Part shown: positions 1 to 64,000 of the stretch, piece by piece | Layout of the letters: each line of letters begins with the position of its first letter | How positions within the stretch are numbered: the first letter of the stretch is position 1 | Virus genome (UHGV): UHGV-0213393 | Reading direction: 5' to 3' (one strand) | Length of the DNA stretch: 64,000 nt | Source: a virus | Program-made: the position numbers and the translations under genes | The notes under the pieces: generated by a model | Told to the model about the DNA's origin: nothing | Databases searched by the model: none | Seen by the model: only the letters and a program-made list of their open reading frames with translations

Positions 1-4
1 CGAA

Positions 5-610
5 ATGGCGCAAATGCATCTTGAGCATGAACGCCGGATCAACGCCGTTAATGCCCAGGTAGCCGAAGTATCGGCACAAGTGTCCAAAGTCGCTGAAACC
101 GTCGAGCAAATAAAGAAAGGCAATATTCCGGAAGGCTACATTAGCTACCGCCAGTTAGCGGCAAAATGCGGCCTGACTGAAGCCAAATGCCGTAACCTGG
201 TCAATGCGTATCGGATTCCCACCGATACACATGAGTTTTTAACTCCCGATGGTTTGCTCGCGAGACGCTCCATTGTGGCCCTGGCCCCCTTCCGGAAAGC
301 CTTTAAGCAGGTTATGTCGGAGGCAGAACCACGTAACAAACGCTGGTATCATCCCAGGATGGGGCTATTTCAGGCCATTCACCATCCTGTGCCTGAAAGT
401 CCAAAGGCAAACCTGTCGTTGCATACCGCCAGAGAGAAGATTAAAACAGGGTATGCAACCGTATGCCGTCGAGCATCCTGGCCTGAAAGTGTCTGGGTAT
501 GGCCCGAAAGAGGCTCACGGAAAAACTGGCGCACCATTCGCGACGGCAAAATCTGTGCGATTGATTTACAGCCAGAAGATGTAGCAGCGACCGACTGGAT
601 TGTTAGTTAA
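5..610 (+). CDS. Rha-family phage regulatory protein, C-terminal part (5' end lies outside the window), fused in frame to a small Rha-associated domain
   Basis: Translation aligns by eye to the C-terminal half of the Rha-like ORF at 53402-54109 (VAETVEQIKKGNIPEGY...RWYHPRMG) and continues in frame into a homolog of the small ORF 54094-54306 (WVWP...DWIV). Confidence 0.6.
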   Translation: MAQMHLEHERRINAVNAQVAEVSAQVSKVAETVEQIKKGNIPEGYISYRQLAAKCGLTEAKCRNLVNAYRIPTDTHEFLTPDGLLARRSIVALAPFRKAFKQVMSEAEPRNKRWYHPRMGLFQAIHHPVPESPKANLSLHTAREKIKTGYATVCRRASWPESVWVWPERGSRKNWRTIRDGKICAIDLQPEDVAATDWIVS

Positions 611-617
611 TAGATTT

Positions 618-640
618 GCCCCGGTCATGCCGGGGCTTTA
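618..640 (+). terminator. GC-rich hairpin (GCCCCGG-loop-CCGGGGC) after the Rha-like gene, weak T tract
   Basis: Inverted repeat directly after the stop codon; a near-identical hairpin follows the second Rha module at 54315-54338. Confidence 0.4.
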
Positions 641-666
641 ACTACTAAGTGACCGGACACAGCAAA

Positions 667-963
667 ATGTATGCCACGAAAAAAATTGATTTCACTTATT
701 CTTCCGCCACAATTGAGCGGCGCTTCACCCTCATTAGAGAGTTGGAACTGTCAAAAGTCTGGTATCAAATTCTACTGGATGAAGAGTTCTCACTGATGAT
801 AATGGCTGAAAAAGAAGCAATGCCGAATGACCGGCATAAAGTCATTGCCAGCCTTGACCTGGTGACAAACAGATACTGGGAGACAGAGGAACTGCGTGAA
901 GCGGGAGTAATTCGTGACCTGATGGATAATTCCGTTCCCCGTCGTTATCGAGTAATGAGCTAA
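667..963 (+). CDS. hypothetical protein
   Basis: Open frame only; no recognisable motif, weak RBS. Confidence 0.3.
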   Translation: MYATKKIDFTYSSATIERRFTLIRELELSKVWYQILLDEEFSLMIMAEKEAMPNDRHKVIASLDLVTNRYWETEELREAGVIRDLMDNSVPRRYRVMS

Positions 964-1111
964 AACTCACCTACACACCGTCAGGCCCAACGCTAATAAA
1001 TGAAACACCCCGCTCTTAGTGTTTCAGGGAGCCAGCTCATTTTTAGCTTGGAAGCAACTTGATTATGAGCTAAGCCTGACATACACTTCAGCGAGAAAAT
1101 GATCAAGTTAA

Positions 1112-1149
1112 AGACACAAAAGCTCTGTTAAAACAGAGCTTTTGTGTCT
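1112..1149. repeat. perfect 38-bp palindrome (18-bp arms, 2-nt centre) upstream of the 1290-3294 cassette; terminator or operator
   Basis: AGACACAAAAGCTCTGTT-AA-AACAGAGCTTTTGTGTCT read directly from the sequence. Confidence 0.6.
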
Positions 1150-1289
1150 TTAAAACATAGATATCATGCCATATATAGTGCCAAAGTTAGTTTTAGACAC
1201 TATATATATTACAAAAGGTAAAAACCGCTTCTACTTTTAACATACACAGAAAAAAAGAAAGCGGTTATAGATAAGGGAAAGGAGGGGTT

Positions 1290-1595
1290 ATGCTCTATGC
1301 GGTTCCTCAGCAAGCTTCTGATTCTTTGAAGTTGATCAAGACTGTACTTCAGCTTATAGCATCTCAACAAGAAGTGTCACAGCAGTTAAAGTTACGGGTT
1401 TATGAGGTGATCAGAGAAGCCTCAAACTTAAGTGTAGATAAAGGTGATCAACTACAGATTCCCTCTCACAGAGAGTCCATCTCGCTCGCGGTAGAAATAC
1501 GCCATACTAAGGCGCTAGCCAAGGTGCTAACCAAAGTAACTAGCGAAGATATGTTAGAACCCGTAATGGCCCGGAATGTATTAGAGTACATTTAA
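1290..1595 (+). CDS. small hypothetical protein, first gene of a three-gene cassette
   Basis: Strong RBS AAGGAGGGG before the ATG; stop overlaps the next start (TAATG); AT-rich. Confidence 0.6.
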   Translation: MLYAVPQQASDSLKLIKTVLQLIASQQEVSQQLKLRVYEVIREASNLSVDKGDQLQIPSHRESISLAVEIRHTKALAKVLTKVTSEDMLEPVMARNVLEYI

Positions 1596-2680
1596 TGCTT
1601 GCATTTACACAACTTACATTAGTTCGAAATAAGCTAAGGGAGATTTCAGAATCTCCCTATTTTTCTAAAGACATGCATGAATATCTCGCTGTTCTACAAG
1701 AAGCAGCAGATAAGCTATATGAAAACCATGAGAAGGTTGCCGATGAAATAATTGCTGATTGTACTTTTTTTATCACCGATGCAGTTAATTTTTTCACTGG
1801 CAGTACTACAAAGAAAATTCCCTACGAGATTGTTTATTGCTTAAATGATGCCTGTAAAAAATGGATAAGTGAAAAAACACTTATTACAACGGCTCTATCG
1901 CCAGATATGAATGGGTTTTATTTTAAGTCTGTAAGTAAGAATTTCTACACTTTACTTAATGAAATTTTACATGTTAAATGCGATATCGAATTAATTCAGA
2001 TTTCATTACCTGAAATGTACCGAAGACGACCATTGTGCTCAACACCTTTATATCACGAGTTGGGCCACTTTGTTGATATTAGCAAAGGTATTTCTGAGCT
2101 TGCCAATCTAAACTTTCGTTCTATTAATCAAGGTACGCTTCCTGTGCCACATAAAGGTATTGAGTGGTCTAAATTACCTGATGTTATTTGGCTGAATCAC
2201 TGTAGGGAGTATTTTGCAGATCTTTTCAGTGCGCAATTTGTAGGGGAAAGCGGTGTGGATTTCTTATACAAATTAGCTGGTTCTCATCCTGCAAGCGAAA
2301 CTCACCCATCAACAGAAAACAGGGTTAAAGTTGTAAGCGACTTTTTGAACAAAGTGGAAAATCCAGTTATTGGCATGTTCAATGCTGTGATATCAGCCTT
2401 ACATAAGGGTGGGCAAATTATTTCTCCTTGTTTGACATTGCCGACACCTTTGCTTGATGTGAAATCAGCTTTTGATAATGTGCGTCCTTTTGTTATTCGC
2501 GACCACAATGAAATGCATGCTTTTATTAACAGCAGCTGGCAGTACTTATGCTCTGAATGGGAAAAACCTACGGGTATATGGTCTGGGTTGTCAAAAGAAG
2601 CCATAGAAAAAACTATAAATGATTTGGTTGAAAAATCGATTCGAAACGTAATGATTCTTGAAAAATGGAATGCACAATGA
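1595..2680 (+). CDS. HExxH zinc-metallopeptidase-like protein (possibly ImmA/IrrE-like)
   Basis: Single HELGH motif (PLYHELGHFVD) about residue 155; translationally coupled to both neighbours. Confidence 0.55.
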   Translation: MLAFTQLTLVRNKLREISESPYFSKDMHEYLAVLQEAADKLYENHEKVADEIIADCTFFITDAVNFFTGSTTKKIPYEIVYCLNDACKKWISEKTLITTALSPDMNGFYFKSVSKNFYTLLNEILHVKCDIELIQISLPEMYRRRPLCSTPLYHELGHFVDISKGISELANLNFRSINQGTLPVPHKGIEWSKLPDVIWLNHCREYFADLFSAQFVGESGVDFLYKLAGSHPASETHPSTENRVKVVSDFLNKVENPVIGMFNAVISALHKGGQIISPCLTLPTPLLDVKSAFDNVRPFVIRDHNEMHAFINSSWQYLCSEWEKPTGIWSGLSKEAIEKTINDLVEKSIRNVMILEKWNAQ

Positions 2681-3294
2681 ATCTCCTAAGCAAAGCTGAA
2701 TTACTGCAATATTATGAATCAGAAGAACCTGAATCGTTGTTCATTGAACCTCTTCTAAATAAAAACCAAATTGGGAACTTCACCATAGACCTTAGACTTG
2801 GTTACGATTTTTTAGTGTCTATTATGACAAGGAAGCCGTCAATAGAGTTAATTCCCTCTAAAAACAATGATACTCATCAACCAATCAGAACATTTTTCCA
2901 GGAAACAAGGAGAGATCTTGGGGATAGATTCATTGTTTACCCGAATCAAGTGGTACTGGCAACAACATTAGAATATGTTTGTTTGCCACCAGATTGCTAC
3001 GCTGATGTATTGTCCAGAAGCAGCTATACAAGGCTTGGTCTTTCATTAAATACCATGATACAACCAGGGTACAGAGGCTGTATATCTTTAGAGTTATTTA
3101 ATCATGGGAATAGCCCTGTGGAACTTATTGTTGGATCTCGCATATGTCAAATTCGTATATTCAAGAATGAAACTGTCGGTGAATACATAAGTCATGAGTC
3201 TCACAGGAAATATTTCGGAAATGTGAGGCCAACCGTCTCAGCAGCAGAAAGTGATAATGAATTAAATATGCTGGAAAAGATCCGACAAAAATGA
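2677..3294 (+). CDS. dCTP deaminase (Dcd)-like protein
   Basis: By-eye alignment to E. coli Dcd across the catalytic core: IDLRLG, SRSSYTRLGL (Ser/Arg), GYRGCISLELFNHG (Glu), ICQIRIF; ATGA start/stop overlap with upstream gene. Confidence 0.8.
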   Translation: MNLLSKAELLQYYESEEPESLFIEPLLNKNQIGNFTIDLRLGYDFLVSIMTRKPSIELIPSKNNDTHQPIRTFFQETRRDLGDRFIVYPNQVVLATTLEYVCLPPDCYADVLSRSSYTRLGLSLNTMIQPGYRGCISLELFNHGNSPVELIVGSRICQIRIFKNETVGEYISHESHRKYFGNVRPTVSAAESDNELNMLEKIRQK

Positions 3295-3327
3295 AAACTT
3301 TAATGCTTTATATTATAAAAGCATACA

Positions 3328-3359
3328 GCGACAACGCAGCCACCAAGATGTGTTGTCGC
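3328..3359. terminator. possible bidirectional hairpin between convergent genes
   Basis: GCGACAAC...GTTGTCGC inverted repeat with a long loop. Confidence 0.3.
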
Positions 3360-3382
3360 CATGTTCAAAGTTCTAACGCAGT

Positions 3383-3775
3383 TTAAAAATCACCTGCGCG
3401 CTGTTTTTCAAGCACAGATTTAACATTTGGCGCTTTCCCTTTAAAAGAATGGAAAGTGCCACATTTTTCTGTTTTAACCTCGCGCAGAGCTTCGCCATCG
3501 GCGTTCTGCCATTGATGGGATAATGTCATATCACCGCGAGAAGGAACATCCAGCGAGTACAGCGTGTAAGTTCCCCCCATCTCCGCATACTACTGGAACA
3601 CATAGCTCATTACGTCAGATTCAGTTTTTCGGTGTGCGTTATCAACCTTATTCCCATTCAGAAATATGGCATCTGGATAGATTTTTATATCAAACCGACC
3701 GCACTTAACTTGTAAATTTCCGGCGCTCGCGATCAAAGGGAAAGACGCCAGTAAAGCAATAGCAAATCTTTTCAA
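3383..3775 (-). pseudogene. secreted small protein gene interrupted by an in-frame amber codon (about 3590-3592)
   Basis: Track ORFs 3590-3775 and 3383-3580 are in the same frame, separated by TAG plus three sense codons; N-terminal signal peptide MKRFAIALLASFPLIASA. Confidence 0.35.
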
Positions 3776-3795
3776 TTCTGCCTCCGCTGCGTAAC

Positions 3796-4419
3796 TTATT
3801 GCCCGTATTTTTTACACCATTGCTCTGCCATTTGTTTGGCTAAAGGCCCGGCTACTGCACTGTATTCTGCTGTTTTACTTTGCACACATGAAGCAGATGG
3901 TTTTTTATTTCGCTGCTCGGTTAGTTTGCGCTCATAAGCCATCATGCTATCGAACCCGGCAATATCACTTTGGCGAAGCATTCCCTTTTTAACCAAAAAT
4001 TGCTGCCCCTCTGGCACCAACGCAAGCATAAAAAGAGGTTGCAATAACTCACCTAATCCTTGCTGGCGATACACTTCGAATTGCTGCCATCCCTGACTTA
4101 ATCTGGAAAGAGTATCTTTGGTTGAATAACCTGTTTTTGTTATAGCTTTGTCCGTCAGATATGCTGTATATGCAAAAACGCAAAAGTCAGTTTTACCAAT
4201 AAACTGAGTTCCAACAGGCCGTAATAGAATGCCCTCCCTCTTGCAAAAGTCCATAATTGCCGCTTGTGAATGATCCCCACCAGCGTTATTCATAACCTGC
4301 TGTCCTGCCCTGAATTGTGCAGGTAACGCAGTTGCATTGGCAGTATTAACAGATACGCATCCCAACATAGCCGCGAGCGCGGCCCCTAAAACCCTTAACT
4401 TCACTACACCATCCTTCAT
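3796..4419 (-). CDS. hypothetical secreted protein (N-terminal signal peptide)
   Basis: Hydrophobic N-terminus LRVLGAALAAMLGCVSVNTANA; no recognised catalytic motif. Confidence 0.5.
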   Translation of the reverse strand: MKDGVVKLRVLGAALAAMLGCVSVNTANATALPAQFRAGQQVMNNAGGDHSQAAIMDFCKREGILLRPVGTQFIGKTDFCVFAYTAYLTDKAITKTGYSTKDTLSRLSQGWQQFEVYRQQGLGELLQPLFMLALVPEGQQFLVKKGMLRQSDIAGFDSMMAYERKLTEQRNKKPSASCVQSKTAEYSAVAGPLAKQMAEQWCKKYGQ

Positions 4420-4633
4420 GTAAACAAAATGAAGTTTTATGTTATAAAAACAATTAACTACATCAACATGATTTAGGCCAAATTTCGGTCAAAAAATAAA
4501 ATCCACAAAAAGTGGTTGACACTATTTTGGAAATCACAAACTACACATAATCCATCGCGCTAACGGCTCCCGTTGAAGGTTCTTTTGACGATTAACTTTC
4601 AGCCGAAGCGCGGTAGGGAGTCATAACGCCAAA

Positions 4634-4661
4634 GCAGGCCGCCATGTGCGGCCTTTTTTTG
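4634..4661 (+). terminator. rho-independent terminator-like hairpin (GGCCGC-CATGT-GCGGCC plus T7) with no upstream plus-strand CDS
   Basis: GC stem followed by seven T; the upstream neighbour is on the minus strand. Confidence 0.5.
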
Positions 4662-4687
4662 TATCCGTCATCCGTGGAGGAAGGACA

Positions 4688-5341
4688 ATGGAAAAGATCG
4701 CAATATTCAGCCTGACCACCAGCAAGCCTCAAATGCTCACTGCAATACTGAAAGACGGTGCTCTCATTATTAACGAAGTAAAACCCCTTCCCGCGTCAGC
4801 ATTGGAGCAAAAGCAAAAAATTCCTCCAGCTATAGCAGCCCTGCGGAAAAGCAAATTTAAGGTACTGGTAGACGAAATTACGCCAACGATCTCCGCTGGC
4901 ACCGGAGCAAGCCAAGTGACTCTCAAGACACGTCATGCCGATGGCAGAGCAGCAATCATCGTCGGGATGGAAAGATACAGAGAGTTAAAACTCCAGAAGC
5001 TATTATCCCTGCCGCAAAATAACAAAGGTGCTTTCGAAATCCCCGACTCTATCGTTGATACCGAATACAACGGTAACGGAGAAGAAGTCTACAGGGTGAA
5101 CTGGCAGGATATCAGGCCGGAGCATATTCTGATGATCCTGTGTTGCTACGCGACCGTATACCACAACGTTGCCAGTGCGGATTACGTAGAGCAGATGACC
5201 GGGACAGTCGAGAAAGAGCAAAAAACAGGCATACTCGCTTCGTTCCTTTCCATTATTGGGCATGAAAAAGTTAAAGCAGGCACCTCCCAGCCAAAGTCAC
5301 TGGCTGGGAAAGAAGTTGATGAAGATACCGTGATACTTTGA
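4688..5341 (+). CDS. hypothetical protein
   Basis: ORF with RBS GGAGGAAGG before ATG (MEKIAIFSL...). Confidence 0.5.
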   Translation: MEKIAIFSLTTSKPQMLTAILKDGALIINEVKPLPASALEQKQKIPPAIAALRKSKFKVLVDEITPTISAGTGASQVTLKTRHADGRAAIIVGMERYRELKLQKLLSLPQNNKGAFEIPDSIVDTEYNGNGEEVYRVNWQDIRPEHILMILCCYATVYHNVASADYVEQMTGTVEKEQKTGILASFLSIIGHEKVKAGTSQPKSLAGKEVDEDTVIL

Positions 5342-5669
5342 TCACATTAGTAGCTTTGTTAACTCCCTCAATACTAGGTAGAAGAGTAACAAAAATACTG
5401 ACGCCAGTATTTGCGTGGTCAATGAGGCGTTCATAAACAGATCAATAAGCTTTAACAATTCTAGAATAACATCCATGTCATTCACTCCGTTTAATTTTTA
5501 ATCTAATGCCAGCAAATGAAGCTGGCCCCCGCATAAAGATTAATGAAAGTCACTTGTCACCAATGAGGGGATTTATGAACCACATCCCCCTGAACTGGTG
5601 GCCTGTCTGTTTCTCGCATTTCACACCCTGTATACAGTTTCCCCCAGGTTATGACTGTGAGGAACTGTT

Positions 5670-5999
5670 ATGAGTTACAGCAGGCTCGACGATCGATGCA
5701 TTGAAGACGATGTGCTGCGCGCACTATTCCATCAGGAGATGATCAAGCGGGTATCGGAGTATCACTCCGATAATTTCCAGTACACGATAAAAATTGATGA
5801 GGTTTATCGCTCAGACCTGGCGGCCTATCGCGCCTATGGCAACGCTGATTTGCGCTGGGTATTTCGCGTGCTGGTGGGCCATGAGTCAGAAATGGAAGAA
5901 ATGCCGGTAGGGACAACGTTAACTCTTCCTGACGCAGCATGGCTAAGAAACAAGATTCGCGATTACGCTGGCTCGGCACCGGAGATAGAAAATGCCTGA
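5670..5999 (+). CDS. hypothetical protein
   Basis: ORF overlapping the start of the downstream gene by 8 nt. Confidence 0.45.
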   Translation: MSYSRLDDRCIEDDVLRALFHQEMIKRVSEYHSDNFQYTIKIDEVYRSDLAAYRAYGNADLRWVFRVLVGHESEMEEMPVGTTLTLPDAAWLRNKIRDYAGSAPEIENA

Positions 6000-7188
6000 C
6001 TTCCTGAAAAATCAGGACGGGCGATATATCACTGACGGCCTGTCCTCTAAGGATTTCACACGCGTATTTGAACTCATCAGGAAAGAGCAAAACCGCAAAC
6101 GCCGCCAGGCGCACAGGACACTCACGCCGGGCAGGCTTAGGAATAAATCAGCCGAAGACATTCTTAAGCTGGGGAAAAAGAAAGGCGGCACGTTCTTTAC
6201 GCGTGACGATCTGAAAGGCTTCGAAAAGCTGCGAAGCAAAGCACGCGAAAAATACGACAGCAAGACGGCTGGCATTACATACGCACAACTGGTAGCGTCC
6301 AGCCAGGCTATCGATATTAAGCGAGCAAATAACGCCGTAGACGACGGTTCTGGTATCAAAAGAGCTACGCCCGTATCTCTTCGTCACAATGTGATTAATA
6401 TCCGCGTGGAAGCGTCCGATATATCCGTTCACCAGCACCACATTGTCCGGGTACGTTTTGAAGAATGGGATCAGATGGTCGATGACATCGCAGAAGACGA
6501 TAAATCAGCCCTGAAAGTCACAAAATCACTGTGTGCCGGGCGAGTGTCTTTCGATTGTGACTGCGGTCGCCATCAATACTGGTATCGCTACATCGCCACT
6601 GCGGGTAACTTTGCCCTGGCCCCGCCAAAAGAATACGCCTATCCAAAAGTTCGCAACCCTAAGCTGCAAGGCGTCGCCTGTAAACATGTGATCCACTCAA
6701 TGACACGACTACAGTCTGCCAGTTGGCAGATGAGTATTGCTCGCGCCCTGCAAAAAGCTGCAACGCAAGTTGCCTTTGGTGACGATCGCCGCCGCACGAC
6801 AAAACACTTCACAAAAGAAGACGAGAAGGCGTTCAATCGAAATCGTAGCAGCAAAACGAATGTTGAGGCAGCTAAACGTGAATGGAAGCTCTATCAGAAA
6901 CGCCAGGCCGCTTTAAGCACAAAACTGGCAAAGGACAACGGCAAGATTGACAAGCTACGTGATCAGCTGACCAGGGCCAGAAAGTTGTCCGATGCACAGA
7001 AAAAACGGGCAGCAGCAAAAGAAGCAGCCTTGCAACGTGAGAAACAGAAAAACAAGGAGCTTCAGCAACGCCTTGCCGATCAATTCGCACTGAAGAAGCA
7101 AGCGTTCATTGATGCGCTGGTCATGACAGGAACGTCACCTGAGCAAGCTGAAAAAATGTTTATGGAGTATGTGAAGAAAGGTTCTTAA
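5992..7188 (+). CDS. SWIM-type zinc-finger protein with basic coiled-coil C-terminus
   Basis: CxC...CxH pattern (FDCDCGRHQYW...GVACKHVIH); K/R/Q-rich helical tail. Confidence 0.5.
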   Translation: MPDFLKNQDGRYITDGLSSKDFTRVFELIRKEQNRKRRQAHRTLTPGRLRNKSAEDILKLGKKKGGTFFTRDDLKGFEKLRSKAREKYDSKTAGITYAQLVASSQAIDIKRANNAVDDGSGIKRATPVSLRHNVINIRVEASDISVHQHHIVRVRFEEWDQMVDDIAEDDKSALKVTKSLCAGRVSFDCDCGRHQYWYRYIATAGNFALAPPKEYAYPKVRNPKLQGVACKHVIHSMTRLQSASWQMSIARALQKAATQVAFGDDRRRTTKHFTKEDEKAFNRNRSSKTNVEAAKREWKLYQKRQAALSTKLAKDNGKIDKLRDQLTRARKLSDAQKKRAAAKEAALQREKQKNKELQQRLADQFALKKQAFIDALVMTGTSPEQAEKMFMEYVKKGS

Positions 7189-7197
7189 TTTACAACA

Positions 7198-7218
7198 AAG
7201 GCGGTTATCCCGCCTTTT
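7198..7218. terminator. bidirectional hairpin AAAGGCGG-TTATC-CCGCCTTT between convergent genes
   Basis: Inverted repeat read from sequence. Confidence 0.45.
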
Positions 7219-7221
7219 ATA

Positions 7222-7971
7222 TTACTTGTCCTTTGATGTCGATTGAGACTCATATATTGTCTCTACGTCATCTATTAGTTTATTAATACCCCACAATCCA
7301 GTGTCTTTATAAAAATCGCTTTCTTCAATTGCTTTTAATAAATCGGCAAAATCTTCTTGGGTGGAAATTCTTTTCTTTTTTGCTTTATATACATCGACAA
7401 TTACTTTTATGCCGTGATACAGAGCCACTCTGGCACTCTCAGTCTCTCTCTTCTTCTCTTCAATTGCAGACAATAATTTATATTGATCTTCTGTTTGCTT
7501 TTCTAGACTTAAAAGCTTGCTCTCTTTTTGCTTCAAGTTGATCTGCAACTCTTTTATTCTTGCCCTCTCTTCTAAATCAAACTCATAGTCAATGTATCTA
7601 ATTCTTGCATAGTTCCTGCCTGTTGCTTTTGATATATACATTGTTATATAAGGCATTACCACTGACGCAGTGGTTCCATATATAAATGGCATAACAAAAT
7701 GAGCCACAAACGGAGATACAATGATGGGGCCAACATAAGGAAAGTGATATTTCTCACCAACCCATACTATAGACAATGTTGTATATATATCGTACTTTGA
7801 TTTAAATAATATAATAATATCCTGCCAGTTAACGACAAAAAAAGAAACCACAACATATGCAAACAACTTATTAAATAACTTGTCTCTTATGGCTTCTTCT
7901 ATTGTGTTCCTGACTGTGACATTTTCATCTTTATTTTCTAATGATGAATCTTTGCTCATATAAAAATTCAA
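7222..7971 (-). CDS. membrane protein with C-terminal coiled-coil domain (possible exclusion or abortive-infection factor)
   Basis: Three to four hydrophobic segments in residues about 35-115, then a charged heptad-like region; AT-rich. Confidence 0.5.
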   Translation of the reverse strand: MNFYMSKDSSLENKDENVTVRNTIEEAIRDKLFNKLFAYVVVSFFVVNWQDIIILFKSKYDIYTTLSIVWVGEKYHFPYVGPIIVSPFVAHFVMPFIYGTTASVVMPYITMYISKATGRNYARIRYIDYEFDLEERARIKELQINLKQKESKLLSLEKQTEDQYKLLSAIEEKKRETESARVALYHGIKVIVDVYKAKKKRISTQEDFADLLKAIEESDFYKDTGLWGINKLIDDVETIYESQSTSKDK

Positions 7972-8020
7972 ACCTTCTTATCTTTATTTTTGGTGAAGGC
8001 GGTCTTCCAGACCGCCAGAC

Positions 8021-8380
8021 TCAAACACCAACCAGGCTTTCAAGAGGAATGCCAAACTGGGAATGTAAACGACGAATCATAGGTAACGTCAAATTTCGCG
8101 TGCCATTAAGCACTTCGTAAACACGGTTTGACTTACCAATTGCCGGTTCCAGATCCTTCACTGTCAGCCCTTGCTGTTCCATACGAAACTTAATGGCTTC
8201 AATAGGTGATGGTGGCTCAATTGGGTAATGCTTTTTCTCGTACTCTTCGATGAGCAGGCACATTACTTCAAAGAAATCGCCTTCCGGTGTGTTCATTTCC
8301 GGTTCGTTATCGAACATCGGTTCGACCGCACGCAGTGCGGCCTCATAATCTTGTTCTGTACGGATAGGTTTAATGTTCAT
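8021..8380 (-). CDS. higA: HigA-family HTH antitoxin
   Basis: Downstream of a HigB-like toxin; C-terminal XRE-type HTH; resembles E. coli HigA from memory. Confidence 0.7.
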   Translation of the reverse strand: MNIKPIRTEQDYEAALRAVEPMFDNEPEMNTPEGDFFEVMCLLIEEYEKKHYPIEPPSPIEAIKFRMEQQGLTVKDLEPAIGKSNRVYEVLNGTRNLTLPMIRRLHSQFGIPLESLVGV

Positions 8381-8383
8381 GAT

Positions 8384-8686
8384 TTACTCCAGTTCTATTG
8401 TATCCGCTTCAATGGCATCGTATTCCTTATGTGTTCCAATAAACTTAACGAACATCCATCCTCGCTGATAAGCAATTGCGACAATTAACCTGTAATCATT
8501 TCCCTTAATATTAAACACCACGCGCCTGTTTTTAAGGATGCTGGCTGTCCGGTACTGTTCTTTGATCTCAGCCGGGTTTTTCCAGTCAGCCTTTGTTGCT
8601 TCATCAACCCATGCCTTTAATGGCTGTTCTGCATCGGGATTCTTCGCCCAGAAATCCCTTAGTGTTTTTACCGAAATTATTTTCAT
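8384..8686 (-). CDS. higB: HigB-family (RelE/ParE superfamily) mRNA interferase toxin
   Basis: Start at MKIISVKTL; C-terminal NIKGNDYRLIVAIAYQRGWMFVKFIGTHKEYD matches the HigB signature; toxin-first operon. Confidence 0.7.
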   Translation of the reverse strand: MKIISVKTLRDFWAKNPDAEQPLKAWVDEATKADWKNPAEIKEQYRTASILKNRRVVFNIKGNDYRLIVAIAYQRGWMFVKFIGTHKEYDAIEADTIELE

Positions 8687-8830
8687 CACAGATTCCTTCT
8701 CTCTGAAAGTATAGTAGTCCCAATATGGGACAATGTAAAGCACTTTAGTCCCATGCTGGGATATGAATTGAAATCACAATCTCCAGACAATGCCCCTCGA
8801 TACCAGATAAATCGACCTTTGAGGACGCTT

Positions 8831-9622
8831 ATGGGCCGTTTTGATGAATGGCTTGCTGATGATGCAAGCCTGATGAGAAAGGGAACAGAACATGACAGCA
8901 CGCAGAGAGAAGAGACAACGACGGTTGAAGCGAATGAAGGAAGCACAACGGAAAATGGGAATGTCAGTGCAGGGCCATTCAGTATTCTGGAAGAGCACGC
9001 CGCCACCCAATCTAATAGCCATGATAATTGGCCTGATAATGCTGGTGACTCTGTTACGGAAGTGATTGAACCTGACATCGCTCCCCTACCGGCATCGCTC
9101 GCTAACAGAGAACCAAACCAGCAGCTTAAAACCCGATATAACGGACATAAAGCGTTCAACGACCAGATCCGCGCCGATTGGATGCTCATTATTGAATCAA
9201 GCCCTGACGCGTTCGAGGCGCTTTTATACCGCCCGGCTGATGGCACCTATGGCGTCGTAAACGATGAAACAGGTGAAGAGTCTTTCACGCAACTGGACAA
9301 CAACCAGCGTGAGCTTACCTATCTGGAACCGGAAATCGTATACGTCCTAGATAACCCGGACGGAAGGGATTCGTTTCATGCCATTGATGCCGATGGAGAA
9401 CAGGATGGTCTTGCTGATGAAGTGCTAATCCTACGTATTGCTGCAAACAACGTACCTGTTGGTTCAATCCTGGAATGGAACGAAGAAATGGCGAATGGCC
9501 TCGCCCGCCGCTGGTGGTACGTGCATCGAATCTTCAGCTACGGAACACAACACGTCGGCTCCCTTTATTACTGCATCCCGGCCAGGAACTTTGATACCAC
9601 TCAAAACGGAGTGATCGAATGA
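8831..9622 (+). CDS. hypothetical virion/morphogenesis protein
   Basis: Start at MGRFDEW after GAGGA RBS; first of a coupled four-gene plus-strand block. Confidence 0.4.
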   Translation: MGRFDEWLADDASLMRKGTEHDSTQREETTTVEANEGSTTENGNVSAGPFSILEEHAATQSNSHDNWPDNAGDSVTEVIEPDIAPLPASLANREPNQQLKTRYNGHKAFNDQIRADWMLIIESSPDAFEALLYRPADGTYGVVNDETGEESFTQLDNNQRELTYLEPEIVYVLDNPDGRDSFHAIDADGEQDGLADEVLILRIAANNVPVGSILEWNEEMANGLARRWWYVHRIFSYGTQHVGSLYYCIPARNFDTTQNGVIE

Positions 9623-10386
9623 CACCCAACAAAACTCTCCTGTCCCGCATTGGCGAGTGGCAGACAACGCGTACTGGAAAATTCCAGACAACTGGTCTGG
9701 AAAGAGTGGATAACGCTTTTGCTACGCTAATCAGTGACATTTTTTCTGACGTAACGCTGGTGGAACCAGCAAAAGAAGAAAGGCGCTTTGCATCATTCCT
9801 GAGTCGCCCACCAGCGGAGCGTGTTTATGTTGCCCGTTTTGATAACGCGGTCGAGTTCCTTAAAGCGGTTCGCCGTGCTAATGCCGGGCAAGGGAGAAAG
9901 CCAGAGAATCCGAACATTAATCGCGATGCACTCCCTCTGATTAATATCTCGCGCTCAATGGATATCAGCTATATCAACAATGACCAGCAGATAGACCGCA
10001 AAAGCTGTGATCACTTCTGCGAACCTGGCAGCGGTATGCCTTTAGTAGCCCTGGAATACACCCAGGCAAATCTGACGTATGACGTTACATTAATGGCGAC
10101 GGATAAGGCGACCATGAGTCTGATGTGTAATTCGCTAGGAGCACGTCTTCGCTTGATGGCAGGAACGCAGTTTGAAGCAACAACCCCGCTGGTACGAGTA
10201 CCCGTCCCGCTAATTTGCGCGATTCAGGATGCTAAAGACATCAGTTTTACTGATGTTTCAGCCCCAATTGGGGAAGAGCGTATTTATGCTGCACAAACGG
10301 CAATTAGTGTTATAGCAGACGTGATCACCGCCTGGGAGCTGGACGCGAAACGAATTATTACTGAAACCTCTCTGAGAATGGGGTAA
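9619..10386 (+). CDS. hypothetical virion/morphogenesis protein
   Basis: Start overlaps upstream stop (ATGA). Confidence 0.4.
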   Translation: MTPNKTLLSRIGEWQTTRTGKFQTTGLERVDNAFATLISDIFSDVTLVEPAKEERRFASFLSRPPAERVYVARFDNAVEFLKAVRRANAGQGRKPENPNINRDALPLINISRSMDISYINNDQQIDRKSCDHFCEPGSGMPLVALEYTQANLTYDVTLMATDKATMSLMCNSLGARLRLMAGTQFEATTPLVRVPVPLICAIQDAKDISFTDVSAPIGEERIYAAQTAISVIADVITAWELDAKRIITETSLRMG

Positions 10387-10389
10387 GCC

Positions 10390-11370
10390 ATGTCCCAGGA
10401 GCTACAGCAATACTTTCTACAGTCCGTTACCATCAACGGAAACAAAGTGCCCAGGGAGTGGATATTCACTGCCGTATATGTGGAAAAGGCAAACCTGCGT
10501 GCACCATTGCTGAAACTGGAAATTCACGATATTACCGGCACCATAATTGATGACTGGAAAACAAAATACGGCGCAGCACTGGTTGCAGAGATGGGTGATC
10601 CACAAGGCAATTCAGGCACGTTTAAAACAACTTTTTTCGTAACATCTGCGGTGCTGGCTGGTGATGTCATTACGGTCATTGCAGTCAGTGAAGACGTTCG
10701 GATATTTAAGATCCCCGCTCTACGGGCTAACCTGCATACAAACAAAACGCCTGATACCATTTTCAAGACGTATACCGGTACACTGAAAGTTTCCTCCAGC
10801 GCATTGAAACGAAGCTGTACGTACCATCTTTCCGCCGGGGAAAAACCCTCCAAAATGCTATCTGAAATGGCCCGCGACAAAGGCGCTTTATGCTGGGCCT
10901 GCCGTGGTCAGTTTAACTTTTATACATTAGCTGACCTTATGAAAGCTAAACCATCATTCACCTATGAAGGGAACAACCCCAGGGCGGAATACACGATTTC
11001 AAAAATGAGGCTTATACAGCAAGAGTATGCCGTTACGGCAAATACTCAGTATCGATTTACCGGCTATTCAATGACTGAAGGCTATGTCGAATATGGCGAT
11101 AGCTCACTTCCAATACGCTATATATCCGATCCGGATATGGAAACTCTGCGCAATATGCAATTGTCGCTCGTACCCAAAATGGATATTGAGGTCGCGGGTA
11201 ATCCCGACATCACGCCGGGAATGGTTATTGAGATCCTCGTGTATCGTTACGACCAGGAAAATAAGCTGGACGAATCGTTGCCTCGTAAGCTGTTGGTGAA
11301 AAACGTAGCCCATTTTGAGGACCGGATCGGCTATACAACACGAATGATATTAGGAGTACCCAACCAGTGA
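10390..11370 (+). CDS. putative baseplate hub-like protein
   Basis: Directly precedes a spike-like protein; size and position fit; no strong motif. Confidence 0.35.
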   Translation: MSQELQQYFLQSVTINGNKVPREWIFTAVYVEKANLRAPLLKLEIHDITGTIIDDWKTKYGAALVAEMGDPQGNSGTFKTTFFVTSAVLAGDVITVIAVSEDVRIFKIPALRANLHTNKTPDTIFKTYTGTLKVSSSALKRSCTYHLSAGEKPSKMLSEMARDKGALCWACRGQFNFYTLADLMKAKPSFTYEGNNPRAEYTISKMRLIQQEYAVTANTQYRFTGYSMTEGYVEYGDSSLPIRYISDPDMETLRNMQLSLVPKMDIEVAGNPDITPGMVIEILVYRYDQENKLDESLPRKLLVKNVAHFEDRIGYTTRMILGVPNQ

Positions 11371-12044
11371 AACGCAGAGCGCAAATCGTAGGGACCAAAC
11401 ACCCTGCCGGACTTATGCGAGCGCAGGTCCGCATACTGCCTGACTGGAACGGTGTACCGGATGAAGACCTCCCATGGGCAGAGTATCAAATGCCTATCGG
11501 TAACGCCTTTACACCTACAGTCAGCGGCGATTTAGTCTGGGTCGAATTTCCTTATCTGGATGCTAAAGGCAGGATAGACACGCGCCGACCTTTAATCGTT
11601 GGCGCGGCGCAGGATGCCCCAGGAGGCGTACCAAATGTGCCTCCGGAAGCCTCCGGACAAGGAAACGGATGGTCGCCAGAAGAAGTTGATGGTGCTCCTG
11701 CCCGCCCCCAGTTTTCGGCGACTGAAGATTTTGTTATTCACCGAAACAATATCCTTGAGGTCAGAACGGCTGGCGGTGGCTATGAAATAGCAAACACCGC
11801 CGCAGGATCAAGGATAGGGATGAACGAATCCGGCCAGATTTACATAATCGGCCCGGCGAATATAGTGCTTAATGCTGGAGGTGAGGTTAACGTCAAATCA
11901 AGCAGCAAAACCAATGTATCCTCAGATGGAGACGTTAATGTAAAAGGCAGCAATGTAACCGTCGCCGCTGATGGTGATATAGCCCTGAAAGCTGGTGGCG
12001 CGCTAAAAGCAACAGCGAGCAATTTCTCCTTTGTGAAGGGATAG
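11367..12044 (+). CDS. putative baseplate spike (gpV/gp5-like) protein
   Basis: C-terminal Gly/Val/Asn-rich beta-helix-like repeats (IVLNAGGEVNVKSSSKTNVSSDGDVNVKGSNVTVAADGDIALKAGG). Confidence 0.4.
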   Translation: MKRRAQIVGTKHPAGLMRAQVRILPDWNGVPDEDLPWAEYQMPIGNAFTPTVSGDLVWVEFPYLDAKGRIDTRRPLIVGAAQDAPGGVPNVPPEASGQGNGWSPEEVDGAPARPQFSATEDFVIHRNNILEVRTAGGGYEIANTAAGSRIGMNESGQIYIIGPANIVLNAGGEVNVKSSSKTNVSSDGDVNVKGSNVTVAADGDIALKAGGALKATASNFSFVKG

Positions 12045-12094
12045 CAAAATGCAAAACTGTGTTAGATAATTGAGTTTTATTTTCTAACATAGTT

Positions 12095-13009
12095 TTGCGA
12101 AACATGAGATTAGTCGCCTTTAAAAACATATACGTCTATCGCCTTGCCCGCGAAATAAAACTGGACTCAACCACCGTTAGTGATGCCTTAAGCCAATTCA
12201 CATTCACTCCATGCGCATCACAAGAAATGGCAAAAGTCGGATGGGTGCCGGTTCTGGCTGACAACCTGATCCATGAATACCACGGTTTTCTACTTCTCCA
12301 GCAACAGCGAGAAATTAAGCTCCTGCCCTCTCATGTCATTAAGGAGGAAGTGCAGAAAAAAGTGGAAAAGCTCGAAAATGAGCAATCTCGTAAGCTGAAG
12401 AAGTCGGAAAAAAACACCCTGAAGGATGAAGTTCTCCACTCTTTGTTGCCTCGCGCATTCACTCGCAAATCATTGTCGCGAATCCTTATTGATCGCGACA
12501 ACTATCTGGTCTTCGTAGAAGCTTCCAGCGCCAGAAAAGCAGAAGAAATGCTGGCGCTCTTACGTAAATCACTTGGCAGCCTGCCAGTGATTCCATTCAC
12601 GCCGATAGAACCGCTCGAAATGACTATGACCGAATGGTTCAAGTCAACATTTCCTCAAGGCTTTAAAGCAGGCGAAGAAGCCATATTGAAATCTCTGTTC
12701 GATGACGGCGGCGCAGTTCGTTGCAAGAAAGTAGACCTACAGTCAGAGGAAATAATGACTCATATTGAAGCCGGAAAAGTTGCAACAACAGTTGCAATCA
12801 ACTGGCAGGACCGCGCGACCTTCAGGTTAAACGATGACATGAGCATCAAAGCACTGACGTTTTGCGATGATCTCTATGACCAGAACGATGACATCGACCG
12901 TGAAGATGTTGCCCAGCGATTTGATGCTGACTTCATTCTGTTCACAAGCGAATTATCCGCGATGTTTAGCTCGCTGGTGGAGGCCATTGGCGGTGAAGCA
13001 GAGCATTAA
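12095..13009 (+). CDS. rdgC: recombination-associated protein RdgC
   Basis: Near full-length by-eye alignment to E. coli RdgC (FKNIYVYRL; LKDEVLHSLLPRAF; LALLRKSLGSLPV; DREDVAQRFDADFIL). Likely ATG start at 12104. Confidence 0.85.
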   Translation: MRNMRLVAFKNIYVYRLAREIKLDSTTVSDALSQFTFTPCASQEMAKVGWVPVLADNLIHEYHGFLLLQQQREIKLLPSHVIKEEVQKKVEKLENEQSRKLKKSEKNTLKDEVLHSLLPRAFTRKSLSRILIDRDNYLVFVEASSARKAEEMLALLRKSLGSLPVIPFTPIEPLEMTMTEWFKSTFPQGFKAGEEAILKSLFDDGGAVRCKKVDLQSEEIMTHIEAGKVATTVAINWQDRATFRLNDDMSIKALTFCDDLYDQNDDIDREDVAQRFDADFILFTSELSAMFSSLVEAIGGEAEH

Positions 13010-13052
13010 TAACCGACCGCTGGCGGTGAGTCTTTGTGATTATACAGGGAAT

Positions 13053-13673
13053 ATGGTTTCCCCCTGGCTGGAACACGGCATTGATGCAGTCATTGTCGAT
13101 CCGCAACACCAGGAGTCCGGCAGCCAATTGATGGAGTCAGGTGCTGTACTCACACGTATCAGCGCAATTATTGACAGTGATGAGGTCTACAATTTCCTTC
13201 GGAAAAATTTGCACAGAGTTGTATTTTTAGCCGGTTTCCCTCCATGTACTGACCTGGCTGTATCTGGCGCACGCTGGTTCGCAGATAAAGCGAAAAAAGA
13301 TCCGGTTTTCCAGTTCAAAGCAATGCAGGTTGTCTGGCAGTGTTACGACATTGCAAAGATGATTGGTTGCCCGTACATGATTGAAAACCCGGTCAGCCAA
13401 ATATCGACATTCTGGCGTAAACCTGATCACATATTCCATCCTTATCACTTCACTGCATATTGCAAGGAAGACAATTACACCAAAAAAACATGCCTGTGGA
13501 GCGGACAAGGATTCATCATGCCAACTCCGCGAATCGACGAGTCGTTAGGTGATCCAGACAACCGAATACACAAGGCACCGCCAGGACCTGAAAGAGCGAA
13601 TTTTCGTAGCGCGACACCTTACGGTTTTGCAAGAGCTGTATTTGAAGCAAATAAGGAGGGAATCCGTGGCTGA
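13053..13673 (+). CDS. C5-cytosine methyltransferase-like protein (catalytic motifs only)
   Basis: GFPPCTDLAVSGA resembles motif IV (PC), MIENP resembles motif VI (ENV); a motif-I-like SLCDYTGN would need a GTG start at about 12993. No obvious target-recognition domain. Confidence 0.4.
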   Translation: MVSPWLEHGIDAVIVDPQHQESGSQLMESGAVLTRISAIIDSDEVYNFLRKNLHRVVFLAGFPPCTDLAVSGARWFADKAKKDPVFQFKAMQVVWQCYDIAKMIGCPYMIENPVSQISTFWRKPDHIFHPYHFTAYCKEDNYTKKTCLWSGQGFIMPTPRIDESLGDPDNRIHKAPPGPERANFRSATPYGFARAVFEANKEGIRG

Positions 13674-14583
13674 TATTGGTGCTAAATTTATTTCTTATAG
13701 CGACAATCATCGTCCTGCGGCGGAAGCCACTATCAGCCATATGCGACGTATTCGCTCGGAGGACGAATTTGATCGCCCCGTCTTTAAGTGGGTCGGCGGC
13801 AAATTTTCTGCACTGCCCATTATCTTCGAACACCTGCCCCACGGAAAACGGTTGATAGAACCTTTCGTTGGAGGTGGCGCTGTTTTCACTAATGCCGGAT
13901 TTAAAAGCAACCTGCTGAACGATATCAATAATGACCTGATTAACTTCTATCAGACATTGCAGCGTGAAGGGCATTCTCTTATCACACTGGCATATCGTTT
14001 TTTTCAGGATTACAACTCTGCTGATGCATTTTTGAATGTTCGCAATGCATTCAACAATGGTGCTTATGATTCCCTTCACCATGCAGCGGCGTTCCTGTAT
14101 CTCAATCGTCATTGTTTTAATGGCGTCACTCGCTATAACCGTAAAGGAGAGTTCAACGTCGGATATGGAAAGCAGAAATCCCCCCACTTCCCTCTCGCGG
14201 AAATGGAGGCGTTCCTGGCTGACGATATTTCAAAGTATTCGGAATTTGTGTCCGGCGATTTTGCTGGTGTAATTGAGGCTGCAGGGAATGATGATGTGAT
14301 TTTCTGCGATCCCCCCTATGAACCATTGCCCGACACTACCGGATTTACAAATTACTCAGGGCATAGCTTTAGGTTTGAAGATCAACAACGGCTGGTGTCA
14401 CTGCTGGTGGATGCCCACAGACGCGGAGCGAAAATTGTGATAACAAACAGTGGTGCGCCTAACATTCGCGAACTTTACGTTGGCAATGGCTTCAAGGTGT
14501 ATCCTATGCCATCCCGTCGCTCTGTATCCTGTAAAGCATCAACCCGAATGATAGCTAACGACATTATAGCCACGCTCAATTAA
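13666..14583 (+). CDS. dam: Dam-family N6-adenine DNA methyltransferase
   Basis: KWVGGK, EPFVGGGAV, NDINNDLINFY, CDPPY all present and co-linear with E. coli Dam; GTG start after AAGGAGGG RBS. Confidence 0.8.
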   Translation: MADIGAKFISYSDNHRPAAEATISHMRRIRSEDEFDRPVFKWVGGKFSALPIIFEHLPHGKRLIEPFVGGGAVFTNAGFKSNLLNDINNDLINFYQTLQREGHSLITLAYRFFQDYNSADAFLNVRNAFNNGAYDSLHHAAAFLYLNRHCFNGVTRYNRKGEFNVGYGKQKSPHFPLAEMEAFLADDISKYSEFVSGDFAGVIEAAGNDDVIFCDPPYEPLPDTTGFTNYSGHSFRFEDQQRLVSLLVDAHRRGAKIVITNSGAPNIRELYVGNGFKVYPMPSRRSVSCKASTRMIANDIIATLN

Positions 14584-14584
14584 G

Positions 14585-14607
14585 AAAAGCCCCATATGGG
14601 GCTTTAT
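14585..14607 (+). terminator. rho-independent terminator after dam
   Basis: AAAAGCCCC-ATAT-GGGGCTTTT hairpin. Confidence 0.5.
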
Positions 14608-14717
14608 AACATCAAATAAACGCCATTACGGTACACTAATAACACCATTCTGGTACTAAAAAGGCATCAAGGTAGTATCAAAATACCACATGGAACCAAA
14701 ACGGTGTTATTCCGGCG

Positions 14718-15005
14718 TCATTTTGTATCCTCAGACTCTGCAAGCATGAGGATAGCATGGCGGATCATATTCAATTTGCTGCGATTATGCTTTTTGCTTA
14801 ACGCATCAAGTACCTGGTACTCGTATTCATTGAAGCCAACACGAATGGATTTAAAATCACGTGGGGCGTCCTTATCGAGCACTTTGTTGTCTTCTGGTTG
14901 CTCACCCGGCACCAAATCAGCCTTACTGGCAAAATCCTCAATTCGGCGTTCAAGATCGGGGTCTTTTACTTCGGGGGCTTTTACCGATTTACGAGGCTTA
15001 ATCAC
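14718..15005 (-). CDS. ParG-like ribbon-helix-helix partition/centromere-binding protein
   Basis: Small basic protein immediately downstream of and overlapping the ParA-type ATPase gene. Confidence 0.5.
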   Translation of the reverse strand: MIKPRKSVKAPEVKDPDLERRIEDFASKADLVPGEQPEDNKVLDKDAPRDFKSIRVGFNEYEYQVLDALSKKHNRSKLNMIRHAILMLAESEDTK

Positions 15006-15639
15006 TTAATAACTCCTTAACCAACATCTGGATTTCACCTTTAGCTTTCCCGTTGTCCATCTCAACAACGCCCTTCCCTTCAGCCATGCAATCGCGGTAA
15101 ACCTTACGATCACGAATGATGGTTTTCAGCAACTTCAGTTGCGGATATTCAGCCAGGTACTCTTTGGCCTCATTGGTTTCATTCACAACCGGATTGGATG
15201 GGGCCATTGTTAAGACTGCGAACGCCTTAATGCTAGGATTAGGCATCAGGTCCAAAGCCTCTTCAAACACTTCAACAAAGTGTGCCAGCGTGTCTAAATC
15301 TGGTTGAGATGGTCTAAATGGGACCAACACAATATCTGCAGCGGTTATGCCTGTACGCATCTCTTTGCTATCGCGCCCGGCTGTATCAACAACTACAAAT
15401 TCATAACGCTTATCCAGATCGAGAAGTGTTTCTCGAATATTACCAAACTTCTGGACACAATGAATTACAGGAGAAACCTCTGCCGTGTTACGGTCAGCTG
15501 CCCAGCGGGCAGCTGTTCCTTGCTTGTCTGCATCTAGTAACACTACATCCTTATTTTCGCGGGCAAGCTCCGCACAGATGTTTACGCTTGTGGTTGATTT
15601 TCCACAGCCACCTTTTTGGCTGACTACCAATATAATCAT
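14998..15639 (-). CDS. parA: ParA/ParF-type partition ATPase
   Basis: Deviant Walker A KGGCGKST at the N-terminus; size typical of small type-Ib ParA. Confidence 0.85.
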   Translation of the reverse strand: MIILVVSQKGGCGKSTTSVNICAELARENKDVVLLDADKQGTAARWAADRNTAEVSPVIHCVQKFGNIRETLLDLDKRYEFVVVDTAGRDSKEMRTGITAADIVLVPFRPSQPDLDTLAHFVEVFEEALDLMPNPSIKAFAVLTMAPSNPVVNETNEAKEYLAEYPQLKLLKTIIRDRKVYRDCMAEGKGVVEMDNGKAKGEIQMLVKELLSD

Positions 15640-15860
15640 ATCCGTTCCTCGGTGTTATTTTGGTATCAAACTGGTTCCAAACAGAAGCCTTATTGATGCG
15701 GTTTTGGCTCTATAGTGGAGTCACTATGCTTTGCAAAAGTATAACACTAAACACTCTAAATTTACCCTCTGTTGCATCCTGTTTAACACGAAATCAGCCT
15801 CAAAGTGGAACCAGACACAAAACAGCACCATAACAACACCGTTTTGGTACTAAAAGAACA
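15640..15860. promoter_or_regulatory. putative centromere/operator repeats for the ParA/ParG-like operon
   Basis: Repeated GGTAC/GGAACC-containing motifs; TGGTACTAAAAG also recurs at about 14650 on the other side of the operon. Confidence 0.35.
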
Positions 15861-15887
15861 CTAAATTAGAACCATAACAGTATAAAA

Positions 15888-15915
15888 AAGGCTGCAAATT
15901 GCAGCCTTTGAAGAT
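15888..15915. terminator. hairpin AAAAGGCTGCA-AATTGCAGCCTTT downstream of parR
   Basis: Inverted repeat read from sequence. Confidence 0.45.
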
Positions 15916-15924
15916 GTAGATTTG

Positions 15925-16290
15925 TTAATCAGGGAGTGAGTTTGCCAAATTCTGTGCAGAGCGGCTTTTCGAAACGCCAGGTTTTTTAACATCCGCTGAG
16001 GCTGAGGGGTTTCCTTCAGGGTTTTCCCGAACTTCAGGCGAAATTTCAAGAAATGAAACCAGCATTTTTCTGATCACTTCAGGGCTATTATCACCGGATA
16101 AAAGCGATGCCAACATGGGAGGTAATCTGCTATCAACCTCGCCAAGAGCGATACCTGCAAGCATCGCTGTGCGCGCCATATCATTGCGATCTCTTAATGG
16201 ATGGCCCTCAAGTTTTGCATCAGCATATTGCTCACTGGCGTTAAGACCAGGACGAAGATAAAACAATACTTTTCGACGTTCCTGAGACAT
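15925..16290 (-). CDS. parR: ParR-like centromere-binding adaptor
   Basis: Immediately downstream of parM; by-eye similarity to R1 ParR (RRKVLFYLRPGLNASE; RTAMLAGIAL). Confidence 0.6.
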   Translation of the reverse strand: MSQERRKVLFYLRPGLNASEQYADAKLEGHPLRDRNDMARTAMLAGIALGEVDSRLPPMLASLLSGDNSPEVIRKMLVSFLEISPEVRENPEGNPSASADVKKPGVSKSRSAQNLANSLPD

Positions 16291-16300
16291 GGCAACCTCA

Positions 16301-17260
16301 TCAACCGATAGATTTTAGACCATAGACAAGAGCAAGTTGTGGATCATCAGCAACGAAAAACCTATCGTCACGAATGTTTACCTGCTCACGGATAGCATCA
16401 GCAACAAGCGGCGCGCCGCCACCAATGACCATAACATGCGTGTATCCTTTGAAATCACTGATCACATCCAGTACGCGTGTACGGAGTCGTTCTATGCTTG
16501 ACGAAATGGCTTTCTTAACATCATCAATAGCAGACGGATCGTTAATATTGTCGGTCAAATAATCCTCATCATCACGATTAATGATTAATTGATCGACATT
16601 ATAATTAGAGGTTTCGGTATTCGCTTTTGCAAGTGCCTGTCTGACCTCTTTAGTTACCAGCGAAACGCCGAGATTAGAATCGCCAAATACGCGAGAAACG
16701 GCGGTCATTTGCCCGGCGACCATCGACACATCCAGAGTAGTCCCACCAAGATCAACAATAAGCACAGAATGCGCTGGCACAAGGCTGTCGCACAGACCGA
16801 TCCCTGCGGGTATTGACTCCGGGCGCACAGTCACTTTTTTGATAGTAAAAACCTGACCTTTGTTAAGGGTGACTGGTCGCATCAGGCTGGCCTTTTTCCG
16901 CTCAATATTTTTCATGTTGTATTGTGCGTCGTCGTCATAAAACTCTGCCAGTGGCAACGTGACAACTATTTCCACTTCTTGAGGCTCAATGCCACTTGTA
17001 AGCAGGGCATGATGAACAGCAAGCACATTAAGCGGGCTGTATTGCCATTCAACGTTATTCGTCGGCAGCACATCCGGCGAGATCAAGTCATATGAATATT
17101 TTTCGTCATCAATGATGTAGTTAAACGGCTTTCCTGCGCCAAATGTGGCGGACCATCCACGTTTAAAACTGTTCGGACAGATATGGGTTCGAGTTTCCCC
17201 GTCTTGTTCCCACAGCATTTTGATATTGGTAGAACCATCGTCGATAAAAATGCGCATCAT
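16301..17260 (-). CDS. parM: ParM actin-like plasmid segregation ATPase
   Basis: MMRIFIDDGSTNIK and NVLAVHHALLTSG match the R1 ParM N-terminal and phosphate-binding regions; start placed at the MM codons rather than the upstream track start. Confidence 0.85.
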   Translation of the reverse strand: MMRIFIDDGSTNIKMLWEQDGETRTHICPNSFKRGWSATFGAGKPFNYIIDDEKYSYDLISPDVLPTNNVEWQYSPLNVLAVHHALLTSGIEPQEVEIVVTLPLAEFYDDDAQYNMKNIERKKASLMRPVTLNKGQVFTIKKVTVRPESIPAGIGLCDSLVPAHSVLIVDLGGTTLDVSMVAGQMTAVSRVFGDSNLGVSLVTKEVRQALAKANTETSNYNVDQLIINRDDEDYLTDNINDPSAIDDVKKAISSSIERLRTRVLDVISDFKGYTHVMVIGGGAPLVADAIREQVNIRDDRFFVADDPQLALVYGLKSIG

Positions 17261-17329
17261 ATTGCTCCACTTCTGAGACACATTTGAGAAAGAATTGAAT
17301 TTTATATGAGAAAACAAAATAAGACCAGA

Positions 17330-17470
17330 AGTTAGATAGCGTAAAAAGCATCAAACTAGAGACGCAATAGAGACACAAAAGAGACTTAGATGATACATGA
17401 TGTACCCACGATACCCGTTTGAGACAAATCAGAGACAAATGTGAGAAGTAAGAAATCTGAAGAGTGAAAA
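17330..17470. repeat. parC-like centromere: about six direct 11-bp AGAGACA-type iterons upstream of parM
   Basis: AGAGACGCAAT, AGAGACACAAA, AGAGACTTAGA, TGAGACAAATC, AGAGACAAATG read from sequence. Confidence 0.5.
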
Positions 17471-17509
17471 TCACAAAGTGGAGAAGATTTAAGAAAAAGG
17501 AGGTGTTAG

Positions 17510-17794
17510 ATGAGTGCAATAGCGACCAGTGACACAGTTTGTTCTGGTCATGGAGGATTCCCTCCGCGACCTGTAGCAGAAACAGTTTCCTGGTTTACCG
17601 TAAATGGAAAGCCAGTGGTTGTAGATGGGGGAGCGTTCCCAAGCCATACAGACGGAAATAGCGCGCACCCCGGATCAGCCGTATCGACGCGCTCATGGTT
17701 TGCAATAGGCGGGAAAGGAGTTGTTTGTGTGGGAGATCCCCTTTCTTGTGGCTCAGTCATCGCCAATGGTGAAGCAATTTTTCAGGTGTCATAA
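17510..17794 (+). CDS. PAAR-like spike-tip protein (tentative)
   Basis: About 94 aa, Gly/Pro-rich with paired Cys and VGDPLSCG pattern. Confidence 0.4.
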   Translation: MSAIATSDTVCSGHGGFPPRPVAETVSWFTVNGKPVVVDGGAFPSHTDGNSAHPGSAVSTRSWFAIGGKGVVCVGDPLSCGSVIANGEAIFQVS

Positions 17795-18588
17795 TGCTTG
17801 ATTCAATCGCTGAAGTTAATGCATTCAAAATTCTAAATGCATCAGGCACAACTACGCCTGCATCTATCACGCTAAGTAAAACAGCGTCATCCAATGCCAG
17901 TTCTCTGGAAGAGAATATCCAGGCTCTTATCCTGAAGGATAAAGCATACCCGGCGTCGGTGGTTTCATGGGTCAATCAGCTTTCTGTCTTTTCAGAACAA
18001 CTGAAAACTGTCAGTGCAGAAGCAACCAATTTAGCCGACTCGCTGTCTCCGTATACTTCGCCAACTGAATTACTTCAGATGAAAATTGGCTGGGAATGTT
18101 ACGTCAAAGGTAATGAGTTATCTCCTGCGCCAGAATTTGCTCTCGTAACAGTTATGGGAGATACCCTGCATCCGCAATCGCTTATTGACGCGTTGGCAGC
18201 ATTTGAACTGGTGCCAATCACTTCAGCCATGACCGCTATAAATGCAAAAGTTCAGGCGTCAAGCGGGGAGGCTTCAGGCAACGGAAGTTCCACCGGAACA
18301 ACACAGCAACCAGCACTAACAGAAGAAGAGATCAAAGCACTAAAAGACGCTGTGGAAGCAGCAACAGAACAAATAAATGCAATAAACAACACGAGCAGTA
18401 GTCTCTCAACACTTGTACAGCAAGTTAAGGACTCTACCGGAAAAGCCAAACAGGGACTGGAGAATGCTGTAGCTATTACGTTAACCGGTTCTCTACTGGG
18501 CGATGAAGTAATGAGTCCGGCAATCAGTTTGATCATGCCACAAGGTGTGATCGATGCGCTCCAAAGCAACACTAAAAAGGAACCATAA
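17794..18588 (+). CDS. hypothetical protein
   Basis: ORF coupled to upstream stop (ATAATG). Confidence 0.45.
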   Translation: MLDSIAEVNAFKILNASGTTTPASITLSKTASSNASSLEENIQALILKDKAYPASVVSWVNQLSVFSEQLKTVSAEATNLADSLSPYTSPTELLQMKIGWECYVKGNELSPAPEFALVTVMGDTLHPQSLIDALAAFELVPITSAMTAINAKVQASSGEASGNGSSTGTTQQPALTEEEIKALKDAVEAATEQINAINNTSSSLSTLVQQVKDSTGKAKQGLENAVAITLTGSLLGDEVMSPAISLIMPQGVIDALQSNTKKEP

Positions 18589-18658
18589 CCACACCATTTA
18601 AGCCCATAAATGGTTACAAATTGGTACACATATCACACCAACAAAAAATCTGAAGAGG

Positions 18659-19117
18659 ATGGTTTTGAAAAAGATAATTTTGATAGTAGTTGCGCTTTTA
18701 GCCATTTATGGAATTTACCGTACTACGGCGGCAGTTATCGATCACATCAGGTATATCCGTTCCCTGGAAGACTCAAAATCACAACTTGAAAGCGAGAACA
18801 ACACGCTTTCTACCGCATTGCAGTTAAGTGAAAAATCGCGATCTGCCATGATGGCTGAAAACGAAAGAATTAAAACACTGGAGAAGGAGTACCAGCGCAA
18901 AACAGCAGAACTGAATACCAGCCTGATCAAACAACGGGAGGAAAGCCAGAATGAAATCAATCGTCTTGAAACTGCGTTACGCAATGCCGGGGTTAATGAT
19001 GTGCGTGTGCCTGATGACGTTATCAGGATGCAGCGGGAACGGGCAAAAGAAATCAATCAGCGTGCCAATGCAAATTACCGTAGAAGCCACCAGCAAACCG
19101 CAGGGAAATCTGATTGA
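18659..19117 (+). CDS. i-spanin (Rz-like)
   Basis: N-terminal transmembrane helix followed by a charged coiled-coil periplasmic domain. Confidence 0.5.
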   Translation: MVLKKIILIVVALLAIYGIYRTTAAVIDHIRYIRSLEDSKSQLESENNTLSTALQLSEKSRSAMMAENERIKTLEKEYQRKTAELNTSLIKQREESQNEINRLETALRNAGVNDVRVPDDVIRMQRERAKEINQRANANYRRSHQQTAGKSD

Positions 19118-19331
19118 TTATACCCCTTGCATAGTGCCAGAGGACACGCCTGTGCTGTTAAACAAGTATCCGGCATACACTGAACAGTTATTCAGCACTA
19201 TCGATGAATGCAACCAACGAAACGCACTGAATAACCAAAGGAATAGGGAGATTTGGGAAGGGAAGGGGGTTAAGGCTCCTGAAGCCAGATGTCCTGGCTG
19301 TCAGCTTCTTCGAAACCGTGACAGACGTTAA
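18984..19331 (+). CDS. o-spanin (Rz1-like) lipoprotein, start embedded in the +1 frame of the i-spanin gene
   Basis: Lipobox LMTLSGC after MPGLMMCVC; Pro-rich mature part; overlapping-gene architecture. Confidence 0.45.
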   Translation: MPGLMMCVCLMTLSGCSGNGQKKSISVPMQITVEATSKPQGNLIDYTPCIVPEDTPVLLNKYPAYTEQLFSTIDECNQRNALNNQRNREIWEGKGVKAPEARCPGCQLLRNRDRR

Positions 19332-19752
19332 AGTCACTCAAGCGATACTGGCGCTGACGGCCTCTATTTCGCTCATGCCAATGCATATATCCACCAGCAA
19401 ATGCCAGCGGACAATCGCTATAGTCGATGTAGCCAATACCATTACCCAAACGCGCTTCGCGCGCCCCGGCTTTCCAGGACAGCAGAAAAGAGTCACGATC
19501 TGCCAGCATGACTACAAAATCATCCGGATCGCCTATGCAGTGAAGAATGCCTGCCTTGCATAACTGTTTGAGTGCCTTGGACTGACTCAGGATGTCTTCA
19601 CCGTAATACTGAAAACAATCATCAACAATAGCAGGATAGCCAGCGGGTGGATTCAGGCTGGTTGGTATAGCTGACGCGATAGCCAGCATTAAACGATATT
19701 GTGTTTTCGATGGGTTCGCGTGACTCATGTTTCCTCTACTCACTGTCTCCAT
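19270..19752 (-). CDS. hypothetical protein
   Basis: ORF only; start may be the internal MSHANPSK. Confidence 0.4.
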   Translation of the reverse strand: METVSRGNMSHANPSKTQYRLMLAIASAIPTSLNPPAGYPAIVDDCFQYYGEDILSQSKALKQLCKAGILHCIGDPDDFVVMLADRDSFLLSWKAGAREARLGNGIGYIDYSDCPLAFAGGYMHWHERNRGRQRQYRLSDFNVCHGFEEADSQDIWLQEP

Positions 19753-20132
19753 GCATTTTTCAGCTCCGGAATATCAGCCATTTCAACCAGCTTCCGAAGC
19801 CCCGCGCTGACCTTCCCATTACCAACCGCAGCAAGCCAATCCCTTACTGACTTCGGCATATAAAGAGTGGTCGTTACAGGATCTTCCACTCTTACAGGCG
19901 TGCCAATTTGAGGCCACTTAACAGATGCCAAAACGTCAGAAGGCGGGGTAAGCGCGGGAACATTAAGAATAGCCTTTCCTGAATGGAGAATCACGATTCG
20001 TTCAGCCAGGGAAAGAATGTCTCTTTCAGTAAGGATTGATGACAGTTGAGCTTCTACAAGGCATCTGCTGCTTGTATTCAGAGAATGGCTTTTAGCACCA
20101 TTTTTGTATGAAACGAAGATCTTGTACGCCAT
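19740..20132 (-). CDS. hypothetical protein with possible C-terminal DNA-binding helix
   Basis: ORF divergent from the capsid-candidate operon across a motif-bearing intergenic region. Confidence 0.4.
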   Translation of the reverse strand: MAYKIFVSYKNGAKSHSLNTSSRCLVEAQLSSILTERDILSLAERIVILHSGKAILNVPALTPPSDVLASVKWPQIGTPVRVEDPVTTTLYMPKSVRDWLAAVGNGKVSAGLRKLVEMADIPELKNAWRQ

Positions 20133-20291
20133 TTGTTCTAATGTTTTATGTTAGAAAATTAAGATTAAACCATACTAACACAAGATTGTTAACGAAAATT
20201 ATTTTTCTAATGCTATTGACTAAATAACAAAGTGAGTATTGTCACCTCGTCAAAAGAATCTTCACGCCGCGCCCGAATTTAGGGTTTAACC
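20132..20291. promoter_or_regulatory. divergent control region carrying operator-like TTCTAAT/ATGTTAGAAAAT motifs
   Basis: TTGTTCTAATGTTTTATGTTAGAAAATTAAG and ATTTTTCTAATGC; the same 16-mer TATGTTAGAAAATTAA recurs at about 52813. Confidence 0.4.
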
Positions 20292-21989
20292 GTGAACAAG
20301 AACATTGAGCCAGCTCGTAAGCGCGAGCGCGAGATTATGAATCGGGCGGCAAGCGTCATGGCTATGACCGTCGATCCAACCACTGATGCTGCCGGTAACA
20401 TGATTACCGACAACGAAGTGATGATGGCTAACCTGGAAAAAGCTATCCAGAAAGAGCCTATGTTTGAAGGCGTTGGACCAGAAGCAGCTCGCCAGATCAT
20501 TGGTAGCTGGGCCATGTCTATTCATGAATACAAACGCCAGCATGGGCATTATCCGGCAAGCGATGTATTAGCCAACGCCCATGTAGCACTTGAGCGCCTG
20601 ATGATGGAGTCCGCTAAAGAGACGCATGAAGGCGCTGGCAAAGCCATGTTTGAATCAGTAGCCAAGGACATGCGCACCTCCGATGGTGTAATGAAGGTTG
20701 CACAATATGCCGCACTGATCCTGCCTGCTTCTCTCGGCGCAGCCACCAGCGACGCATGTACGTTTATCCCTTGTGATCGTGATGAAACCAATATTTACGA
20801 GCTGACCAACGTTGCTGGTACAAAATTCGGTACATTCGAGCAGGGCGATGAGCTGAACATGCAATCTGCGGGCGTGTATTCGCAGATGAAACGCCTGTAC
20901 ATCCTGACCGAAAAAGGCGATGGCAGCAAAACCACCTTCCAGTTTGATATCCAGAACTTCGAAGGCCAGGCCTGCCCGCTGCGCCAGGGCTACAACAAAC
21001 TGCTGATTAACCGCAAACCGTCCAAAGTAGATGATGGTGACGGCAACCTGTATTTCAACGACAAAGACGTCAACGGCAACTCTTTCTCTGCTACAGCAAA
21101 AGTTAAATACGATACCGGCGTTATCGATATCACCTTTACTGAAGCACCAGCAGAAGGCACAGAAATCGCTGTTCAGGTTGAAATCAACATTGAACGCAAT
21201 CCTAGCCTGATCCCAGTCATTAACCAGTCCATGCGCAATTACGCCCTGCGCCCGTCGCAGTACGTGATCGCATCCGAACATACGGTTATGACAGCATCTG
21301 ACCTGAGCCGTGAACACGGACTCGAACTGGCAGCATTGCAATTCTCCGCAATGCGCAACTGGATTTCCCACGAAATCGATATGATGCGCCTGCGCACCCT
21401 GGTATTCCATACCGTTTACGGTCGTGAATTTGACGTGGCACTGCCGGAAGCGCAGAACTACGAATCGTGGGTTGGTTTAATTCGCCATGTAGTGAACGCG
21501 CTGTCACAGGATATGGCTGACCGCACCCTGACTACCGGTATCCGTGGTGGCTTTGCTGGTGGCGATGCTGCTAACTTCCTGCGTTCCTTACCGCCGCAGC
21601 ACTTCCAGTTGGCACCTGGCTATGTACAGTCGCCATACATTCAATACATCGGCACCCTGTTTGGTTCCATTCGTATCTACGAAGTGCCGAAGCCTATCTG
21701 CAAACAATTCCAGGAACATGGCTACGACTTTGGCCTGGACGACATCTACTTCTATGGTCGTGGCGAAGGCATTGGTAAAGCTGGCCTGGTCGCTGGTGAT
21801 GCTGTGCCTGCTATTCCGTACGTCCACGAAACAAATCCAGCCCTGGTAAACCGCACCACTCTTTGGGGTACAGCAATCAACGATGTGCATCCGCGCAACG
21901 GTGAGAACTATTTCACTCGCCTTCGTCTGACACGTTCGAAAGAAGGTGCGATTGACATGTTGAGCGGGCAAATCAACGAAAAAAAGTAG
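20292..21989 (+). CDS. large virion structural protein (major capsid protein candidate)
   Basis: 565 aa, first gene of the structural operon; ends ...NEKK with an A_AAA_AAG heptamer at the stop; no signature motif. Confidence 0.4.
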   Translation: MNKNIEPARKREREIMNRAASVMAMTVDPTTDAAGNMITDNEVMMANLEKAIQKEPMFEGVGPEAARQIIGSWAMSIHEYKRQHGHYPASDVLANAHVALERLMMESAKETHEGAGKAMFESVAKDMRTSDGVMKVAQYAALILPASLGAATSDACTFIPCDRDETNIYELTNVAGTKFGTFEQGDELNMQSAGVYSQMKRLYILTEKGDGSKTTFQFDIQNFEGQACPLRQGYNKLLINRKPSKVDDGDGNLYFNDKDVNGNSFSATAKVKYDTGVIDITFTEAPAEGTEIAVQVEINIERNPSLIPVINQSMRNYALRPSQYVIASEHTVMTASDLSREHGLELAALQFSAMRNWISHEIDMMRLRTLVFHTVYGREFDVALPEAQNYESWVGLIRHVVNALSQDMADRTLTTGIRGGFAGGDAANFLRSLPPQHFQLAPGYVQSPYIQYIGTLFGSIRIYEVPKPICKQFQEHGYDFGLDDIYFYGRGEGIGKAGLVAGDAVPAIPYVHETNPALVNRTTLWGTAINDVHPRNGENYFTRLRLTRSKEGAIDMLSGQINEKK

Positions 21990-22130
21990 CAGTGGCGAAC
22001 GTGTCAGTTTCACCAACATCAATTGAAGTAAACGAAGGTGAAACTATCGCCGCGAGCACTTCAAAGACACGAAAAACACCCAAAAAGAAGTAAGACCAGC
22101 CCCTGAATAAGGGGCTATATGGAGGAAAAA

Positions 22131-22409
22131 ATGGCTGATATTCAGGTAACTATTACACCTTCCGATGCGACAGATAAATCTTTCACTATCGAGTCAGATC
22201 ATCCGGAAATTGTGAGCGTAGATGGCAAAACCTGTACCGCACTTAAAGCAGGTCAGGCAGTGCTCACTATCAAAACCACCGATGGCAATAAAACGGCAAC
22301 ATGCACCGTAACGGTTAATGAAGCCCCAAAGAGCGTCAGCGCCGTCAGCGTTGAACCGTCAACCAAAGAAGTGACGGTAGGTGACAGCTTCACGGTCGGC
22401 GAAGCCTGA
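22131..22409 (+). CDS. Ig-like (Big_2-type) domain protein, partial domain
   Basis: ITPSDATDKSFTIESDHPEIVSVDGKTCTALKAGQAVLTIKTTDGNKTATCTVTV fits the C-terminal two-thirds of a Big_2 domain; same frame as the upstream 565-aa gene. Confidence 0.55.
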   Translation: MADIQVTITPSDATDKSFTIESDHPEIVSVDGKTCTALKAGQAVLTIKTTDGNKTATCTVTVNEAPKSVSAVSVEPSTKEVTVGDSFTVGEA

Positions 22410-22474
22410 TAAAAGTCTCCCCATGCAAATGGGGAGGCTTCTCTAATCCGCTCGATAAAGAGGAAAAGAGCAGC

Positions 22475-24130
22475 ATGAATAAAATTGGTTTTTCTGTTGG
22501 TCAGGCGGCGGGCGTTGCGGTAGCGGACGTAAATGCCGATGCTACCCTGTCCAACACATCTGGCGGTGCTTCCGTCTTTGCCGGGTTGGTTATTTCCCGC
22601 AGAGGAGCACCAGGCAAGGTTTTGCAGGTTACAGCAGCCAACTATCAGAGCGTGTTAGGTTCACCTCTTCACCCGCGCACCGGGGCCGCATTTGAACCAT
22701 ATCGCCACGTTGAACGCGCAGTAAAAGGCGGCACCGGTTATGTGGTTCGCGTATGCGCAAAAGACATGAAAGTACCGGGCATTGCCGTTTCTGTTCAGGC
22801 CAGGTCGAAAAGCACCAAGTCTGCAAAAACTCTGCAAATTGCTCCGACCGAAGCAACGGTAAATATCGGCGATACACTGACCGTTCGTGCCGTTTCTGGA
22901 GTCACTTCTCCGGTAACTTTCGCTGCAAGCGAAACACCTGAAATTTCCGGCAGTGAACTGGCTATTTTCTACATAAAGGACGGTGATGCTTCGACAAACC
23001 GCACGTTATCACTGACCCGTGAGGACGAAGAAAATGACCTGTTCACTCTGGAACTGAAAGAGACACAGACCGATGGTTCTGTAGAAACGCTGGAAAGCTA
23101 CCAGGTTTCTTTCGATCCGGATGCAACGAACGATATGGGCCAGCCAGCATGGATTCCTGCGTTGTTAGAAAGTCAGTCCACCAGGCTTGGAGCTGTACTG
23201 GCTGATGGTGCCGAAGACTCCGCTCACTTGCTGACTTTCGAAGATGTAGCGTTTGAAGGCGGTACAGATGGCGATCTGTCCTCAATTGACACTGATGATT
23301 ATCTGAAAGCGTTAGAGGTTCTCGAAGCGTCAGAAGTTAATTATACCGCGCTGCTTTCTATGGGCTGCTACGACGCATCCGTGCTGGCAAAAATTAATTC
23401 GCTGGCAGAAGACGTTCGCGTGGATATGTTCTACGACCTGAAATGTGCTCAGACTGGTGATAACGCTATCGCGGAAGCTAAATCACATGGTTTCGGCAAA
23501 TCCCACCAGGCTGCACGTTATCACTTCCCGTACTCATGCCGTGACACTTTCAGCGGTATGAATGTGGTTTACGGAATCAGTTGCGACGCATTTGTGGCAA
23601 AAGCTAAAGGCGTTGCGCTTGTGTCTGATGTAGGCGGCTGGCATTACGCCCCGGCTGGTCTGTCTCGCGCAATCATTGATCGCCAGAACATCACCAGACT
23701 CTCCGGGATTGGCACAATCGATCGTGAAGCGTATGTGACCGCTCGTATTAACCCTGTAAGCGTTGCAGCGGATGGTTCTGTCTACATCGACGACTCCCTG
23801 ACGACATACAGCAAAAATAACTATCTGCGATTCCAGCACGTTTCATCACTGATGAATGCAATTGCCCGCAATTTCTATGAAGTTGCTCAGGCAATCAAGC
23901 ATGAACCTGATGGCGTAACGCAGGAAAGTCTGACTAACGCACTGACAGATCTTCTGGACCGTTTTTATGCGGCTGGTGCGCTGGTTACACCACGCGATGA
24001 ATCTCAAGGTTCTGCCCCTTATGTGGTCAAGGTAACTCAAAAAGACATCGACTTGTGGGAAGTGGAATGGTCCGTGTGTCCAACAGGCACTGCTCGTCGA
24101 ATCCTCGGCAAACCAATCCTGATGCGTTGA
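22475..24130 (+). CDS. putative tail sheath protein
   Basis: 551 aa between capsid candidate and tube candidate, upstream of a myovirus baseplate cluster; no signature motif. Confidence 0.5.
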   Translation: MNKIGFSVGQAAGVAVADVNADATLSNTSGGASVFAGLVISRRGAPGKVLQVTAANYQSVLGSPLHPRTGAAFEPYRHVERAVKGGTGYVVRVCAKDMKVPGIAVSVQARSKSTKSAKTLQIAPTEATVNIGDTLTVRAVSGVTSPVTFAASETPEISGSELAIFYIKDGDASTNRTLSLTREDEENDLFTLELKETQTDGSVETLESYQVSFDPDATNDMGQPAWIPALLESQSTRLGAVLADGAEDSAHLLTFEDVAFEGGTDGDLSSIDTDDYLKALEVLEASEVNYTALLSMGCYDASVLAKINSLAEDVRVDMFYDLKCAQTGDNAIAEAKSHGFGKSHQAARYHFPYSCRDTFSGMNVVYGISCDAFVAKAKGVALVSDVGGWHYAPAGLSRAIIDRQNITRLSGIGTIDREAYVTARINPVSVAADGSVYIDDSLTTYSKNNYLRFQHVSSLMNAIARNFYEVAQAIKHEPDGVTQESLTNALTDLLDRFYAAGALVTPRDESQGSAPYVVKVTQKDIDLWEVEWSVCPTGTARRILGKPILMR

Positions 24131-24173
24131 TTTATCTTCCCCGCTGAAACGCGGGGATGAATGAGGTTTCCTA

Positions 24174-24914
24174 ATGAAAAACTATTCTGTTGTTGATCCA
24201 TTCATGCGCGCGCTATTTGCAGGCAAAACAGCCGGTAACGCAGATACAGCCATACTGGAAAGCGCCAAAGATTCTGGTTGTTTTGAAAGTGGCGATAACG
24301 CCATCCTGGAAAGTGCCAAGAATGGAACCGATGGCGCGGATATCGAAGCCGCAATGATGGAAGCGGTGGAATCCCGTGCACAAAGTGACATCCGCAGTCT
24401 GGCAGCTTCAATGCTGGCGAGCTGGGTAGAAGATGGCGACCCTGAAGCGGATTCATTTGATGCGCTGGCAATCACAATGGCTGGCCTGGCCGACATTGAC
24501 GAAGACACGGAACTGACCGACGAACAGGTTGACGCATATAACGACGCACTCGCGGCGTTGGCTAACGCGGCTGTGGCCCTGGGCGCTGATCAGGACGACG
24601 TCACCGAGATGATCGATGACGAAGATGACGCGGCAGCAGAACGCGTATTTGACGCACTGTCAGAAAGCGATAGTGAAATGATGGAAGAAGCCATTGCGAT
24701 TTACACCGTTGCTGGTGGCAATGCCGCAATGCTCGAAGCTGTCAGCAAAAAAGTCGTTCGTGATGGCAAGGTTACTATCATCCGCAAACGCCCGCGTCGC
24801 ATGACGTCCTTACAAAAGCAGGCGCTGAAAAAAGCTCGCCGTAAGGCACATACGTCGATAGCTAACACTCGCCGCCGTAAGTCTATCCGCATTCGCAAAA
24901 AACGCGGTCTGTAA
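24174..24914 (+). CDS. acidic protein with strongly basic C-terminal tail
   Basis: Asp/Glu/Ala-rich body, C-terminal RKRPRR...RRRKSIRIRKKRGL. Confidence 0.45.
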   Translation: MKNYSVVDPFMRALFAGKTAGNADTAILESAKDSGCFESGDNAILESAKNGTDGADIEAAMMEAVESRAQSDIRSLAASMLASWVEDGDPEADSFDALAITMAGLADIDEDTELTDEQVDAYNDALAALANAAVALGADQDDVTEMIDDEDDAAAERVFDALSESDSEMMEEAIAIYTVAGGNAAMLEAVSKKVVRDGKVTIIRKRPRRMTSLQKQALKKARRKAHTSIANTRRRKSIRIRKKRGL

Positions 24915-24932
24915 TGATGTAAGCCACCTGTA

Positions 24933-25550
24933 ATGGTGGCCTGTTTGGGAGAAATAGCAGTGATTTGCGGCGCTAACGTTGCGGACGGAATCAGTCCGCT
25001 AATGAAAGCATACATCATATCAAGCGAGGATATGGTCATCGGATATATCGGAGAAGGTTCCTCTGCCGAATTAACGTCTCTGTGGCAGTCGCCGTTCGAA
25101 GATAAGGCAATGGGCAGTGTGTTAGGCGCTATCAGCGAGGCGACGTCAGCTCTTACTGGCGTGGCACAGGTGATAAGCGGGCGCACAACCAAAAGCCGCC
25201 TCAACTCCACCCTTGTGTGGGAAGGGCAGCAGCCGCCGGAGTTTACCCTGGTGCTGGATTTTTTAGCGATGTCCAACGCAAAAACTGAGGTAAACGACGC
25301 CATAACGACGTTGCTGAAAATGGCATCGCCAGAACTAAACGACGTTGCTCTTTTTGGTCGAATCCCGGAAGCCGTAACGATAAATATCGGCAGAAACGTG
25401 ATGTTAACGAACGTTGTGATCAAAAGCGTGAGCTATCAGCTTGACGCCCCACGCACATCGGAAGGCTATTTCACCCACAACACGGTCACTCTGCAATGCA
25501 GTGGTAACACATCTATTAACCGCAGCAATATCTCATCTGTTTTTGTTTAG
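24933..25550 (+). CDS. hypothetical tail protein
   Basis: ORF in the structural operon; start uncertain. Confidence 0.4.
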   Translation: MVACLGEIAVICGANVADGISPLMKAYIISSEDMVIGYIGEGSSAELTSLWQSPFEDKAMGSVLGAISEATSALTGVAQVISGRTTKSRLNSTLVWEGQQPPEFTLVLDFLAMSNAKTEVNDAITTLLKMASPELNDVALFGRIPEAVTINIGRNVMLTNVVIKSVSYQLDAPRTSEGYFTHNTVTLQCSGNTSINRSNISSVFV

Positions 25551-25558
25551 GAGTAATT

Positions 25559-26050
25559 ATGGCCGGTTTTTCAAACACAAAAGCCGATCTCGCCTTCCTG
25601 AAATCCAGATTCAACAAGAACCTGGCAGCAGGCGAAAAATTAATAGGCACTGAATACTGGATGACCATTAAGGGATACGAAAATCTGTCAGTGCTGATCC
25701 GCACTGCGCAGTTACCGGAAATGACGCGTGAAGACGTAGAAGATTACGCTCCAGGCGGTATGAAGTTCAACCAACACGGCCCGCTGCGTAACTCAGGTGA
25801 ATTTCAGGTTACCTGTGCGGAGACGATTGAAGGTGTTGTACTCGCTGCCGTCAAAGAGATGGTTTATGAGAAGAAATATCTGGATATCTCTTTCCAGGCT
25901 GCCGCTGAATCTAACAGCGGTGACAGCAAAGGTCTGTCACGTACTTACTCACACTGCAAAGTGTATTCCGATGCCGTTGATTTCTCATCAGAAGATGTAA
26001 CGGCGGTTGTCAGACCGACCCTGCGTATTGTGTACAACTGGGTTGAGTAA
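25559..26050 (+). CDS. putative tail tube protein
   Basis: 163 aa directly after the sheath region; size and position typical of a contractile-tail tube. Confidence 0.4.
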   Translation: MAGFSNTKADLAFLKSRFNKNLAAGEKLIGTEYWMTIKGYENLSVLIRTAQLPEMTREDVEDYAPGGMKFNQHGPLRNSGEFQVTCAETIEGVVLAAVKEMVYEKKYLDISFQAAAESNSGDSKGLSRTYSHCKVYSDAVDFSSEDVTAVVRPTLRIVYNWVE

Positions 26051-26101
26051 TACCGATCCCGCTCAAAAGAGCGGGGTTATCCCCTTCCGTCCGGAGCATC
26101 T

Positions 26102-26653
26102 ATGACACCTTCTGAACTATTAGAAAGCGTTAAAGCGCGATTCAATCCTCTTCTTGTACGGGAAGAGGAGACACTGAAAGCATTCCTGATCAAAGCATTG
26201 ACTACTTACCAGGACAGAGCGGGAGTAGTGAAGGCATTAAAGCTGGAGAAAGCAGACGGTACGGCGATCCCTGTTCCGGATGATTATCTGTCTCTGATCC
26301 ACGTCACTGACCACAACGGACTTCTGGTTTACGCCGACGAGATTGCCGGTTTTGTCGAACTTGAGCTTACCGGTTCTGAACGCTGGCCTTTCAAGATGCA
26401 ATACCTTGTAAATCTCCGCGATCGCAACCTGGATGAGTGGCAAGTTCCACCTGCGATTATCGGAATGCTTGAGGAATATCTTGAAGCACTTATCAATGTC
26501 CGCAACGTTGCCCGCCAGCGAAGGGCGTCAATTGATGGCAAGTTTGATTACTCCGATCTTCCTGATGAGGCGACGCTCTACGCGCGTGTTCAGGAGATAG
26601 AAGAAAAAATGGCAGCCAACCGGGCCATTATCCCTGGTGCTACCATTTTTTAA
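26102..26653 (+). CDS. hypothetical tail protein
   Basis: ORF in the structural operon. Confidence 0.45.
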   Translation: MTPSELLESVKARFNPLLVREEETLKAFLIKALTTYQDRAGVVKALKLEKADGTAIPVPDDYLSLIHVTDHNGLLVYADEIAGFVELELTGSERWPFKMQYLVNLRDRNLDEWQVPPAIIGMLEEYLEALINVRNVARQRRASIDGKFDYSDLPDEATLYARVQEIEEKMAANRAIIPGATIF

Positions 26654-26666
26654 CACGGAGGGCTAC

Positions 26667-27374
26667 GTGAGTATTTTTAGTGCTGCAACGCAAACGCTAG
26701 CCAGTGCGGTATCGTTTAGCGCGAAATCGTTCACCAGCAACCTTATCAGCGACATTCTGGATAGAGCGGTGTCTGGCAGTGGCGTTAGTGGGAGCTATGG
26801 CAATGACATCGCTTACGGAAAGAACGTAGTTGCTACGGCTATGCGTATCCGCTATGCCCAGGGCTGGCAGTGGACGGTAGATGTAGACGGATTAAGCGGC
26901 TTTGATATGTTCGTTAAGGACATAACTTACAGTAGCGGGAATATTGAAACAGAAAGCAAAATCATTGGTAGCGTCGAGTTCAATAAGCCAACGCACGTAA
27001 CCGCCGGACCGGTAACAATGACGGTCAGAGACACAGAAGACGGCAAAATAATGAATTGGTTCAAGGAGCGCCGCGCCCGTGTAACCAATAGCGATGGTAC
27101 GCTAAACCTGCCGCCAGATTATCTCATGAATATCAGGCTATACCGCGTTACACAGGAAGGCGGGAAAGAGCTGGAAGAGGAAATGCGTGTATTTCCTACT
27201 CAGATAGGAGAGATCAGCCGCTCACGTGATCAGGTGTCCGAATTCTTGTCCTATCCGATCACGTTCCAGCGATACACATCTGCTGGTTCCGGCCTGTCCG
27301 CATTAGTCAATGGAGCTGCTGGTTTAGCAACAAGCGCACTTAAAAGCGCCGCCAGCAACGTGATCAAGTTTTGA
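26667..27374 (+). CDS. hypothetical tail protein
   Basis: GTG start after GGAGGG RBS; overlaps upstream gene end. Confidence 0.4.
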   Translation: MSIFSAATQTLASAVSFSAKSFTSNLISDILDRAVSGSGVSGSYGNDIAYGKNVVATAMRIRYAQGWQWTVDVDGLSGFDMFVKDITYSSGNIETESKIIGSVEFNKPTHVTAGPVTMTVRDTEDGKIMNWFKERRARVTNSDGTLNLPPDYLMNIRLYRVTQEGGKELEEEMRVFPTQIGEISRSRDQVSEFLSYPITFQRYTSAGSGLSALVNGAAGLATSALKSAASNVIKF

Positions 27375-27725
27375 AATGCAATATTAAAGTGCGAGAAGGT
27401 GGGGAAGGGGCAAACTTGAGGGCAATTTCTACACCTGCTGTTTACGTCAATGATGGCATTTTTTACACATCACAACAAAATCAATGAGTTACATTCAAAA
27501 AACACTTAACAGGTGTGCTATAAAAATAGCTATAACATACGATGCTATCTGAGGGTGATTTTTACACATTACTTATTAATCAATAAATTACAAATGATGT
27601 TAGCCGTTAAAGCTCCAACCAACTCACTAATGGTGTAAGAATTGCCCTCAATCTCCCATCTTTAAGGGCAAATCCTACACCTACAGAGAGGTGTAGAAAT
27701 TGCCCTTAAGACTGCTGATGGAGAA

Positions 27726-27956
27726 ATGTTGACTATAGTCGAAATGGCTTACAACTAATGTTGACTGTACTCGATACCGATCACAAAACATTGACTACAC
27801 ACGACAAGAAATGAGGAAAGATTGACTATAAGCGACAAATACTCAATGAAATAGCTGGTTTATCCATTGATCATGTGAAAAAGTTAATAACTAAATCCGC
27901 CAGCATCAATGTTTGTCGCGTATAGTCAACGCTTGGAATCGCACACAGTCAATGTT
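27726..27956. repeat. incA-like iteron array downstream of repA (about six copies, both orientations)
   Basis: Units of the TGTTGACTATAGTCG type, same core as the upstream iterons. Confidence 0.55.
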
Positions 27957-28839
27957 ATGGATTTCGTTTATGGATCTGGAAACCTATTTTCCGACCATTC
28001 TTTATCTCTGAAAATTTAAGATATTCAACAGCTTCCAAGTCTTTCATGGCTTTACGAATCACACTGTTCTGAACGCTAACCGATGATTTGAGGTTCAATC
28101 TGGCGCGAAGGCGCTCAATACTCACTGGCGCAGGGTTTGAAGGTAACGCTTCGAAAAACGTATAAAGCACCTTGGCTGTCTCTTTCCTGCCAAGTTTATC
28201 GAGCATTTTGAGCTTCAATATTCGCTTATAGTCAACGTAATACAACTCAGACAACTGCTTCTGCGGTTGGATTCTTATAATGTCATTTTCAGTATCAAGT
28301 TCACTAAATGCCAATAAATTCATCTGGATATAACGAACATGTTCTTTGCTGGTGGGCAAGTTGAACTTCAGCAACGTCTGCTGAATACGCGTTAGAGAGT
28401 CGCCAATGCTCTTGCGAAAAGCCTTGGACAGCCGCTTCCTTGGATAACCGCAACGATCCACAAATTCAGAGAATGTCAGGGTGATCACACCATCATTATC
28501 TGGTTTATAGTCAAACAATGCAGATGTAATGCCTATCCACACCTTAAAATCAGTATCCATATCCAGCCGTGGCCCATGAATCTCAATACCCTGATACCCT
28601 TCCTGCTCTACAATCTTCAGGCTGGACAGTTCTTCTGTCGCATCAGTGGAGTTAGTTAAACCGGCGTTCTTGCGACGTAAAGCAACACTGGTAGATTTCA
28701 ATGTGGGAACAAACACCCCAAGCCGCAACAAAGCTATCGGCTGAATAGTGCTATTATTGTTAGGCTTTAAGCTGTGGATTTCTCCGGTATTCCCTGATAT
28801 TTCCTCAACGTTCAGAAAGCCTTTTTTGTCATCTACCAT
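27955..28839 (-). CDS. repA: RepA iteron-binding replication initiator (P1/RepFIB-type)
   Basis: Flanked by iteron arrays; N-terminal STIQPIALLRLGVFVP resembles P1 RepA as I recall it. Confidence 0.8.
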   Translation of the reverse strand: MVDDKKGFLNVEEISGNTGEIHSLKPNNNSTIQPIALLRLGVFVPTLKSTSVALRRKNAGLTNSTDATEELSSLKIVEQEGYQGIEIHGPRLDMDTDFKVWIGITSALFDYKPDNDGVITLTFSEFVDRCGYPRKRLSKAFRKSIGDSLTRIQQTLLKFNLPTSKEHVRYIQMNLLAFSELDTENDIIRIQPQKQLSELYYVDYKRILKLKMLDKLGRKETAKVLYTFFEALPSNPAPVSIERLRARLNLKSSVSVQNSVIRKAMKDLEAVEYLKFSEIKNGRKIGFQIHKRNP

Positions 28840-28879
28840 CCTGTTATTTCCTTGATTGACGGGGCTTTATAGCCAAATG

Positions 28880-29130
28880 AAAGATACTTATCCACAGCCG
28901 TCTGAGGGCTGAGAGAATTATCGCATACAGTCAATGTTTATATCGCATATAGTCAACATTAAATCGCGTACAGTCAACATTAAATCGCACATAGTCAACA
29001 TTAAATCGCACATAGTCAATGTTGATCTCCATTTAGGCCAGTGATGGCGCGGCTCGCAGCGATCCGGGATCTTCTTTGGATCTTACTGGTTCTCTTTGGG
29101 ATCTATTTATTGGATCTACCCTGTGGATAA
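28880..29130. other. oriR-like origin: DnaA box, five iterons, GATC cluster, second DnaA box
   Basis: TTATCCACA at about 28887; six GATC sites between about 29024 and 29115; TGTGGATAA at about 29121. Confidence 0.55.
28919..29024. repeat. incC-like iterons: five tandem 21-bp direct repeats (ATCGCACATAGTCAACATTAA consensus)
   Basis: Five contiguous units read directly from the sequence, immediately upstream of repA. Confidence 0.7.
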
Positions 29131-29203
29131 ATAGGTTAAAGTCAAAATCACACACTCCCTATCCTCCAGCCAAACGAGTACCGACTTTTCTGGAGGAATC
29201 CTT

Positions 29204-30023
29204 GAACATTCCCAAATTCCCATTACCTTCACAGCCTGAAATAGAAATTCAGTTTCATGCACCTACTGTGAAAGATGCCCTGAAATATTCAGACATCAAT
29301 CCGGCAGAAGACGAGGCAACCACAACAGAATACCTCAACGCCATGCAAGATGGCGAAATTAACGACAGCTCAAACTGGACAGTTCAGGATCGCAGAACCG
29401 CGCTATGGTGGATCTTTGTCAATTCCAGACCAGATGCCGTAATGACTTACTCATACGAGTGTGGTCACTGTGGAAACGTTCATCACGCAGATATTAACCT
29501 TTCAGACCTTGCCGAAACGGTAGAAATCCTGACTGTCCCGCCGTTTATTAAAACTATGGTCCCTATAAACGGAGTACCAACCGAGTGGACGCTTAAACCA
29601 CTAACAGGGAAAGGCGCTGAATTGCTTGAACGTATGCGCGCCACTTTGCCTGATATGAAAACTCCAGAGTACAGTGCTGAGGTTGCTCGTCTCCGCATAG
29701 CTGAGTTGGCCTTGTGTACATCTCTGAACGACGATCCAGAAGACTTCACACAAGCTGCAAACAGACGATTCGATATCATTGAAAACATGGCACTGGAAAC
29801 CGAGTTTACCCCTCTGGTAGCTCGCATTCAGCTCATGCAGAAAGACCTTCGCCACGGCTTAAAAATGGCTATTGAACGAGGCACAAGCCGCCTGATCCTA
29901 CCGCCACAACGCTGCAAAAACGCTAAGGAGGGTGCAGACGTGACTACCACGCTGTACGCCCCATTTCTCAATAGAGAGTTTATCCCATCAATTAGATCTG
30001 AATGGATGGCTAACCATTATTAA
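29204..30023 (+). CDS. hypothetical protein with CxxC pair
   Basis: Track ORF starts at 29076 inside the origin; the likely start is the TTG after GGAGGA RBS at about 29204. Confidence 0.35.
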
Positions 30024-30077
30024 TAACCTGACGTTATACGGCTACCAGCCAGTTAGTGACGTTGAACAATTACCGCA

Positions 30078-33000
30078 GTGGCGGGCACTCCATATGGAAA
30101 AAGCACTGGAAGAGAAATACAAAGCCCACGCCAAAAAAACAGGGTGATCACCGCCGATGTAAGTGAGGTTATTTTGAACGATAAAAAAGACCGAATAGCG
30201 ATAATCGACGCAATACAAACGGCAAACGCGAAAGAGCTAGCTGCGCTTTCAGAAATAAAAAAAGCACTTGAGTCTTACGGACGCAATCCTGATACCAGCG
30301 ACGCACCACAAGGACGCGTAAGTCGTCGCCTGGCCCGAACAGGGAAAGCAGGGGCGCAACGCAACAGTTTCACACAGGGGCCGTATAAAGACCGGCTCCC
30401 TACCAGGAAACAGAGATTACGTATAAACAACACTAGCGAGATAGATAATCCGCAAAAAGCAGCAGCAGATCACCGCACCGCTCATTCGGAATCAAAAACA
30501 GCACCACTGGCTGAAGGCAAAGCCACGAAGTCATCGCCAGAGCGCATTCAGTTGCTCACTCCTGACATTCAGCCTGCAAGGCAAGAACAACCAGTTAGAG
30601 AAAGCCAGAGCACCTCTGGTGCACCGTTACGGGATAGCAACGGACGATTTGCCTCTCAGAAAAAAAACGAGGATCTCGCACGCCAGAATGAGCTACGCGC
30701 ACAGGCAAAACTACAGGTTGGGTTCCTGCGAAAACTCGGTTCCATTATGGGGGTTGATGGTTCAGGGAAAGCCGACGATGGAGCTGTAACCGATGCTGCC
30801 GGGGTAGGGGCTGGTGGTCCACTATGGATGGCAGCACGGGGCGTATTTGATATCAGCCGCGAGATTACTGGTAAGGCTAAATCATTGAAAGAATGGATAG
30901 ATAATGGCAACGATAAAGCGGCTGGCGCACCGGTGGTCGCAAAAGCCCCCGCCATTACTTACCCGGCACCTGACAATGAAAGGAAGACTCCAGATAACGC
31001 GCCCGGTTCAGCAAAGGCATTTACTGAAGCCGTTAAAGAAAAATCTGTACGTGCGATCGAAGAACAAACGAAAGTTCTTCAACGCAACGACAGCCAGATA
31101 ATTGATGAGCTGGAAACTGTATCCGAAGAGATCCGGAAACTACGAAAGTCGCAGGAGAGTGGGCTAAAACTGAGCGACCTCCTCGGCGGTGGCAGATTAC
31201 GTTCCAAAATATCCCCTACACGCGGTCGTAGCAGTGCACGTGGTGGCAACACGGGCCGCACTGGAGACAGTAAAGAAAACAAGGGCAAGAAGGGAAAAAA
31301 CACCAGCAAACCTACTGAGACGGGCAGGAGTCAGGAAGGCAAAGAGGGGAAAAAAAATCAGCCAGGCAAAAACAACAGTGCGGGCGAGGAAAAAAATCGG
31401 ACAAAAAATGCTGGTGGGAACGAGGGTAGTACCTCACCAAAATCATCGGGTGATAAATCTTCAGTTAAAACCAGAGCAGGTAAGGTCACTGAAGAAAGCG
31501 TAGCCAAAACGGCGGCTGGTGGAGCGGCAGGGAAAGACGCTGGTAAAGCGGCAACTTCCGCTGGGGAAAGCCTTACCAGGAAAGAGGCGGGTAAGGTTGC
31601 CGTTGCCACTGGTGAAAACATCGCGAAAAAAGAAGCTGGAAAAGTGGCTCTCAAAGCTGCCGGAGGTGTTGCCGCAAGGGCCGGATTCAGGGCGATTCCA
31701 GTCATCGGCCAGGTGGCTATGGTTGGTTATGATGCCGTAGACGGCTACAGCGACACAGAAGCGCAGAGGGCGACTTATAACCTGAAGGAAGGGCAGGACG
31801 TTACAACACAGCAAAAGAGCGCCTACGCCGCTGCTAACGTCCTGGATATGGGCGGTCTGGTGACGGGAGCGGCTAACCTCATTGGCGAGGGGATGTCCGC
31901 GCTAGGCTTTGAAGGTGTCGGACAAAAACTTCAGAGTCTTGATACCAGCAATATCGCTCGCGGCATAAATAGTTCTATCGACGCGTCGAAGAACGCATTC
32001 AGCAGCCTAAAAGAATCGTTCTCATCAAGCAGCGAAGGCACTGCGCAGGTTAAGAAAGCCGTTGAAGATGGCACCAAGCAAACGGTAGCCGCAATTAATG
32101 ATCTGGCCCGACAGCTACAGGGCGGGCGCAGAGGTGAGGATGGCGTGGGTGAACACGGCTACAAATCGCCAGACGAATTTAAAGCGCCTGAAAAAAATAC
32201 AATAACGACTGATCTGAATATAGGCGGAAGCAACGCCAAGAACAGGAATTACCGGAATAACAACCTGGGGAACCTGGTTTTTGCAAATCAGGAGGGGGCG
32301 GTACTGGAAGCGCCGAACGCGAAAGGCGAACAGCGTTTTGCGCGGTTTAATACGCCCGAAGAAGGGATTCGGGCATTGGCAAACCAGGTATCGAGTTATT
32401 ACAACGGTACAAGTGCTGCCGCTGGGTATCAGAAGCTGCAAACAGTATCCAGCATCATTTCAAAATGGGCACCACCAACAGAGAACAACACCAATCAGTA
32501 CATTGAAAACGTCAGCAAATATCTAGGGGTATCCCCCAACGATAAAATAGACGTTAGCAACCCTGAAGTTATGACGCACCTTGTTCGCGCTATTGCGACG
32601 AAGGAGGGGGGTAACCCGGCGGTTAACAACAATTTCATCAAAACAGCTCTTGGTTCATTCAACGCTAAAACTGGGCGTTGGGAAGGGCAATTCAATGATG
32701 AAACGCTGGAACACATTAATAAAATCCAGAAGGAAAAGGGCGGTCCTCTAATCGCTCGCAACTCCCAATATAGTGTCGGTAGCAAAGTCAAATACGCCAA
32801 CGGCTCATCTTCTGCTATTCCTGCGTCAAGCGTAGCCCAGGCTGTAATGCCTAGCCCTACTGACGTGGTTCAACACGCACAGGCAGCTAAAAAACCGAAG
32901 GCAGCTCAACAGGAAAATGCCCAAGCGATCAGCCACGCGAAAGCTAGTGGCAATTCTTCCGCCGCAGCCGGATTGACGGAGCGGTTAATGAGTGCAGACG

Positions 33001-33941
33001 GTGTTGGGGGCGTCATCGCCGGGATAGTTGGGGGAGATCCCAATATGGGGCTAAATCTCGGCCCTGTCAGTTCTCCGGAAGAGATGTCCTCGTTAGCAGC
33101 AAAAGCCAAGCAATTGGATAAGTTTCTTGTTGAAAAAATATCCAGAGCAACGGGCAAAAACTTTAGTTTCCAGAAGGCGGAACAGATCGCCGATATCACT
33201 ACGGCTATACAGCAAAAGCGCAACGTTAACCGCGATACAGAAACCATTGGCCTGCTTCCGGAGAGTCCGGCAACCATCAGCGAGAAGCGTGCCACATCGA
33301 CACCGGCGGGTGTGCAGATGTACGACAACGGCTACAAGGTGGTTGAAGGTGAGGACAGGGGCTTCTTTGGCTCGCTATTTGATTCAACTGTGTCAGGGCT
33401 TAACCAGGTAGGCTCCGCCGTCCTCCCCGCCGTTGGAGATAACCTCTCGCGACTTGTGGGCGGTATTGATAGCACCGGAATGTTAAATGACTTTGTATTG
33501 CAGTCCTCTGGACAGAATACCGATGTTGCTCGCGCTATTAGTCCGTTAACAAGGAGTGTTGGCGGTTGGCTGAATGGTGGCATACAGAAAACGGCGGATA
33601 CGATCAGGGACACAACTGGCGCAATCAATCAAAGCCTGTTTGCTTCGGGCGTGGCTGCTAAAGAACCGTTCCTTGCAATGCCTCCGCAGCTACCAATCGT
33701 CACGGACCTCGCACGAAGCGGAATAAGGCAGATGCTAACAACAGATACCGCAAATAACGATCCGGCTATGTTGAAAGCACTGGAGAACGTTTATTCCGTT
33801 CTTAAAGAGATTCTTGGCGTAAGCAAAGACAACCGCAAAGGCGATCAGGACAAAGTTGTGAACACATCACAACCACAACCTCGTCAGCGTGCCAGCACGA
33901 CTATCAATGACCCATCTCTTGACAAATTACTGGAGGATTAA
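30078..33941 (+). CDS. large virion protein (tape-measure or injected protein candidate) with Lys/Gly-rich low-complexity centre
   Basis: 1287 aa immediately upstream of the baseplate genes; KEAGKVA repeated three times; start uncertain. Confidence 0.5.
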   Translation: MAGTPYGKSTGREIQSPRQKNRVITADVSEVILNDKKDRIAIIDAIQTANAKELAALSEIKKALESYGRNPDTSDAPQGRVSRRLARTGKAGAQRNSFTQGPYKDRLPTRKQRLRINNTSEIDNPQKAAADHRTAHSESKTAPLAEGKATKSSPERIQLLTPDIQPARQEQPVRESQSTSGAPLRDSNGRFASQKKNEDLARQNELRAQAKLQVGFLRKLGSIMGVDGSGKADDGAVTDAAGVGAGGPLWMAARGVFDISREITGKAKSLKEWIDNGNDKAAGAPVVAKAPAITYPAPDNERKTPDNAPGSAKAFTEAVKEKSVRAIEEQTKVLQRNDSQIIDELETVSEEIRKLRKSQESGLKLSDLLGGGRLRSKISPTRGRSSARGGNTGRTGDSKENKGKKGKNTSKPTETGRSQEGKEGKKNQPGKNNSAGEEKNRTKNAGGNEGSTSPKSSGDKSSVKTRAGKVTEESVAKTAAGGAAGKDAGKAATSAGESLTRKEAGKVAVATGENIAKKEAGKVALKAAGGVAARAGFRAIPVIGQVAMVGYDAVDGYSDTEAQRATYNLKEGQDVTTQQKSAYAAANVLDMGGLVTGAANLIGEGMSALGFEGVGQKLQSLDTSNIARGINSSIDASKNAFSSLKESFSSSSEGTAQVKKAVEDGTKQTVAAINDLARQLQGGRRGEDGVGEHGYKSPDEFKAPEKNTITTDLNIGGSNAKNRNYRNNNLGNLVFANQEGAVLEAPNAKGEQRFARFNTPEEGIRALANQVSSYYNGTSAAAGYQKLQTVSSIISKWAPPTENNTNQYIENVSKYLGVSPNDKIDVSNPEVMTHLVRAIATKEGGNPAVNNNFIKTALGSFNAKTGRWEGQFNDETLEHINKIQKEKGGPLIARNSQYSVGSKVKYANGSSSAIPASSVAQAVMPSPTDVVQHAQAAKKPKAAQQENAQAISHAKASGNSSAAAGLTERLMSADGVGGVIAGIVGGDPNMGLNLGPVSSPEEMSSLAAKAKQLDKFLVEKISRATGKNFSFQKAEQIADITTAIQQKRNVNRDTETIGLLPESPATISEKRATSTPAGVQMYDNGYKVVEGEDRGFFGSLFDSTVSGLNQVGSAVLPAVGDNLSRLVGGIDSTGMLNDFVLQSSGQNTDVARAISPLTRSVGGWLNGGIQKTADTIRDTTGAINQSLFASGVAAKEPFLAMPPQLPIVTDLARSGIRQMLTTDTANNDPAMLKALENVYSVLKEILGVSKDNRKGDQDKVVNTSQPQPRQRASTTINDPSLDKLLED

Positions 33942-33946
33942 GACCG

Positions 33947-34321
33947 ATGCTTTATGAGATTGATGCCCGCCTTCAGACAAACGAGAGCGGGGTGGTAATC
34001 GCTGAAGGCGACACAAACGCCTGGATAGCCCGACTCGATGAATGGCTACGGACACCAAATGGCAGCGTTTACGGATTGCCGTCATGGGGGAATCCGATGG
34101 AGGAGTTCAAACACGAACCCTTCGGTTCTGATACGTCACACATTGTTGAAGTGGCGATTGAAGCGCGAATGATGACGAAGCTACAGCAGGACTTACCAGG
34201 GCTTGGACTCCAGGCGATCCGCTGCGCGACTGTCTCTGAAGACCAGTTACTAATTAGCTTCCAGGCAAAAGGAGGCACCGTGAATGTTGTTATGCAGAAA
34301 GATAGCGGAGATACAGCGTGA
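33947..34321 (+). CDS. baseplate protein (gpW/gp25-like)
   Basis: About 124 aa directly preceding a J-like baseplate gene, translationally coupled. Confidence 0.5.
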   Translation: MLYEIDARLQTNESGVVIAEGDTNAWIARLDEWLRTPNGSVYGLPSWGNPMEEFKHEPFGSDTSHIVEVAIEARMMTKLQQDLPGLGLQAIRCATVSEDQLLISFQAKGGTVNVVMQKDSGDTA

Positions 34322-35748
34322 GTATTACCGAATTACTGGACAAGTTTAATGCCAAGCTGAACGAAAACCCCTGGTGGGCGCGATTTGTAAACAGCCAGTT
34401 TATTCAAATGCAGTCCGTTTTGGGCGCGCAGATTGTTTATATTGCGCGTACATTTGCAAGCCGTGCACTTACAGAAGGATTCATTTCCACCGCGACGCGT
34501 AGAGCAAGTATTCTCGCGGCAGCGGAAGACCGTGGCTATGTCGGTCGTTTGGTCGATGCGTCATACGGCACTGTTTCCATCACCAACAAAACCGACAGGG
34601 ATATTACTCTACCCGGAGGGGCTGAATTACTGACAAGTGACCAGACACCAATTGCAACCAGCAGTAGTGTTGTTATCCCTGCTGGTGAAACAGTACCCGG
34701 CATAGAAGTAAAACAGCATGAAGCAGTCAGCGTAACGTTCGACGTGGTGCAAGAAACACCATTCTTGACGCTGTTACTTTCCCGTGAGTTAACAGCAGAA
34801 GTCGCCAGCCTGGAAGTTGTCGTGATAACTAATGGTGTCGAGGAAAAATGGACACATAACCCCCTGTTCCGCATGTCCAGGGATAACAGTAAACATTATG
34901 TGTTGGTTTATAAGCCGACAGAACAGATCGGCGTGCGCTTCGGTGATGGATCAATGGGGATGATGCCAGCGGCAGGGAGTCAGGTACGCATTGATATTAT
35001 GGCAAGCCTCGGTGATTACACGCTGGCTGAAGGCCAGAAACTTGAACCAGCAGGGAACATCTCCGGGTATGTCGAATCACTGGAAGTAAAAACCGATTCG
35101 ATCATTTCTGGCGGTGGTGGCATGGAAACTACCGAGGAAACCCGAAACAGGGCGCAGTATTATGTGGCCTACGATGAGCAGGTTGTTTGGGGCGGTGATT
35201 ACCGCCAGTTCATTCAGAACGTGGTCAGTGGCACGTCATGGCTTAACGTGTGGGGGGAGGCGCTACAGGAGAAAATCACGGGCTTTGATGTGCGTAATAT
35301 CAACAAAATTTTCTTTTGTGGGCACAAGCCCGGCGTAACACAGGAAGCTCTGAAAACAGAGATATTATCAGCCCTTGAGAGTATCCCTAATGAGCTGAAT
35401 AAGAAGTTCGAATACGTCGCCACCAATGAACAGCCGTTCAACATCAAATTTACCGGTATCGTAAAAAAGAGTGTGCTGGTGGATGACGCGCTAACTGCAA
35501 TTAAAGCGGCACTGGAGGAGAACTTCGGTAAAGACTCCATGTCATTTAGCCAGCTATTGCAGAGTGATGACGACTCACAGCAATGTTATGCACAGGTCAA
35601 AGTAAAAGATATCTGGCGAGTAATCGAATCGCTGGATATGTTCCTGTCTTATGACGTGGCTACGCAGAACATGAAAGAAGCAGTGTACTTTAATGATTTT
35701 GTTTATCTGGACGTGGAATCATCAACGTTCAGCATAACCTATCCGTAA
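34318..35748 (+). CDS. baseplate J-like protein
   Basis: 476 aa following the gpW-like gene; canonical myovirus order. Confidence 0.5.
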   Translation: MSITELLDKFNAKLNENPWWARFVNSQFIQMQSVLGAQIVYIARTFASRALTEGFISTATRRASILAAAEDRGYVGRLVDASYGTVSITNKTDRDITLPGGAELLTSDQTPIATSSSVVIPAGETVPGIEVKQHEAVSVTFDVVQETPFLTLLLSRELTAEVASLEVVVITNGVEEKWTHNPLFRMSRDNSKHYVLVYKPTEQIGVRFGDGSMGMMPAAGSQVRIDIMASLGDYTLAEGQKLEPAGNISGYVESLEVKTDSIISGGGGMETTEETRNRAQYYVAYDEQVVWGGDYRQFIQNVVSGTSWLNVWGEALQEKITGFDVRNINKIFFCGHKPGVTQEALKTEILSALESIPNELNKKFEYVATNEQPFNIKFTGIVKKSVLVDDALTAIKAALEENFGKDSMSFSQLLQSDDDSQQCYAQVKVKDIWRVIESLDMFLSYDVATQNMKEAVYFNDFVYLDVESSTFSITYP

Positions 35749-35757
35749 GAGGTCACA

Positions 35758-36600
35758 ATGCAGAATAACTGGCTAAAAGAGCGTCTGACGCAATTTAAAC
35801 AGGACTCTAAATTGTGGGCTGCCTTTGTTGATACGATTCAGGACGTGTGGAATGAATCGGTTGAACCTATTCTCACGCGAATAAGCAACCGTAAATCGTT
35901 TTTCACAATGGCAAGCGAGGATATGGACACTCGCATTGCTGAATATGGTCGTTTCTTTGTTATCACAGAAACGGACAAAACACGCAGGCCAATGCTATTA
36001 GCTCAACGACTGGATGAGGTGCACTTCAAAGGAACTGTAAGGCCGATAGAGCAAACGTTCTGGCGTGAATTTGGCACAATTCCCGTCTCATGGGAACCCT
36101 TGTATGCGCCAGTCGATATAGAAAAACATCCCTATGGATCATTCTTCGCGACCGCAAATGAAATACCGACCGCTCAGGCACAATATGGTGAGTTTTTCCT
36201 GACATCCAGGGGGCTGGTTGTCGTCAACCAAAATAAGCTGTATCGAGCTTATGATAGCGATGACAGAGACGTTGCTGTACAGAAGCTACTTGCTGATTTT
36301 GATACGGTTATAGCGCCGCTATTGCCATTGCATATCGTGTTTGATGGTGTTTCTTTCCAGTTGAGCGCAACATTGCCGGAAATGGCGGAGATCCTGAATT
36401 GCTTATCTGCGGAAGTGTCCTTTATTGAGGGGGTGTACACGACGCAAGAGATGGTCGATGAGCTATCTATTAGCGATACGATCATTCAAATCGGCGGCAT
36501 CCAGTTCGCAGGAAGGCCAGACCGGACGACGGAAAGAGTGCTTCATCTCGATGAACTCCCGCTCGACGCCTGGGCGCTGGATTATAATTTTGCACCTTAG
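35758..36600 (+). CDS. baseplate/tail protein
   Basis: Position between baseplate J-like gene and tail fibre gene. Confidence 0.4.
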   Translation: MQNNWLKERLTQFKQDSKLWAAFVDTIQDVWNESVEPILTRISNRKSFFTMASEDMDTRIAEYGRFFVITETDKTRRPMLLAQRLDEVHFKGTVRPIEQTFWREFGTIPVSWEPLYAPVDIEKHPYGSFFATANEIPTAQAQYGEFFLTSRGLVVVNQNKLYRAYDSDDRDVAVQKLLADFDTVIAPLLPLHIVFDGVSFQLSATLPEMAEILNCLSAEVSFIEGVYTTQEMVDELSISDTIIQIGGIQFAGRPDRTTERVLHLDELPLDAWALDYNFAP

Positions 36601-36716
36601 CAAACCAGGCCCCGCCAACCTGGGTGGGGCCATTTCTCAAAACAAAAGACCACTGGAAATCACAAACTGAACATACTGCCCTTCGATTTATTGCTTGTTA
36701 AAGGGGCTATGTTCGT

Positions 36717-37163
36717 ATGGCTGAAACTTTAAAATCCCAAAGCGATTCCAGTATTTACAAGGCGCAACTCCTTTCTTACTACTACTCTCGCCGTGCAGAG
36801 TCTGCAATCGGCAGAGGTGAGCGTTTTGTTATGACAAAGGCTTATTGGTGCAAGTCCGATCTTGTGACGGTAAATAGTGCTGGTGGCTGGACTATTTCTG
36901 ATATTCCGCTCGACTTCAAGTTAAGTGATGCACAGCATTTTGCTGAATCCAATCTCATTCTTTCCAGCCTCGATGGTGTCATTACGATTAATGCCGCTTT
37001 TCCACAAGAAACGATGCCGGACGATACACCTTACGATTTCAATACGCTGGTTCTCGTAGATGCAGAGGATCAGGCTTTTGGGGTTGTTTGTACTCAACAG
37101 GACACCTTATTCAAAGGTAAGCGATACAGCTTGCTCATGACCATTGAACAGGTCGAGGGATAA
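36717..37163 (+). CDS. hypothetical tail protein
   Basis: Coupled to the tail fibre gene (stop 37163, next start 37166). Confidence 0.4.
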   Translation: MAETLKSQSDSSIYKAQLLSYYYSRRAESAIGRGERFVMTKAYWCKSDLVTVNSAGGWTISDIPLDFKLSDAQHFAESNLILSSLDGVITINAAFPQETMPDDTPYDFNTLVLVDAEDQAFGVVCTQQDTLFKGKRYSLLMTIEQVEG

Positions 37164-37165
37164 TT

Positions 37166-40100
37166 ATGTGCGCAGATAAAGTAAAGAACATTGTCACCTT
37201 ATCTTCGGACATTTCCGCGCCACTAATTGCAGACATGCAATACTTTGAGCTGTATAGCACCGAAGCTCTAAACAGGAAGATGAAAAATATCGTTCTGCCC
37301 GGTGTGTACTGTGGGTTTGAACCGATGCCAGGGGATGGCCTGTCTGTGCGGATTACATCCGAGAAAACAGATGGAAGAGGGGCGGCTTCAATTGATGTGG
37401 GTAAATGTCAGATATCCGTGCAGCAAGTCAGTGATGTTCTTGTTCCTGTAGAAGCTGGTGTAACGACAATCATCGTTCTTGAAGCTAATTACGAACACGG
37501 AGTGAAAACCAGCCAGGTAGATAGTTCATCGGATATTAGCGCAGCGAGAATTATTGCTCTCGTTGATGAGGAAATAGCATCTAACCAGATTGAGCTATGC
37601 CGCGTGACCGTGCCTGACAATGCTCAAGCCGTTACCGCAGATATGATTAGCACTAAATATCGCGCTAATCGTGCTGTTGGTGTTGAGTTCTCCAGTGCTT
37701 TGGATAGTGACGAAGAATATAAAGCCGCAACGCCTCTTGCTATCAGCACGTTAAACAAACTAAAAGCTCCGGTTGATAGCCCGGAGTTTATTGGTATACC
37801 TAAATCTCCAACTCCGGAACAAGGTACAAACAGTACACAAATCGCAAACACTGCCTTTGTTCAGGCCGCAATAACCGCCCTTATTGATGGTTCTCCTTCA
37901 GCGTTGGATACGCTGAAAAAAATTGCAGATGCAATTAACAATGATCCTCAGTTTAGCCAGACGATTAATGCTGCTTTAGCTCTTAAAGCACCGTTATTAA
38001 GCCCGGCATTTACAGGGGTGCCAACAGCGCCTACAGCGTCACAAGGTACGAACAACACTCAGATTGCAACAACCGCTTATGTTCGTGCCGCTATTTCTGC
38101 ATTGGTCGGCTCATCACCAGAAGCTCTTGATACTCTTAATGAGCTTGCTGCGGCGCTGGGCAATGACCCGAACTTTGCGACTACAATGACAAATGCCCTG
38201 GCAGGTAAGCAGCCTCTCGACGCAACCTTAACCGCGCTCGCTGGCCTGGCGACGGGGGCAAATAAATTACCGTACTTTACCGGAACAGACACTGTAGCCC
38301 AGACTGATTTAACGTCAGTCGGTCGCGATATTCTTGCTAAAACAAGCACACTGGCTGTTATCCAATACCTTGGTTTAAGAGAACTCGGAACCAGCGGAGA
38401 AAAGCTCCCCCTGTTGAGCACAGCTAATACCTGGAGTGCACGCCAGACTTTCAGCGCGGGGATCACTGGTACGCTGACCGGGAACGCCGATACTGCGACG
38501 AAATTAAAAACAGCCAGAAAGATTAACGGTGTGGCATTTGATGGGTCGGCAGATATTACTCTGACCCCTGAAGATCTTGGCTTAACGGATATTGCTTCTC
38601 AAGCTGGTAACGCAGTTCAGCGTTCTGGCGACACAATGGGGGGGCAGCTAAAAATTGGCACAATAAATGCCCTTCGAATATTTAACCAGGACTTTGGCCT
38701 TATCTTCAGGAGATCCGAGGAATATCTTCATCTTATCCCGACAAATGAAGGGGAGGGTGAAAATGGTGACATCGGGCCATTAAGACCATTTTCTATAAAC
38801 TTAAGAACTGGGTTGGTGTCCATCGGTAACGGCGTAAAAGTTGGCGGTGGTATTACTGGTAATTTGACGGGAAACGCAGATACTGCCACAAAGCTCAAGA
38901 CAGCTCGAACGATCGGCGGAGTGTCATTTGATGGCAGCGCCAATATCGACCTGCCTGGCGTGAATAAAACAGGTAATCAGAGCACTACCGGCAATGCTGC
39001 AACCGCAACGAAACTTCAGACGGCACGCACAATCGGTGGGGTGTCATTTGATGGCAGCGCCAATATTGACCTGCCTGGCGTGAATAAAACGGGTAATCAG
39101 AGCACTACCGGCAATGCCGCAACCGCTACAAAACTTCAGACGGCACGCACAATCGGTGGGGTGGCATTTGATGGCACTGCCAATATCAACCTGCCGGGTG
39201 TGAACATTGCTGGTAACCAGAACACAACAGGTAATGCTGCAACCGCTACAAAACTGCAAACAGCCCGCACAATCAACGGTGTTAAGTTTGATGGTTCTGC
39301 GAACATTTCGATACCAACAATTACGTCCAGAGGGCGTGTTACTGCGCTCACCAGTACAACGCAAGGTGCTACCACTGGATTGCAGATGTATGAGGCGTAC
39401 AACAACGGCTATCCTTCTGCTTACGGCAATGTGCTTCATCTTAAGGGCGCAACAGCCGCTGGTGAAGGCGAGTTGTTCATAGGTTGGGGCGGTACAAGTG
39501 GTGCTCATGCGCCTGTACATGTACGTTCGCGACGAGATACTGATACATCCAGTTGGTCTGAGTGGGCGCAGGTCTACACATCGAAAGATTCCATCCCTGG
39601 TGTAAATACCACGGGCAACCAGAACACAACTGGGAACGCGGCGTCTGCAACGAAATTACAAACGGCAAGAACTATTGGTGGTGTTTCATTTAATGGCACC
39701 GCAAATATCGACCTGCCGGGCGTGAATAAAACAGGTAATCAGAGTACTACCGGCAATGCTGCAACTGCAACGAAACTACAAACAGCGCGCACAATAGGCG
39801 GGGTTTCGTTTGATGGTACAGCAAACATCAATCTTCCGGGCGTTAATATTGCCGGAAATCAAAATACAAGTGGTAATGCAGCTACAGCTACAAAGTTAAA
39901 AACAGCCAGAAAAATAAGTGGCGTGGCTTTTGATGGTTCCGCCGATATCACATTAACGGCAAGTCATGTTGGTGCGCTAGCAACAAAAGGTGGTACTGTT
40001 ACCGGTGAAATTATATCCAGCAGCCAAAATGCTATACGCCTAACTTATAATAATAACTATGGATTCCTAATAACTAATACTGGATATAGTTTCCAGATAT

Positions 40101-40555
40101 CAACCACTGGGCAAAATGTTAATGGTGATGTTGTTTACACTCCATTAAAGATAGATGGCGGTGATGGTCGCGTAGAATTAGGACGTGCTGATGGTCATGT
40201 AAGGGTTATGGGGAATTTATCTGCTGCTGGTCAGATTACCCCTGGCAACTATAGTAATTTCAACACGAAATATCAGGCTAAAAACACTGCATATGCCAAC
40301 ATTCATGGATGGCATAAGGATACATCAACTAAGGTGATGATGCAGTGGGGGACTATAGCGGCTGTTACTCCAGGAAGCGTAGTTAAATTTCCGACTTCTT
40401 TTCCTGAGTCGTGTGCGGCAGTTGTGATTTCACCTCATAGCGGGAATGCTGTTAATGCAATTCTTTATACATACAACAACTCTGCCACTGGTTTTACAGT
40501 AAAAAGTAGCTCCACTGATAAAATATATGCACAGTATGTTGCTTATGGGTATTAA
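37166..40555 (+). CDS. tail fibre protein with tandem fibre repeats
   Basis: Repeated 40-aa unit GNQSTTGNAATATKLQTARTIGGVSFDGSANIDLPGVNKT; followed by a tail fibre assembly gene. Confidence 0.8.
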   Translation: MCADKVKNIVTLSSDISAPLIADMQYFELYSTEALNRKMKNIVLPGVYCGFEPMPGDGLSVRITSEKTDGRGAASIDVGKCQISVQQVSDVLVPVEAGVTTIIVLEANYEHGVKTSQVDSSSDISAARIIALVDEEIASNQIELCRVTVPDNAQAVTADMISTKYRANRAVGVEFSSALDSDEEYKAATPLAISTLNKLKAPVDSPEFIGIPKSPTPEQGTNSTQIANTAFVQAAITALIDGSPSALDTLKKIADAINNDPQFSQTINAALALKAPLLSPAFTGVPTAPTASQGTNNTQIATTAYVRAAISALVGSSPEALDTLNELAAALGNDPNFATTMTNALAGKQPLDATLTALAGLATGANKLPYFTGTDTVAQTDLTSVGRDILAKTSTLAVIQYLGLRELGTSGEKLPLLSTANTWSARQTFSAGITGTLTGNADTATKLKTARKINGVAFDGSADITLTPEDLGLTDIASQAGNAVQRSGDTMGGQLKIGTINALRIFNQDFGLIFRRSEEYLHLIPTNEGEGENGDIGPLRPFSINLRTGLVSIGNGVKVGGGITGNLTGNADTATKLKTARTIGGVSFDGSANIDLPGVNKTGNQSTTGNAATATKLQTARTIGGVSFDGSANIDLPGVNKTGNQSTTGNAATATKLQTARTIGGVAFDGTANINLPGVNIAGNQNTTGNAATATKLQTARTINGVKFDGSANISIPTITSRGRVTALTSTTQGATTGLQMYEAYNNGYPSAYGNVLHLKGATAAGEGELFIGWGGTSGAHAPVHVRSRRDTDTSSWSEWAQVYTSKDSIPGVNTTGNQNTTGNAASATKLQTARTIGGVSFNGTANIDLPGVNKTGNQSTTGNAATATKLQTARTIGGVSFDGTANINLPGVNIAGNQNTSGNAATATKLKTARKISGVAFDGSADITLTASHVGALATKGGTVTGEIISSSQNAIRLTYNNNYGFLITNTGYSFQISTTGQNVNGDVVYTPLKIDGGDGRVELGRADGHVRVMGNLSAAGQITPGNYSNFNTKYQAKNTAYANIHGWHKDTSTKVMMQWGTIAAVTPGSVVKFPTSFPESCAAVVISPHSGNAVNAILYTYNNSATGFTVKSSSTDKIYAQYVAYGY
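38440..39960. repeat. tandem near-identical 120-bp repeats inside the tail fibre gene (at least seven units in two blocks)
   Basis: Two adjacent units are nearly identical at DNA level (about 38980-39100 and 39100-39220). Confidence 0.7.
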
Positions 40556-40586
40556 AAATATAGCTAATTAGAATGAAGGTTTTTAA

Positions 40587-41009
40587 ATGGCAAAGTATTA
40601 CAGCAAAGAGACTGGTGGTTTCTACGACGATAGACTAAAAGAAGATTACGATAAAAACGGTTCATGGCCGTCCGATGCTGTACATATACCTGATGACTTA
40701 TATGATGAACTGTTATCAGGGTATGGCAATGGGAAAATAATAATTGCAAATGGCGATGGTTACCCAATGTTATCTGACCCACAACCTATGAGCTTAGAGG
40801 ATAGAGTCAGCATTGCTGAAAACACCAAAAGTAGTCTTATGAATGATGTGAGCATAAAAATATCAACGCTTCAGGATGCTATTGATATGGATATTGCCAC
40901 TGATGAGGAAATAGAAATGTTGACAAAGTTAAAGAGGTATAGAGTTCTTCTTAATAGAGTTGACACTTCTGTTGATGCAGATATCTCATGGCCTGAGATG
41001 CCTGCATAA
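40587..41009 (+). CDS. tail fibre assembly protein
   Basis: N-terminus MAKYYSKETGGFYDD and about 140 aa, typical of Tfa chaperones. Confidence 0.7.
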   Translation: MAKYYSKETGGFYDDRLKEDYDKNGSWPSDAVHIPDDLYDELLSGYGNGKIIIANGDGYPMLSDPQPMSLEDRVSIAENTKSSLMNDVSIKISTLQDAIDMDIATDEEIEMLTKLKRYRVLLNRVDTSVDADISWPEMPA

Positions 41010-41472
41010 ACAATCATAACAATCCAATCAGCACTATTTTTTTGATATTTCAAGCCCTCTTTTGTTGAGGGCTTCATTAGCGTGCGGTTTTGTGTTTTTT
41101 TTGAGCAGCACTGTCCTTCGGCACAAAAAAAGCCCGCCCTCTGGTCAATGACGGCGGGCATAATGAACACCCAGTTAGTAGTATCTGAGAGAGTCGGTAT
41201 TATATTCACTGAATGACGTTTGTGAAGACTCACATGTCATCATTTTGTCCTCAAGAATCAGCTCACATCTTGCGCATTCAAGCGTATTTCTCTTTAAAGC
41301 CGTGTTTGGACCATTTTGTTGATACGCGAATTTGGCATCCTCCACGCTCTGAGTGACGAGGTTTACGGACCACCGGGCCATCATATGCATCCATTTTGTG
41401 TGAATAGCATTTAGTCGGGAAATAACAAACTGGATAAGTTGAAGCCGCGTTAAACGTCATTTCTGGAGGGGT

Positions 41473-41799
41473 ATGTTTGCAGATTATGAAAATCTGGCTG
41501 TAGCAGTCATAACATCCCTGCTGAGTGGAACCGGCGTATTCCTTCTCGGAGTTAGAGACGGGCGCATTTCTGCGTCACTGCTCAACCTCGCGAGTGAATT
41601 GTTTACTGCGGTAACTGCCGGGCTTGCGGGGTTTTGGGTGGCTGATAGCTATGAATGGCCGGAAGGCATCATTTACTGCGTTGTTCTGATTGCCAGTAAC
41701 AACGGAAGTGAAATTTTACAGGGCTTGAAGTCCAGAGCTAGTAACGTCTTGAATCTCTTAAGCGTAATAGCGAGTGGGGGAAAAGGTGGAGAGAAGTAA
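41473..41799 (+). CDS. holin-like membrane protein (LydA-like?)
   Basis: 108 aa with three hydrophobic segments and a charged C-terminus. Confidence 0.4.
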   Translation: MFADYENLAVAVITSLLSGTGVFLLGVRDGRISASLLNLASELFTAVTAGLAGFWVADSYEWPEGIIYCVVLIASNNGSEILQGLKSRASNVLNLLSVIASGGKGGEK

Positions 41800-42245
41800 T
41801 GGGTGACTTTGGAAATTATTTCATTTTTATCATGGCATTTGTTGCCGTTATTGACCGTTTCTTATTTCGTCGCAAGAGTGTTGATATTTTGAGCATTGGC
41901 GAAGCTGTAGTGAAAGAGTCTGCTATAGCGTTTCCTGTGTCGCTTCGCGTTAAGCGAAGCTGGGTAAGCAATGCACAAATCGAATATTGGTTGCAGGACT
42001 TGAAAAATCCATCTGTGGTTATTTCGGGGAAAACAAGACCAGTTGACGCATCAAAACGCGGTGAGAGAGAAGAATATTTGCTCATCGACACGAAATATCT
42101 TGAGCCAGCGAAGTGGGATCTTAAGGTCACATTGACTAACGGTAATTGCCGCCTGAATCCGCTTTATCGCATTTTCCCTATCAATGACTGCATAGAACGC
42201 CAGTTTATGATTGAAAAGTGTGAAGGAGACTGGAATGTCAAATAA
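41799..42245 (+). CDS. hypothetical membrane-anchored protein (antiholin candidate)
   Basis: N-terminal hydrophobic helix; start overlaps upstream stop (TAATG). Confidence 0.35.
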   Translation: MGDFGNYFIFIMAFVAVIDRFLFRRKSVDILSIGEAVVKESAIAFPVSLRVKRSWVSNAQIEYWLQDLKNPSVVISGKTRPVDASKRGEREEYLLIDTKYLEPAKWDLKVTLTNGNCRLNPLYRIFPINDCIERQFMIEKCEGDWNVK

Positions 42246-42852
42246 GTCTAATTATGTTCTTCTTAATTATGATGAGTTAAACGAAAAGGGGCTGGCAAAA
42301 CTCGTCAAAGAAATCGGTAAAGGAGGCTACAAGATAGCGAGAGTGATCCCCGCCAGTAATGGCAGGAAGAAAGACGGGATCATGACGCGCACGTTTACCC
42401 TTATCGGAATCGATGAGCAGACGATGGACGTTCAGGTTAATGATACTGGTGATATTTCTGGTGTAAAACTGAACGGAAAAATTGTTCCTTTCAAGCCAGT
42501 TAAAACGCTGATGGCTTTAGGGCAATCACTGGCTGCTTTATTTAATAAAGGCGCATCATCATTTCAGAAATCATTGGCGCGTAAGTTAGCTCGTGCGGCG
42601 AAATATATTGATGATGGGAATAAGAAAATAAAAGGCGTTAAGTCCAATGCGCAGAAACTAGCAGAGGCAAAGGAATCTCGCGATGCGATCCGCGAGGATA
42701 TTGAAAGGGCCAAAGAAAAATTAAATCAGGTGCAAGGTAATTCAGACCGCGCAACAAGAGAAACTGAAATCATTAGAACCGAGATGGCGCAGGAACTGGC
42801 GAAAACTCGCGTATTGAAAGAAGAAATAGCGCGCCTGGAGGAAGATGCATGA
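42235..42852 (+). CDS. hypothetical coiled-coil protein
   Basis: Start at MSNKSNYV after GGAGA RBS. Confidence 0.4.
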   Translation: MSNKSNYVLLNYDELNEKGLAKLVKEIGKGGYKIARVIPASNGRKKDGIMTRTFTLIGIDEQTMDVQVNDTGDISGVKLNGKIVPFKPVKTLMALGQSLAALFNKGASSFQKSLARKLARAAKYIDDGNKKIKGVKSNAQKLAEAKESRDAIREDIERAKEKLNQVQGNSDRATRETEIIRTEMAQELAKTRVLKEEIARLEEDA

Positions 42853-44801
42853 TAAAGAAACCTATTCGAATAAATATCCAGTCCACTTTTGCAGATACGC
42901 TCACTGGATATACGCCTAATCGTTGGGTGGCGGAGGATATCACCGAGGATGATTTACTTATCGAGCCTGCGACGCTGGAAGATATCGAGCTGGCCTATAT
43001 GGGCAACGAAATTTTGGTAACTACCAATGAGGCAATGTTCGAAGCTATAACCACAACAAAATTGCGGTTAGCGCAAACAATGCGAGCATTTGTCCGGGCG
43101 CTTAATCGCGGCCTGAATGGCACTGACATTGCTGCGGGTACGGATGAGGCAGGTGAATATGAAGACGGACGTAATAGTATCGGTGGGGCAATCATTGGGC
43201 GCGTGCGCCGGGTTGCTAATATCCCTGTTGTAACAGCACAAATACCTCTAACCGATGGGCAAACGACAAGCATAATTTTCCATTCTCCAACCGCAGACGG
43301 CACAAGAATTAAAGGGGATGACGAGCTGGTTGCGTTTCAGTTTCTTCTTAACAAAAGAAACGTTACGCATGTTGTTGCGCCAATCGGTGGGCGTGATGTA
43401 TCTCTGAGCCAGGTGTGTCAGGCGCTTTCTAACCTCATTGAGCGTAACAGTGCAAAATTCAAAAAAGCAAAGGAGCGCCAGGACAAAATGAAGGCTGATA
43501 TTGAGGGGTATCTCAATGAAGCCGACAAGCTGGCAGAAGAACGTTCTGTGCTGATTGAGCAGGTTGAAGACGCACAGCGGGGGCTGGCAGAGAAACGCTC
43601 AACACTCAATGATATGCAGAATAAATTAGACGCACAAAAAGCCCTTAACGCGGAATTGCAGGCTAAACGCGATAATTTATTGTCAGCTAAGAGCCAAGGA
43701 ACTAAAGAGCGTGCCTTCAATGATCAACTGCGACACATAAAACATAATCTTGCTACAGAAGGCCAAACAACGCTGGATAATGGTGCTGTAGTTAAGTATG
43801 TCACGTCAGGCAGTGATAGCTTTGTCACTATTGAGGCACCAGAAGGCAATTTCAGTATTGATGTCAGTGCTGTTAAAGGTGGGAGTTCAGCGGACGCTGC
43901 AACCAAATTACTTAAAGCCTATCGTGAACATAATGCTGATCAATACAAAGTGGATGTGTTGCCGGGCCAGCCTGAGCCAACTGATCAGCCGCAGCCTGAA
44001 CAGGAGCCACAACCAGCATCACATCCTGATCCCCTGGAGGTTGGTAAATATCGCTATGCGCTCCAATCTCGCCCGGCGGGTGTTGGTGCGGTTCCTGAAG
44101 GAAATAAAGCTGTACTTGACCGTCCTGATCAGGCTGATCCGTATTACGAATATGCTCGTCACGGAATCATTACGTATGACCGCAAACTGACAGACGAAGA
44201 AGTCAGTCAGTACGAGTTGCTATATCTCCCTGGTGACGATGAATTGAAAGAGATTGCAGGCGAATTGGTTGCGTCCAGTATGTCGAACCATATTGATGGC
44301 TATGTTGATCTGTTTGGAAGCGACTTGAAAACCTTTAAGGCGCAGATAAAAATCCTCTTCCGCAAAGCATTTCCTAACGTCGCTTATCCACTTGGAGATG
44401 GGGAGAACCTTTTTATAATGGATATCTATGACGCGCTTCAGAATCAATCAGAAGTAGTCGAAGCTGAACAGACATTAGATCAGGCACCGGAAGCTGTACA
44501 AGAACCAGAACCTGAGTCTGAACCTGAATCCCCCCAAGAGTCTGATACAGGTTCAGATGGGCCAGTAGTTAGTGAGGCTGATCAGGAGGCGGACAGTGCG
44601 CTGGAATATCTGAAATCCGTGCCGTTGCAGTTTACGTCCCGTGATTTGACGGTGATTAGAGCGGAGTTTGATCGCATTCAGGAGGCAGCTAATGTTCTTA
44701 TCAACGCAGGTCGATATGATGAGAACGAGTCACTTGTTGGTGCGGCAGCCGATCACCTGATCAACATTCTGGCAGAGATACAACAAGGGGGCGTGTGGTG
44801 A
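42849..44801 (+). CDS. large acidic virion-associated protein (DarA-like candidate)
   Basis: 650 aa with central coiled coil and Pro/Glu-rich linkers; position after holin-like genes recalls the P1 lydAB-hdf-darA order (from memory). Confidence 0.4.
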   Translation: MIKKPIRINIQSTFADTLTGYTPNRWVAEDITEDDLLIEPATLEDIELAYMGNEILVTTNEAMFEAITTTKLRLAQTMRAFVRALNRGLNGTDIAAGTDEAGEYEDGRNSIGGAIIGRVRRVANIPVVTAQIPLTDGQTTSIIFHSPTADGTRIKGDDELVAFQFLLNKRNVTHVVAPIGGRDVSLSQVCQALSNLIERNSAKFKKAKERQDKMKADIEGYLNEADKLAEERSVLIEQVEDAQRGLAEKRSTLNDMQNKLDAQKALNAELQAKRDNLLSAKSQGTKERAFNDQLRHIKHNLATEGQTTLDNGAVVKYVTSGSDSFVTIEAPEGNFSIDVSAVKGGSSADAATKLLKAYREHNADQYKVDVLPGQPEPTDQPQPEQEPQPASHPDPLEVGKYRYALQSRPAGVGAVPEGNKAVLDRPDQADPYYEYARHGIITYDRKLTDEEVSQYELLYLPGDDELKEIAGELVASSMSNHIDGYVDLFGSDLKTFKAQIKILFRKAFPNVAYPLGDGENLFIMDIYDALQNQSEVVEAEQTLDQAPEAVQEPEPESEPESPQESDTGSDGPVVSEADQEADSALEYLKSVPLQFTSRDLTVIRAEFDRIQEAANVLINAGRYDENESLVGAAADHLINILAEIQQGGVW

Positions 44802-45166
44802 AAATATCAGTAACGGAGCGCCTTAGCTTAGGCAAAGAACTGTCTGAGCTGATGTCAGCGCAAAAAAGCGCGACTGCGGTACAACGTGTCACTATTGGCG
44901 TGCGGATAGTTGAAGTGATGATGAAGCTGGGGCTTGGTTCATCGAATAATCCAGCACAACAGCAAGAAGAGGAAGTGCAACCGGCGGCACAAGAAACGCC
45001 TAAAATTGTTGCTGACTTCCTTAGTGGTGCATTTACTAAATCATCACAAATGGAGTTCATCGATGCTTTGAGAGGCATATCTCAATATATTGGTGAATTT
45101 TTGACACTCGATCAGGCCAAAGAACAGACCGTAAACTGGGTTTCAGCTAACGGGTACGCAGCGTGA
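44795..45166 (+). CDS. hypothetical protein
   Basis: ORF overlapping the end of the upstream gene. Confidence 0.4.
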   Translation: MVKISVTERLSLGKELSELMSAQKSATAVQRVTIGVRIVEVMMKLGLGSSNNPAQQQEEEVQPAAQETPKIVADFLSGAFTKSSQMEFIDALRGISQYIGEFLTLDQAKEQTVNWVSANGYAA

Positions 45167-45176
45167 AAGAAAGGGG

Positions 45177-45198
45177 CAGCAATGCCCCATTTTTAATC
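45177..45198 (+). terminator. rho-independent terminator GGGGCA-GCAA-TGCCCC plus T5
   Basis: Hairpin and T run read from sequence. Confidence 0.55.
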
Positions 45199-45955
45199 AG
45201 AAAATAATGTCGTCAACCTTTATATTATTGTTTATTTTACTTCTGAGAACGGCTATCTGGATCACTGCAGGTATTGTAACGCGATAAGCTGTGCCCCCAA
45301 TGTCAACTAACGTCCATGCGGCCGTTATTGCCCATCCAATTGGACCGGCTAAAAGGCTTACTATTCTAACTAAAGTAGCATTTGCTGCAATTGTTAAACC
45401 ACGACCGATCAATGCCTTTAGTATAACATTGGCTAACATAACTGTAATTTGATATGATCGGAATCCGCCACTATTAAAAATATATTGTATTGCAGCCAGC
45501 ATCGCTTCACGATTGAATGTTTTTAAGTTTACTAAGCCAAATTCTAAAGCAAGTTCTTTTATGTCTTGCTGCGACATCTTATCTAAAGCATCACTTAAAA
45601 TCTTCATAAGAAGATTTCTCTCAATCACACCCACTTCGCTTTCAGAATTAAAGTTTACTTTTAGCCTTTTACATACATCAATAAGAATTTCTTTATAGTA
45701 AACTCCTTTTCCACCACGCAACAATGTTGCAAATGTATTTCCACCATAGCATTGGATTTCGGCTGCAATTTCACGCCAGTATAAGCTATGTTGAGGTCTA
45801 AATTGCTTATATAGTGGGTTGTTTGATAATTCTTCAGTCCAGCGTTTTTTCCCATCGCTGTCATAAATCAACAGATTGACCAGATCATCTAGATCACAAT
45901 CGCTGCACTGCGATAAAAATGTTAAATCTCTATCTGCGCGATAAGCCATATCCAC
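45197..45955 (-). CDS. hypothetical protein with C-terminal hydrophobic helices
   Basis: Soluble N-terminal region then two hydrophobic segments (ITVMLANVILKALIG...LLAGPIGWAITAAWTLV); AT-rich. Confidence 0.5.
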   Translation of the reverse strand: MDMAYRADRDLTFLSQCSDCDLDDLVNLLIYDSDGKKRWTEELSNNPLYKQFRPQHSLYWREIAAEIQCYGGNTFATLLRGGKGVYYKEILIDVCKRLKVNFNSESEVGVIERNLLMKILSDALDKMSQQDIKELALEFGLVNLKTFNREAMLAAIQYIFNSGGFRSYQITVMLANVILKALIGRGLTIAANATLVRIVSLLAGPIGWAITAAWTLVDIGGTAYRVTIPAVIQIAVLRSKINNNIKVDDIIF

Positions 45956-45966
45956 ACTCCACTTGC

Positions 45967-46428
45967 TTAAATAATGTTTACACCTAACTTATTGACAATA
46001 ACCATATAAATTGTTGAGCATTTTGTTATGCTGTCTTTATATTCTTTTGTTAATATTTCCTCCAAATGCTCACCAACAAATTTCCTCATAATATTATTCA
46101 TTGTATGTAGCTTGGTATATATATTTTTCCCATCTATAAGATTATCACGCTCAACAGGTGAATAAGATACTACCCAGCCTTTTTCAATTAACACCCGTGC
46201 GGACTCTGTAGATATGTTAAGTAGGACGCATGGATCTATATCCACAACCTTACAAAACTTTAACATATTCTCTACTGAGAGAGCCGATTTACCATTTTCA
46301 ATTTTCCCCCAACCAGCACTTGTCATACCTAGCTTGTTTGCTATGTCTAATTGGGTGATTCCTTTCTCCTCGCGAAGGTCTCGAATATGAAATGCCAAAA
46401 TTGTCAAATAAGATGTTTTCATCATCAC
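45967..46428 (-). CDS. XRE-family helix-turn-helix regulator
   Basis: N-terminal HTH ITQLDIANKLGMTSAGWGKIENGKSALSVENMLKFCKVV. Confidence 0.6.
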   Translation of the reverse strand: MMMKTSYLTILAFHIRDLREEKGITQLDIANKLGMTSAGWGKIENGKSALSVENMLKFCKVVDIDPCVLLNISTESARVLIEKGWVVSYSPVERDNLIDGKNIYTKLHTMNNIMRKFVGEHLEEILTKEYKDSITKCSTIYMVIVNKLGVNII

Positions 46429-46743
46429 CCTCCGATATCTACCATGATACTAATTTTTTATTAAACTGCAAGTTTAATAAACTGGGTGTAGCACTGATTT
46501 TCTGTTAGAGATGTCGATGAGATAAATTCGGTTGATATTTATCCTGTAAAAATGGGGGAGGGGGGGAAGGGCTTAACCTCATGATGTTCGAAGACAAAAC
46601 AGAACAAAGTGATTTCAGGCTGAAAACCTGACCTGGCTGCTGGACACCCCGGATAACCTCCGGGGGATTCGGTATTTCTTCTTTGAATAGAGCGTTTTTA
46701 ACAAATACCCCGTAAATCCTCGCCCAGCCAGGGCGGGGAGCAG

Positions 46744-47175
46744 TCACCGCATTGGTGTGACAGATACGGCGATATTTTTATTCAGTTGATGCAGTGCCAG
46801 CTCGACAGTTTCAACTTTTGATGAATGTTCGACGTCGAGAAGCCGATCAATCTGTGTTCCATTTTTTCCGAGTTTGCGCGCCAACTCTGCTTTGCGTGTG
46901 CCGGTTTCTATCATCGCGTTGTGGAGTGCAGCCTTCATTGCTGGTAGCACTGGCAAAGAGACAACGTACTCACCTTCTTTTGGCTCGCTACCAGTGGGCA
47001 CAGGTCGGCGTTCTTCAATCTCAATCGCAACCGCTGCGACCAATCCATAACCAGCCTCAAGCAACGCTTCTTCAACTGATTCACCCACGGAATTAAACAA
47101 TGGTAGGTCGCGGCATGATACGACATACGCGCCGGTTCTGTCGTCGCGCTCCAGCTTTACCGGAAAGTTAAACAT
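46744..47175 (-). CDS. hicB: HicB-family antitoxin
   Basis: MFNFPVKLERDDRTGAYVVSCRDLP N-terminus and C-terminal HTH (KAELARKLGKNGTQIDRLL) resemble E. coli HicB. Confidence 0.75.
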   Translation of the reverse strand: MFNFPVKLERDDRTGAYVVSCRDLPLFNSVGESVEEALLEAGYGLVAAVAIEIEERRPVPTGSEPKEGEYVVSLPVLPAMKAALHNAMIETGTRKAELARKLGKNGTQIDRLLDVEHSSKVETVELALHQLNKNIAVSVTPMR

Positions 47176-47185
47176 AAAGAAGCTC

Positions 47186-47254
47186 CTAGTGAAAAAGGCT
47201 GGGGCTTAAAGCCCCCTGGTCCTTCATTATTTTCTTGCGTAGCGGTTCAGGCAT
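47186..47254 (-). pseudogene. hicA: probable hicA 3' remnant (22 codons) immediately upstream of hicB
   Basis: Minus-strand translation MPEPLRKKIMKDQGALSPSLFH resembles the HicA C-terminus (EPLRKAILKQLGL) as I recall it; abuts the IS end. Confidence 0.4.
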
Positions 47255-48660
47255 TTCCTTTGAACCGTGGCCCGGGAAAAACGACCGCTTTCCGTTCAGG
47301 TTCGCTTTCTGATGACTGCCGCCACCAGGCGCTTTCGTGACTGCTCCCCGCCCTGTCGGGCAAGGCTTCCCACTTCTCAGGCCGCAACCGTCTGTTCGAC
47401 GGATTTACGCTGGCCTCCATGGACAGAAACGACGAGTCCCGCCGCCTTTAGTTCCAGTATTCCTTTTTGCCGGATGTTGAGTGCCGCATTGATATCGCGG
47501 TCATGTTCTCCTCCACATTCAGGGCATCGCCAGATGCGTTTATGAAGTGGCATTTCCGGCGTTTTGTAACCACAACAATGGCACGTTTTCGAACTGGCAA
47601 ACCACTGGTCGAGTTTTACCAGGTGAACGCCTTTTGTCGCTGCCTTGTACTCCAGCTTTGTGATGAAGCTGTGCCAGCCAGCATCACCTATCGCTCTTGC
47701 CAGATTGTGGTTTTTCATCATGTTGGCTGTTTTCAGCGTCTCCACAATTACCGCTTGGTTTTCGTCGACAATCGCGCGAGAGAGCTTGTGTTGAAAATCA
47801 GCACGGGCATTCGCCACCCGTTCGTGTAAGGCCGCAAGACGGATTCTGGCCTTTTTACGATTCGCGCTTCCCTTTTGCTTACGGGATAATGCTTTTTGTT
47901 TGCGTCGCAGATTACGACCTGCATTGATGAGATGGCGAGGATTCGGAACTTTTACAGCATCAGAAGTGATGGCATAGTGCTCCAGCCCCATATCCAGACC
48001 TGTAATCTTTTCTTCCTTCAGGTACGTGGGTTTCTCTGGTGCGGAAGCGCCATCGTCACGAAGAATGGAAGCGTAGTATTTCCCCGTTGCAGAACGGGTG
48101 ACAGTGATGCTTTTCAGCTTTCCATGAAGTTCACGATGAAGGCGTGCTTCTATCGGGGCCAGTTTGGGGATTTTGATGGCATTATCCAGCACCTTAATCC
48201 CGACACAGTGATAGCTCGATTGTTTTCCGTGTTTGCGTTTAAACGTCGGGAACCGCGCTTTCAGCTTCGGATTAAAAAAGTTGGAAAATGCCACATCAAG
48301 ATTGATTACCGCCTGTTGCAATGCCATTGAATCAAATTCTTTGAGCCAGGCATACTTACGGGACTTCTTCGCTACAGACAGCAACGGCTTCAAATCTTTG
48401 CGCGGATTTAAATTCACCCCATATCGCCGGTAAGCGTGTTTTTTGATGTGAAGAGCTTTATTGTACGCAAAGCGTACCGCGCCGAACTGGGCATTGAGAT
48501 ACTTTGCCTGTTCCGGTGTTGGATAGATGCGTACTTTTGTTGCTCTTAACATAGTCACTGCTCATTGGTACAGGTTTTTATGCTAACACCGTAATAATAT
48601 TTTTAAAGCCCTGTGGGCTTTTCCGCCTTTCCTCCCCGCCCGCATTGGGCGAGGGTTCTC
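47255..48660 (-). mobile_element. IS200/IS605-family element carrying tnpB only (IS1341-like); boundaries approximate
   Basis: TnpB ORF flanked by subterminal regions sharing CTCCCCGCCC (about 47343 and 48632) and hairpins; no tnpA. Confidence 0.55.
47377..48558 (-). CDS. tnpB: TnpB (OrfB) RNA-guided endonuclease-type transposon protein
   Basis: 393 aa with C-terminal zinc finger CHCCGYK...CPECGGEHDRDINAALNI and typical basic N-terminus. Confidence 0.8.
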   Translation of the reverse strand: MTMLRATKVRIYPTPEQAKYLNAQFGAVRFAYNKALHIKKHAYRRYGVNLNPRKDLKPLLSVAKKSRKYAWLKEFDSMALQQAVINLDVAFSNFFNPKLKARFPTFKRKHGKQSSYHCVGIKVLDNAIKIPKLAPIEARLHRELHGKLKSITVTRSATGKYYASILRDDGASAPEKPTYLKEEKITGLDMGLEHYAITSDAVKVPNPRHLINAGRNLRRKQKALSRKQKGSANRKKARIRLAALHERVANARADFQHKLSRAIVDENQAVIVETLKTANMMKNHNLARAIGDAGWHSFITKLEYKAATKGVHLVKLDQWFASSKTCHCCGYKTPEMPLHKRIWRCPECGGEHDRDINAALNIRQKGILELKAAGLVVSVHGGQRKSVEQTVAA

Positions 48661-48917
48661 GGCGGTTGTTTGCTGAATACTTCACAAGTTTCCTTATGCG
48701 ATTTATCCATCGTGGGCGATAAGAATGGCAACACAAAAGATATAAAACACAACAAAAATGTTTATAAATATAACTTTTGTGTTTGGTGGTTGCGTTTTTG
48801 GAAAAGCATTTCTGCATATGAAAAAACATCAGCATATGGTGAAAACAACGAAAAATTACTGATGAAATCACACACTGGATAAGCTGCCACGAAATCGGAA
48901 ACCTTTTGCGGTGAATC

Positions 48918-50603
48918 ATGGCAACGAAAGACAAAAACAAGGGCTTTATGTCGGCATTGAAGAAAGCCTTCAGCGGTGGTGATGTTACGCCTGCCGATCC
49001 GGTCGTATTTGCGAGCGGGCATAGCGTCGTTGCTCGTTCTGGCCTGTCCGCCTTGCGTCCTGGCATCCTGGGGAGCAATAGCGATGGCATGACAAGCGCG
49101 GCGGATACTGTATCTATATCGGCAGAATTACCGAGTGACCGCCTGCAAAAATACAACATACTGGAGACGATGGCGAAAAGTCCGACTATCTCCACAGCAT
49201 TAAACATTCACATTGCGCATTCTCTGGCTCCATCAAAAAAAACAGGCCTCGCATTTATTCTCTCTCCGAAAAATGGGGCGGATAAGGAGGCTGTAAGTCG
49301 ATGTGAGGAATTGACCGCTGATTTAAGCTCAATGATTAATGATGGCCTGCCATCGTGGGCCATGATCATGGCTATTTTCGGTGTGTCGTATATCCGTCCA
49401 TATGCAGAGCAAGGGAAGGGGATAACTGGAATTGAGTCGAGCTATTACACGCTCCCTCATTTCGTTCAGGAGTTTTATCGCGGTAGCCAACTTGTCGGAT
49501 TCAGCGGTGATTATATTCTGGATACGCATACTTTGCGCAGAGTTATAACCGAACCGTGGAATCTGGTTTCCATGAAAAACCCGTACTGGACGCCTCAGCA
49601 TAAAGTAATGCCAGTAACTTACGGCACTAAAGGCTATTCCTTGCTTAGTGAACAGCAGGACAAGCCGTTAATGGAGACGCAGAACTACGGTACGTCGTTT
49701 CTTGAATACAGTTATGAACCCTACCTGAATTTATGTGCCGCGCTTGCTGCGCTGAAAGCAACGCGAAACAACGCTGCAAAAATTGATCGCCTGATTGCAC
49801 TCACAACGAACACGATAGATCCGGTAAATGCGGCGAATTATACGCGCGGGGTCAGCCAGGCACTGAAGCGTCATAGCGACCTCGTAGCGCAACGGTCGAT
49901 TAATTCTAATGCTCTCCCATCTGTACTTAACCATCTGATACCCGTCATGGGGGATGGGAAGAACGGGATCACCATTGATACGCAATCTATACCCGCAGAT
50001 ATCAGTGGTATCGAAGACGTTATGTTTCATCTCCGACAGCTCGCGGCAAGCCTCGGTATTGACGCAACAATGCTTGGCTGGGCTGATCAGATGAGTGGTG
50101 GACTTGGAGAAGGCGGTTGGCAGCAAACAGCTATCCAGGCCGCCTTACGCGCGAACTGGATCAGACAGGCCGCCCAGCGGACTATTTATCGGCTTCATGA
50201 CATTCACCTCGCTTATAAATACGGGAAGGTTTACACCGAAAAAAACCGTCCTTATGACGTGCAATTCAACTCAATGAACACAGCTATCCAGGAAGAGGAA
50301 AACCGAGAGCTGGATGCGCGCGCCAACTTCGTAGCTGTCATCTCGCAAATAATGGACCAGATCCAGAACAACCCGAAACTGGCGGGTAGCGACGCGTTTA
50401 TGCGTTATCTGTTCACCGAACAGCTTCGTATCGACGATGACACTCTCAACACAATGATCAAAGAGTTTAAGGCGAATGAATCAGAGCAAAACAACGAGCA
50501 TGGTATGTACGAATCCGCGCCGTTGTCGTCCGGTGACGATCCGGAAAACTGGACGCAAGAACAATTAATCAACTTTGCAAAATTTGTGATGAGCAATAAT
50601 TAA
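48918..50603 (+). CDS. putative portal protein
   Basis: 561 aa followed by a protease/scaffold-like gene; assignment by size and position only. Confidence 0.4.
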   Translation: MATKDKNKGFMSALKKAFSGGDVTPADPVVFASGHSVVARSGLSALRPGILGSNSDGMTSAADTVSISAELPSDRLQKYNILETMAKSPTISTALNIHIAHSLAPSKKTGLAFILSPKNGADKEAVSRCEELTADLSSMINDGLPSWAMIMAIFGVSYIRPYAEQGKGITGIESSYYTLPHFVQEFYRGSQLVGFSGDYILDTHTLRRVITEPWNLVSMKNPYWTPQHKVMPVTYGTKGYSLLSEQQDKPLMETQNYGTSFLEYSYEPYLNLCAALAALKATRNNAAKIDRLIALTTNTIDPVNAANYTRGVSQALKRHSDLVAQRSINSNALPSVLNHLIPVMGDGKNGITIDTQSIPADISGIEDVMFHLRQLAASLGIDATMLGWADQMSGGLGEGGWQQTAIQAALRANWIRQAAQRTIYRLHDIHLAYKYGKVYTEKNRPYDVQFNSMNTAIQEEENRELDARANFVAVISQIMDQIQNNPKLAGSDAFMRYLFTEQLRIDDDTLNTMIKEFKANESEQNNEHGMYESAPLSSGDDPENWTQEQLINFAKFVMSNN

Positions 50604-50616
50604 CCGGAGGGAAATA

Positions 50617-51615
50617 ATGCAATCACTGAATACCGTTACGGATCGCTTCTCCCTGGTAGAGAAAATCCGCAAACACACACCTCAGAACAATCGCAATTAC
50701 GTTATCCAGTCGGTACGAGACACATTCAACTCGCCAGAAACAAAAGAGCGTATCGCACTGGGTGAGATGTATGGTTATTACGGTCATGGTCGCCGGGCGA
50801 TGCACTATAACAAAACGAAAAGCCTGGACTTGCCGGAAGTCTCTGTTGTGATGGTAGATGGGAAGCCTGTTGTATTGGAGAACGTGCCGTCAAACAGGAC
50901 TATCGACATTTCAATTGACGACAACGGCATTGTTACCCATACACAGGAAATACTGGATACGGACACCGGACGTATTGTTCAGGGTATGATTAATTCTGGC
51001 GCAGGTGGTTGGTCATGGGCTACATCTGGTCCAGATTACTCTGTATCCCTGGTAAAGTCTTTTCACGGTTTTGATTACGTAACTGTGCCTAACTATATCA
51101 GCCTCGACAAGAAAAGCCTGATGCTTGAATCAGCAGAAGAACGCGACGCGGCGATTCATGCGGCACTTATCGAACAAGGTTTTACCGATAATGCTGCTAC
51201 GGATCTGGTTCACCACTTTTCAGCAATGAAGAGTCAGCAAGCCATACTCGAATCAGCACAACGTGAAGTTCTGGAGTCGGAACTGATACATCTTGAAGTG
51301 GAAAATATGCAGCTTCGCGACAAACTACGTGACCAGGCCGCGATGATGGAAAGCCAGGGGGAGAACGCGAAGAAATGCCGCCGTATTTTGCGTGATGCTA
51401 TCCAGGAAATGCCTGTTTTTATCAGCACAGAGCAGCGCCGGGCGCTCTGCCGTATGCAGTCAGAGGATGATGCACGCATTGTCGCAGCGATGCTTGAATC
51501 CCTGGGGGCTAATGCCACTTATGGTTTGCCAATATCAGCCAATAAACAACAAGAAATACCGGTGAAAGAGAATAAGACGGTGACTCCGCTGATCTTTGTT
51601 TCTAAGAGGATGTGA
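50617..51615 (+). CDS. putative prohead protease/scaffold protein
   Basis: Position after portal candidate; coiled-coil C-terminal half. Confidence 0.35.
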   Translation: MQSLNTVTDRFSLVEKIRKHTPQNNRNYVIQSVRDTFNSPETKERIALGEMYGYYGHGRRAMHYNKTKSLDLPEVSVVMVDGKPVVLENVPSNRTIDISIDDNGIVTHTQEILDTDTGRIVQGMINSGAGGWSWATSGPDYSVSLVKSFHGFDYVTVPNYISLDKKSLMLESAEERDAAIHAALIEQGFTDNAATDLVHHFSAMKSQQAILESAQREVLESELIHLEVENMQLRDKLRDQAAMMESQGENAKKCRRILRDAIQEMPVFISTEQRRALCRMQSEDDARIVAAMLESLGANATYGLPISANKQQEIPVKENKTVTPLIFVSKRM

Positions 51616-51734
51616 GATAAAAGCTGGATTAATTTTCTAACACAGTGTGTTTTTATACACTGTTGATCCGACGGCACGTGATCGAGTAGGATCGCGGTCA
51701 CTGCTCCGGTAGCGACTGCCAAAAAAAGCAAAAG

Positions 51735-51758
51735 CCGCTGAGTAGCGGCTTTTGGGTG
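51735..51758 (+). terminator. rho-independent terminator AAGCCGCT-GAGT-AGCGGCTTTT
   Basis: Hairpin and T run read from sequence. Confidence 0.5.
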
Positions 51759-51814
51759 TATAAATCCACTGGCATAGATTTATACGGTAGATAGATTTTT
51801 CACGGAACTATCTG

Positions 51815-52762
51815 GTGAGTATTTTAAATTCAGTTTCAGTTACTTTCAACACTTCTGAGTATAAAAACAACACTGAATACCACAAAAAAATCAAAGGTCA
51901 TCAGTTGAGTTTTTTTGCTCGTCATAGCGGTTTTCTTTCCCCTTCACATAGCGCCATTATTGCCGAGTTTGCCAACCTGGCAGGAGCTACCGATGAATAC
52001 ATGATCCGTCGCTCATATGCTGATATGTCCGTGATTACAGGACGCAGCATTTCTACTGTGCGCCGGGCATTTACCGAAGCGACGAAGTGCGGAATGCTTG
52101 TTAAGCAGCATCAGGTAGCGAGTAACAATGCTCAGGTGTGTAACGTGTACCGGTTTACAACACAATTTCTCCACTTCATTCATGTAGCAATGGAGATAGG
52201 GAGTAAGCAGGGCATCAAATTTGCCAACGCCACAAAACTGGTTAAGCAGTTGATTTCAAAGGTTCGTTATTTTTTTGAAACTGGGAACCCCCTGTTCAAA
52301 TTGAACAAGTCCCCCCATGTTCAAAATGAACAGCCAATAGAAAATAAGAGTCACTCTATAGCCAAAAGAAGAGAAAGATCATGCGCGGTTCAGCCAAAGG
52401 CTTCACCAGCAGATAGTTCTCAAGCGGATAATGGCTTGACAGTAATCAGGGAAGAACATACCAACCACTGCCTGGCGGCAGCAAAAGCGAGAGCTGCAAA
52501 GCGTCGTTCAGACGAGGGGTACGCAAAACGGCAGGCTCTGTATCGTACCGCTGAAAAACTGGCAAAAAAATTTGCATGGTTACGTAGTGCTACCACAGTG
52601 AATAAGCCCAAACGATCCAGCGCCCTGGATTTCTCTATGGATTATTCTGCTTCCCAGGGATGTGCAACCATCAATGAAGCATTTGACCTGATGAAACAGC
52701 GTGGCTATAGGTCTGAATTTGACCGGGAAGACTGGTCAATTCCGGAGGGCTTTCGGGGATGA
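51815..52762 (+). CDS. HTH-domain protein (regulator or replication-associated), function unknown
   Basis: HTH-like segment YADMSVITGRSISTVRRAFTEA; operator-like motif upstream at about 51640. Confidence 0.45.
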   Translation: MSILNSVSVTFNTSEYKNNTEYHKKIKGHQLSFFARHSGFLSPSHSAIIAEFANLAGATDEYMIRRSYADMSVITGRSISTVRRAFTEATKCGMLVKQHQVASNNAQVCNVYRFTTQFLHFIHVAMEIGSKQGIKFANATKLVKQLISKVRYFFETGNPLFKLNKSPHVQNEQPIENKSHSIAKRRERSCAVQPKASPADSSQADNGLTVIREEHTNHCLAAAKARAAKRRSDEGYAKRQALYRTAEKLAKKFAWLRSATTVNKPKRSSALDFSMDYSASQGCATINEAFDLMKQRGYRSEFDREDWSIPEGFRG

Positions 52763-53401
52763 TGTTGCGATTGACTGTACAATAACCGTGCGGCGGGAAT
52801 TTCATCGCTCGAAAATGTATGTTAGAAAATTAAATTGATGTTTCTAATCAAGAATGTATGATTTACATCGTCACAAAAAAACAGCATCTGATAAAAATTC
52901 TGTTGATCTTTCTAATGTTCAGGCTTATATTCATGCCGTCGTAGCAAATTCTGCGACCAGGTTTGACAGCCTGAATGTTAGTGCGGACAACCGCAGATTT
53001 CCGATATTGCGGTATTTTTGTGTCCGTAAACCGCGTTACGCCCGAATTATGGTGGGGCGTGATGGGGAGGCTTCGGCCTGCTGGTTTCACTAACGCCAGT
53101 CTGTCAACCCTGTCACGTCCTGCCACCTGTTTGACAGCGGGTAGCAGGTTGTTAAACCTGTTAGTGAGGCCGTAACTATGGTTAATGCCAATCCTTGCTC
53201 ACGTCCAGAATTCATCTGGCGTTTCCACTCCCTGCAAAAACACTGCGATCACTTCGCAATTGCCGCAACCGAAAAAGAAGCCCGTTCTCTGATCCCTGAT
53301 CAATATGGTGTTCTTACTGGTCGTTTCTCTACTTCCCCACAACCAAACACTAATCCCTGGTATCGCAATATTACCAATCCCGGCATTGCGGAGGCTCACT
53401 G

Positions 53402-54109
53402 ATGGATATCTGCATTCTCGAAAAGCCATCAATGACCAGCATTGAGATCGCGGAGCTGGTGGGAAGTCGTCCAGATAACGTAAAAATATCAATAGAGCGC
53501 CTGGCTAAATCTGGAGTTATTCAACTTCCTGCATTGCAGGTTTTCGAAAAAATCAATAACTTAGGACTACGCCGTAGTGTCGAGGCTTACGTCTTCGAAG
53601 GCGAGCAAGGCAAGCGCGATAGTATTATCGTCGTCGCGCAGCTCTCTCCCGAATTCACCGCCCGGCTGGTGGACCGCTGGCGCGAACTGGAAGAACAAGT
53701 ACGCCAGCCGTTGACCGAAATAGAGATGATCGCTGCAATGGCTGCAAATGCAGTTCAGCAGCAAAAGCGGCTTCATGTTGTTGAGTCAAAGGTTAGCCAG
53801 GTTGCTGAAACCGTCGAGCAAATAAAGAAAGGCAATATTCCGGAAGGCTACATTGGCTATCGCCAGTTAGCGGCGAAATGCGGCCTGACTGAAGCCAAAT
53901 GCCGCAACCTGGTCAACGCTTACCAGATCCCCACAGATACTCATGAGTTTTTGACGCCAGAGGGGGTATTGTCGCGTCGTACTATTGTGGCCTTATCTCC
54001 CTTCATGAATGCCTTTACCCTGATGATGTCGGAGGCTGAACACCGAGGAAAACGCTGGTATCACCCAAGGATGGGGCAATTCCAGGTGATCGGTTGGGGA
54101 GGCGAGTGA
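53402..54109 (+). CDS. rha: Rha-family phage regulatory protein
   Basis: N-terminal MTSIEIAELVGSRPDNV typical of Rha; likely start at the internal MTSIEIAEL. Confidence 0.75.
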   Translation: MDICILEKPSMTSIEIAELVGSRPDNVKISIERLAKSGVIQLPALQVFEKINNLGLRRSVEAYVFEGEQGKRDSIIVVAQLSPEFTARLVDRWRELEEQVRQPLTEIEMIAAMAANAVQQQKRLHVVESKVSQVAETVEQIKKGNIPEGYIGYRQLAAKCGLTEAKCRNLVNAYQIPTDTHEFLTPEGVLSRRTIVALSPFMNAFTLMMSEAEHRGKRWYHPRMGQFQVIGWGGE

Positions 54110-54306
54110 TGGACATCATGCAGGCGGTAAAAAAAATCAGGGAAGGACAGGCTGAAGTGTGCCGCCGTGAAGCATGGAGTGTTGGTGTATGGGTCTGGCC
54201 TGATAATTGCTCTACTACCGGATGGTTTTGTATTAATGGATGCCAGATCCGGGAAGTCGATTTATCGACGGCGGATGCAGTCGGTAATGATTGGATCGTA
54301 ACTTGA
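54094..54306 (+). CDS. small Rha-associated protein
   Basis: Overlaps the rha stop by 16 nt in another frame; homologous segment is fused in frame in the first copy (5-610). Confidence 0.5.
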   Translation: MGRRVMDIMQAVKKIREGQAEVCRREAWSVGVWVWPDNCSTTGWFCINGCQIREVDLSTADAVGNDWIVT

Positions 54307-54314
54307 AGTGTGAT

Positions 54315-54338
54315 GCCCCGGCCTGGCCGGGGCTTTTT
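54315..54338 (+). terminator. rho-independent terminator GCCCCGGCC-T-GGCCGGGGC plus T5
   Basis: Hairpin and T run read from sequence. Confidence 0.55.
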
Positions 54339-54829
54339 CATACCTCATTAGTTGAGGTCGCTGCGTCTCCGACTGGTAACAGAGCTGTATTGCGTGGTTC
54401 TCCAGTAGGCCAGCGATAGCCAGACACTCTTGATGTGGGGAATGCGCGAATATTAACAGCATCCCCCTGGTTCCCACCCAAGACAAGCAGATCGCCATTG
54501 GCGCGGCGTCCGACAACAAAGCCTACATGCCCACCGCCTGTGCGAGTAAATACAACGATACATCCATATGCCGGTGTATCTAATTTCTCGCCCCAATCCA
54601 GATAGGATTTTGCCGACTCAAATCTTGTTGAGCGGATGCCTACACGTTCCAGCATTGCACCAACAAATGCAGCGCACCACGGCGTTTCGTCGTCTTTAAT
54701 TCCGCTGCGCTTAATATCCCGCCAGAACTGGACGATCTCAGGATTGTGTTTCGCTCCTTTTATTTCGGTGACTCCAATATTTTTACGGGCTTCAATAAGC
54801 CAGCGAGGTTCATTATTGATCATAATCAT
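54338..54829 (-). CDS. cysteine-peptidase-type peptidoglycan hydrolase (CHAP/NlpC-P60 superfamily)
   Basis: Candidate catalytic Cys (ETPWCAAFVG) and His (GGHVGFVV); N-terminus MIMINNEPRWLIEARKNIGVTEIKG typical of this phage-associated family. Confidence 0.55.
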   Translation of the reverse strand: MIMINNEPRWLIEARKNIGVTEIKGAKHNPEIVQFWRDIKRSGIKDDETPWCAAFVGAMLERVGIRSTRFESAKSYLDWGEKLDTPAYGCIVVFTRTGGGHVGFVVGRRANGDLLVLGGNQGDAVNIRAFPTSRVSGYRWPTGEPRNTALLPVGDAATSTNEV

Positions 54830-55016
54830 GCTCCGAATGAAAAAAGAGCAATAACTATGTTGAGAATGTGATTTCTATTACACCAAACATTATTAAACGG
54901 CATTCATCTTTAACTTTATTCAATGTATTATCTAACAGAAAAGTTAAACTGCGCTAAGTTAGTGATAACATTGGTTATTGTTAGCTTGCGTTATCTATTT
55001 GAGTAAAGAGATTGTC

Positions 55017-55490
55017 ATGAAAAAAACAATATTAGCGGCTATTGTTTGTGCATTTGCATTATCAGGATGTGCGCCTATTCAAAAGCAAGTCGTAAAACGC
55101 CCTGCATTTCCCGTAGAAGAGTACCAGGCATTGCCGAAAGAAGGCACTGGCAAGGTTAAGGGGGAGTTATTTGGTATGACGCGTGGCGGCGATGTGAAGA
55201 TTGGGGCTGGTTCTAAAATTACTCTCCGCCCATATACGACGTATATCAAAAACACCCCACAAATTAATTACAATACGCAGATCTTGGAAACAATCGATGG
55301 CCGGGCTGTGGAATATGACAAAACTGTCCTGACAGATGCTCAAGGCAAATTTGAATTTGAAAACGTACCACCAGGCCAATATGAGGTGTTTGGTTCGTTC
55401 AGTTGGTATGCAGGTAATTATCCGCAAGTTATTATTCTGGATGAAATCATCACCGTTAAGAACGGGGATGTTATCCAGGTACAACCATGA
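55017..55490 (+). CDS. lipoprotein
   Basis: Signal peptide with lipobox MKKTILAAIVCAFALSGC. Confidence 0.6.
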   Translation: MKKTILAAIVCAFALSGCAPIQKQVVKRPAFPVEEYQALPKEGTGKVKGELFGMTRGGDVKIGAGSKITLRPYTTYIKNTPQINYNTQILETIDGRAVEYDKTVLTDAQGKFEFENVPPGQYEVFGSFSWYAGNYPQVIILDEIITVKNGDVIQVQP

Positions 55491-55585
55491 TCCCTTTTGA
55501 GTAAGAACCTTCGGGGTGTGATTCTGCGAAATTAACACACTCCATACCCTCTCAAACCGTACCGCTTAAGGCGGATTTAACGGTT

Positions 55586-58500
55586 TTGAGGGGGCTTCCT
55601 TTGGACAAAATAATTGATTCAATTAGCCAGGCCACCAGCATTGGGGCGCTGATTGAAATTGTTAGTCGGTTGCATAAACCGCGAGCTGTAGTGACCTTTG
55701 GCGTTAAGAAAGTCGATGGCGTCAGTATTCAGAAAACACGCCGGGCAGCAAACAACGCCGCAGTAAATCTTCTTAATTCCCTTCCGCCTGGCTTCGATGG
55801 GGCGAAATTAACTGACGAACAGCGCCAGATTCTTGCCGGGTATACCGGTGAAGGCGGCCTGACAGATGGTGAGGGCAGCCAATACGAATACTATACGCCA
55901 CAGTTTATGGCAGAAGGTATATGGGATCTCTTCGGCGACTACGGTATTGATAGCGGTCACGTACTGGAACCGTCAGCAGGCACAGGTATTTTCCAGGAGA
56001 CAAAACGGCAGGGCATGATAATGACCAGCGCCGAACTGTCTCCGATCTCCGGTCGAATAAACCAGCTTTTGCACCCGGAAGATGATGTGAATATCGGGGC
56101 GTTTGAGGCGCTGGCGGCGAAAGATGCAATGTATGACCACGCAGTTGGTAACGTACCGTTTGGCGAAGGGCGTTCCGGCGTCGCCGGGCTTGATCCGGCA
56201 TATGCAAACGAGAAGAACGTTGGCAATTATTTTGTGCTGCGCACGATCGACAAGGTTAAGCCTGGTGGACTAATTGTATTGGTGGTGCCGAATGGCATGA
56301 CCGATGGTACGAAATACAAAAAATTGCGCGATAAAGTCAGCCGTAAAGCGGAATTTTTGGGCGCGCATCGTATGCCTTCTGGTACGTTCAGCGAATCCGG
56401 TACAGATACCGTGGTGGACGTATGGGTATTGCGTAAACACCCGGAAACCTTCCTGGAGATGATCCCCGACACGGATGATGCAACGCTCAAATCGGCAAAC
56501 GTCCTTTGGGATACCTTCCTCAAAGGGAAATGGTTTACAACCGAAGGGAAGCGATTTGTTTACGGCGACATGGAACGCACCAGCTTCCGCAATACCCTGG
56601 TGGTGAAAAAGGACGGTCGTGTATCCAATGAGTCGATGAAAACCGCGTTATCACGCCGCTTTGAAAGCCGTATTAATTGGGATTTGCTCGGAGTAACTAC
56701 CCAGGCATGGCAGGGCGCAAAAGTAGGGGATAAGCGTCTTGTAGGCGGTATCTGGCATGAGTTTGATGGCCTGAAATGGGTTAAGGACACGACAACCAAA
56801 TCCTCCGCGCTTGATGTAAGTCGATATGGTGTTTCGACGTTTGGCGATCTGCAGATCGCGTTCCAGTCAACAAACGGGATTCTGGCTTTGTCATGGGACC
56901 AGATATCGGCGATCGCGTCCGACTATCCATCGGTTGTCAGTGATGAAGTGGCAGCAATGATTCGCTTTGCTGGCAAACAGCGAGAAAAAGACAGGGAGCG
57001 CGTTATGCGCGGTGCGTTGATAGGGCAGTTGATCAACAAGGCACTTGATTTGCGTAACCTGGGGGTGAACGTTGATGACAAACTGGCAGATGCATCCCGT
57101 CTGGCGGCAGCAGAAGTTGCGAAGTATGGACCACCGCACGCGATTAAGCTGAATGGGCTTGCTGAAGCTGGCGCTAAAAACTGGATGACGTTCACTGGCA
57201 ATGTGAAACAGGATGGTTCCACTTCTGACCTTCTGGCAGGGCGACTTGATGTAACGGATGGTGCTGCCGGTATTGACTTTACACGTCCGGAACAAGTGAT
57301 AGCACATCTTTTCAGTGATGTAGCCCTTAATCCTATAACGCTGGGCGACTTTCGTGAGGCGTTTGCTGGTGAACTGCCAGAGGACGACGACGCGGCCCTT
57401 GAATACCTGGCGAAATTTGATGATATCGCTATTGATGGGTATGGCTGCCTGCTGCCGATGGACCGCGCCACCAGCGGCGATATTGTAACCAAAACAGCAT
57501 TGCTGGTGGGCTGGCGTGATGCATCAACAGGTGAGCAGAAAGCGAACTTTGAGCGTCAGTTGGCGAAAATCGAAGAGAAACGCATTTTCACGCCACTAAA
57601 TAAAGTCACCGTTAATCTGAACGCCCGCTGGCTGGATCGCCGCTTGATAAAAGAGTTCCTGGCAGAGCAGGGCTATGACGAGTTTAAGTACACTGAACCT
57701 GATCTGAAGGTCGTCGATGGCATTCTGGTATCTCCGGACGATTACGAAGGTAAGGACGGGGTATTTACCGGCTATCAGCTACGAACCGTAAACGGCAAAA
57801 ACGGGAATGAGTTCAAGAAGGCCAACAATAAAGACGGCTTCCTGAACCAGTTAGAAAACTACCTGAACGGTGTTAAACCGCGTGGGCAGAACGCTAACGA
57901 GTACCTGGATAAAATTGCTCAACTGGAAGTTAGCTTTAACGACTGGTTACGCACCCACCCGCAGGCGGATCAGATAGCCCGTGACTATAACGACGCATTC
58001 AATGGCTTCATTCCGTTCACGCACTCTAACGCACCGCTTGGCCTGGAAGGGATTAGTGGAAAGCGCATTCCTCTGACTTATCAGAATGAAGAAGTTCGTC
58101 GCTTGTCAGAAGATGGGCGCGGCATCATGGGATTTGGTACCGGGCTGGGTAAAACCACGACCGCGCTTGCGCTTGAGGCGTATAACTTCGAAACAGGTCG
58201 TACTAAACGCACGTGTATTGTTGTTCCGAAGGCGGTTTATCAGAACTGGTATCACGAGGCACAGAGCTTCTACAGTGCTGATGCCTTCGCCAATATGATG
58301 TTTATCGGTCTGGATGAAGTTCGTGATGACAGCGGAAATATTCTGACCGCTCCGGTGCTTGATGAAAATGGCGAACCCCGCCTCGACAGTAACGGGCAGC
58401 CTCTTACCAGAAATGTTGTGAAAGAGTCCGCCAGCGCCGTTATCGTTCAGCGCATGAACATGATCCCGTCGTCAAATTGGCGAACGGTCATCATGACAAA

Positions 58501-61500
58501 AGAACAATTCGCGTCTATCCCGCTACGAGAAAAAACCATCGAGGAGAACTCACAGCAAGCTGTCTTTAATGCTGTGGAAATGGGGCGTCTTGACCTGGCG
58601 TCTGGTAAACACCGTGATGCGCAGAAGAAGAACAAGATTAAGGATCAGGCCGCGAATACCGGTACAACGAAGAAGCAGAATATCCCGTACTTTGAGGATA
58701 TGAACTTCGATAGCGTGATAGCCGACGAGGGGCATAACTACCGCAACTCCTTTAATGCCGGGCGTGAAGCGGGACAACTGGCATATTTGCCTAACCCGGC
58801 AGTATCCAAGATGGCCCGCGACATGGCTGTAAAAGCTGCGTACATGATGAAACGCAACAACGGGCGTGGTGTAGTCATGCTGACGGCAACACCGCTGGTG
58901 AACAGTCCGATTGATGCCTTCAACATGCTGTCTACTGTCATTCCGCAGGAAGAGTGGATGCGCATGGGCATCATTACGCCTGATGATTTCGTTCGTGTGT
59001 TTGGTAAAACAGCCACAGTTCAGGTCCAGAAAATTTCCGGGGAAGTGGAAGAGAAGCAGGGGCTGGTTGGCTTCCAGAACCTTGATGGCCTGCGTGGTAT
59101 TTTCCATCGCTGGACTACTCTGAAGACTGCTGCGGACGTCGGGGCGACGGTTAAAATCCCTGATATTGTCGAGAATACCTTGCAGATCCCGATGACAGGG
59201 GAGCAGGAGGCTGCTTATGAAGAGCTTCGTAAGCGTGCACAGGAGTTAAGTAGTAAAGATGCGCTGACGGTTGATGAAAACGGGCATATCACAAACGAAA
59301 AACCGGATGATTTCATCTTCTCCATCATCCGCGACATGGATAAGGTTGCTATAGATCCGGATCTGTATGCCAGTGCGATTACATTCCAGTTCCCCGTTGA
59401 GCTTGCAGACAAGGTAAAAGCTATTGCTGATGCCCTGCCAAAAGTAGCTGGCGGTAAAGTGGCAGATGATGCAGACGAGGCCGAAGAAGACGGCGCTGGT
59501 GGGCTGGTTAGTACGCGCACCAGTAAGGTAGTGAAGACCACCTTTAGTGAACATCCGGCGCATGTTGAAATACGTGCCAGCATTGAACTGGAAGCTGAAA
59601 TACTGAAGGCCATTGCTGCCGCCGGGATTGATATGCAGCAGGTATCACACCCAATCCCGCCGAAGTATGCCGCGCTGATCGAAAACCTTCGTGAAGGTCT
59701 GAAGAACGGTAAACAAATTGTCTTCATTGATGAAAAAGCCCAGCACCAGAAGCTGCGCCGTATTATCGCCAGTGCACTGCAAATGCCGGAGCAGGAGATA
59801 GGCATTATCAATGCGACGACCGTTAGCCAGGCTGGCGGCATCAAGCTGAAGAAGGTGAATAAGCCGACTGAACCTACTCCGAATAAAAATGGTGAATACA
59901 AAGAAGGGGCATGGGAAACCTACTACAGCAAACTTGCCCAATATGAGGATTATCTCTCAGCTAAAAATGATGCTGGCCTTGAGGGTATGGAAGGCATTGC
60001 CGCCGACTATAACGAAGGGCGCACGCGCATAATTATCTGTAACAAGAAGGCTGAAGTAGGTATTAACCTGCATATCGGGACAACCGATATCCACCACCTG
60101 ACACTACCCTGGACACCAGCCAGTATCGACCAACGAAATGGGCGCGGTGCGCGCGTAGGTTCACCGCAAGAGAAGGTCAATGTTCACTACTATTGTGGCA
60201 AAGGCACATTCGACGACTTCCGTCTGGATACGCTGAAACGTAAGAAAGACTGGATCAAGATGGTGATGACCTCCGACATGTCAGAGATCGCCAATGGTGA
60301 TGCGGATGATGCTGATGAACGCGCCATTATGCTGGCGGCAAACCCGGAAGAACGCCGCGCAATCATGGCTCGCCAGACGCAAGAGCGTGAAGAACGTCTG
60401 AAACTGAAAGCACAGCGCGAGGCCAACAATGCTCTCGATATCTACCTGAAAGCGGCAAACGCCGCTGGAAAAGATATCGGCATGATGGAGACAGAACTGA
60501 AAAGCGCGATGGAACAGATAGAGTATTACCAGCGAAATCTTGACGACCTGATAAAAGCGGGTACGAACAGGAATGGGCAAAAATTCGCGCTTGAGCAGTT
60601 GAGTAGCTACAGAAAACGTGCGCGGGTGCTGCGGTTTGCGATCACCAGGGCAAAAGACGCGGATACCATAATGAAACGCTCTCGTGGTGATGTGGAGCGC
60701 GCTATTAAGTCTGGTGTGCTGGATATCAGTATCGATGTTATTCAGAACCCACAGGAATATATGCGCACTGACAAGAATATCCTGTTGCATAAAGGTAGTT
60801 ATTACCGTGCAGTCATTGATGATCGCGAAACAACAGCGATTGTCCGGGTGGAAAAAATTGACGGTGAAAAAGCACAATACCTCTGCCGTATCGCCTGGCT
60901 GGATAGAGCAAGTCGTTACGCTCGAGCACCGGGGTCAATCGTTACATTGCCGTTTGACTCTGTGATTGAAGCGGTAACTTTTGAAGAGGGGGTAGCTGAA
61001 TCGCGCGCAACGGCTGCGCGTGGTGTTCAGTGCCACCAGCTATCAACAATACTTACTCGCGATCAGTTCTATGATGCTATTCGCAATGGGGTAATGAATG
61101 TTATTGCTGGTAAACCTGGTAATGCATGGGGCGGTGGGTCAGCTATTAAATACTGGGCATATCGCACAGATGATGGTCAGATCGCGCTGTCATCGGCCTA
61201 TGATGGCGTGATAGGCCAAAAAATCGGGCGAGCATCGGATATAGCACCTGAACGATGGATATATCCAGATGGCAACGATGAGGCGCTGAAGCGTGAAGTG
61301 GCAAAAATACAAGCCAGTGATAACCCGCTGAATATCGTGGACGGCGAGGGATTCCTCCAGGCATTGTATGGGTATGATTACATCCAGGGAATGCAGGCAT
61401 GGGGCGCACAGGCAACGATGGATGATGTTGTCCAGGAGTTCGAAAACTGGATGGCTGGGCGTGGTCTGTCAGGTCGTTCGCTTAATAAAGTCACTTCTGA

Positions 61501-62437
61501 GGATATTCTTAGCTTGTTCCGCAAACCGTCCGGAGAAGGTCTGGAATCATTCTGGAGGACCGTGCTGGCATACCGTTTATTCAAGGGCAGAATGAAAGCC
61601 TTTAGCAATATCGATGATATTGAACGGATGTTTAATCAGGTCAAGATCGCCAAAATTAAGACGAAGATCGAAAAAACACGTTCTGCGCTGGTGGCCTGGC
61701 GCGATGCATTGTTTGAGCAATATAAATCACTCAGTGATGCAGATGGATGGGCGGCATTGGAACAGTTGGCGAATAATGGGGTAGATGGAGCGAAACTCGC
61801 CATAGTTCAGGCTGATAACCCCCTGGAATCACCGGCAGCACAGTGGATTAAGGTGGGGGCTGTCATCAATGCATTTGATGAAAAACACATTAGTAAGGAC
61901 GATTTTGCTGATGCTGTTTCTGTTAATCGCCTGGTAGAAATGGCTACCCGCCGCGCCCGTGAGTTGAAAGACGGTGACTATGTGAATGAGTTGCCGGATG
62001 CGCTCAAATCAGCAACGTGGCAAGACTATGTATCGCTGAAAAACGGCGGGGCCACCGAATCAGAGATCGCGGAAAGGCTTGAACAGGCTGAAAGCAAAAG
62101 AGAAGAGCAGGCGGCAGTGGCTGAAGCCAGAGCTGATGAAGCGGCGAATGATGACTATATCATTGTGGTTAATGATAAGCCGATTCGCGCTAAGGCGCGT
62201 GTTCGCGGGCGCTGGTGGAGTGTCAGCGAGGACGTCGGTGCGGTTTATCTCATTGCCGACCAACCAGGTTCCTCGACAATACGGAACGCCAAAGACGCGA
62301 TTAAGAAGATTGGCGGGCGTTTCTGGAATTTTGAAGCAAACCCGGTTGCTGATGTGAACTTTGACCGTCCTGCATGGATGGTATCTACGCGTTACTCGGT
62401 AGATGAACTGCGTAAAATAATCGCCGATGCGGCCTAA
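55586..62437 (+). CDS. darB: DarB-like giant N6-adenine methyltransferase / SNF2-type helicase fusion (anti-restriction candidate)
   Basis: 2283 aa; MTase motifs VLEPSAGTGIF and GNVPFG at the N-terminus; helicase motifs GFGTGLGKTT, DEGHNYRN, LTATPL, QRNGRGARVG; TTG start, no nearby ATG. Confidence 0.75.
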   Translation: MRGLPLDKIIDSISQATSIGALIEIVSRLHKPRAVVTFGVKKVDGVSIQKTRRAANNAAVNLLNSLPPGFDGAKLTDEQRQILAGYTGEGGLTDGEGSQYEYYTPQFMAEGIWDLFGDYGIDSGHVLEPSAGTGIFQETKRQGMIMTSAELSPISGRINQLLHPEDDVNIGAFEALAAKDAMYDHAVGNVPFGEGRSGVAGLDPAYANEKNVGNYFVLRTIDKVKPGGLIVLVVPNGMTDGTKYKKLRDKVSRKAEFLGAHRMPSGTFSESGTDTVVDVWVLRKHPETFLEMIPDTDDATLKSANVLWDTFLKGKWFTTEGKRFVYGDMERTSFRNTLVVKKDGRVSNESMKTALSRRFESRINWDLLGVTTQAWQGAKVGDKRLVGGIWHEFDGLKWVKDTTTKSSALDVSRYGVSTFGDLQIAFQSTNGILALSWDQISAIASDYPSVVSDEVAAMIRFAGKQREKDRERVMRGALIGQLINKALDLRNLGVNVDDKLADASRLAAAEVAKYGPPHAIKLNGLAEAGAKNWMTFTGNVKQDGSTSDLLAGRLDVTDGAAGIDFTRPEQVIAHLFSDVALNPITLGDFREAFAGELPEDDDAALEYLAKFDDIAIDGYGCLLPMDRATSGDIVTKTALLVGWRDASTGEQKANFERQLAKIEEKRIFTPLNKVTVNLNARWLDRRLIKEFLAEQGYDEFKYTEPDLKVVDGILVSPDDYEGKDGVFTGYQLRTVNGKNGNEFKKANNKDGFLNQLENYLNGVKPRGQNANEYLDKIAQLEVSFNDWLRTHPQADQIARDYNDAFNGFIPFTHSNAPLGLEGISGKRIPLTYQNEEVRRLSEDGRGIMGFGTGLGKTTTALALEAYNFETGRTKRTCIVVPKAVYQNWYHEAQSFYSADAFANMMFIGLDEVRDDSGNILTAPVLDENGEPRLDSNGQPLTRNVVKESASAVIVQRMNMIPSSNWRTVIMTKEQFASIPLREKTIEENSQQAVFNAVEMGRLDLASGKHRDAQKKNKIKDQAANTGTTKKQNIPYFEDMNFDSVIADEGHNYRNSFNAGREAGQLAYLPNPAVSKMARDMAVKAAYMMKRNNGRGVVMLTATPLVNSPIDAFNMLSTVIPQEEWMRMGIITPDDFVRVFGKTATVQVQKISGEVEEKQGLVGFQNLDGLRGIFHRWTTLKTAADVGATVKIPDIVENTLQIPMTGEQEAAYEELRKRAQELSSKDALTVDENGHITNEKPDDFIFSIIRDMDKVAIDPDLYASAITFQFPVELADKVKAIADALPKVAGGKVADDADEAEEDGAGGLVSTRTSKVVKTTFSEHPAHVEIRASIELEAEILKAIAAAGIDMQQVSHPIPPKYAALIENLREGLKNGKQIVFIDEKAQHQKLRRIIASALQMPEQEIGIINATTVSQAGGIKLKKVNKPTEPTPNKNGEYKEGAWETYYSKLAQYEDYLSAKNDAGLEGMEGIAADYNEGRTRIIICNKKAEVGINLHIGTTDIHHLTLPWTPASIDQRNGRGARVGSPQEKVNVHYYCGKGTFDDFRLDTLKRKKDWIKMVMTSDMSEIANGDADDADERAIMLAANPEERRAIMARQTQEREERLKLKAQREANNALDIYLKAANAAGKDIGMMETELKSAMEQIEYYQRNLDDLIKAGTNRNGQKFALEQLSSYRKRARVLRFAITRAKDADTIMKRSRGDVERAIKSGVLDISIDVIQNPQEYMRTDKNILLHKGSYYRAVIDDRETTAIVRVEKIDGEKAQYLCRIAWLDRASRYARAPGSIVTLPFDSVIEAVTFEEGVAESRATAARGVQCHQLSTILTRDQFYDAIRNGVMNVIAGKPGNAWGGGSAIKYWAYRTDDGQIALSSAYDGVIGQKIGRASDIAPERWIYPDGNDEALKREVAKIQASDNPLNIVDGEGFLQALYGYDYIQGMQAWGAQATMDDVVQEFENWMAGRGLSGRSLNKVTSEDILSLFRKPSGEGLESFWRTVLAYRLFKGRMKAFSNIDDIERMFNQVKIAKIKTKIEKTRSALVAWRDALFEQYKSLSDADGWAALEQLANNGVDGAKLAIVQADNPLESPAAQWIKVGAVINAFDEKHISKDDFADAVSVNRLVEMATRRARELKDGDYVNELPDALKSATWQDYVSLKNGGATESEIAERLEQAESKREEQAAVAEARADEAANDDYIIVVNDKPIRAKARVRGRWWSVSEDVGAVYLIADQPGSSTIRNAKDAIKKIGGRFWNFEANPVADVNFDRPAWMVSTRYSVDELRKIIADAA

Positions 62438-62448
62438 CAGATAAGGAG

Positions 62449-62464
62449 CGGCCCCAACCGGGGC
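62449..62464 (+). terminator. hairpin GGCCCC-AACC-GGGGCC after the giant gene
   Basis: Inverted repeat; weak T tract. Confidence 0.35.
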
Positions 62465-62473
62465 CGAATTTGA

Positions 62474-62908
62474 ATGACGACATTAATTGACACTGTAAAA
62501 CCGACGGAATCCTACCTTGAGGACATTTTGCCGCAGGCGCTCAATGGCAGGAGTGAAGAGGCGTTTCTGGATGCATATCTGGATGGCATGGCGGAAAGGC
62601 TGAAAAGAGATCCACAGCTTTATCATCTTTATGGGCCGTGGTGGCCTGCGCTTAAAACGTTATTGCTGGAGCGTGGCGACATATCATTTGGACAAGTTGT
62701 AGATAGTGATGTGGCAGAAATCTACAAAATGAGTCGCCCGGCGCTTACGGTTTTAGCCGGGCATCTGTATTCGAGCGATCGCCTGGAAAATGACGCGGTA
62801 TACAATCCCGTTCATGCTCTGGAAGTCGCGCCTTATGCTGATGATACAGAGCCATACGTATACACAAGTTACGACGAATCTATAGAGAAATATCGAATCG
62901 TGGGGTAG
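62474..62908 (+). CDS. hypothetical protein
   Basis: ORF after the darB-like gene. Confidence 0.45.
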   Translation: MTTLIDTVKPTESYLEDILPQALNGRSEEAFLDAYLDGMAERLKRDPQLYHLYGPWWPALKTLLLERGDISFGQVVDSDVAEIYKMSRPALTVLAGHLYSSDRLENDAVYNPVHALEVAPYADDTEPYVYTSYDESIEKYRIVG

Positions 62909-62910
62909 CC

Positions 62911-63171
62911 ATGCGGAAGAATCGTAGGTTTACGATCGACGACTTAAAAGCGTACTCACAAGGGAAGGGATACGCCCTTGAATACCACCGTTATAAGCGG
63001 GTATTTACCCTGCGGCATATAGAAAACCCTTCGAAATGGGGATGGATTTATTTTCCGCACACTGACGATAAGCTGGTGGGACTTGTTGATGATTTATCCT
63101 ATGAAGGATGGATGATTGCTATCGACAAGGCGGTTACGGAAATTAACGAACCTGATAAAATAAACCATTAA
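62911..63171 (+). CDS. hypothetical protein
   Basis: ORF coupled to the upstream gene. Confidence 0.4.
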   Translation: MRKNRRFTIDDLKAYSQGKGYALEYHRYKRVFTLRHIENPSKWGWIYFPHTDDKLVGLVDDLSYEGWMIAIDKAVTEINEPDKINH

Positions 63172-63357
63172 AAATAACAAGTTGGGTAAATGACATACAA
63201 TTTACCCGGCTTGTTGACCCGCATCACCATTTACTCTAAAAACAAGTCCGACCTGTTGCATCCGCCTATCTCTTCAGTAGTATTCCCCTCGGTTTTGATA
63301 AAACTAACGCTCTTGTTATTATCGTGTTCATGATTTCAGGAAGTTTGTGTTAGAAAT

Positions 63358-63804
63358 TTGATGCGAAGACGCAGGCATCATAGTGCGTATTCTGAAATAT
63401 CCCCGCACGCTGCTGCACTGAGAGAGTTAGAAAGAAATCCTGACTTATTAAAACGGAATTACGAACATTACGAACAGGTTCGCGTTCTGGATTGGCTGTA
63501 TCGCAACATGCGATACGTGTATGAGCACACACACTCAACACCGAACGGCGGCCTGAGAGGCAAAAGGACAGCCATTAAGATGGTGGCAGAAGGTCAGAAG
63601 AAGGGCTATCCGGACCTTTCTATTGACCTTGCTCGTGGTGGGTATCACGGAATGCGCATTGAGATGAAGCACGGGAGAAACCGTCTGACTCCCGAACAGC
63701 TCGTCTGGATGACTCGCCTCACGGAAGCAGGCTATTACTGCTTTGAGGCGCGCAGTGCCGATGAAGCCATAAAAGCTATCACGGAATATGTAAATCTTGA
63801 TTAA
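63358..63804 (+). CDS. VRR-NUC domain nuclease
   Basis: PD-(D/E)xK-type pattern GYPDLSIDL...GMRIEMKHG; operator-like motif immediately upstream. Confidence 0.55.
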   Translation: MMRRRRHHSAYSEISPHAAALRELERNPDLLKRNYEHYEQVRVLDWLYRNMRYVYEHTHSTPNGGLRGKRTAIKMVAEGQKKGYPDLSIDLARGGYHGMRIEMKHGRNRLTPEQLVWMTRLTEAGYYCFEARSADEAIKAITEYVNLD

Positions 63805-63819
63805 ACGGAGAAATCGTTT

Positions 63820-64000
63820 TGCGTTTACTTAACGTGGCTGAACTTATCCCTGCCGGCGCTAACGTTGTTGCTCGTCGCTGCTCATGGCCTCATTCTTTCT
63901 GTATAGAGCTTAAAAAGATGGATGATGGGGCATTAGAAGCCCGAAACATAGTTACCGGCGACAAGGTATGCATTACCCCGGAAAGCGCGAAAGCCAATGA
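63820..64000 (+). CDS. partial ORF running off the window end (TTG start after GGAGAAA)
   Basis: Open frame to the window edge; resembles the small Rha-associated proteins (RRCSWP...). Confidence 0.3.

What the first reader, a model, noticed from the sequence alone, without database searches (positions are those of the whole stretch)
27726..29130. Complete P1-type iteron replicon embedded between tail genes
repA (minus strand) is flanked upstream by a DnaA box, five tandem 21-bp iterons and six GATC sites within about 90 bp plus a second DnaA box, and downstream by about six iterons in both orientations. This is the oriR/incC/repA/incA layout described for P1 (from memory). It sits inside the structural gene region, and the track ORF at 29076 reads through the GATC cluster, so its real start is probably downstream.
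Basis: partly seen in the sequence, partly recalled or inferred. Interest (0 to 1): 0.45.

Follow-up and report, generated by a model that had tools for sequence, protein, structure and literature searches.

The report
Swapped-in P1-family plasmid replicon
This is an intact plasmid replication unit of the phage P1 family in a D6-like phage-plasmid, sitting where D6 relatives normally carry an unrelated F-plasmid-type unit, so it is an ordinary kind of origin that arrived by a clean module swap.

Summary
repA (27955-28839, minus strand) is preceded by a perfect DnaA box, five iterons at 21-22 bp spacing, six GATC sites in 93 bp and a second perfect DnaA box. It is followed by four inverted and two direct iterons. 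The order matches the annotated P1 oriR/incC/repA/incA record. RepA is 41% identical to P1 RepA. The DnaA-box/GATC part of the origin aligns with P1 oriR at about 76%.

The closest relative is the "p0111" replicon of P1-like phage-plasmids (RCS47, SJ46), not P1 itself. RepA is 85% identical and the iteron core is the same.

The window is a D6-group phage-plasmid. The tub|pmgB gap is that group's normal replicon site, but D6 and about 100 PLSDB plasmids carry an unrelated RepE-like replicon there. Here 27720-29144 has replaced it. Left behind are the last 14 nt of the old repA and its six-iteron downstream array (27418-27707), now without an initiator.

The same junction occurs in a backbone only about 75% identical, so the cassette has moved between lineages. 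The orphan array is eroding in most swapped relatives.

This is a known kind of system, and interest is modest.

The parts
26637..27374 (+). Left flanking gene: tail-tube gene tub (mechanical ORF; RefSeq relatives annotate a 708-nt CDS ending at the same stop)
   Evidence: Homologue of D6 orf43, 'similar to P1 gene tub'.
27418..27707 (.). Orphan array of six D6-type (RepE-like replicon) iterons. Cores: 27418-34 (+), 27452-68 (+), 27551-67 (+), 27633-49 (-), 27664-80 (+), 27691-707 (-).
   Evidence: The number, order and orientation match the array downstream of repA in all 8 sampled plasmids that still have the D6-type replicon. No cognate RepE-like gene is found in the window or in the complete relative.
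27706..27719 (-). Remnant of the displaced D6-type repA: its last 14 nt (..Q Q S stop). This is the left recombination junction.
   Evidence: Homology to NZ_LR890273 (L005) runs to 27719, which is 14 nt inside that plasmid's repA CDS.
27720..29144 (.). Swapped-in p0111-like replicon cassette (1425 bp). It replaces 1070 bp of D6-type repA plus origin.
   Evidence: Flanks are 97-99% identical to L005, while the interior has no similarity to L005 or D6. The same junction is present in CP042620, whose backbone is about 75% identical.
27725..27838 (-). Distal part of the incA-like control array: four iterons inverted relative to the origin iterons (cores 27728-42, 27760-74, 27790-804, 27821-35; 30-32 bp spacing)
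   Evidence: P1 incA copies 1-6 have the same inverted orientation and 30-31 bp spacing.
27913..27956 (+). Proximal part of the incA-like array: two iterons in the origin orientation (cores 27916-30, 27939-53). The second abuts the repA stop codon.
   Evidence: P1 incA copies 7-9 are likewise direct, and copy 9 abuts the repA stop.
27955..28839 (-). repA, 294 aa: iteron-binding initiator of the P1 RepA / RepFIB family
   Evidence: Pfam Rep3_C 26.5 bits, above the cutoff. 85% aa identity to p0111-type RepA and 41% to P1 RepA. dN/dS 0.036 against RCS47. The predicted fold matches RctB, RepE, pi and pPS10 RepA.
28222..28236 (+). Iteron-like site inside the repA coding sequence (TCGCTTATAGTCAAC)
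   Evidence: The 15-mer is identical in RCS47, L006 and L010. It lies in the third-longest fully conserved run in the three-way repA alignment.
28888..28896 (+). repA-proximal DnaA box, perfect TTATCCACA
   Evidence: It is one of only two perfect boxes in the 64-kb window.
28918..29023 (+). Five tandem origin iterons (incC-like), spaced 22/21/21/21 bp. On the repA strand each carries TTGACT, a 5/6 match to the -35 consensus.
29024..29116 (.). GATC-rich heptamer region, the presumed Dam-dependent unwinding and sequestration zone: six GATC sites
   Evidence: Four GATC positions are shared with P1 oriR. This stretch and the distal DnaA box are about 76% identical to P1.
29122..29130 (-). Distal DnaA box, perfect (TGTGGATAA on the + strand)
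   Evidence: It aligns with the P1 and RCS47 distal DnaA boxes.
29202..30023 (+). Right flanking gene: pmgB homologue with its true start at TTG 29202 (273 aa), not 29076
   Evidence: SD GGAGG lies at 29192-29196.

Best explanation
Window 27720-29144 is the functional low-copy plasmid-maintenance replicon of a D6-group (P1-g2) phage-plasmid of Escherichia. It belongs to the P1 RepA family and is a sister lineage of the 'p0111' replicon of P1-like phage-plasmids.

Inferred mechanism, by homology with P1 and from established knowledge rather than tested here:
- RepA monomers bind the five origin iterons.
- Together with host DnaA at the two flanking boxes, they open the adjacent GATC-heptamer region.
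- That region must be Dam-methylated. While hemimethylated after firing, it is sequestered, which blocks immediate re-initiation.
- RepA bound at the origin iterons represses its own promoter.
- The six downstream iterons titrate RepA and pair with (handcuff) the origin, keeping copy number low.

Shown here, on history: the unit entered by replacing the RepE-like (F/IncFIA-related) replicon that D6 and about 100 related plasmids carry in the same tub|pmgB gap. One junction lies 14 nt inside the old repA. The old replicon's six-iteron downstream array was left behind without an initiator. The cassette then spread between D6-group backbones, probably by recombination in the conserved flanks (inferred).

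Partition is supplied elsewhere: ParM at 16301-17317 and a small ParA-like ATPase at 14998-15639.

Same order as the annotated P1 record:
- incA has 6 inverted and 3 direct iterons, followed by repA, 5 incC iterons, 5 Dam sites and DnaA binding.

Homology:
- RepA is 41% identical to P1 RepA, E 2e-70, and 85% identical to RCS47/SJ46/JL22 RepA.
- The origin's host-factor module aligns across the window, RCS47 and P1. blastn gives 76.5% identity to P1 over 98 bp.
- The iteron core is the same as in RCS47.

Fold:
- The top PDB hits are RctB, RepE, pi, pPS10 RepA and TrfA.

Functionality:
- dN/dS is 0.036.
- It is the only plasmid initiator in the complete 94-kb relative NZ_CP085065, which otherwise has only repL.
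- The same cassette is found on six complete circular plasmids of about 94 kb among 5426 E. coli genomes.

Swap:
- Flanks are 97-99% identical to NZ_LR890273, which carries a 756-nt D6-type repA in the same gap.
- D6 RepA shows no BLASTP similarity to the window RepA. It scores 280 bits on the NCBIfam RepE model.
- An identical left junction occurs in CP042620, where the cassette is 95% identical but the tail-gene flank to the left only 75% and the flank to the right 76%.
- In PLSDB, 98 records carry the D6-type replicon over at least 80% of its length, against 2 with this cassette.
- The next RepA relative (76% identity) sits in a repA, 257-aa gene, parA, parB context like P1-like elements. 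This points to a P1-g1-type donor.
Against: - Nothing was tested functionally. Replication, Dam and DnaA dependence, autoregulation and handcuffing are all inferred from P1.
- The consensus promoter scan found no sigma-70 promoter in the iterons, so the repA promoter is not located.
- Pfam Rep3_N is just below its cutoff (20.4 against 22.4 bits), and no NCBIfam model hits RepA.
- The structure model is only moderately confident (pLDDT 68.6; residues 1-70 disordered), and whole-chain TM-scores to the initiators are low at 0.3-0.4.
- The control array has 6 iterons against 9 in P1 and 7 in RCS47, so copy control may differ.
- The donor of the cassette was not found. Nothing between 85% and 100% RepA identity exists in the databases searched.
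Confidence: 0.85

Rival explanations
1. The unit is a decayed or silent relic, and the plasmid is maintained by another replicon (for example the lytic repL replicon or an unrecognised origin).
For: No functional test was done, no promoter was found by the scan, and only 64 of about 92-94 kb is in the window.
Against: - repA is full length and under strong purifying selection (dN/dS 0.036).
- All origin elements are intact and conserved across three lineages.
- The complete relative NZ_CP085065 has no other plasmid initiator and no D6-type RepA.
- Six complete circular plasmids carry it as their only rep.
Confidence: 0.05
2. It is simply the native D6-family replicon, with no exchange having taken place.
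For: D6 itself has a Rep3-family repA with iterons on both sides at exactly this position.
Against: - D6 RepA (251 aa, RepE-like) and the window RepA share no detectable sequence similarity.
- The iterons are different.
- Homology to a 97-99% identical sister plasmid stops at 27719 and resumes at 29145.
- A 14-nt stub of the D6-type repA and its downstream iterons remain.
Confidence: 0.02
3. The retained D6-type iteron array (27418-27707) is not junk. It is kept as an incompatibility or exclusion determinant that titrates or handcuffs the RepE-like initiator of competing D6-type phage-plasmids.
For: - In this window all six iterons are intact, in the same order and orientation as in the 8 sampled plasmids that still have the cognate initiator.
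- From established knowledge, cloned control arrays of P1 (incA) and F (incC) exert incompatibility in trans.
Against: - Three of the four distinct swapped lineages have lost one or two of the six iterons by repeat-mediated deletion, and two copies also carry point changes. None of the 8 unswapped plasmids has any loss. A Fisher exact test computed by hand gives p about 0.02, but the lineages are not fully independent.
- That pattern fits relaxed selection.
Confidence: 0.2
4. It is a RepFIB replicon captured from an IncF conjugative plasmid, as several GenBank annotations ('RepFIB replication protein A') suggest.
For: Annotators label the 85%-identical homologues RepFIB. The wider family hits at about 45% identity include RepFIB-named proteins.
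Against: - Identity to the broad RepFIB-like set is only 43-49%, against 85% to p0111-type RepA.
- The origin's DnaA-box/GATC module is homologous to P1 oriR.
- The nearest relatives sit in P1-like contexts next to parAB.
Confidence: 0.03

Closest known systems
p0111-type replicon of P1-like (P1-g1) phage-plasmids (RCS47, SJ46, JL22; PlasmidFinder type p0111)
   Same: - RepA has the same length (294 aa) and is 85% identical.
- The iteron core TCGCRYAYAGTCAAY is the same.
- Both have five origin iterons and six GATC sites.
- The distal DnaA box is at the same place.
- The internal iteron inside repA is identical.
- Both have distal-inverted plus proximal-direct control iterons.
   Different: - Nucleotide identity is only 78%, which I would expect to fall below usual replicon-typing thresholds.
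- MOB-suite gives this unit its own rep_cluster_2164.
- It has 4 rather than 5 inverted control iterons.
- Its proximal DnaA box is perfect; RCS47's has one mismatch.
- It sits between tub and pmgB in a D6-group backbone. The p0111 unit sits between upfA and parAB, with the GIY-YIG gene lying between repA and parA. This unit has no GIY-YIG gene and no adjacent parAB.
P1 plasmid (R) replicon: oriR/incC-repA-incA (IncY)
   Same: - The order and orientation of all parts are the same.
- RepA is 41% identical over 271 aa.
- The GATC-heptamer/DnaA-box/GC-rich module is about 76% identical, with four of five GATC positions shared.
- The last control iteron abuts the repA stop in both.
   Different: - The iteron sequences are unrelated: P1 has GATGTGTGCTGGAGGGAAA. 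Initiator specificity, and so incompatibility group, should therefore differ.
- There are 6 rather than 9 control iterons.
- P1 has no internal repA iteron at up to 4 mismatches.
- P1 has parA-parB immediately downstream; this unit does not.
Native replicon of phage D6 and D6-like plasmids (RepE-like; MOB-suite rep_cluster_1704, typed in one record as 'IncFIA,rep_cluster_1704')
   Same: - It occupies the same tub|pmgB gap in the same orientation.
- The general plan is the same: tandem iterons upstream, a mixed-orientation array downstream and one iteron inside the rep gene.
- Both initiators belong to the Rep3 winged-helix class.
   Different: - The initiators show no detectable sequence similarity.
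- The D6 type scores 280 bits on the RepE model.
- The iterons are different (GAGGGCAAnnnnTACAC).
- In the window only its downstream array and 14 nt of its repA survive.

Membership tests
P1 RepA-family iteron replicon (P1 oriR type) | Initiator homologous to P1 RepA | tested here: met
   BLASTP gives 41% identity over 271 aa, E 2e-70. tblastn hits P1 and P7 repA.
P1 RepA-family iteron replicon (P1 oriR type) | Five tandem iterons at about 21-bp phasing immediately upstream of repA | tested here: met
   Cores at 28921, 28943, 28964, 28985 and 29006. P1 incC iterons lie at 62688, 62710, 62731, 62752 and 62773.
P1 RepA-family iteron replicon (P1 oriR type) | Cluster of GATC (Dam) sites in heptamer repeats beyond the iterons, bounded by DnaA box(es) | tested here: met
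   There are six GATC sites in 93 bp, and a perfect DnaA box at 29122-30. The stretch aligns with P1 oriR at 76.5%.
P1 RepA-family iteron replicon (P1 oriR type) | Downstream control array (incA) with distal inverted and proximal direct iterons | tested here: met
   The window has 4 inverted at about 31-bp spacing plus 2 direct. P1 has 6 inverted plus 3 direct.
P1 RepA-family iteron replicon (P1 oriR type) | Iterons of P1 sequence, i.e. IncY specificity | tested here: not met
   The P1 iteron GATGTGTGCTGGAGGGAAA is unrelated to the window iteron sequence. The window-type iteron pattern finds no iteron in the P1 replicon, only one 3-mismatch hit in parA, outside the iteron arrays. This unit is therefore a family member but not IncY.
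P1 RepA-family iteron replicon (P1 oriR type) | Adjacent parA-parB-parS partition operon | tested here: not met
   Downstream of the control array lie orphan D6-type iterons and then tub. ParM and a ParA-like ATPase lie 10-13 kb away. Partition is not part of the minimal replicon.
P1 RepA-family iteron replicon (P1 oriR type) | Autonomous, RepA-, DnaA- and Dam-dependent replication; copy control by iterons | not testable with these tools
   This needs cloning and genetics.
p0111 replicon type | Near-identity of the rep gene to the p0111 reference, as required by typing schemes | tested here: not met
   Identity to RCS47/SJ46-type replicons is 77.6-77.9% nt and 85% aa. No intermediate sequences were found. 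It is a sister lineage rather than a member.
p0111 replicon type | Same iteron recognition sequence | tested here: met
   The core TCGCRYAYAGTCAAY is shared, and 11-12 sites lie in the same arrangement. Cross-incompatibility is inferred, not tested.
Rep3 / winged-helix (WH1-WH2) iteron initiators | Rep3 domains and two-winged-helix fold | tested here: met
   Pfam Rep3_C scores 26.5 bits against a cutoff of 21.1. Rep3_N scores 20.4, just under its cutoff of 22.4. Foldseek top hits are RctB (E 3e-8), RepE (9e-6), pi, pPS10 RepA WH1 (TMt 0.60) and TrfA. The model has pLDDT 68.6.
D6-type (RepE-like) replicon | RepE-like initiator gene | tested here: not met
   tblastn of D6 RepA finds nothing in the window or in the complete relative. 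Only a 14-nt 3' stub remains.
D6-type (RepE-like) replicon | D6-type iterons | tested here: met
   The six downstream-array iterons are present at 27418-27707. The five origin iterons are absent.

The most novel reading that the evidence does not exclude
The tub|pmgB gap of D6-group phage-plasmids is a replicon-exchange slot. Here an F RepE-like replicon was replaced by a P1/p0111-like one. In this element the still-intact six-iteron control array of the displaced replicon would act as a one-way incompatibility weapon, depressing replication of any incoming D6-type phage-plasmid while the carrier's own replication is immune.
Probability: 0.2. Interest if true: 0.45.

Novelty: new member of a known kind. 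Interest (0 to 1): 0.27.

Why it matters
It does not reveal a new mechanism. The value is modest, and it lies in three points.

- **A clean, base-pair-resolved case of replicon exchange.** Both junctions, a stub of the old initiator gene and an orphaned control array are visible in a phage-plasmid. This is the process that Pfeifer et al. proposed lets such elements escape incompatibility (PMC10879196, PMC7969092).
- **The dimorphism extends to the D6 group.** The two-replicon pattern known for P1-like elements (IncY versus p0111) also exists in D6-like elements, as RepE-like versus p0111-like. The variant is rare: 2 of about 100 PLSDB records and 6 of 5426 complete E. coli genomes.
- **Practical effect on typing.** These plasmids would probably be missed or mis-typed by replicon-typing schemes. 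Judging from the shared iteron core, they may be incompatible with p0111-type P1-like plasmids.

Tried and rejected
- **Promoter and terminator scan of 27300-29300.** It found no promoter in the iterons, so the repA promoter is unresolved. By eye, TTGACT in each iteron followed 17 nt later by GACTAT is only a weak candidate.
- **NCBIfam scan of RepA.** No family matched.
- **Sequence search of RepA against PDB.** No relative was found. The fold search was needed instead.
- **"Two places per record".** I checked whether this meant a second replicon. It is only an iteron-offset self-match.
- **D6-type RepA elsewhere.** I looked in the window and in the complete relative and found none.
- **Donor of the cassette.** I searched the 5.8-billion-protein set and IMG/VR. 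Nothing lies between 85% and 100% identity. A 76% relative sits next to parAB.
- **Mobile-element signatures at the cassette ends.** By inspecting the junction alignment, I saw no target duplication or terminal repeats.
- **Key papers.** Gilcrease & Casjens 2018 (D6 genome) and Lobocka 2004 (P1 genome) are not held in the library. Whether the D6 paper already mentions this variant therefore could not be checked.
- **Literature search for rep_cluster_2164.** It returned nothing.
- **Co-occurrence with p0111 plasmids in E. coli genomes.** None was observed, but only about 0.45 was expected, so this is uninformative.
Full report
**1. The observation**

Reading 27300-29700 and listing ORFs shows a 294-aa ORF on the minus strand at 27955-28839. 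Upstream of it, at higher coordinates, lie these elements in order:
- a perfect DnaA box, TTATCCACA, at 28888-28896;
- five tandem repeats with cores at 28921, 28943, 28964, 28985 and 29006, spaced 22/21/21/21 bp;
- six GATC sites at 29024, 29061, 29068, 29079, 29100 and 29113;
- a second perfect DnaA box at 29122-29130 on the other strand.

These are the only two perfect DnaA 9-mers in the 64-kb window. The GATC cluster is the densest in the window: six in 93 bp, against a mean of 0.36 per 100 bp and a next-best cluster of four.

Downstream of repA there are four copies of the same repeat in inverted orientation (cores 27728, 27760, 27790, 27821; about 31-bp spacing). Two further copies lie in direct orientation (27916, 27939), and the last abuts the repA stop codon.

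The degenerate iteron pattern gives 12 hits in the window against 1.55 expected from shuffles. All 12 lie in 27728-29020. The twelfth lies inside repA at 28222-28236.

**2. Comparison with P1 itself**

The richly annotated P1 record AF234172 lists, in the same order and orientation:
- parB and parA;
- incA (nine RepA-binding iterons);
- repA;
- incC/oriR (five iterons at 21-22 bp);
- five Dam methylation sites;
- a DnaA-binding site.

My scan of that sequence shows incA copies 1-6 inverted and copies 7-9 direct relative to incC, at 30-31 bp spacing. The window has the same arrangement with 4 + 2 copies.

RepA is 41% identical to P1 RepA over 271 residues, E 2e-70. blastn and a three-way alignment show that the distal DnaA box, the GATC heptamers and the following GC-rich stretch are homologous to P1 oriR, at 76.5% over 98 bp. 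Four GATC positions are shared. The iterons themselves are unrelated in sequence to P1's.

"P1-type" is thus supported by homology as well as by layout, but the initiator specificity is not P1's.

**3. Closest relatives**
- Megablast and tblastn place the unit next to the replicon of RCS47, SJ46, JL22 and hundreds of P1-like E. coli and Salmonella plasmids, at 77.6-77.9% nt and 85% aa. The literature calls this the p0111 replicon type of P1-like phage-plasmids, the alternative to IncY (PMC9603915, PMC11165635, PMC7969092).
- RCS47 has the same iteron core, five origin iterons, six GATC sites, the distal DnaA box, 5 + 2 control iterons and the identical internal iteron.
- dN/dS between the window and RCS47 repA is 0.036, with synonymous sites saturated. 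The gene is therefore under strong purifying selection.
- A search of 5.8 billion proteins and of IMG/VR found the window's RepA at 100% identity, the p0111 cluster at 85%, two metagenomic relatives at 76-80%, and then a gap to 53% and to the broad RepFIB-like family at about 45%.
- The 76% relative lies in a repA, 257-aa gene, parA, parB context, as in P1-like elements.
- No solved structure is detectable by sequence.
- An AlphaFold model (pLDDT 68.6, with the N-terminal 70 residues disordered) finds RctB, RepE, pi, pPS10 RepA and TrfA as its best PDB matches. All of these are iteron-binding initiators.
- Pfam Rep3_C is above its threshold and Rep3_N is just below.

**4. What the window is, and why the position is not odd**

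The surrounding 20 kb is collinear with phage D6 at about 73-81% identity. It is 97-99% identical to a set of E. coli and E. marmotae plasmids of about 90-94 kb.

In D6 the annotated plasmid replication gene (orf42) lies in exactly this gap, between tub (orf43) and pmgB (orf41). Pfeifer et al. note that in the D6 subgroup (P1-g2) replication and partition genes are separated by 14 persistent genes (PMC7969092).

In the window, ParM is at 16301-17317 and a small ParA-like ATPase at 14998-15639. A replicon "between tail genes" is therefore the rule for this group.

**5. The replicon is not the group's native one**
- D6 RepA (251 aa) has no BLASTP similarity to the window's RepA. It scores 280 bits on NCBIfam's RepE model. 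MOB-suite types such plasmids rep_cluster_1704, and in one record as 'IncFIA,rep_cluster_1704'.
- The sister plasmid NZ_LR890273 is 97-99% identical on both sides and carries that D6-type repA.
- Its homology to the window ends at 27719 and resumes at 29145. The 1425 bp in between replace 1070 bp of D6-type repA plus origin.
- The left junction lies 14 nt inside the old repA. The window keeps ..CAG CAG TCT TAA (Q Q S stop) at 27706-27719.
These are the D6-type iterons. D6 and all seven other D6-type plasmids sampled have the same six copies in the same +,+,+,-,+,- order downstream of their repA. D6 and NZ_LR890273, the two scanned further, also have five tandem copies upstream of it.
- The window has no D6-type initiator, and neither does the complete 94-kb relative NZ_CP085065. 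That plasmid's only replication genes are this repA and a lytic repL.

**6. Spread and rarity**
- In PLSDB, 98 records carry the D6-type replicon over at least 80% of its length. Only two carry this cassette, NZ_CP085065 and CP042620.
- Six of 5426 complete E. coli genomes have it, all on plasmids of about 94 kb.
- CP042620 has a D6-proper backbone that is only 75% identical to the window in the tail genes to the left (76% in the 29145-29300 flank). It has the same left junction, and its cassette is 95% identical.
- The cassette therefore moved between diverged D6-group backbones after a single founding event. Homologous recombination in the flanks is the probable route (inference).

**7. Fate of the orphan array**

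All eight unswapped plasmids have six downstream iterons. Among the swapped elements:
- the window has all six intact;
- the NZ_CP085065 lineage has lost one, through an 88-bp repeat-mediated deletion of 27471-27558, and some members also carry a core point mutation;
- IMG/VR contig L014 has lost two and mutated one;
- CP042620 has lost two.

Three of four swapped lineages are eroded, against none of eight unswapped. A Fisher exact test gives p of about 0.02 by my own hand calculation, and the lineages are not fully independent. This favours relaxed selection: the array is a relic. It argues against, but does not exclude, a retained role in excluding D6-type competitors.

**8. Mechanism**

Shown here:
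- the parts, their arrangement and their homology to P1 and p0111;
- the integrity of repA and the purifying selection on it;
- that it is the sole plasmid initiator.

Inferred from established knowledge of P1 (my own knowledge, plus the functional notes in AF234172):
- RepA monomers bind the five origin iterons.
- With DnaA at the flanking boxes, they open the GATC-heptamer region.
- Dam methylation is required, and hemimethylated DNA is sequestered after firing.
- RepA represses its own promoter within the iterons.
- The downstream iterons titrate RepA and handcuff the origin.

The element encodes its own D12-class adenine methyltransferase at 13549-14583, which may contribute to methylation.

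The repA promoter was not located. Because the iteron core is shared with p0111 plasmids, cross-incompatibility with them is likely, as is compatibility with IncY P1. Neither is tested.

**9. The neighbouring ORF**

The mechanical ORF 29076-30023 reads through the GATC cluster. Homology to D6 PmgB (90% identity) begins at its residue 43, which is TTG 29202 preceded by GGAGG. RefSeq and the D6 record start the gene there. In the sister plasmid the upstream frame contains stop codons.

**10. Verdict**

It is a sister lineage of the known p0111 replicon, sitting in the standard replicon slot of D6-group phage-plasmids after displacing an F RepE-like replicon. The kind of system is well known, and the sequence is already in RefSeq as a generic "RepB family" initiator.

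I could not find three things described:
- the exchange itself;
- its base-pair-resolved junctions;
- the orphaned control array.

Novelty: a new member of a known kind. Interest: modest.

Noticed in passing
window 28222-28236 (inside repA): The iteron-like 15-mer TCGCTTATAGTCAAC lies within the repA coding sequence (codons V-D-Y-K-R). It is identical in the window, CP042620, RCS47 and a 76%-identity metagenomic relative, although synonymous sites are saturated. It sits in the third-longest invariant run of the gene. The amino acids are not conserved in P1 RepA, and P1 has no such internal site. The unrelated D6-type repA also has one iteron inside its coding sequence (L002 11284-11300). It may be an extra regulatory RepA-binding site.
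   Followed up: partly
window 27418-27707: The six D6-type iterons lack their initiator gene. The window holds the only intact copy of this orphan array among the swapped elements examined. Relatives show repeat-mediated deletions of 88 bp (27471-27558) or 46 bp (27652-27697).
   Followed up: yes
window 52925-52977 and 53045-53130 (+): Rfam matches above the gathering scores to the a1/b1 targets (RF03163, 54.4 bits) and the C4 antisense RNA (RF01695, 68.8 bits). This is the P1-type immI immunity RNA system.
   Followed up: no
window 13549-14583 (+): The ORF has a D12-class N6-adenine DNA methyltransferase domain (Pfam PF02086, E 2e-53), next to RdgC (12095-13009). A phage-borne Dam-like enzyme could methylate the GATC cluster of the plasmid origin.
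   Followed up: no
window 14998-15639 (-) and 16301-17317 (-): Two different partition ATPases lie within 2.5 kb: a small ParA/MinD-like protein (213 aa) and a ParM actin-like protein (338 aa as the ORF is called). They are 10-13 kb away from the replicon rather than next to it as in P1.
   Followed up: no
L004 2462-3271 (RCS47) and L007 462-1271 (NZ_CP062860): In p0111-type P1-like plasmids a GIY-YIG nuclease family gene sits between repA with its control iterons and parA. It is absent from P1 and from the window. A homing-type nuclease beside a replicon that is exchanged between elements is suggestive.
   Followed up: no
L002 (D6) 10770-11525 versus L005 (NZ_LR890273) 3408-4163: The RepE-like RepA of D6 and that of the window's sister plasmid differ at only 5 of 251 residues, although their tail-gene backbones are only about 73-81% identical at the nucleotide level. 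The D6-type replicon may therefore also be exchanged between backbones.
   Followed up: partly
window 2665-3294 (+): The ORF has a dCTP deaminase/dUTPase-like domain (Pfam DCD, E 1e-30). It is an auxiliary nucleotide-metabolism gene on the phage-plasmid.
   Followed up: no

Follow-up and report, generated by a model that had tools for sequence, protein, structure and literature searches.

We describe here a two-gene cassette that is very probably a defense operon of the Juk family directed against jumbo phages, of the 'JukA-alone' type and organized as xre-jukA, borne as cargo by a P1-family phage-plasmid. The cassette lies in a 64,000-nucleotide stretch of DNA (hereafter the window), and its carrier is a P1-type phage-plasmid of about 94 kb. 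Inspection of reading frames yields two co-directional genes on the minus strand, with best starts at 46422 and 45949; both of the reading frames that a preliminary description of this DNA had proposed do exist. Published work already covers the family, its association with an xre gene and the phenotype of the operon: Li et al. (bioRxiv 10.1101/2022.09.17.508391, later Cell 188:2127 (2025)) are the source of a synthesized operon, Jo6, to which the cassette is nearly identical. The features of the locus are as follows, in window positions:

45173-45188, both strands: bidirectional intrinsic terminator hairpin GGGGCA-ttgc-TGCCCC, with T-runs on both strands
45185-45195: left arm of an inverted repeat, CCCCATTTTTA, 11 nt, perfect, on the left cassette border
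45193-46556: acquired cassette, 1,364 bp, GC 0.358, delimited by BLAST against L002 (NZ_CP104667.1)
45197-45949, minus strand: jukA, encoding a 250-aa protein assigned to the JukA/YaaW family; stop codon at 45197-45199
45950-45966, minus strand: intergenic spacer of 17 nt with a GGAG ribosome-binding site for jukA, read from the sequence
45967-46422, minus strand: xre HTH gene, 151 aa from ATG 46422, with an N-terminal HTH_3 domain and a helical C-terminal domain of about 75 aa
46444-46471, minus strand: putative sigma-70 promoter, -35 TTGCAG (46471-46466), 16-nt spacer, -10 TATCAT (46449-46444), read by eye
46457-46481: candidate operator TTTATTAAACT-gca-AGTTTAATAAA, a perfect 11+11-nt palindrome centered on the -35 hexamer
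46547-46557: right arm of the inverted repeat, TAAAAATGGGG, 11 nt, perfect, on the right cassette border
46557-46631, plus strand: ddrB 3' remnant of 75 nt, where homology resumes at position 5670 of L002

The protein encoded by jukA, for which the preliminary description could name no family and which it read as 252 aa, is placed by profile comparison in the JukA family (YaaW/DUF3944). It matches the Pfam families DUF3944 (residues 5-39, 45.4 bits) and Ubiq_cyt_C_chap (residues 58-229, 46.9 bits), both above their gathering thresholds, an architecture found in 120 of 120 homologs among the matches listed. The PADLOC JukA model PDLC04113 is matched over profile positions 1-241 of 245 (E 6.8e-72) and PDLC04111 with an E of 2.6e-65, while the match to phrog_13238 spans 250/250 positions. 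Its start is probably ATG 45949 and not GTG 45955, 6 nt farther upstream: homolog alignments begin with MAYR... and the RefSeq annotation uses the same ATG. The window protein shares a core motif, GGN-T..R-G.G..Y.E...DV, with other validated JukAs, at positions that are invariant in 41 homologs. N71, R78 and Y85 within it and E110 downstream are invariant and can be aligned with five validated JukAs. The JukA of P. aeruginosa PA14 is reported to lose function when N66/S67, R73/K74, Y79 or E104 is mutated, or when residues 161-214 are deleted (bioRxiv 2022.09.17.508391); judging by spacing, these residues may correspond to those of the window protein.

Jo6 provides the link to a phenotype. Supplementary Table 4 of the preprint lists it as WP_121372120.1, 'jukA;HTH-XRE', Immunity 'Yes', Escherichia. 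The window JukA is identical to WP_016262341.1 and agrees with WP_121372120.1 at 249 of 250 residues. The printed 369 nt of the Jo6 gBlock, aligned from 46422, match the window at all positions except one (368/369). Gene content and gene order agree between the two operons, and each protein carries a single substitution, N31S for JukA and K to E at about residue 122 for the HTH protein. According to the preprint, Jo6 confers on P. aeruginosa a specific immunity to ΦKZ-like jumbo phages. The earlier suggestion is thus right as to an inserted anti-phage module, and the gene paired with the XRE HTH gene indeed encodes an effector-like protein, a non-enzymatic one. All functional data were obtained in P. 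aeruginosa PAO1, with coding sequences driven by a heterologous promoter and with Pseudomonas phages as the challenge. The passages of the preprint and supplement covered do not include the native promoter, the operator or the phage-plasmid context of Jo6, and the accession of the plasmid in our window is absent from the neighborhood table of the preprint.

The backbone around the cassette encodes Sit, baseplate, tail fibers, DarA, portal, RepL, Icd, a DarB-like protein, RepB and ParM, along with the C4 antisense RNA, and the genes that flank the cassette match the LydB, Hdf, DarA and DdrA PHROGs. In BLAST comparisons, homology to L002, a P1-type relative that has no cassette, extends up to 45192 and starts again at 46557. 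These breakpoints give an exact position to an insertion that had been placed between the darA-like block and the hicB/IS region. In relatives, the slot is occupied by ddrB, which in L002 runs from 4359 to 5744 and encodes a protein with a ddrB-ParB domain (PF18763, E 2.5e-40). A tblastn search of the rest of the window detected no ddrB. From the comparison with L002, the cassette has taken the place of ddrB, where the dar operon ends. The islet also stands out by composition, as first described: its GC content of 0.358 is below that of every sampled window stretch of equal size, versus 0.469 for the window and 0.47 and 0.50 for the flanks.

Another P1-like lineage carries a module with 72% identity elsewhere on its backbone, between ant and darB, and xre-jukA cassettes are mobile, occurring in islands as well as in phage-plasmids. 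From its borders and distribution, the cassette reads as accessory cargo of a P1-family phage-plasmid. Close relatives of the locus are filed as plasmids; deposited phage genomes appear to hold none, since a megablast search of the phage collection gave no match to the locus and a tblastn search of phages with JukA gave only two weak matches. Several other signals in the region were set aside. An ORF of 80 aa (46505-46747) and further nested ORFs are considered spurious, since they match no family and overlap either the ddrB remnant or the region upstream of the operon; PADLOC matches to 'Csx1' and 'Cas12f' in the window correspond to IS-borne TnpB.

A strong terminator had been proposed at 45177-45198. 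The hairpin is real; however, it lies at 45173-45188, and its 6-bp stem is modest. Its folding energy is -11.4 kcal/mol on the minus strand (z = -2.5) and -14.0 kcal/mol on the plus strand (z = -3.8). The same hairpin is present in L002, which has no Juk gene. As judged from this comparison, the terminator is part of the conserved backbone, outside the cassette, and would serve jukA, read on the minus strand, as well as the dar operon, which converges on it from the plus strand.

Canonical JukAB of P. aeruginosa PA14 involves the same JukA family, and the preprint describes ΦKZ-like specificity and relocalization for the Escherichia JukA as well. Unlike PA14 JukAB, the window operon has no JukB: it consists of two genes ending at the terminator, and the window scans revealed no JukB family. 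No JukB was found by PADLOC in the whole window (best 25 of 63 families) or in 62 individually scanned ORFs, five short ORFs being covered by the whole-window scan alone. The effector step differs too, as the Escherichia JukA is reported to arrest infection early without degradation of phage DNA, leaving the cell protected (bioRxiv 2022.09.17.508391). The same source describes tagged Escherichia JukA as diffuse in uninfected cells and concentrated at the infection site upon infection. By extension, when a PhiKZ-like, nucleus-forming phage infects, JukA from the window would gather at the site of infection and halt it early, with the DNA intact. The discussion in the preprint leaves room for a host factor that JukA would recruit in trans. 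The phenotype and localization of JukA are also covered by two reviews (PMC13282480, PMC13434031).

That JukA carries membrane helices at its C-terminus, as had been suggested, holds in part. The segment from about residue 163 to 235 is hydrophobic, with a Kyte-Doolittle maximum of 1.64 over 19 residues at 193-211, borderline against the classic threshold of 1.6, and the C-terminal block is predicted as helical at low AF2 confidence, the model being unreliable at residues 177-218, where pLDDT is under 50. However, the tagged protein is reported as diffuse (bioRxiv 2022.09.17.508391). Alignments across phyla agree motif by motif over the block, down to the charged and Gly/Pro residues, a pattern unlike that of generic membrane anchors, and on this basis it is a conserved domain of the family. 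For comparison with the proven JukB-dependent JukA Jo23 of Rhodospirillum, a protein search gave no match and a genome scan only JukA relatives at 34-46% identity with no identifiable JukB; in these the hydrophobic block is retained. We may tentatively hypothesize, at somewhat less than even chances, that the block makes contact with the vesicle membrane or with a partner and is not a constitutive membrane anchor. Neither sequence comparison nor Foldseek with the AF2 model detected a significant JukA homolog in the PDB; the top Foldseek matches, BAX and the diphtheria toxin T domain, are noise (E > 0.6, TM < 0.2).

The upstream gene encodes an XRE-family protein, as first described: Pfam HTH_3 covers residues 15-67 (1e-09, 38.7 bits versus a 23-bit cut-off). 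We prefer the start at ATG 46422, because homologs begin with MKTS, the Jo6 gBlock begins there and a GGAGG lies 6 nt upstream; RefSeq starts at ATG 46425 (152 aa), and the GTG start read earlier is probably 6 nt too far upstream. In the AF2 model (pLDDT 83.6), the HTH domain superimposes on controller (C) proteins of restriction-modification systems with a TM of about 0.8 and an rmsd of 1.1-1.5 A over some 68 residues. Foldseek returns C.BclI, C.Esp1396I and C.AhdI at probability 1.00, and PADLOC 'Control_protein' models match as well. Like the genes for C proteins, xre comes first in its operon and has a palindrome over its own promoter, its binding to DNA being putative. Unlike C proteins, its product has an additional, conserved helical C-terminal domain of about 75 residues, with the motif GW.VSYSPVE.DNLIDGK, and xre is paired with a Juk gene instead of a restriction enzyme.

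The region upstream of xre offers a plausible target for such a protein. The -35 and -10 hexamers stay the same in all five loci compared, which span four genera, although the surrounding DNA cannot be aligned, from which we infer that they form the operon promoter. A consensus promoter scan did not call this putative promoter, as its -35 fits the consensus at only 3 of 6 positions. The palindrome over the -35 hexamer is likely the operator: its core, AAACTTGCAGTTT, is kept in all five loci (5/5), changes in its arms are symmetric, and the window holds a single exact copy. Altogether, the synteny of the HTH and JukA genes in five of five contexts examined, the conserved palindrome and -10 hexamer, the fold resembling that of restriction-modification controllers and the 'Control_protein' matches favor, at somewhat better than even chances, a C-protein-like autoregulator that sits as a dimer on the palindrome over its own -35 and sets the expression of the operon.

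Alternatively, in the native host the HTH protein may act together with JukA as a functional partner or as its effector, recruited, for example, to silence early phage transcription, in which case the dispensability of its gene in PAO1 would be an artefact of over-expression. One of the reviews lists 'transcriptional regulators' among JukA-associated effectors. The strict synteny suits this idea as well: in homologous loci only 11-16 nt separate xre from jukA, and the HTH homologs retrieved (18, all of 141-153 aa) adjoin a JukA gene in each case where the context was examined. The non-HTH half of the protein, with its highly conserved motif, also calls for a function. However, JukA alone was sufficient in the published experiments, and immunity persisted after deletion of the partner gene, for the Escherichia operon as for the Janthinobacterium one (bioRxiv 2022.09.17.508391). 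An autoregulator would be expected to have just such a conserved palindrome over the promoter of its operon, and the closest folds are those of controller proteins. We therefore regard a partner role as quite improbable and retain autoregulation as the better account of the HTH protein.

The pair had initially been likened to abortive-infection or toxin-regulator modules, many of which share its layout. A JukA C-terminus that harms the host membrane, repressed or neutralized by the HTH protein, would agree with the hydrophobicity of the C-terminal helices and with the weak similarity of the HTH domain to the antitoxin models HipB, HigA and PezA. These scores, however, fall far short of the cut-offs and stem from the HTH fold in general, and neither cassette protein matched a toxin family in Pfam or PADLOC. 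A toxin held in check by its regulator is further disfavored since JukA expressed in PAO1 without the HTH gene still protected the cultures; in the preprint, Juk immunity is described as non-abortive, and JukA before infection was diffuse and not bound to membranes. A toxin or abortive-infection pair is thus highly improbable. That the protein is a housekeeping YaaW/Cbp3-like chaperone hitch-hiking on a plasmid is hardly credible: despite the Ubiq_cyt_C_chap match and a chromosomal YaaW in E. coli (UPF0174; PRK10236) that shares its architecture and length class and is homologous over the full length, the YaaW-type protein, the kind of housekeeping homolog that the preliminary description would have counted against a defense role, is a distant one, about 30% identical, with the window protein scoring 116 bits against an equivalog cut-off of 395, is not cassette-borne and has not been seen beside an HTH partner of this type, whereas the cassette is AT-rich and mobile and immunity is reported directly for a near-identical operon.

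With about even chances, the cassette in its natural setting enables the phage-plasmid to shield its lysogen against chimalliviruses of Escherichia, Goslar-like phages among them. It is unrelated to the functions of the P1 dar antirestriction operon (lydB-hdf-darA-ddrA-ddrB) in which it resides. One may go further and combine these ideas in a joint reading, which as a whole we hold to be unlikely. JukA would sense ejected or early jumbo-phage proteins, and its C-terminal helices would engage the membrane of the early-phage-infection vesicle, making JukB unnecessary and JukA self-contained. The HTH protein, acting like a restriction-modification controller, would time or limit JukA expression as the mobile element arrives in a new cell. 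The result would be an exclusion system encoded by a temperate phage against Escherichia chimalliviruses and gained at the cost of its own antirestriction gene ddrB.

As a discovery the cassette carries little weight, the Jo6 operon having been published. The window nonetheless presents this cassette in a natural setting, a P1-family phage-plasmid in which the antirestriction gene ddrB has been displaced, and delimits the probable promoter and operator of the native operon, elements that played no part in the heterologous experiments. Standard two-gene rules for 'Juk' (JukA plus JukB) would miss the functional xre-jukA variant. The conserved hydrophobic C-terminal block may be the place to seek the mechanism of immunity conferred by JukA alone.

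The 250-aa effector-like protein of the islet, to which the preliminary description could assign no family, is JukA. Pfam detects DUF3944 (residues 5-39) and Ubiq_cyt_C_chap (residues 58-229), each above threshold, which is the architecture of YaaW/UPF0174, and the PADLOC JukA model PDLC04113 matches at E = 6.8e-72 over positions 1-241 of 245. The islet is in fact already known: a one-residue variant of the same operon has been synthesised and assayed. Among the 17 synthesised jukA operons in Supplementary Table 4 of a preprint (bioRxiv 10.1101/2022.09.17.508391, later published as Cell 188:2127, 2025), row 13, 'Jo6', reads WP_121372120.1; jukA;HTH-XRE; Immunity Yes; Escherichia. JukA of the window differs from WP_121372120.1 by one residue (N31S) and its HTH protein differs from that of Jo6 by one (K to E), while the printed 369 nt of the gBlock show one mismatch to the window from 46422 downward. 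Plasmid NZ_CP173545.1 of E. coli, which encodes WP_121372120.1 as its annotated DUF3944 protein, shares 99.7% DNA identity with the window; the two proteins encoded by E. marmotae plasmid NZ_CP099353.1 match their window counterparts at 100%.

The AT-rich, two-gene layout was described correctly. Window ORF calling gives two same-direction minus-strand ORFs (45197-45955 and 45967-46428), and the GC content of the cassette (0.358 versus 0.469 for the window and 0.47/0.50 for the flanks) is below that of every same-sized stretch sampled across the 64 kb. RefSeq starts jukA at ATG 45949 (250 aa), with a GGAG upstream, and the HTH gene at ATG 46425 (152 aa). In alignments, jukA homologs begin at MAYR... 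and HTH homologs at MKTS...; for the latter, ATG 46422 (151 aa) is our preferred start, since both its homologs and the Jo6 construct begin at this codon and a GGAGG precedes it by 6 nt. The elements surrounding the two genes are as follows.

45173-45188, both strands: terminator hairpin GGGGCA-ttgc-TGCCCC, with T-runs on either strand
45185-45195 and 46547-46557: perfect 11-nt inverted repeat, CCCCATTTTTA / TAAAAATGGGG, exactly on both cassette borders
46457-46481: perfect 11+11-nt palindrome upstream of the HTH gene, centred on the -35 box TTGCAG
46557-46631, plus strand: ddrB 3' remnant, last 75 nt only

A terminator bounds the islet as proposed, though its stem is modest (folding energy -11.4 kcal/mol, z = -2.5, on the minus strand; -14.0 kcal/mol, z = -3.8, on the plus strand); it is bidirectional and part of the backbone common to relatives without the islet.

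According to the preprint (bioRxiv 10.1101/2022.09.17.508391), jukA of Escherichia and Janthinobacterium is paired with Xre-family regulators, both operons confer on P. aeruginosa PAO1 an immunity specific to PhiKZ-related jumbo phages, and single-gene deletions of either operon member show JukA to be sufficient alone. Of the earlier proposal of a small abortive-infection or exclusion module, or a toxin-regulator pair, the defence module with its regulator is retained; abortive infection and toxicity are unsupported.

The C-terminal membrane helices proposed for the same protein call for a similar distinction. Residues ~163-235 are hydrophobic (Kyte-Doolittle maximum 1.64) and AF2 predicts four helices in this block, with pLDDT <50 at residues 177-218 and moderate to high confidence for residues 1-160. 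Neither a PDB sequence search nor Foldseek of the AF2 model against the PDB retrieved a solved structure resembling JukA. The block (GGF.SY...AN...GRGL...GPIGW...AGP.YRVTIPSV) is kept almost motif for motif in 41 homologs, and also in Pseudomonadales and Bacteroidales relatives. Because of this conservation, because the JukA (PADLOC) and Pfam profiles both run through the block, and because deletion of residues 161-214 is reported to inactivate PA14 JukA (bioRxiv 10.1101/2022.09.17.508391), we regard the hydrophobic C-terminus as a family-wide functional domain, not a peculiarity of this JukA. The idea of a membrane protein with a constitutive anchor is not supported, given that sfCherry2-tagged JukA is described in the same preprint as diffuse without infection and rapidly concentrating at the infection site. 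That the block may engage the EPI-vesicle membrane conditionally is an attractive idea.

The assignment of the second gene to XRE-family regulators is supported by an HTH_3 domain at residues 15-67 (Pfam). The C-terminal half (~75 residues) has no Pfam match and carries a strongly conserved motif, GW.VSYSPVE.DNLIDGK. All 18 retrieved homologs measure 141-153 aa and belong to Enterobacterales wherever named. In every examined context (n=5), the HTH gene lies 11-16 nt upstream of a DUF3944 gene (250-254 aa):

The window
Another P1-like lineage of E. coli, with the module flanked by ant and a DarB-like gene of 2,255 aa (JukA identity 72%)
A Klebsiella chromosomal island adjoining lysS, with a resolvase
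A Pectobacterium integrase island
A Serratia islet with just the two genes, flanked by genes of LacI and LysR type

In the AF2 model of the protein (pLDDT 83.6), the HTH domain superposes on the restriction-modification controllers C.BclI, C.Esp1396I and C.AhdI (TM ~0.8, rmsd 1.1-1.5 A); the full-length model resembles the two-domain repressors DdrO and Stl just loosely. The palindrome, present as one exact copy in the window, covers the -35 box of a putative operon promoter (TTGCAG, 16-nt spacer, -10 TATCAT). The promoter/palindrome block AAACTTGCAGTTT...AGTATCAT is identical across five loci of four genera, where neighbouring DNA is unalignable, and the palindrome arms vary symmetrically between loci (TTAAACT/AGTTTAA versus TGAAACT/AGTTTCA). 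We infer that the HTH protein is an autoregulatory, C-protein-like controller with putative DNA binding, a role that agrees with its gene being dispensable under a heterologous promoter.

Two 2026 reviews summarising the Cell paper (PMC13282480, PMC13434031) describe JukB as forming tetrameric pores that permeabilise the vesicle, and place JukA in ~21% and JukB in ~1% of Gram-negative genomes. PADLOC found no JukB among 67 non-nested ORFs of at least 110 aa, JukA being the sole Juk component among the best 25 of 63 families, nor did individual scans of 62 of these ORFs, among them all neighbours from 41.8 to 63.8 kb; the remaining five short ORFs were covered by the whole-window PADLOC scan only. 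The operon itself consists of two genes and ends at the terminator. The locus, a bona fide JukA module, therefore falls outside the two-gene JukAB definition.

The backbone is that of a P1-family phage-plasmid of ~94 kb, with genes for a Sit-like transglycosylase, baseplate, tail fibres with a Cin-type recombinase, portal, RepL, Icd/Rha, a DarB-like giant, RepB and ParM; PHROGs identifies LydB-, Hdf-, DarA- and DdrA-like genes upstream of the islet. The immunity region is of P1 type, as confirmed by Rfam matches on the plus strand to the immI C4 antisense RNA (52925-52977, RF01695, 68.8 bits) and its a1/b1 target (53045-53130, RF03163, 54.4 bits), which sit upstream of icd/ant-like genes. Homology to L002, a P1-type relative without Juk (NZ_CP104667.1), stops at 45192 and restarts at 46557. 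The L002 interval matching the cassette is ddrB (461 aa, ddrB-ParB domain PF18763, L002 4359-5744), and tblastn finds no ddrB elsewhere in the window. In this phage-plasmid the Juk cassette has displaced ddrB, a gene of the P1 dar antirestriction operon. L001 (NZ_CP173545.1), a close relative, carries the cassette plus a relocated ddrB copy (11893-13278) between the IS and the portal gene. In the border repeat, the CCCC/GGGG portions come from the backbone, namely the terminator hairpin and the ddrB remnant, and ATTTTTA/TAAAAAT are the cassette termini. An interval of 1.6 kb would be expected to contain about 0.3 such 11-nt inverted repeats, and the expectation for a repeat on both breakpoints is much lower still; the repeat could represent recombination microhomology or cassette ends.

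Other features of the window are as follows:

47350-48672 (TnpB ORF 47377-48558, minus strand): TnpB-only IS200/IS605-type element, beside hicA/hicB
8384-8740, minus strand: PD-Lambda-2_A homolog, 118 aa, E 1.8e-41, full profile
8021-8377, minus strand: PD-Lambda-2_B match, 118 aa, E 1.9e-42, first 119 of 402 positions only
13549-14580, plus strand: orphan Dam-like type II DNA methyltransferase, PADLOC oMTase, E 1.4e-78

The TnpB ORF matches PADLOC Cas12f/Cas12u and 'Csx1'-labelled profiles. The element, a second insertion independent of the cassette, is missing from L002 and just 92.7% identical to the L001 copy. The PD-Lambda-2 pair appears to be a second defence system that has been truncated or frameshifted; the adjacent ORF 7222-7968 has no PADLOC match. 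The methyltransferase stretch is without annotation in the PLSDB gene table.

In the wider JukA family, a Pseudomonadales MAG (L017) encodes two paralogs with C-terminal zinc-ribbon extensions (2974-3768 and 5238-6179) flanking a 433-aa HTH-containing gene, an architecture that fits the 'Zn-finger fused to JukA' class of the preprint (bioRxiv 10.1101/2022.09.17.508391). In the NCBIfam release used, the YaaW-type model PRK10236 (NF007593) is labelled 'acidic protein MsyB', and chromosomal yaaW homologs carry the 'msyB' annotation in several PLSDB records; this looks like a propagating naming error.

The xre-jukA module is rare. At the nucleotide level it occurs in 16 of 5,426 complete E. coli genomes (five near-identical copies on ~94-kb plasmids, eight at ~71% on 96-105-kb plasmids and three chromosomal), and JukA homologs occur on 28 of 72,556 PLSDB plasmids. 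The second module, 72% identical and carried by P1-like plasmids of 96-105 kb, lies at 3530-4753 in L003 (E. coli contig DAEFVV010000051.1) and occupies another site, between an ANT-domain gene and the 2,255-aa DarB-like gene, which suggests that P1-family elements acquired the same type of cassette independently.

What the first reader, a model, noticed from the sequence alone, without database searches (positions are those of the whole stretch)
46744..48660. hicB antitoxin left orphaned: hicA apparently truncated by a TnpB-only IS200/IS605-family element
A clear hicB is preceded by only a 22-codon ORF whose translation resembles the HicA C-terminus, and directly beyond it begins the right end of an IS carrying a 393-aa tnpB with subterminal CTCCCCGCCC-containing repeats at both ends. 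No hicA 5' part is visible beyond the other IS end, so insertion plus deletion is likely. The 3' flank of tnpB (about 47255-47380) should encode the guide (omega) RNA of the TnpB nuclease.
Basis: partly seen in the sequence, partly recalled or inferred. Interest (0 to 1): 0.5.

Follow-up and report, generated by a model that had tools for sequence, protein, structure and literature searches.

The report
IS-broken hicA beside orphan hicB
On a phage D6-like plasmid-prophage, a transposase-less ISEc46-type element carrying an RNA-guided nuclease gene (tnpB) sits in codon 5 of the toxin gene hicA, and a later 40-bp deletion next to it killed the toxin and left the antitoxin hicB alone; this is ordinary gene decay, except that the deletion ends exactly at the element's own target motif.

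Summary
The core of the finding holds; several details are wrong. hicB (46744-47175, minus) is intact. hicA is a pseudogene with three lesions:
- a 1336-bp tnpA-less ISEc46-family (IS200/IS605) element (47337-48672, minus) inserted, without duplication, 3' of TTCAG after nucleotide 13 of hicA;
- a 40-bp deletion that starts exactly at the element's right end (RE);
- a 1-nt frameshift near the hicA stop.

The hicA 5' piece is present beyond the left end (LE): ribosome-binding site plus GTG AAG TAT TCA G at 48673-48695. The remnant is 50 codons, not 22.

IS-free sibling plasmids and a phage give the exact empty site. Siblings also show the IS without the deletion, a larger RE-flush deletion, and the IS collapsed to a 48-nt hairpin scar.

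Both deletions end immediately 3' of TCAG, the element's target motif. This points to a TnpA-dependent event; cognate tnpA occurs in about 9% of complete E. coli genomes.

The omega-RNA scaffold (about 47337-47447, strong covariation) overlaps the tnpB 3' end. Only about 47317-47336 of the hicA remnant would serve as guide.

A 46-nt scar of an older insertion (46702-46747) supplies the hicB stop codon.

Known families throughout; moderate interest.

The parts
46702..46747 (+). 46-nt solo hairpin scar of an older ISEc46-type insertion, inverted relative to the tnpB element. It is a hybrid of LE and RE: LE 5' part CAAATACCCCGTAAATCCTCGCCC, a loop, GGGCGGGG, then the RE tail AGCAGTCAC. It splits the last Arg codon of hicB and supplies its third base and the TGA stop. 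The start is uncertain by 1 nt.
   Evidence: It shares 24 nt at 92% complementarity with the RE. It has the same architecture as the 48-nt scar in L091 and as solo scars in IMG/VR contigs L106, L108, the L115 group, L118 and L145. It is present in IS-free siblings L005, L089 and L162-L168 and absent in Enterobacter phage L001, where hicB ends CGC TAG. Removing it restores CG|T TAA.
46744..47175 (-). hicB, an intact 143-aa antitoxin gene (N-terminal HicB fold plus a C-terminal DNA-binding part). Its own ribosome-binding site AGGAG is at 47182-47186.
   Evidence: The protein is 95-100% identical to HicB of siblings that keep an intact hicA.
47186..47336 (-). hicA 3' remnant, equivalent to codons 19-60 of the 60-codon gene. 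It has no usable start codon. A 1-nt insertion at about 47216-47217 changes the C-terminus from KDLGL* to KDQGALSPSLFH*.
   Evidence: by comparison with intact hicA in L001, L005, L089 and L162-L168.
47317..47336 (-). Predicted guide portion of the omega RNA (GAAAGCGCCTGGTGGCGGCA), the flank immediately 3' of the RE. In intact hicA alleles the same 20 nt directly follow a TTCAG motif.
   Evidence: Its position follows from the TnpB paradigm (PMC8612924, PMC10055086). Exact matches after TTCAG occur in L005, L164, L165, L167 and L168. Expression was not tested.
47337..48672 (-). The insertion sequence: a 1336-bp tnpA-less member of the ISEc46 family (IS200/IS605). The 40 bp of hicA lost in this lineage would lie between 47336 and 47337.
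   Evidence: The ends are defined by empty sites and by conservation of ...GGGGAGCAGTCAC| in about 55 loci. It is 80% identical to ISEc46 in phage RCS47 and 96% to IncI1 plasmid copies. It lacks the ~443-bp tnpA segment of the 1763-bp full-length element.
47337..47447 (-). Omega-RNA scaffold core: three conserved helices plus the RE hairpin (47346-47365). The last five bases GTCAC (47337-47341) are the transposon-encoded motif at the RE boundary. The scaffold overlaps the tnpB 3' end (stop codon 47377-47379).
   Evidence: RNAalifold on 57 RE-anchored sequences gave 34 pairs, 18 of them with compensatory changes. 98.3% of cells are paired, 0 of 500 shuffles reach the observed values, and slid controls give 35-54%. 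The single-sequence fold agrees. No Rfam family matches.
47377..48552 (-). tnpB, an RNA-guided nuclease gene of 391 aa from the ATG (393 from the GTG at 48558). The RuvC residues (GLDMG, VETL, RDINAA) and the CxxC...CxxC zinc finger are present.
48559..48672 (-). Left end (LE): hairpin CCTCGCCC-AATGC-GGGCGGGG at 48634-48654, preceded by the internal DNA guide region CCGCCGAGAAC.
   Evidence: Alignment of LE regions.
48673..48695 (-). hicA 5' fragment: ribosome-binding site AAGGAA (48690-48695) and GTG AAG TAT TCA G (48673-48685). The target motif TTCAG (48673-48677) abuts the LE.
   Evidence: Identical to the start of intact hicA (MKYSEF...) in L005, L089 and L162-L168, and nearly identical in L001.
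48730..48784 (.). Palindromes upstream of the hicA start (AACACAAAAGATATA / TATAACTTTTGTGTT). They are a candidate hicAB promoter/operator that now points into the LE and tnpB.
   Evidence: Inverted repeats I6 and I7. Function is inferred only; the promoter scan found nothing above chance.

Best explanation
The locus is a decaying hicAB toxin-antitoxin cassette on a phage D6-like (P1-related) plasmid-prophage.

Shown:
- The ancestral cassette, still intact in sibling plasmids, encodes a 60-aa HicA (MKYSEFKRWLIQQGAEF...) followed by HicB.
- A non-autonomous, tnpA-less ISEc46-family IS200/IS605 element inserted 3' of TTCAG after nucleotide 13 of hicA. It has the same orientation as hicA and made no target duplication.
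- In this lineage the 40 bp of hicA that abutted the right end (RE) were then lost (codons 5-18, causing a frameshift), and a 1-nt insertion altered the C-terminus.
- No translatable toxin remains, whereas hicB and its ribosome-binding site are intact.

Inferred:
- The 40-bp loss, and a nested ~300-bp loss in a sister plasmid, start exactly after the RE's last base and end exactly 3' of TCAG, the element's own target motif. They were therefore most likely made by the family's Y1 transposase TnpA supplied in trans.
- One route is direct joining of the cleaved RE 3'-OH to DNA cleaved 3' of a downstream TCAG on the same strand. The other is a local re-insertion at that TCAG followed by IS-IS recombination.
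- TnpB with an omega RNA (scaffold 47447 to 47337, guide 47336 to about 47317) would now be programmed against TTCAG+GAAAGCGCCTGG..., a site present in intact hicA alleles. This is the family's usual role in keeping the element in place.
- The orphan HicB probably persists as a repressor and as an antidote to HicA from related replicons.

The confidence of 0.7 is for the whole account. The shown part (insertion, 40-bp deletion, dead toxin gene, intact antitoxin gene) I rate at about 0.95. The TnpA-dependent origin of the deletions I rate at about 0.6.
For: Empty sites and insertion:
- Intact hicA is found in Enterobacter phage CP115603, sibling plasmid NZ_CP104667, IMG/VR L089 and six metagenome contigs.
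- All read ...GTGAAGTATTCAG|AGTTCAAACG..., which defines a duplication-free insertion 3' of TTCAG.

Target motif:
- Other copies of the element sit after TTCAG (ISEc46 in phage RCS47, and L004) or ATCAG (ColIb-P9).
- Full-length relatives with LE guide GTAAA use TTAG.

Allelic series:
- IS with the 40 bp intact: L002, L004, L166.
- IS plus the 40-bp deletion: this window and L088/L111.
- IS plus a deletion running into hicB: L003.
- IS collapsed to a 48-nt scar, with the 40-bp deletion: L091.

Deletion end points:
- The junctions are unambiguous: GTCAC|GAAAG and GTCAC|TTGAAG. The lost DNA ends ...AGTTCAG and ...GAATCAG.
- Only four TCAG sites exist in the 645-nt hicAB sense strand (positions 9, 49, 77, 309). 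Three of them are the three junctions.
- Slippage on the shared TCA would give GTCAG|G, which is not what is seen.

Same insertion in all lineages:
- The LE junction is constant.
- The IS ends are 99-100% identical to those of L002. The interior matches the IncI1 plasmid copy at 99-100%, which indicates gene conversion.

Transposase availability:
- No tnpA exists in the window.
- ISEc46-family tnpA is present in 469 of 5426 complete E. coli genomes. A 1763-bp full element is shown.

Other points:
- Omega-RNA covariation.
- TnpB intact. HicB intact.
Against: - No transcript or activity data exist for TnpB, the omega RNA or hicB.
- The TnpA-dependent origin of the deletions rests on two events in one locus. 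I found no published description of such RE-anchored deletions for this family, and no further variants in metagenomes.
- The same final sequence could arise from an independent insertion at the second TCAG followed by a TTCAG-TTCAG slippage on the LE side.
- Whether the window's host carries a cognate tnpA is unknown.
- The guide has a mismatch at position 10 against some hicA alleles (L002, L089, L162).
Confidence: 0.7

Rival explanations
1. The deletions are transposase-independent, arising from replication slippage or microhomology-mediated joining next to a structured IS end. Their end points at TCAG would then be coincidence or due to similarity between the RE's last bases (GTCAC) and TTCAG.
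For: The RE tail and the target share the trinucleotide TCA. Hairpin-rich DNA promotes slippage. The collapse of the IS to a 48-nt scar in L091 is best explained by slippage or recombination between the 10-nt repeat GGGCGGGGAG in the LE and RE, so such events do occur at this locus.
Against: Slippage on TCA predicts ...GTCAG|GAAAG and ...GTCAG|TTGAAG. The observed junctions keep GTCAC, so no microhomology exists at either RE junction. Two of two deletions end at two of the only three remaining TCAG sites in about 630 nt. My estimate of that chance is about 2e-5.
Confidence: 0.12
2. The window-type and L003-type alleles come from independent insertions of the IS at the second (position 49) and fourth (position 309) TCAG. 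The DNA between the first TTCAG and the new LE was then lost, either by TTCAG/TCAG direct-repeat slippage or by recombination with an allele carrying the IS at site 1.
For: This gives exactly the observed sequences. The IS interior of the window differs from that of L002 (85% identity in one 350-bp stretch), which shows that different IS variants have met at this locus. It still uses the element's target specificity.
Against: The LE junction and both IS ends are the same as in L002 (99-100%). No allele with an LE at site 2 or site 4 was found in plasmids, IMG/VR or metagenomes. It requires two steps for each allele.
Confidence: 0.2
3. The deletions are repair scars of TnpB/omega-RNA self-cleavage next to the RE.
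For: TnpB appears intact. The guide is, by construction, complementary to the DNA flanking the RE.
Against: TnpB needs the target motif 5' of the target. At the occupied site the guide-matching DNA is preceded by GTCAC, which differs from TTCAG at two positions. Single changes in this motif abolish cleavage in the studied homologues (PMC10055086). TnpB cuts 15-21 nt away from the motif, which does not predict junctions exactly at the RE end and exactly after TCAG.
Confidence: 0.04
4. hicAB is cargo of a composite element bounded by the two inverted RE-like ends (46702-46747 and the tnpB element), rather than a resident cassette hit by an IS.
For: The two RE tails are inverted and bracket hicB-hicA' (repeat I2).
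Against: The 46-nt scar is present in many IS-free alleles with intact hicA, so the two ends arrived at different times. IS200/IS605 ends act in direct orientation on one strand, not as inverted repeats. Intact hicAB without either end exists (L001, L090, L092-L094).
Confidence: 0.03

Closest known systems
ISEc46 (IS200/IS605 family, IS605-type organisation with divergent tnpA and tnpB)
   Same: The LE and RE hairpins and the RE terminus ...GGGGAGCAGTCAC are the same. tnpB is 78-80% identical at the DNA level. It inserts without duplication 3' of a short motif.
   Different: This copy lacks the ~443-bp tnpA segment (1336 versus 1763 bp). Its LE-internal guide reads GAGAA instead of GTAAA, and it sits after T/A-TCAG instead of TTAG. 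Its interior is a mosaic with the tnpA-less copy common on IncI1 plasmids. I could not query ISfinder, so the exact ISfinder name is open.
ISDra2 / ISGst TnpB-omega-RNA systems (Karvelis 2021, PMC8612924; Meers 2023, PMC10055086)
   Same: The TnpB protein is homologous over its full length (E 1e-75 to PDB 8EXA/8H1J). The structured RNA is encoded at the tnpB 3' end plus RE. The target motif is shared by transposase and nuclease. The RE boundary motif differs from the target motif at two positions. tnpA-less copies depend on TnpA in trans.
   Different: The target motif is TTCAG/ATCAG rather than TTGAT or TTTAT. Nothing has been tested biochemically for this element. The RE-flush, motif-terminated deletions seen here are not part of the published life cycle, as far as my searches show.
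E. coli K-12 HicAB (HicA mRNA interferase, HicB antitoxin/repressor; PDB 6HPB)
   Same: HicB aligns over its full length (E 2e-15). Intact sibling HicA starts MKYSEFKRWL, compared with K-12 MKQSEFRRWL (the latter from memory). The gene order is hicA then hicB.
   Different: Here hicA is a pseudogene and hicB is an orphan. The cassette lies on a D6-like phage-plasmid between the DarA-type head-protein genes and the portal gene.
Palindrome-associated transposable elements (PATEs) and solo IS remnants
   Same: The 46-nt scar at 46702-46747 and the 48-nt scar in L091 are protein-less derivatives that keep IS200/IS605 end hairpins.
   Different: They have a single hybrid hairpin (LE 5' flank plus RE 3' tail) rather than separate LE and RE. 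Whether they can still move is unknown.

Membership tests
IS200/IS605 family (ISEc46 group) | Subterminal imperfect hairpins at both ends, in direct orientation, instead of terminal inverted repeats | tested here: met
   LE hairpin at 48634-48654 and RE hairpin at 47346-47365 on the same strand. The RE stem covaries: GCCC/GGGC versus GCCG/CGGC in 28 sequences.
IS200/IS605 family (ISEc46 group) | Insertion 3' of a specific tetra- or pentanucleotide, without target-site duplication | tested here: met
   Empty sites in L001, L005, L089 and L162-L168 read TTCAG|AGTTC. The occupied site reads TTCAG|LE...RE|AGTTC. Other copies sit after TTCAG or ATCAG.
IS200/IS605 family (ISEc46 group) | Y1 HUH transposase TnpA encoded in the element | tested here: not met
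   tblastn found no tnpA anywhere in the window (best E 0.3). The copy lacks the ~443-bp tnpA segment. Full-length relatives encode a divergent 146-148-aa TnpA with HVHLL and SYF motifs. This copy is therefore a non-autonomous member, as are most tnpB elements (PMC10055086).
TnpB RNA-guided nucleases | HTH, OrfB_IS605 (RuvC) and zinc-ribbon domains with the catalytic D/E/D residues | tested here: met
   Pfam PF12323, PF01385 and PF07282 all score above their cut-offs. The full-length alignment to ISDra2 TnpB structures has E 1e-75, with GLDMG, VETL and RDINAA conserved.
TnpB RNA-guided nucleases | Omega RNA: a structured scaffold from the tnpB 3' end and RE, plus a guide from the flank | tested here: inconclusive
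   A conserved structure with 18 compensatory pairs is present. Transcription, processing and guide use cannot be tested here. No Rfam model matches.
HicAB type II toxin-antitoxin | HicB antitoxin: N-terminal HicB fold plus a C-terminal DNA-binding domain | tested here: met
   PF15970 E 2e-12. Residues 3-137 align to E. coli HicB 6HPB/6U0I.
HicAB type II toxin-antitoxin | An intact hicA toxin gene immediately upstream of hicB | tested here: not met
   Only a 13-nt 5' piece (48673-48685) and a start-less 50-codon 3' piece (47186-47336) remain. 40 bp are missing and the C-terminus is frameshifted. The Pfam HicA_toxin score of 25.3 bits is below the 27-bit cut-off.

The most novel reading that the evidence does not exclude
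IS200/IS605 TnpA can join a resident element's right end to the next target motif downstream on the same strand. This deletes the intervening DNA while the element stays in place, and each such step re-programmes the omega-RNA guide. In every less-deleted allele the new guide's target sits right after that motif. TnpB from the more-deleted allele could therefore cut all of its ancestors, but not the reverse. That would give a one-way, self-promoting deletion ratchet that eats into neighbouring genes, here the toxin gene and then the antitoxin gene.
Probability: 0.15. Interest if true: 0.65.

Novelty: new member of a known kind. Interest (0 to 1): 0.38.

Why it matters
The element and the cassette both belong to well-known families, and IS disruption of a toxin gene is routine. 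Three things add value:
- The locus gives a complete natural series: intact cassette, IS insertion, RE-flush deletions, and a solo hairpin scar. This defines the ends, the target motif (T/A-TCAG) and the decay path of a widespread enterobacterial tnpB element.
- The two nested deletions that end at the target motif suggest a transposase-dependent way in which these elements erode neighbouring DNA and change their own guide. This is directly testable.
- PGAP annotates a 68-aa 'HicA' in sibling plasmids that actually starts inside the IS right end. This annotation artefact is worth knowing.

Tried and rejected
- An Rfam scan of 45500-49500 at E<=1 found nothing, so the omega-RNA call rests on my own alignment.
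- The promoter/terminator scan gave nothing above chance, so I make no promoter claim.
- Literature searches for ISEc46, TnpB+TTCAG, IS605+adjacent deletion, hicA/hicB+TnpB and peel-and-paste found no description of this element's target motif or of RE-anchored deletions.
- A metagenome scan for the hicA-LE junction found nothing. A scan for the hicA-hicB spacer found 7 loci but no new deletion variant, in particular none at the predicted third TCAG at position 77.
- I first read the inverted RE-like hairpin after hicB as the end of a second full element or a miniature element beginning at the TTCAG at 46614. I rejected this because the 321-bp region occurs only in this plasmid family, and the upstream part is the 3' end of a 461-aa gene of sibling plasmids.
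- I rejected the composite-transposon idea (see rivals).
- A Pfam scan of that 461-aa gene failed on a coordinate error and was not repeated.
Full report
WHAT IS THERE

The window comes from a ~94-kb phage-plasmid.
- The closest records are Escherichia marmotae and E. coli plasmids of 91-95 kb.
- Its DarA-type head protein is 78% identical to that of phage D6 and 39% to that of P1.

On the minus strand the locus reads, from high to low coordinates:
- candidate hicAB promoter palindromes (48730-48784);
- ribosome-binding site AAGGAA and GTG AAG TAT TCA G (48695-48673);
- a 1336-bp insertion sequence (48672-47337) carrying tnpB (48552-47377);
- a start-less 50-codon hicA remnant (47336-47186);
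- an intact hicB (47175-46744);
- on the other strand, a 46-nt hairpin scar (46702-46747) that overlaps the hicB stop codon.

IDENTITIES

- HicB matches Pfam HicB-like_2 (E 2e-12). It aligns over residues 3-137 with E. coli HicB structures 6HPB and 6U0I (E 2e-15).
- The hicA remnant matches Pfam HicA_toxin at E 1.6e-5, which is 25.3 bits and below the 27-bit cut-off. It is 90% identical to residues 19-59 of intact HicA from a sibling plasmid (tblastn E 2e-21). No other hicA lies in the 64 kb.
- TnpB has all three Pfam domains. It aligns over its full length with ISDra2 TnpB (8EXA/8H1J, E 1e-75), and the RuvC and zinc-finger residues are in place.

THE EMPTY SITE AND THE ENDS OF THE ELEMENT

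Intact 60-codon hicA genes occur in:
- Enterobacter phage CP115603 (L001);
- the sibling plasmid NZ_CP104667 (L005);
- IMG/VR contig L089;
- six metagenome contigs.

All read ...AAGGAAACTTGTGAAGTATTCAG|AGTTCAAACGCTGG... (MKYSEFKRWL...). In plasmids L002, L004 and L166 the same sequence is interrupted at the bar. The inserted element starts CAAACAACCGCCGAGAACCC... and ends ...GGGCGGGGAGCAGTCAC.

The insertion is therefore clean, makes no duplication, and lies 3' of TTCAG, as expected for IS200/IS605.
- The right end (RE) terminus is conserved in about 55 related loci from Photorhabdus, Serratia, Xenorhabdus, Vibrio, Halomonas and others, and similarity stops exactly there.
- Other tnpA-less copies sit after TTCAG (ISEc46 in phage RCS47, and L004) or ATCAG (ColIb-P9).
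- Full-length relatives carry a divergent 146-148-aa Y1 transposase gene between the left end (LE) and tnpB.
- A 1763-bp chromosomal E. coli copy, annotated as ISEc46 family, sits after TTAG and has GTAAA where the window copy has GAGAA in the LE-internal guide region.
- This guide/target co-variation fits the DNA-guided site recognition known for the family (established knowledge from IS608; also PMC10055086).
- The window copy lacks the ~443 bp that hold tnpA, and the window has no tnpA.
- Cognate tnpA is present in 469 of 5426 complete E. coli genomes.

THE LESIONS IN hicA

Compared with L002, L004, L005 and the other intact alleles, the window lacks exactly 40 bp: AGTTCAAACGCTGGTTAATCCAGCAAGGGGCAGAGTTCAG. 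These are codons 5-18.
- The missing stretch lies directly next to the RE.
- The loss also puts the downstream hicA codons out of frame with the GTG inside the RE that PGAP uses to call a 68-aa 'HicA' in L002 and L004.
- Near the stop codon, CCTGGGGC has become CCAGGGGGC. This changes KDLGL* to KDQGALSPSLFH*.
- The same allele is found in IMG/VR contig L088/L111.

AN ALLELIC SERIES

- L003 (NZ_CP099353) is 99.7-100% identical to the window in the IS and flanks. It has the RE joined to hicB codon 35 (GTCAC|TTGAAGAAG) and lacks window positions 47077-47336.
- L091 has the window's 40-bp deletion, but the IS is reduced to 48 nt: CAAACAACCGCCGAGAACCCTCGCCCAATGCGGGCGGGG+AGCAGTCAC. That is the LE hairpin fused to the RE tail through the 10-nt repeat GGGCGGGGAG present in both ends.
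- The 46-nt structure after hicB has the same build, with an LE part of the GTAAA type. It is preceded by TTTAA.
- Removing that structure restores ...ATG CG|T TAA, so it is the scar of an older insertion whose terminal G-TGA now completes the last Arg codon and the stop codon of hicB.
- This scar is present in all IS-free D6-like alleles and absent in L001, L090 and L092-L094.
- Similar solo scars are frequent in IMG/VR contigs.

WHERE THE DELETIONS END

Both RE-flush deletions have unambiguous junctions and end immediately 3' of TCAG (...AGTTCAG| and ...GAATCAG|).
- The hicAB sense strand has only four TCAG sites, at positions 9, 49, 77 and 309. They correspond to the insertion site, the window junction, an unused site and the L003 junction.
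- By my estimate, the chance that two random end points in about 630 nt both fall at the three free sites is about 2e-5.
- Slippage on the TCA shared by GTCAC and TTCAG would leave GTCAG, not the observed GTCAC.

The simplest reading is a TnpA-type reaction. It would cleave after the RE and after a TCAG downstream on the same strand, then join the RE to the DNA beyond that TCAG. This is the same chemistry as the integration step. An equivalent route is a local re-insertion followed by recombination between the two IS copies.

An independent insertion at the second TCAG plus a TTCAG-TTCAG slippage on the LE side would give the same sequence. I rate it lower for three reasons:
- the LE junction is constant;
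- both IS ends match L002 at 99-100%, while the interior matches the IncI1 copy, which indicates gene conversion;
- no allele with an LE at another site was found.

I found no publication describing such deletions. This step is inference.

OMEGA RNA

I aligned 57 non-identical RE-anchored 200-nt ends.
- RNAalifold predicts 34 pairs, 18 of them with compensatory changes.
- On the same structure, 98.3% of cells pair.
- 0 of 500 shuffles reach any observed measure, and sliding partners by 1-3 columns drops pairing to 35-54%.
- The supported helices map to window 47447-47337. Most lie inside the tnpB coding region, where compensatory changes are hard to explain without an RNA or ssDNA structure.
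- The window sequence alone folds the same way (-47 kcal/mol, z = -2.2).
- One further long-range helix (47500-47502 with 47339-47341) is invariant and therefore unsupported.

By the published paradigm (PMC8612924; PMC10055086), the guide is the flank GAAAGCGCCTGGTGGCGGCA. In intact hicA alleles this 20-mer follows TTCAG exactly (L005, L164, L165, L167, L168). Other alleles have one mismatch. The RE boundary motif GTCAC differs from TTCAG at two positions, which should protect the occupied site.

FUNCTION

Shown: the toxin gene is dead, the antitoxin gene is intact, and the element is non-autonomous with an apparently intact nuclease gene.

Inferred:
- hicB can still be made. It has its own ribosome-binding site. 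hicA, tnpB and hicB share one orientation, so transcription from the old hicA promoter region or from within the IS could reach it.
- E. coli hicAB is known to have a second, hicB-only promoter (from memory, not checked here).
- The orphan HicB may act as a repressor and as an antidote to HicA from related replicons.

VERDICT

The anatomy needs correction: the 5' piece is present, the 40-bp deletion is flush with the RE, the remnant is 50 codons, the IS spans 47337-48672, and the omega-RNA position is different. The families are known and the allele already sits in public records. The target-motif-terminated deletions and the hairpin scars are the parts worth a follow-up.

Noticed in passing
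L108 (two copies), L106, L115/L116/L117/L138/L151/L154/L159, L118, L145 (IMG/VR contigs); window 46702-46747: Solo 46-48-nt hairpins built from an ISEc46-type LE 5' flank and an RE 3' tail are common in phage contigs. One contig (L108) has two identical copies with different flanks. They could be independent collapse scars or a very small mobile element.
   Followed up: partly
L002 2307-2513 and L004 2307-2513 (NZ_CP056699, NZ_CP173545): PGAP annotates a 68-aa 'HicA family toxin' whose first 11 codons (VGSLARQGGEQ) are encoded by the IS right-end hairpin. It is a fusion ORF created by the insertion. Whether it is expressed or toxic is unknown.
   Followed up: partly
window 47337-48672 versus L002 and L007: The IS is a mosaic. 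Both ends match the copy in sibling plasmid L002 (99-100%), while alignment columns 200-900 match the tnpA-less copy of IncI1 plasmids such as ColIb-P9 (99-100%). This suggests gene conversion between IS copies on co-resident plasmids.
   Followed up: yes
L004/L101 (NZ_CP173545) 6468-8125: In five E. coli plasmids the LE of the same IS abuts different DNA, again after TTCAG. A 461-aa gene of unknown function follows, then the portal gene, and the hicA 5' piece is absent. The window keeps only the last ~75 nt of that 461-aa gene (46557-46631).
   Followed up: partly
window 47201-47215: A GC-rich hairpin GGGGCTTTAAGCCCC spans the hicA stop codon and is followed by a T-run. It is conserved in all hicAB alleles examined, including distant ones. 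It may be an attenuator, a processing site or a coupling element between hicA and hicB.
   Followed up: no
window 45197-46428: The two genes left of the locus encode a DUF3944 protein (with a weak Ubiq_cyt_C_chap match) and an XRE-type HTH protein. In this lineage they replace the 461-aa gene of sibling plasmids. The pair looks like another small accessory or defence-type module.
   Followed up: no
window 46555-46567: The G-run GGGGGAGGGGGGG varies in length between otherwise near-identical plasmids; L003 has one extra G.
   Followed up: no
L149 7669-7706 (IMG/VR): Two RE tails in inverted orientation form a perfect 38-nt palindrome (GTGACTGCTCCCCGCCCTGAAGGGCGGGGAGCAGTCAC).
   Followed up: no
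L011 (JAHEOE010000054.1): A 3.3-kb contig binned as a Candidatus Paceibacterota MAG carries a full Photorhabdus-like copy of this IS (tnpB 81% identical). This is probably a binning contaminant.
   Followed up: no
LE regions of L102, L009-L036 versus window, L006, L007: The LE-internal guide and the target motif co-vary: GTAAA goes with TTAG in tnpA-bearing copies, and GAGAA goes with T/A-TCAG in the tnpA-less enterobacterial plasmid and phage copies. This implies a retargeted sub-lineage whose TnpB target-motif preference must have shifted as well.
   Followed up: partly
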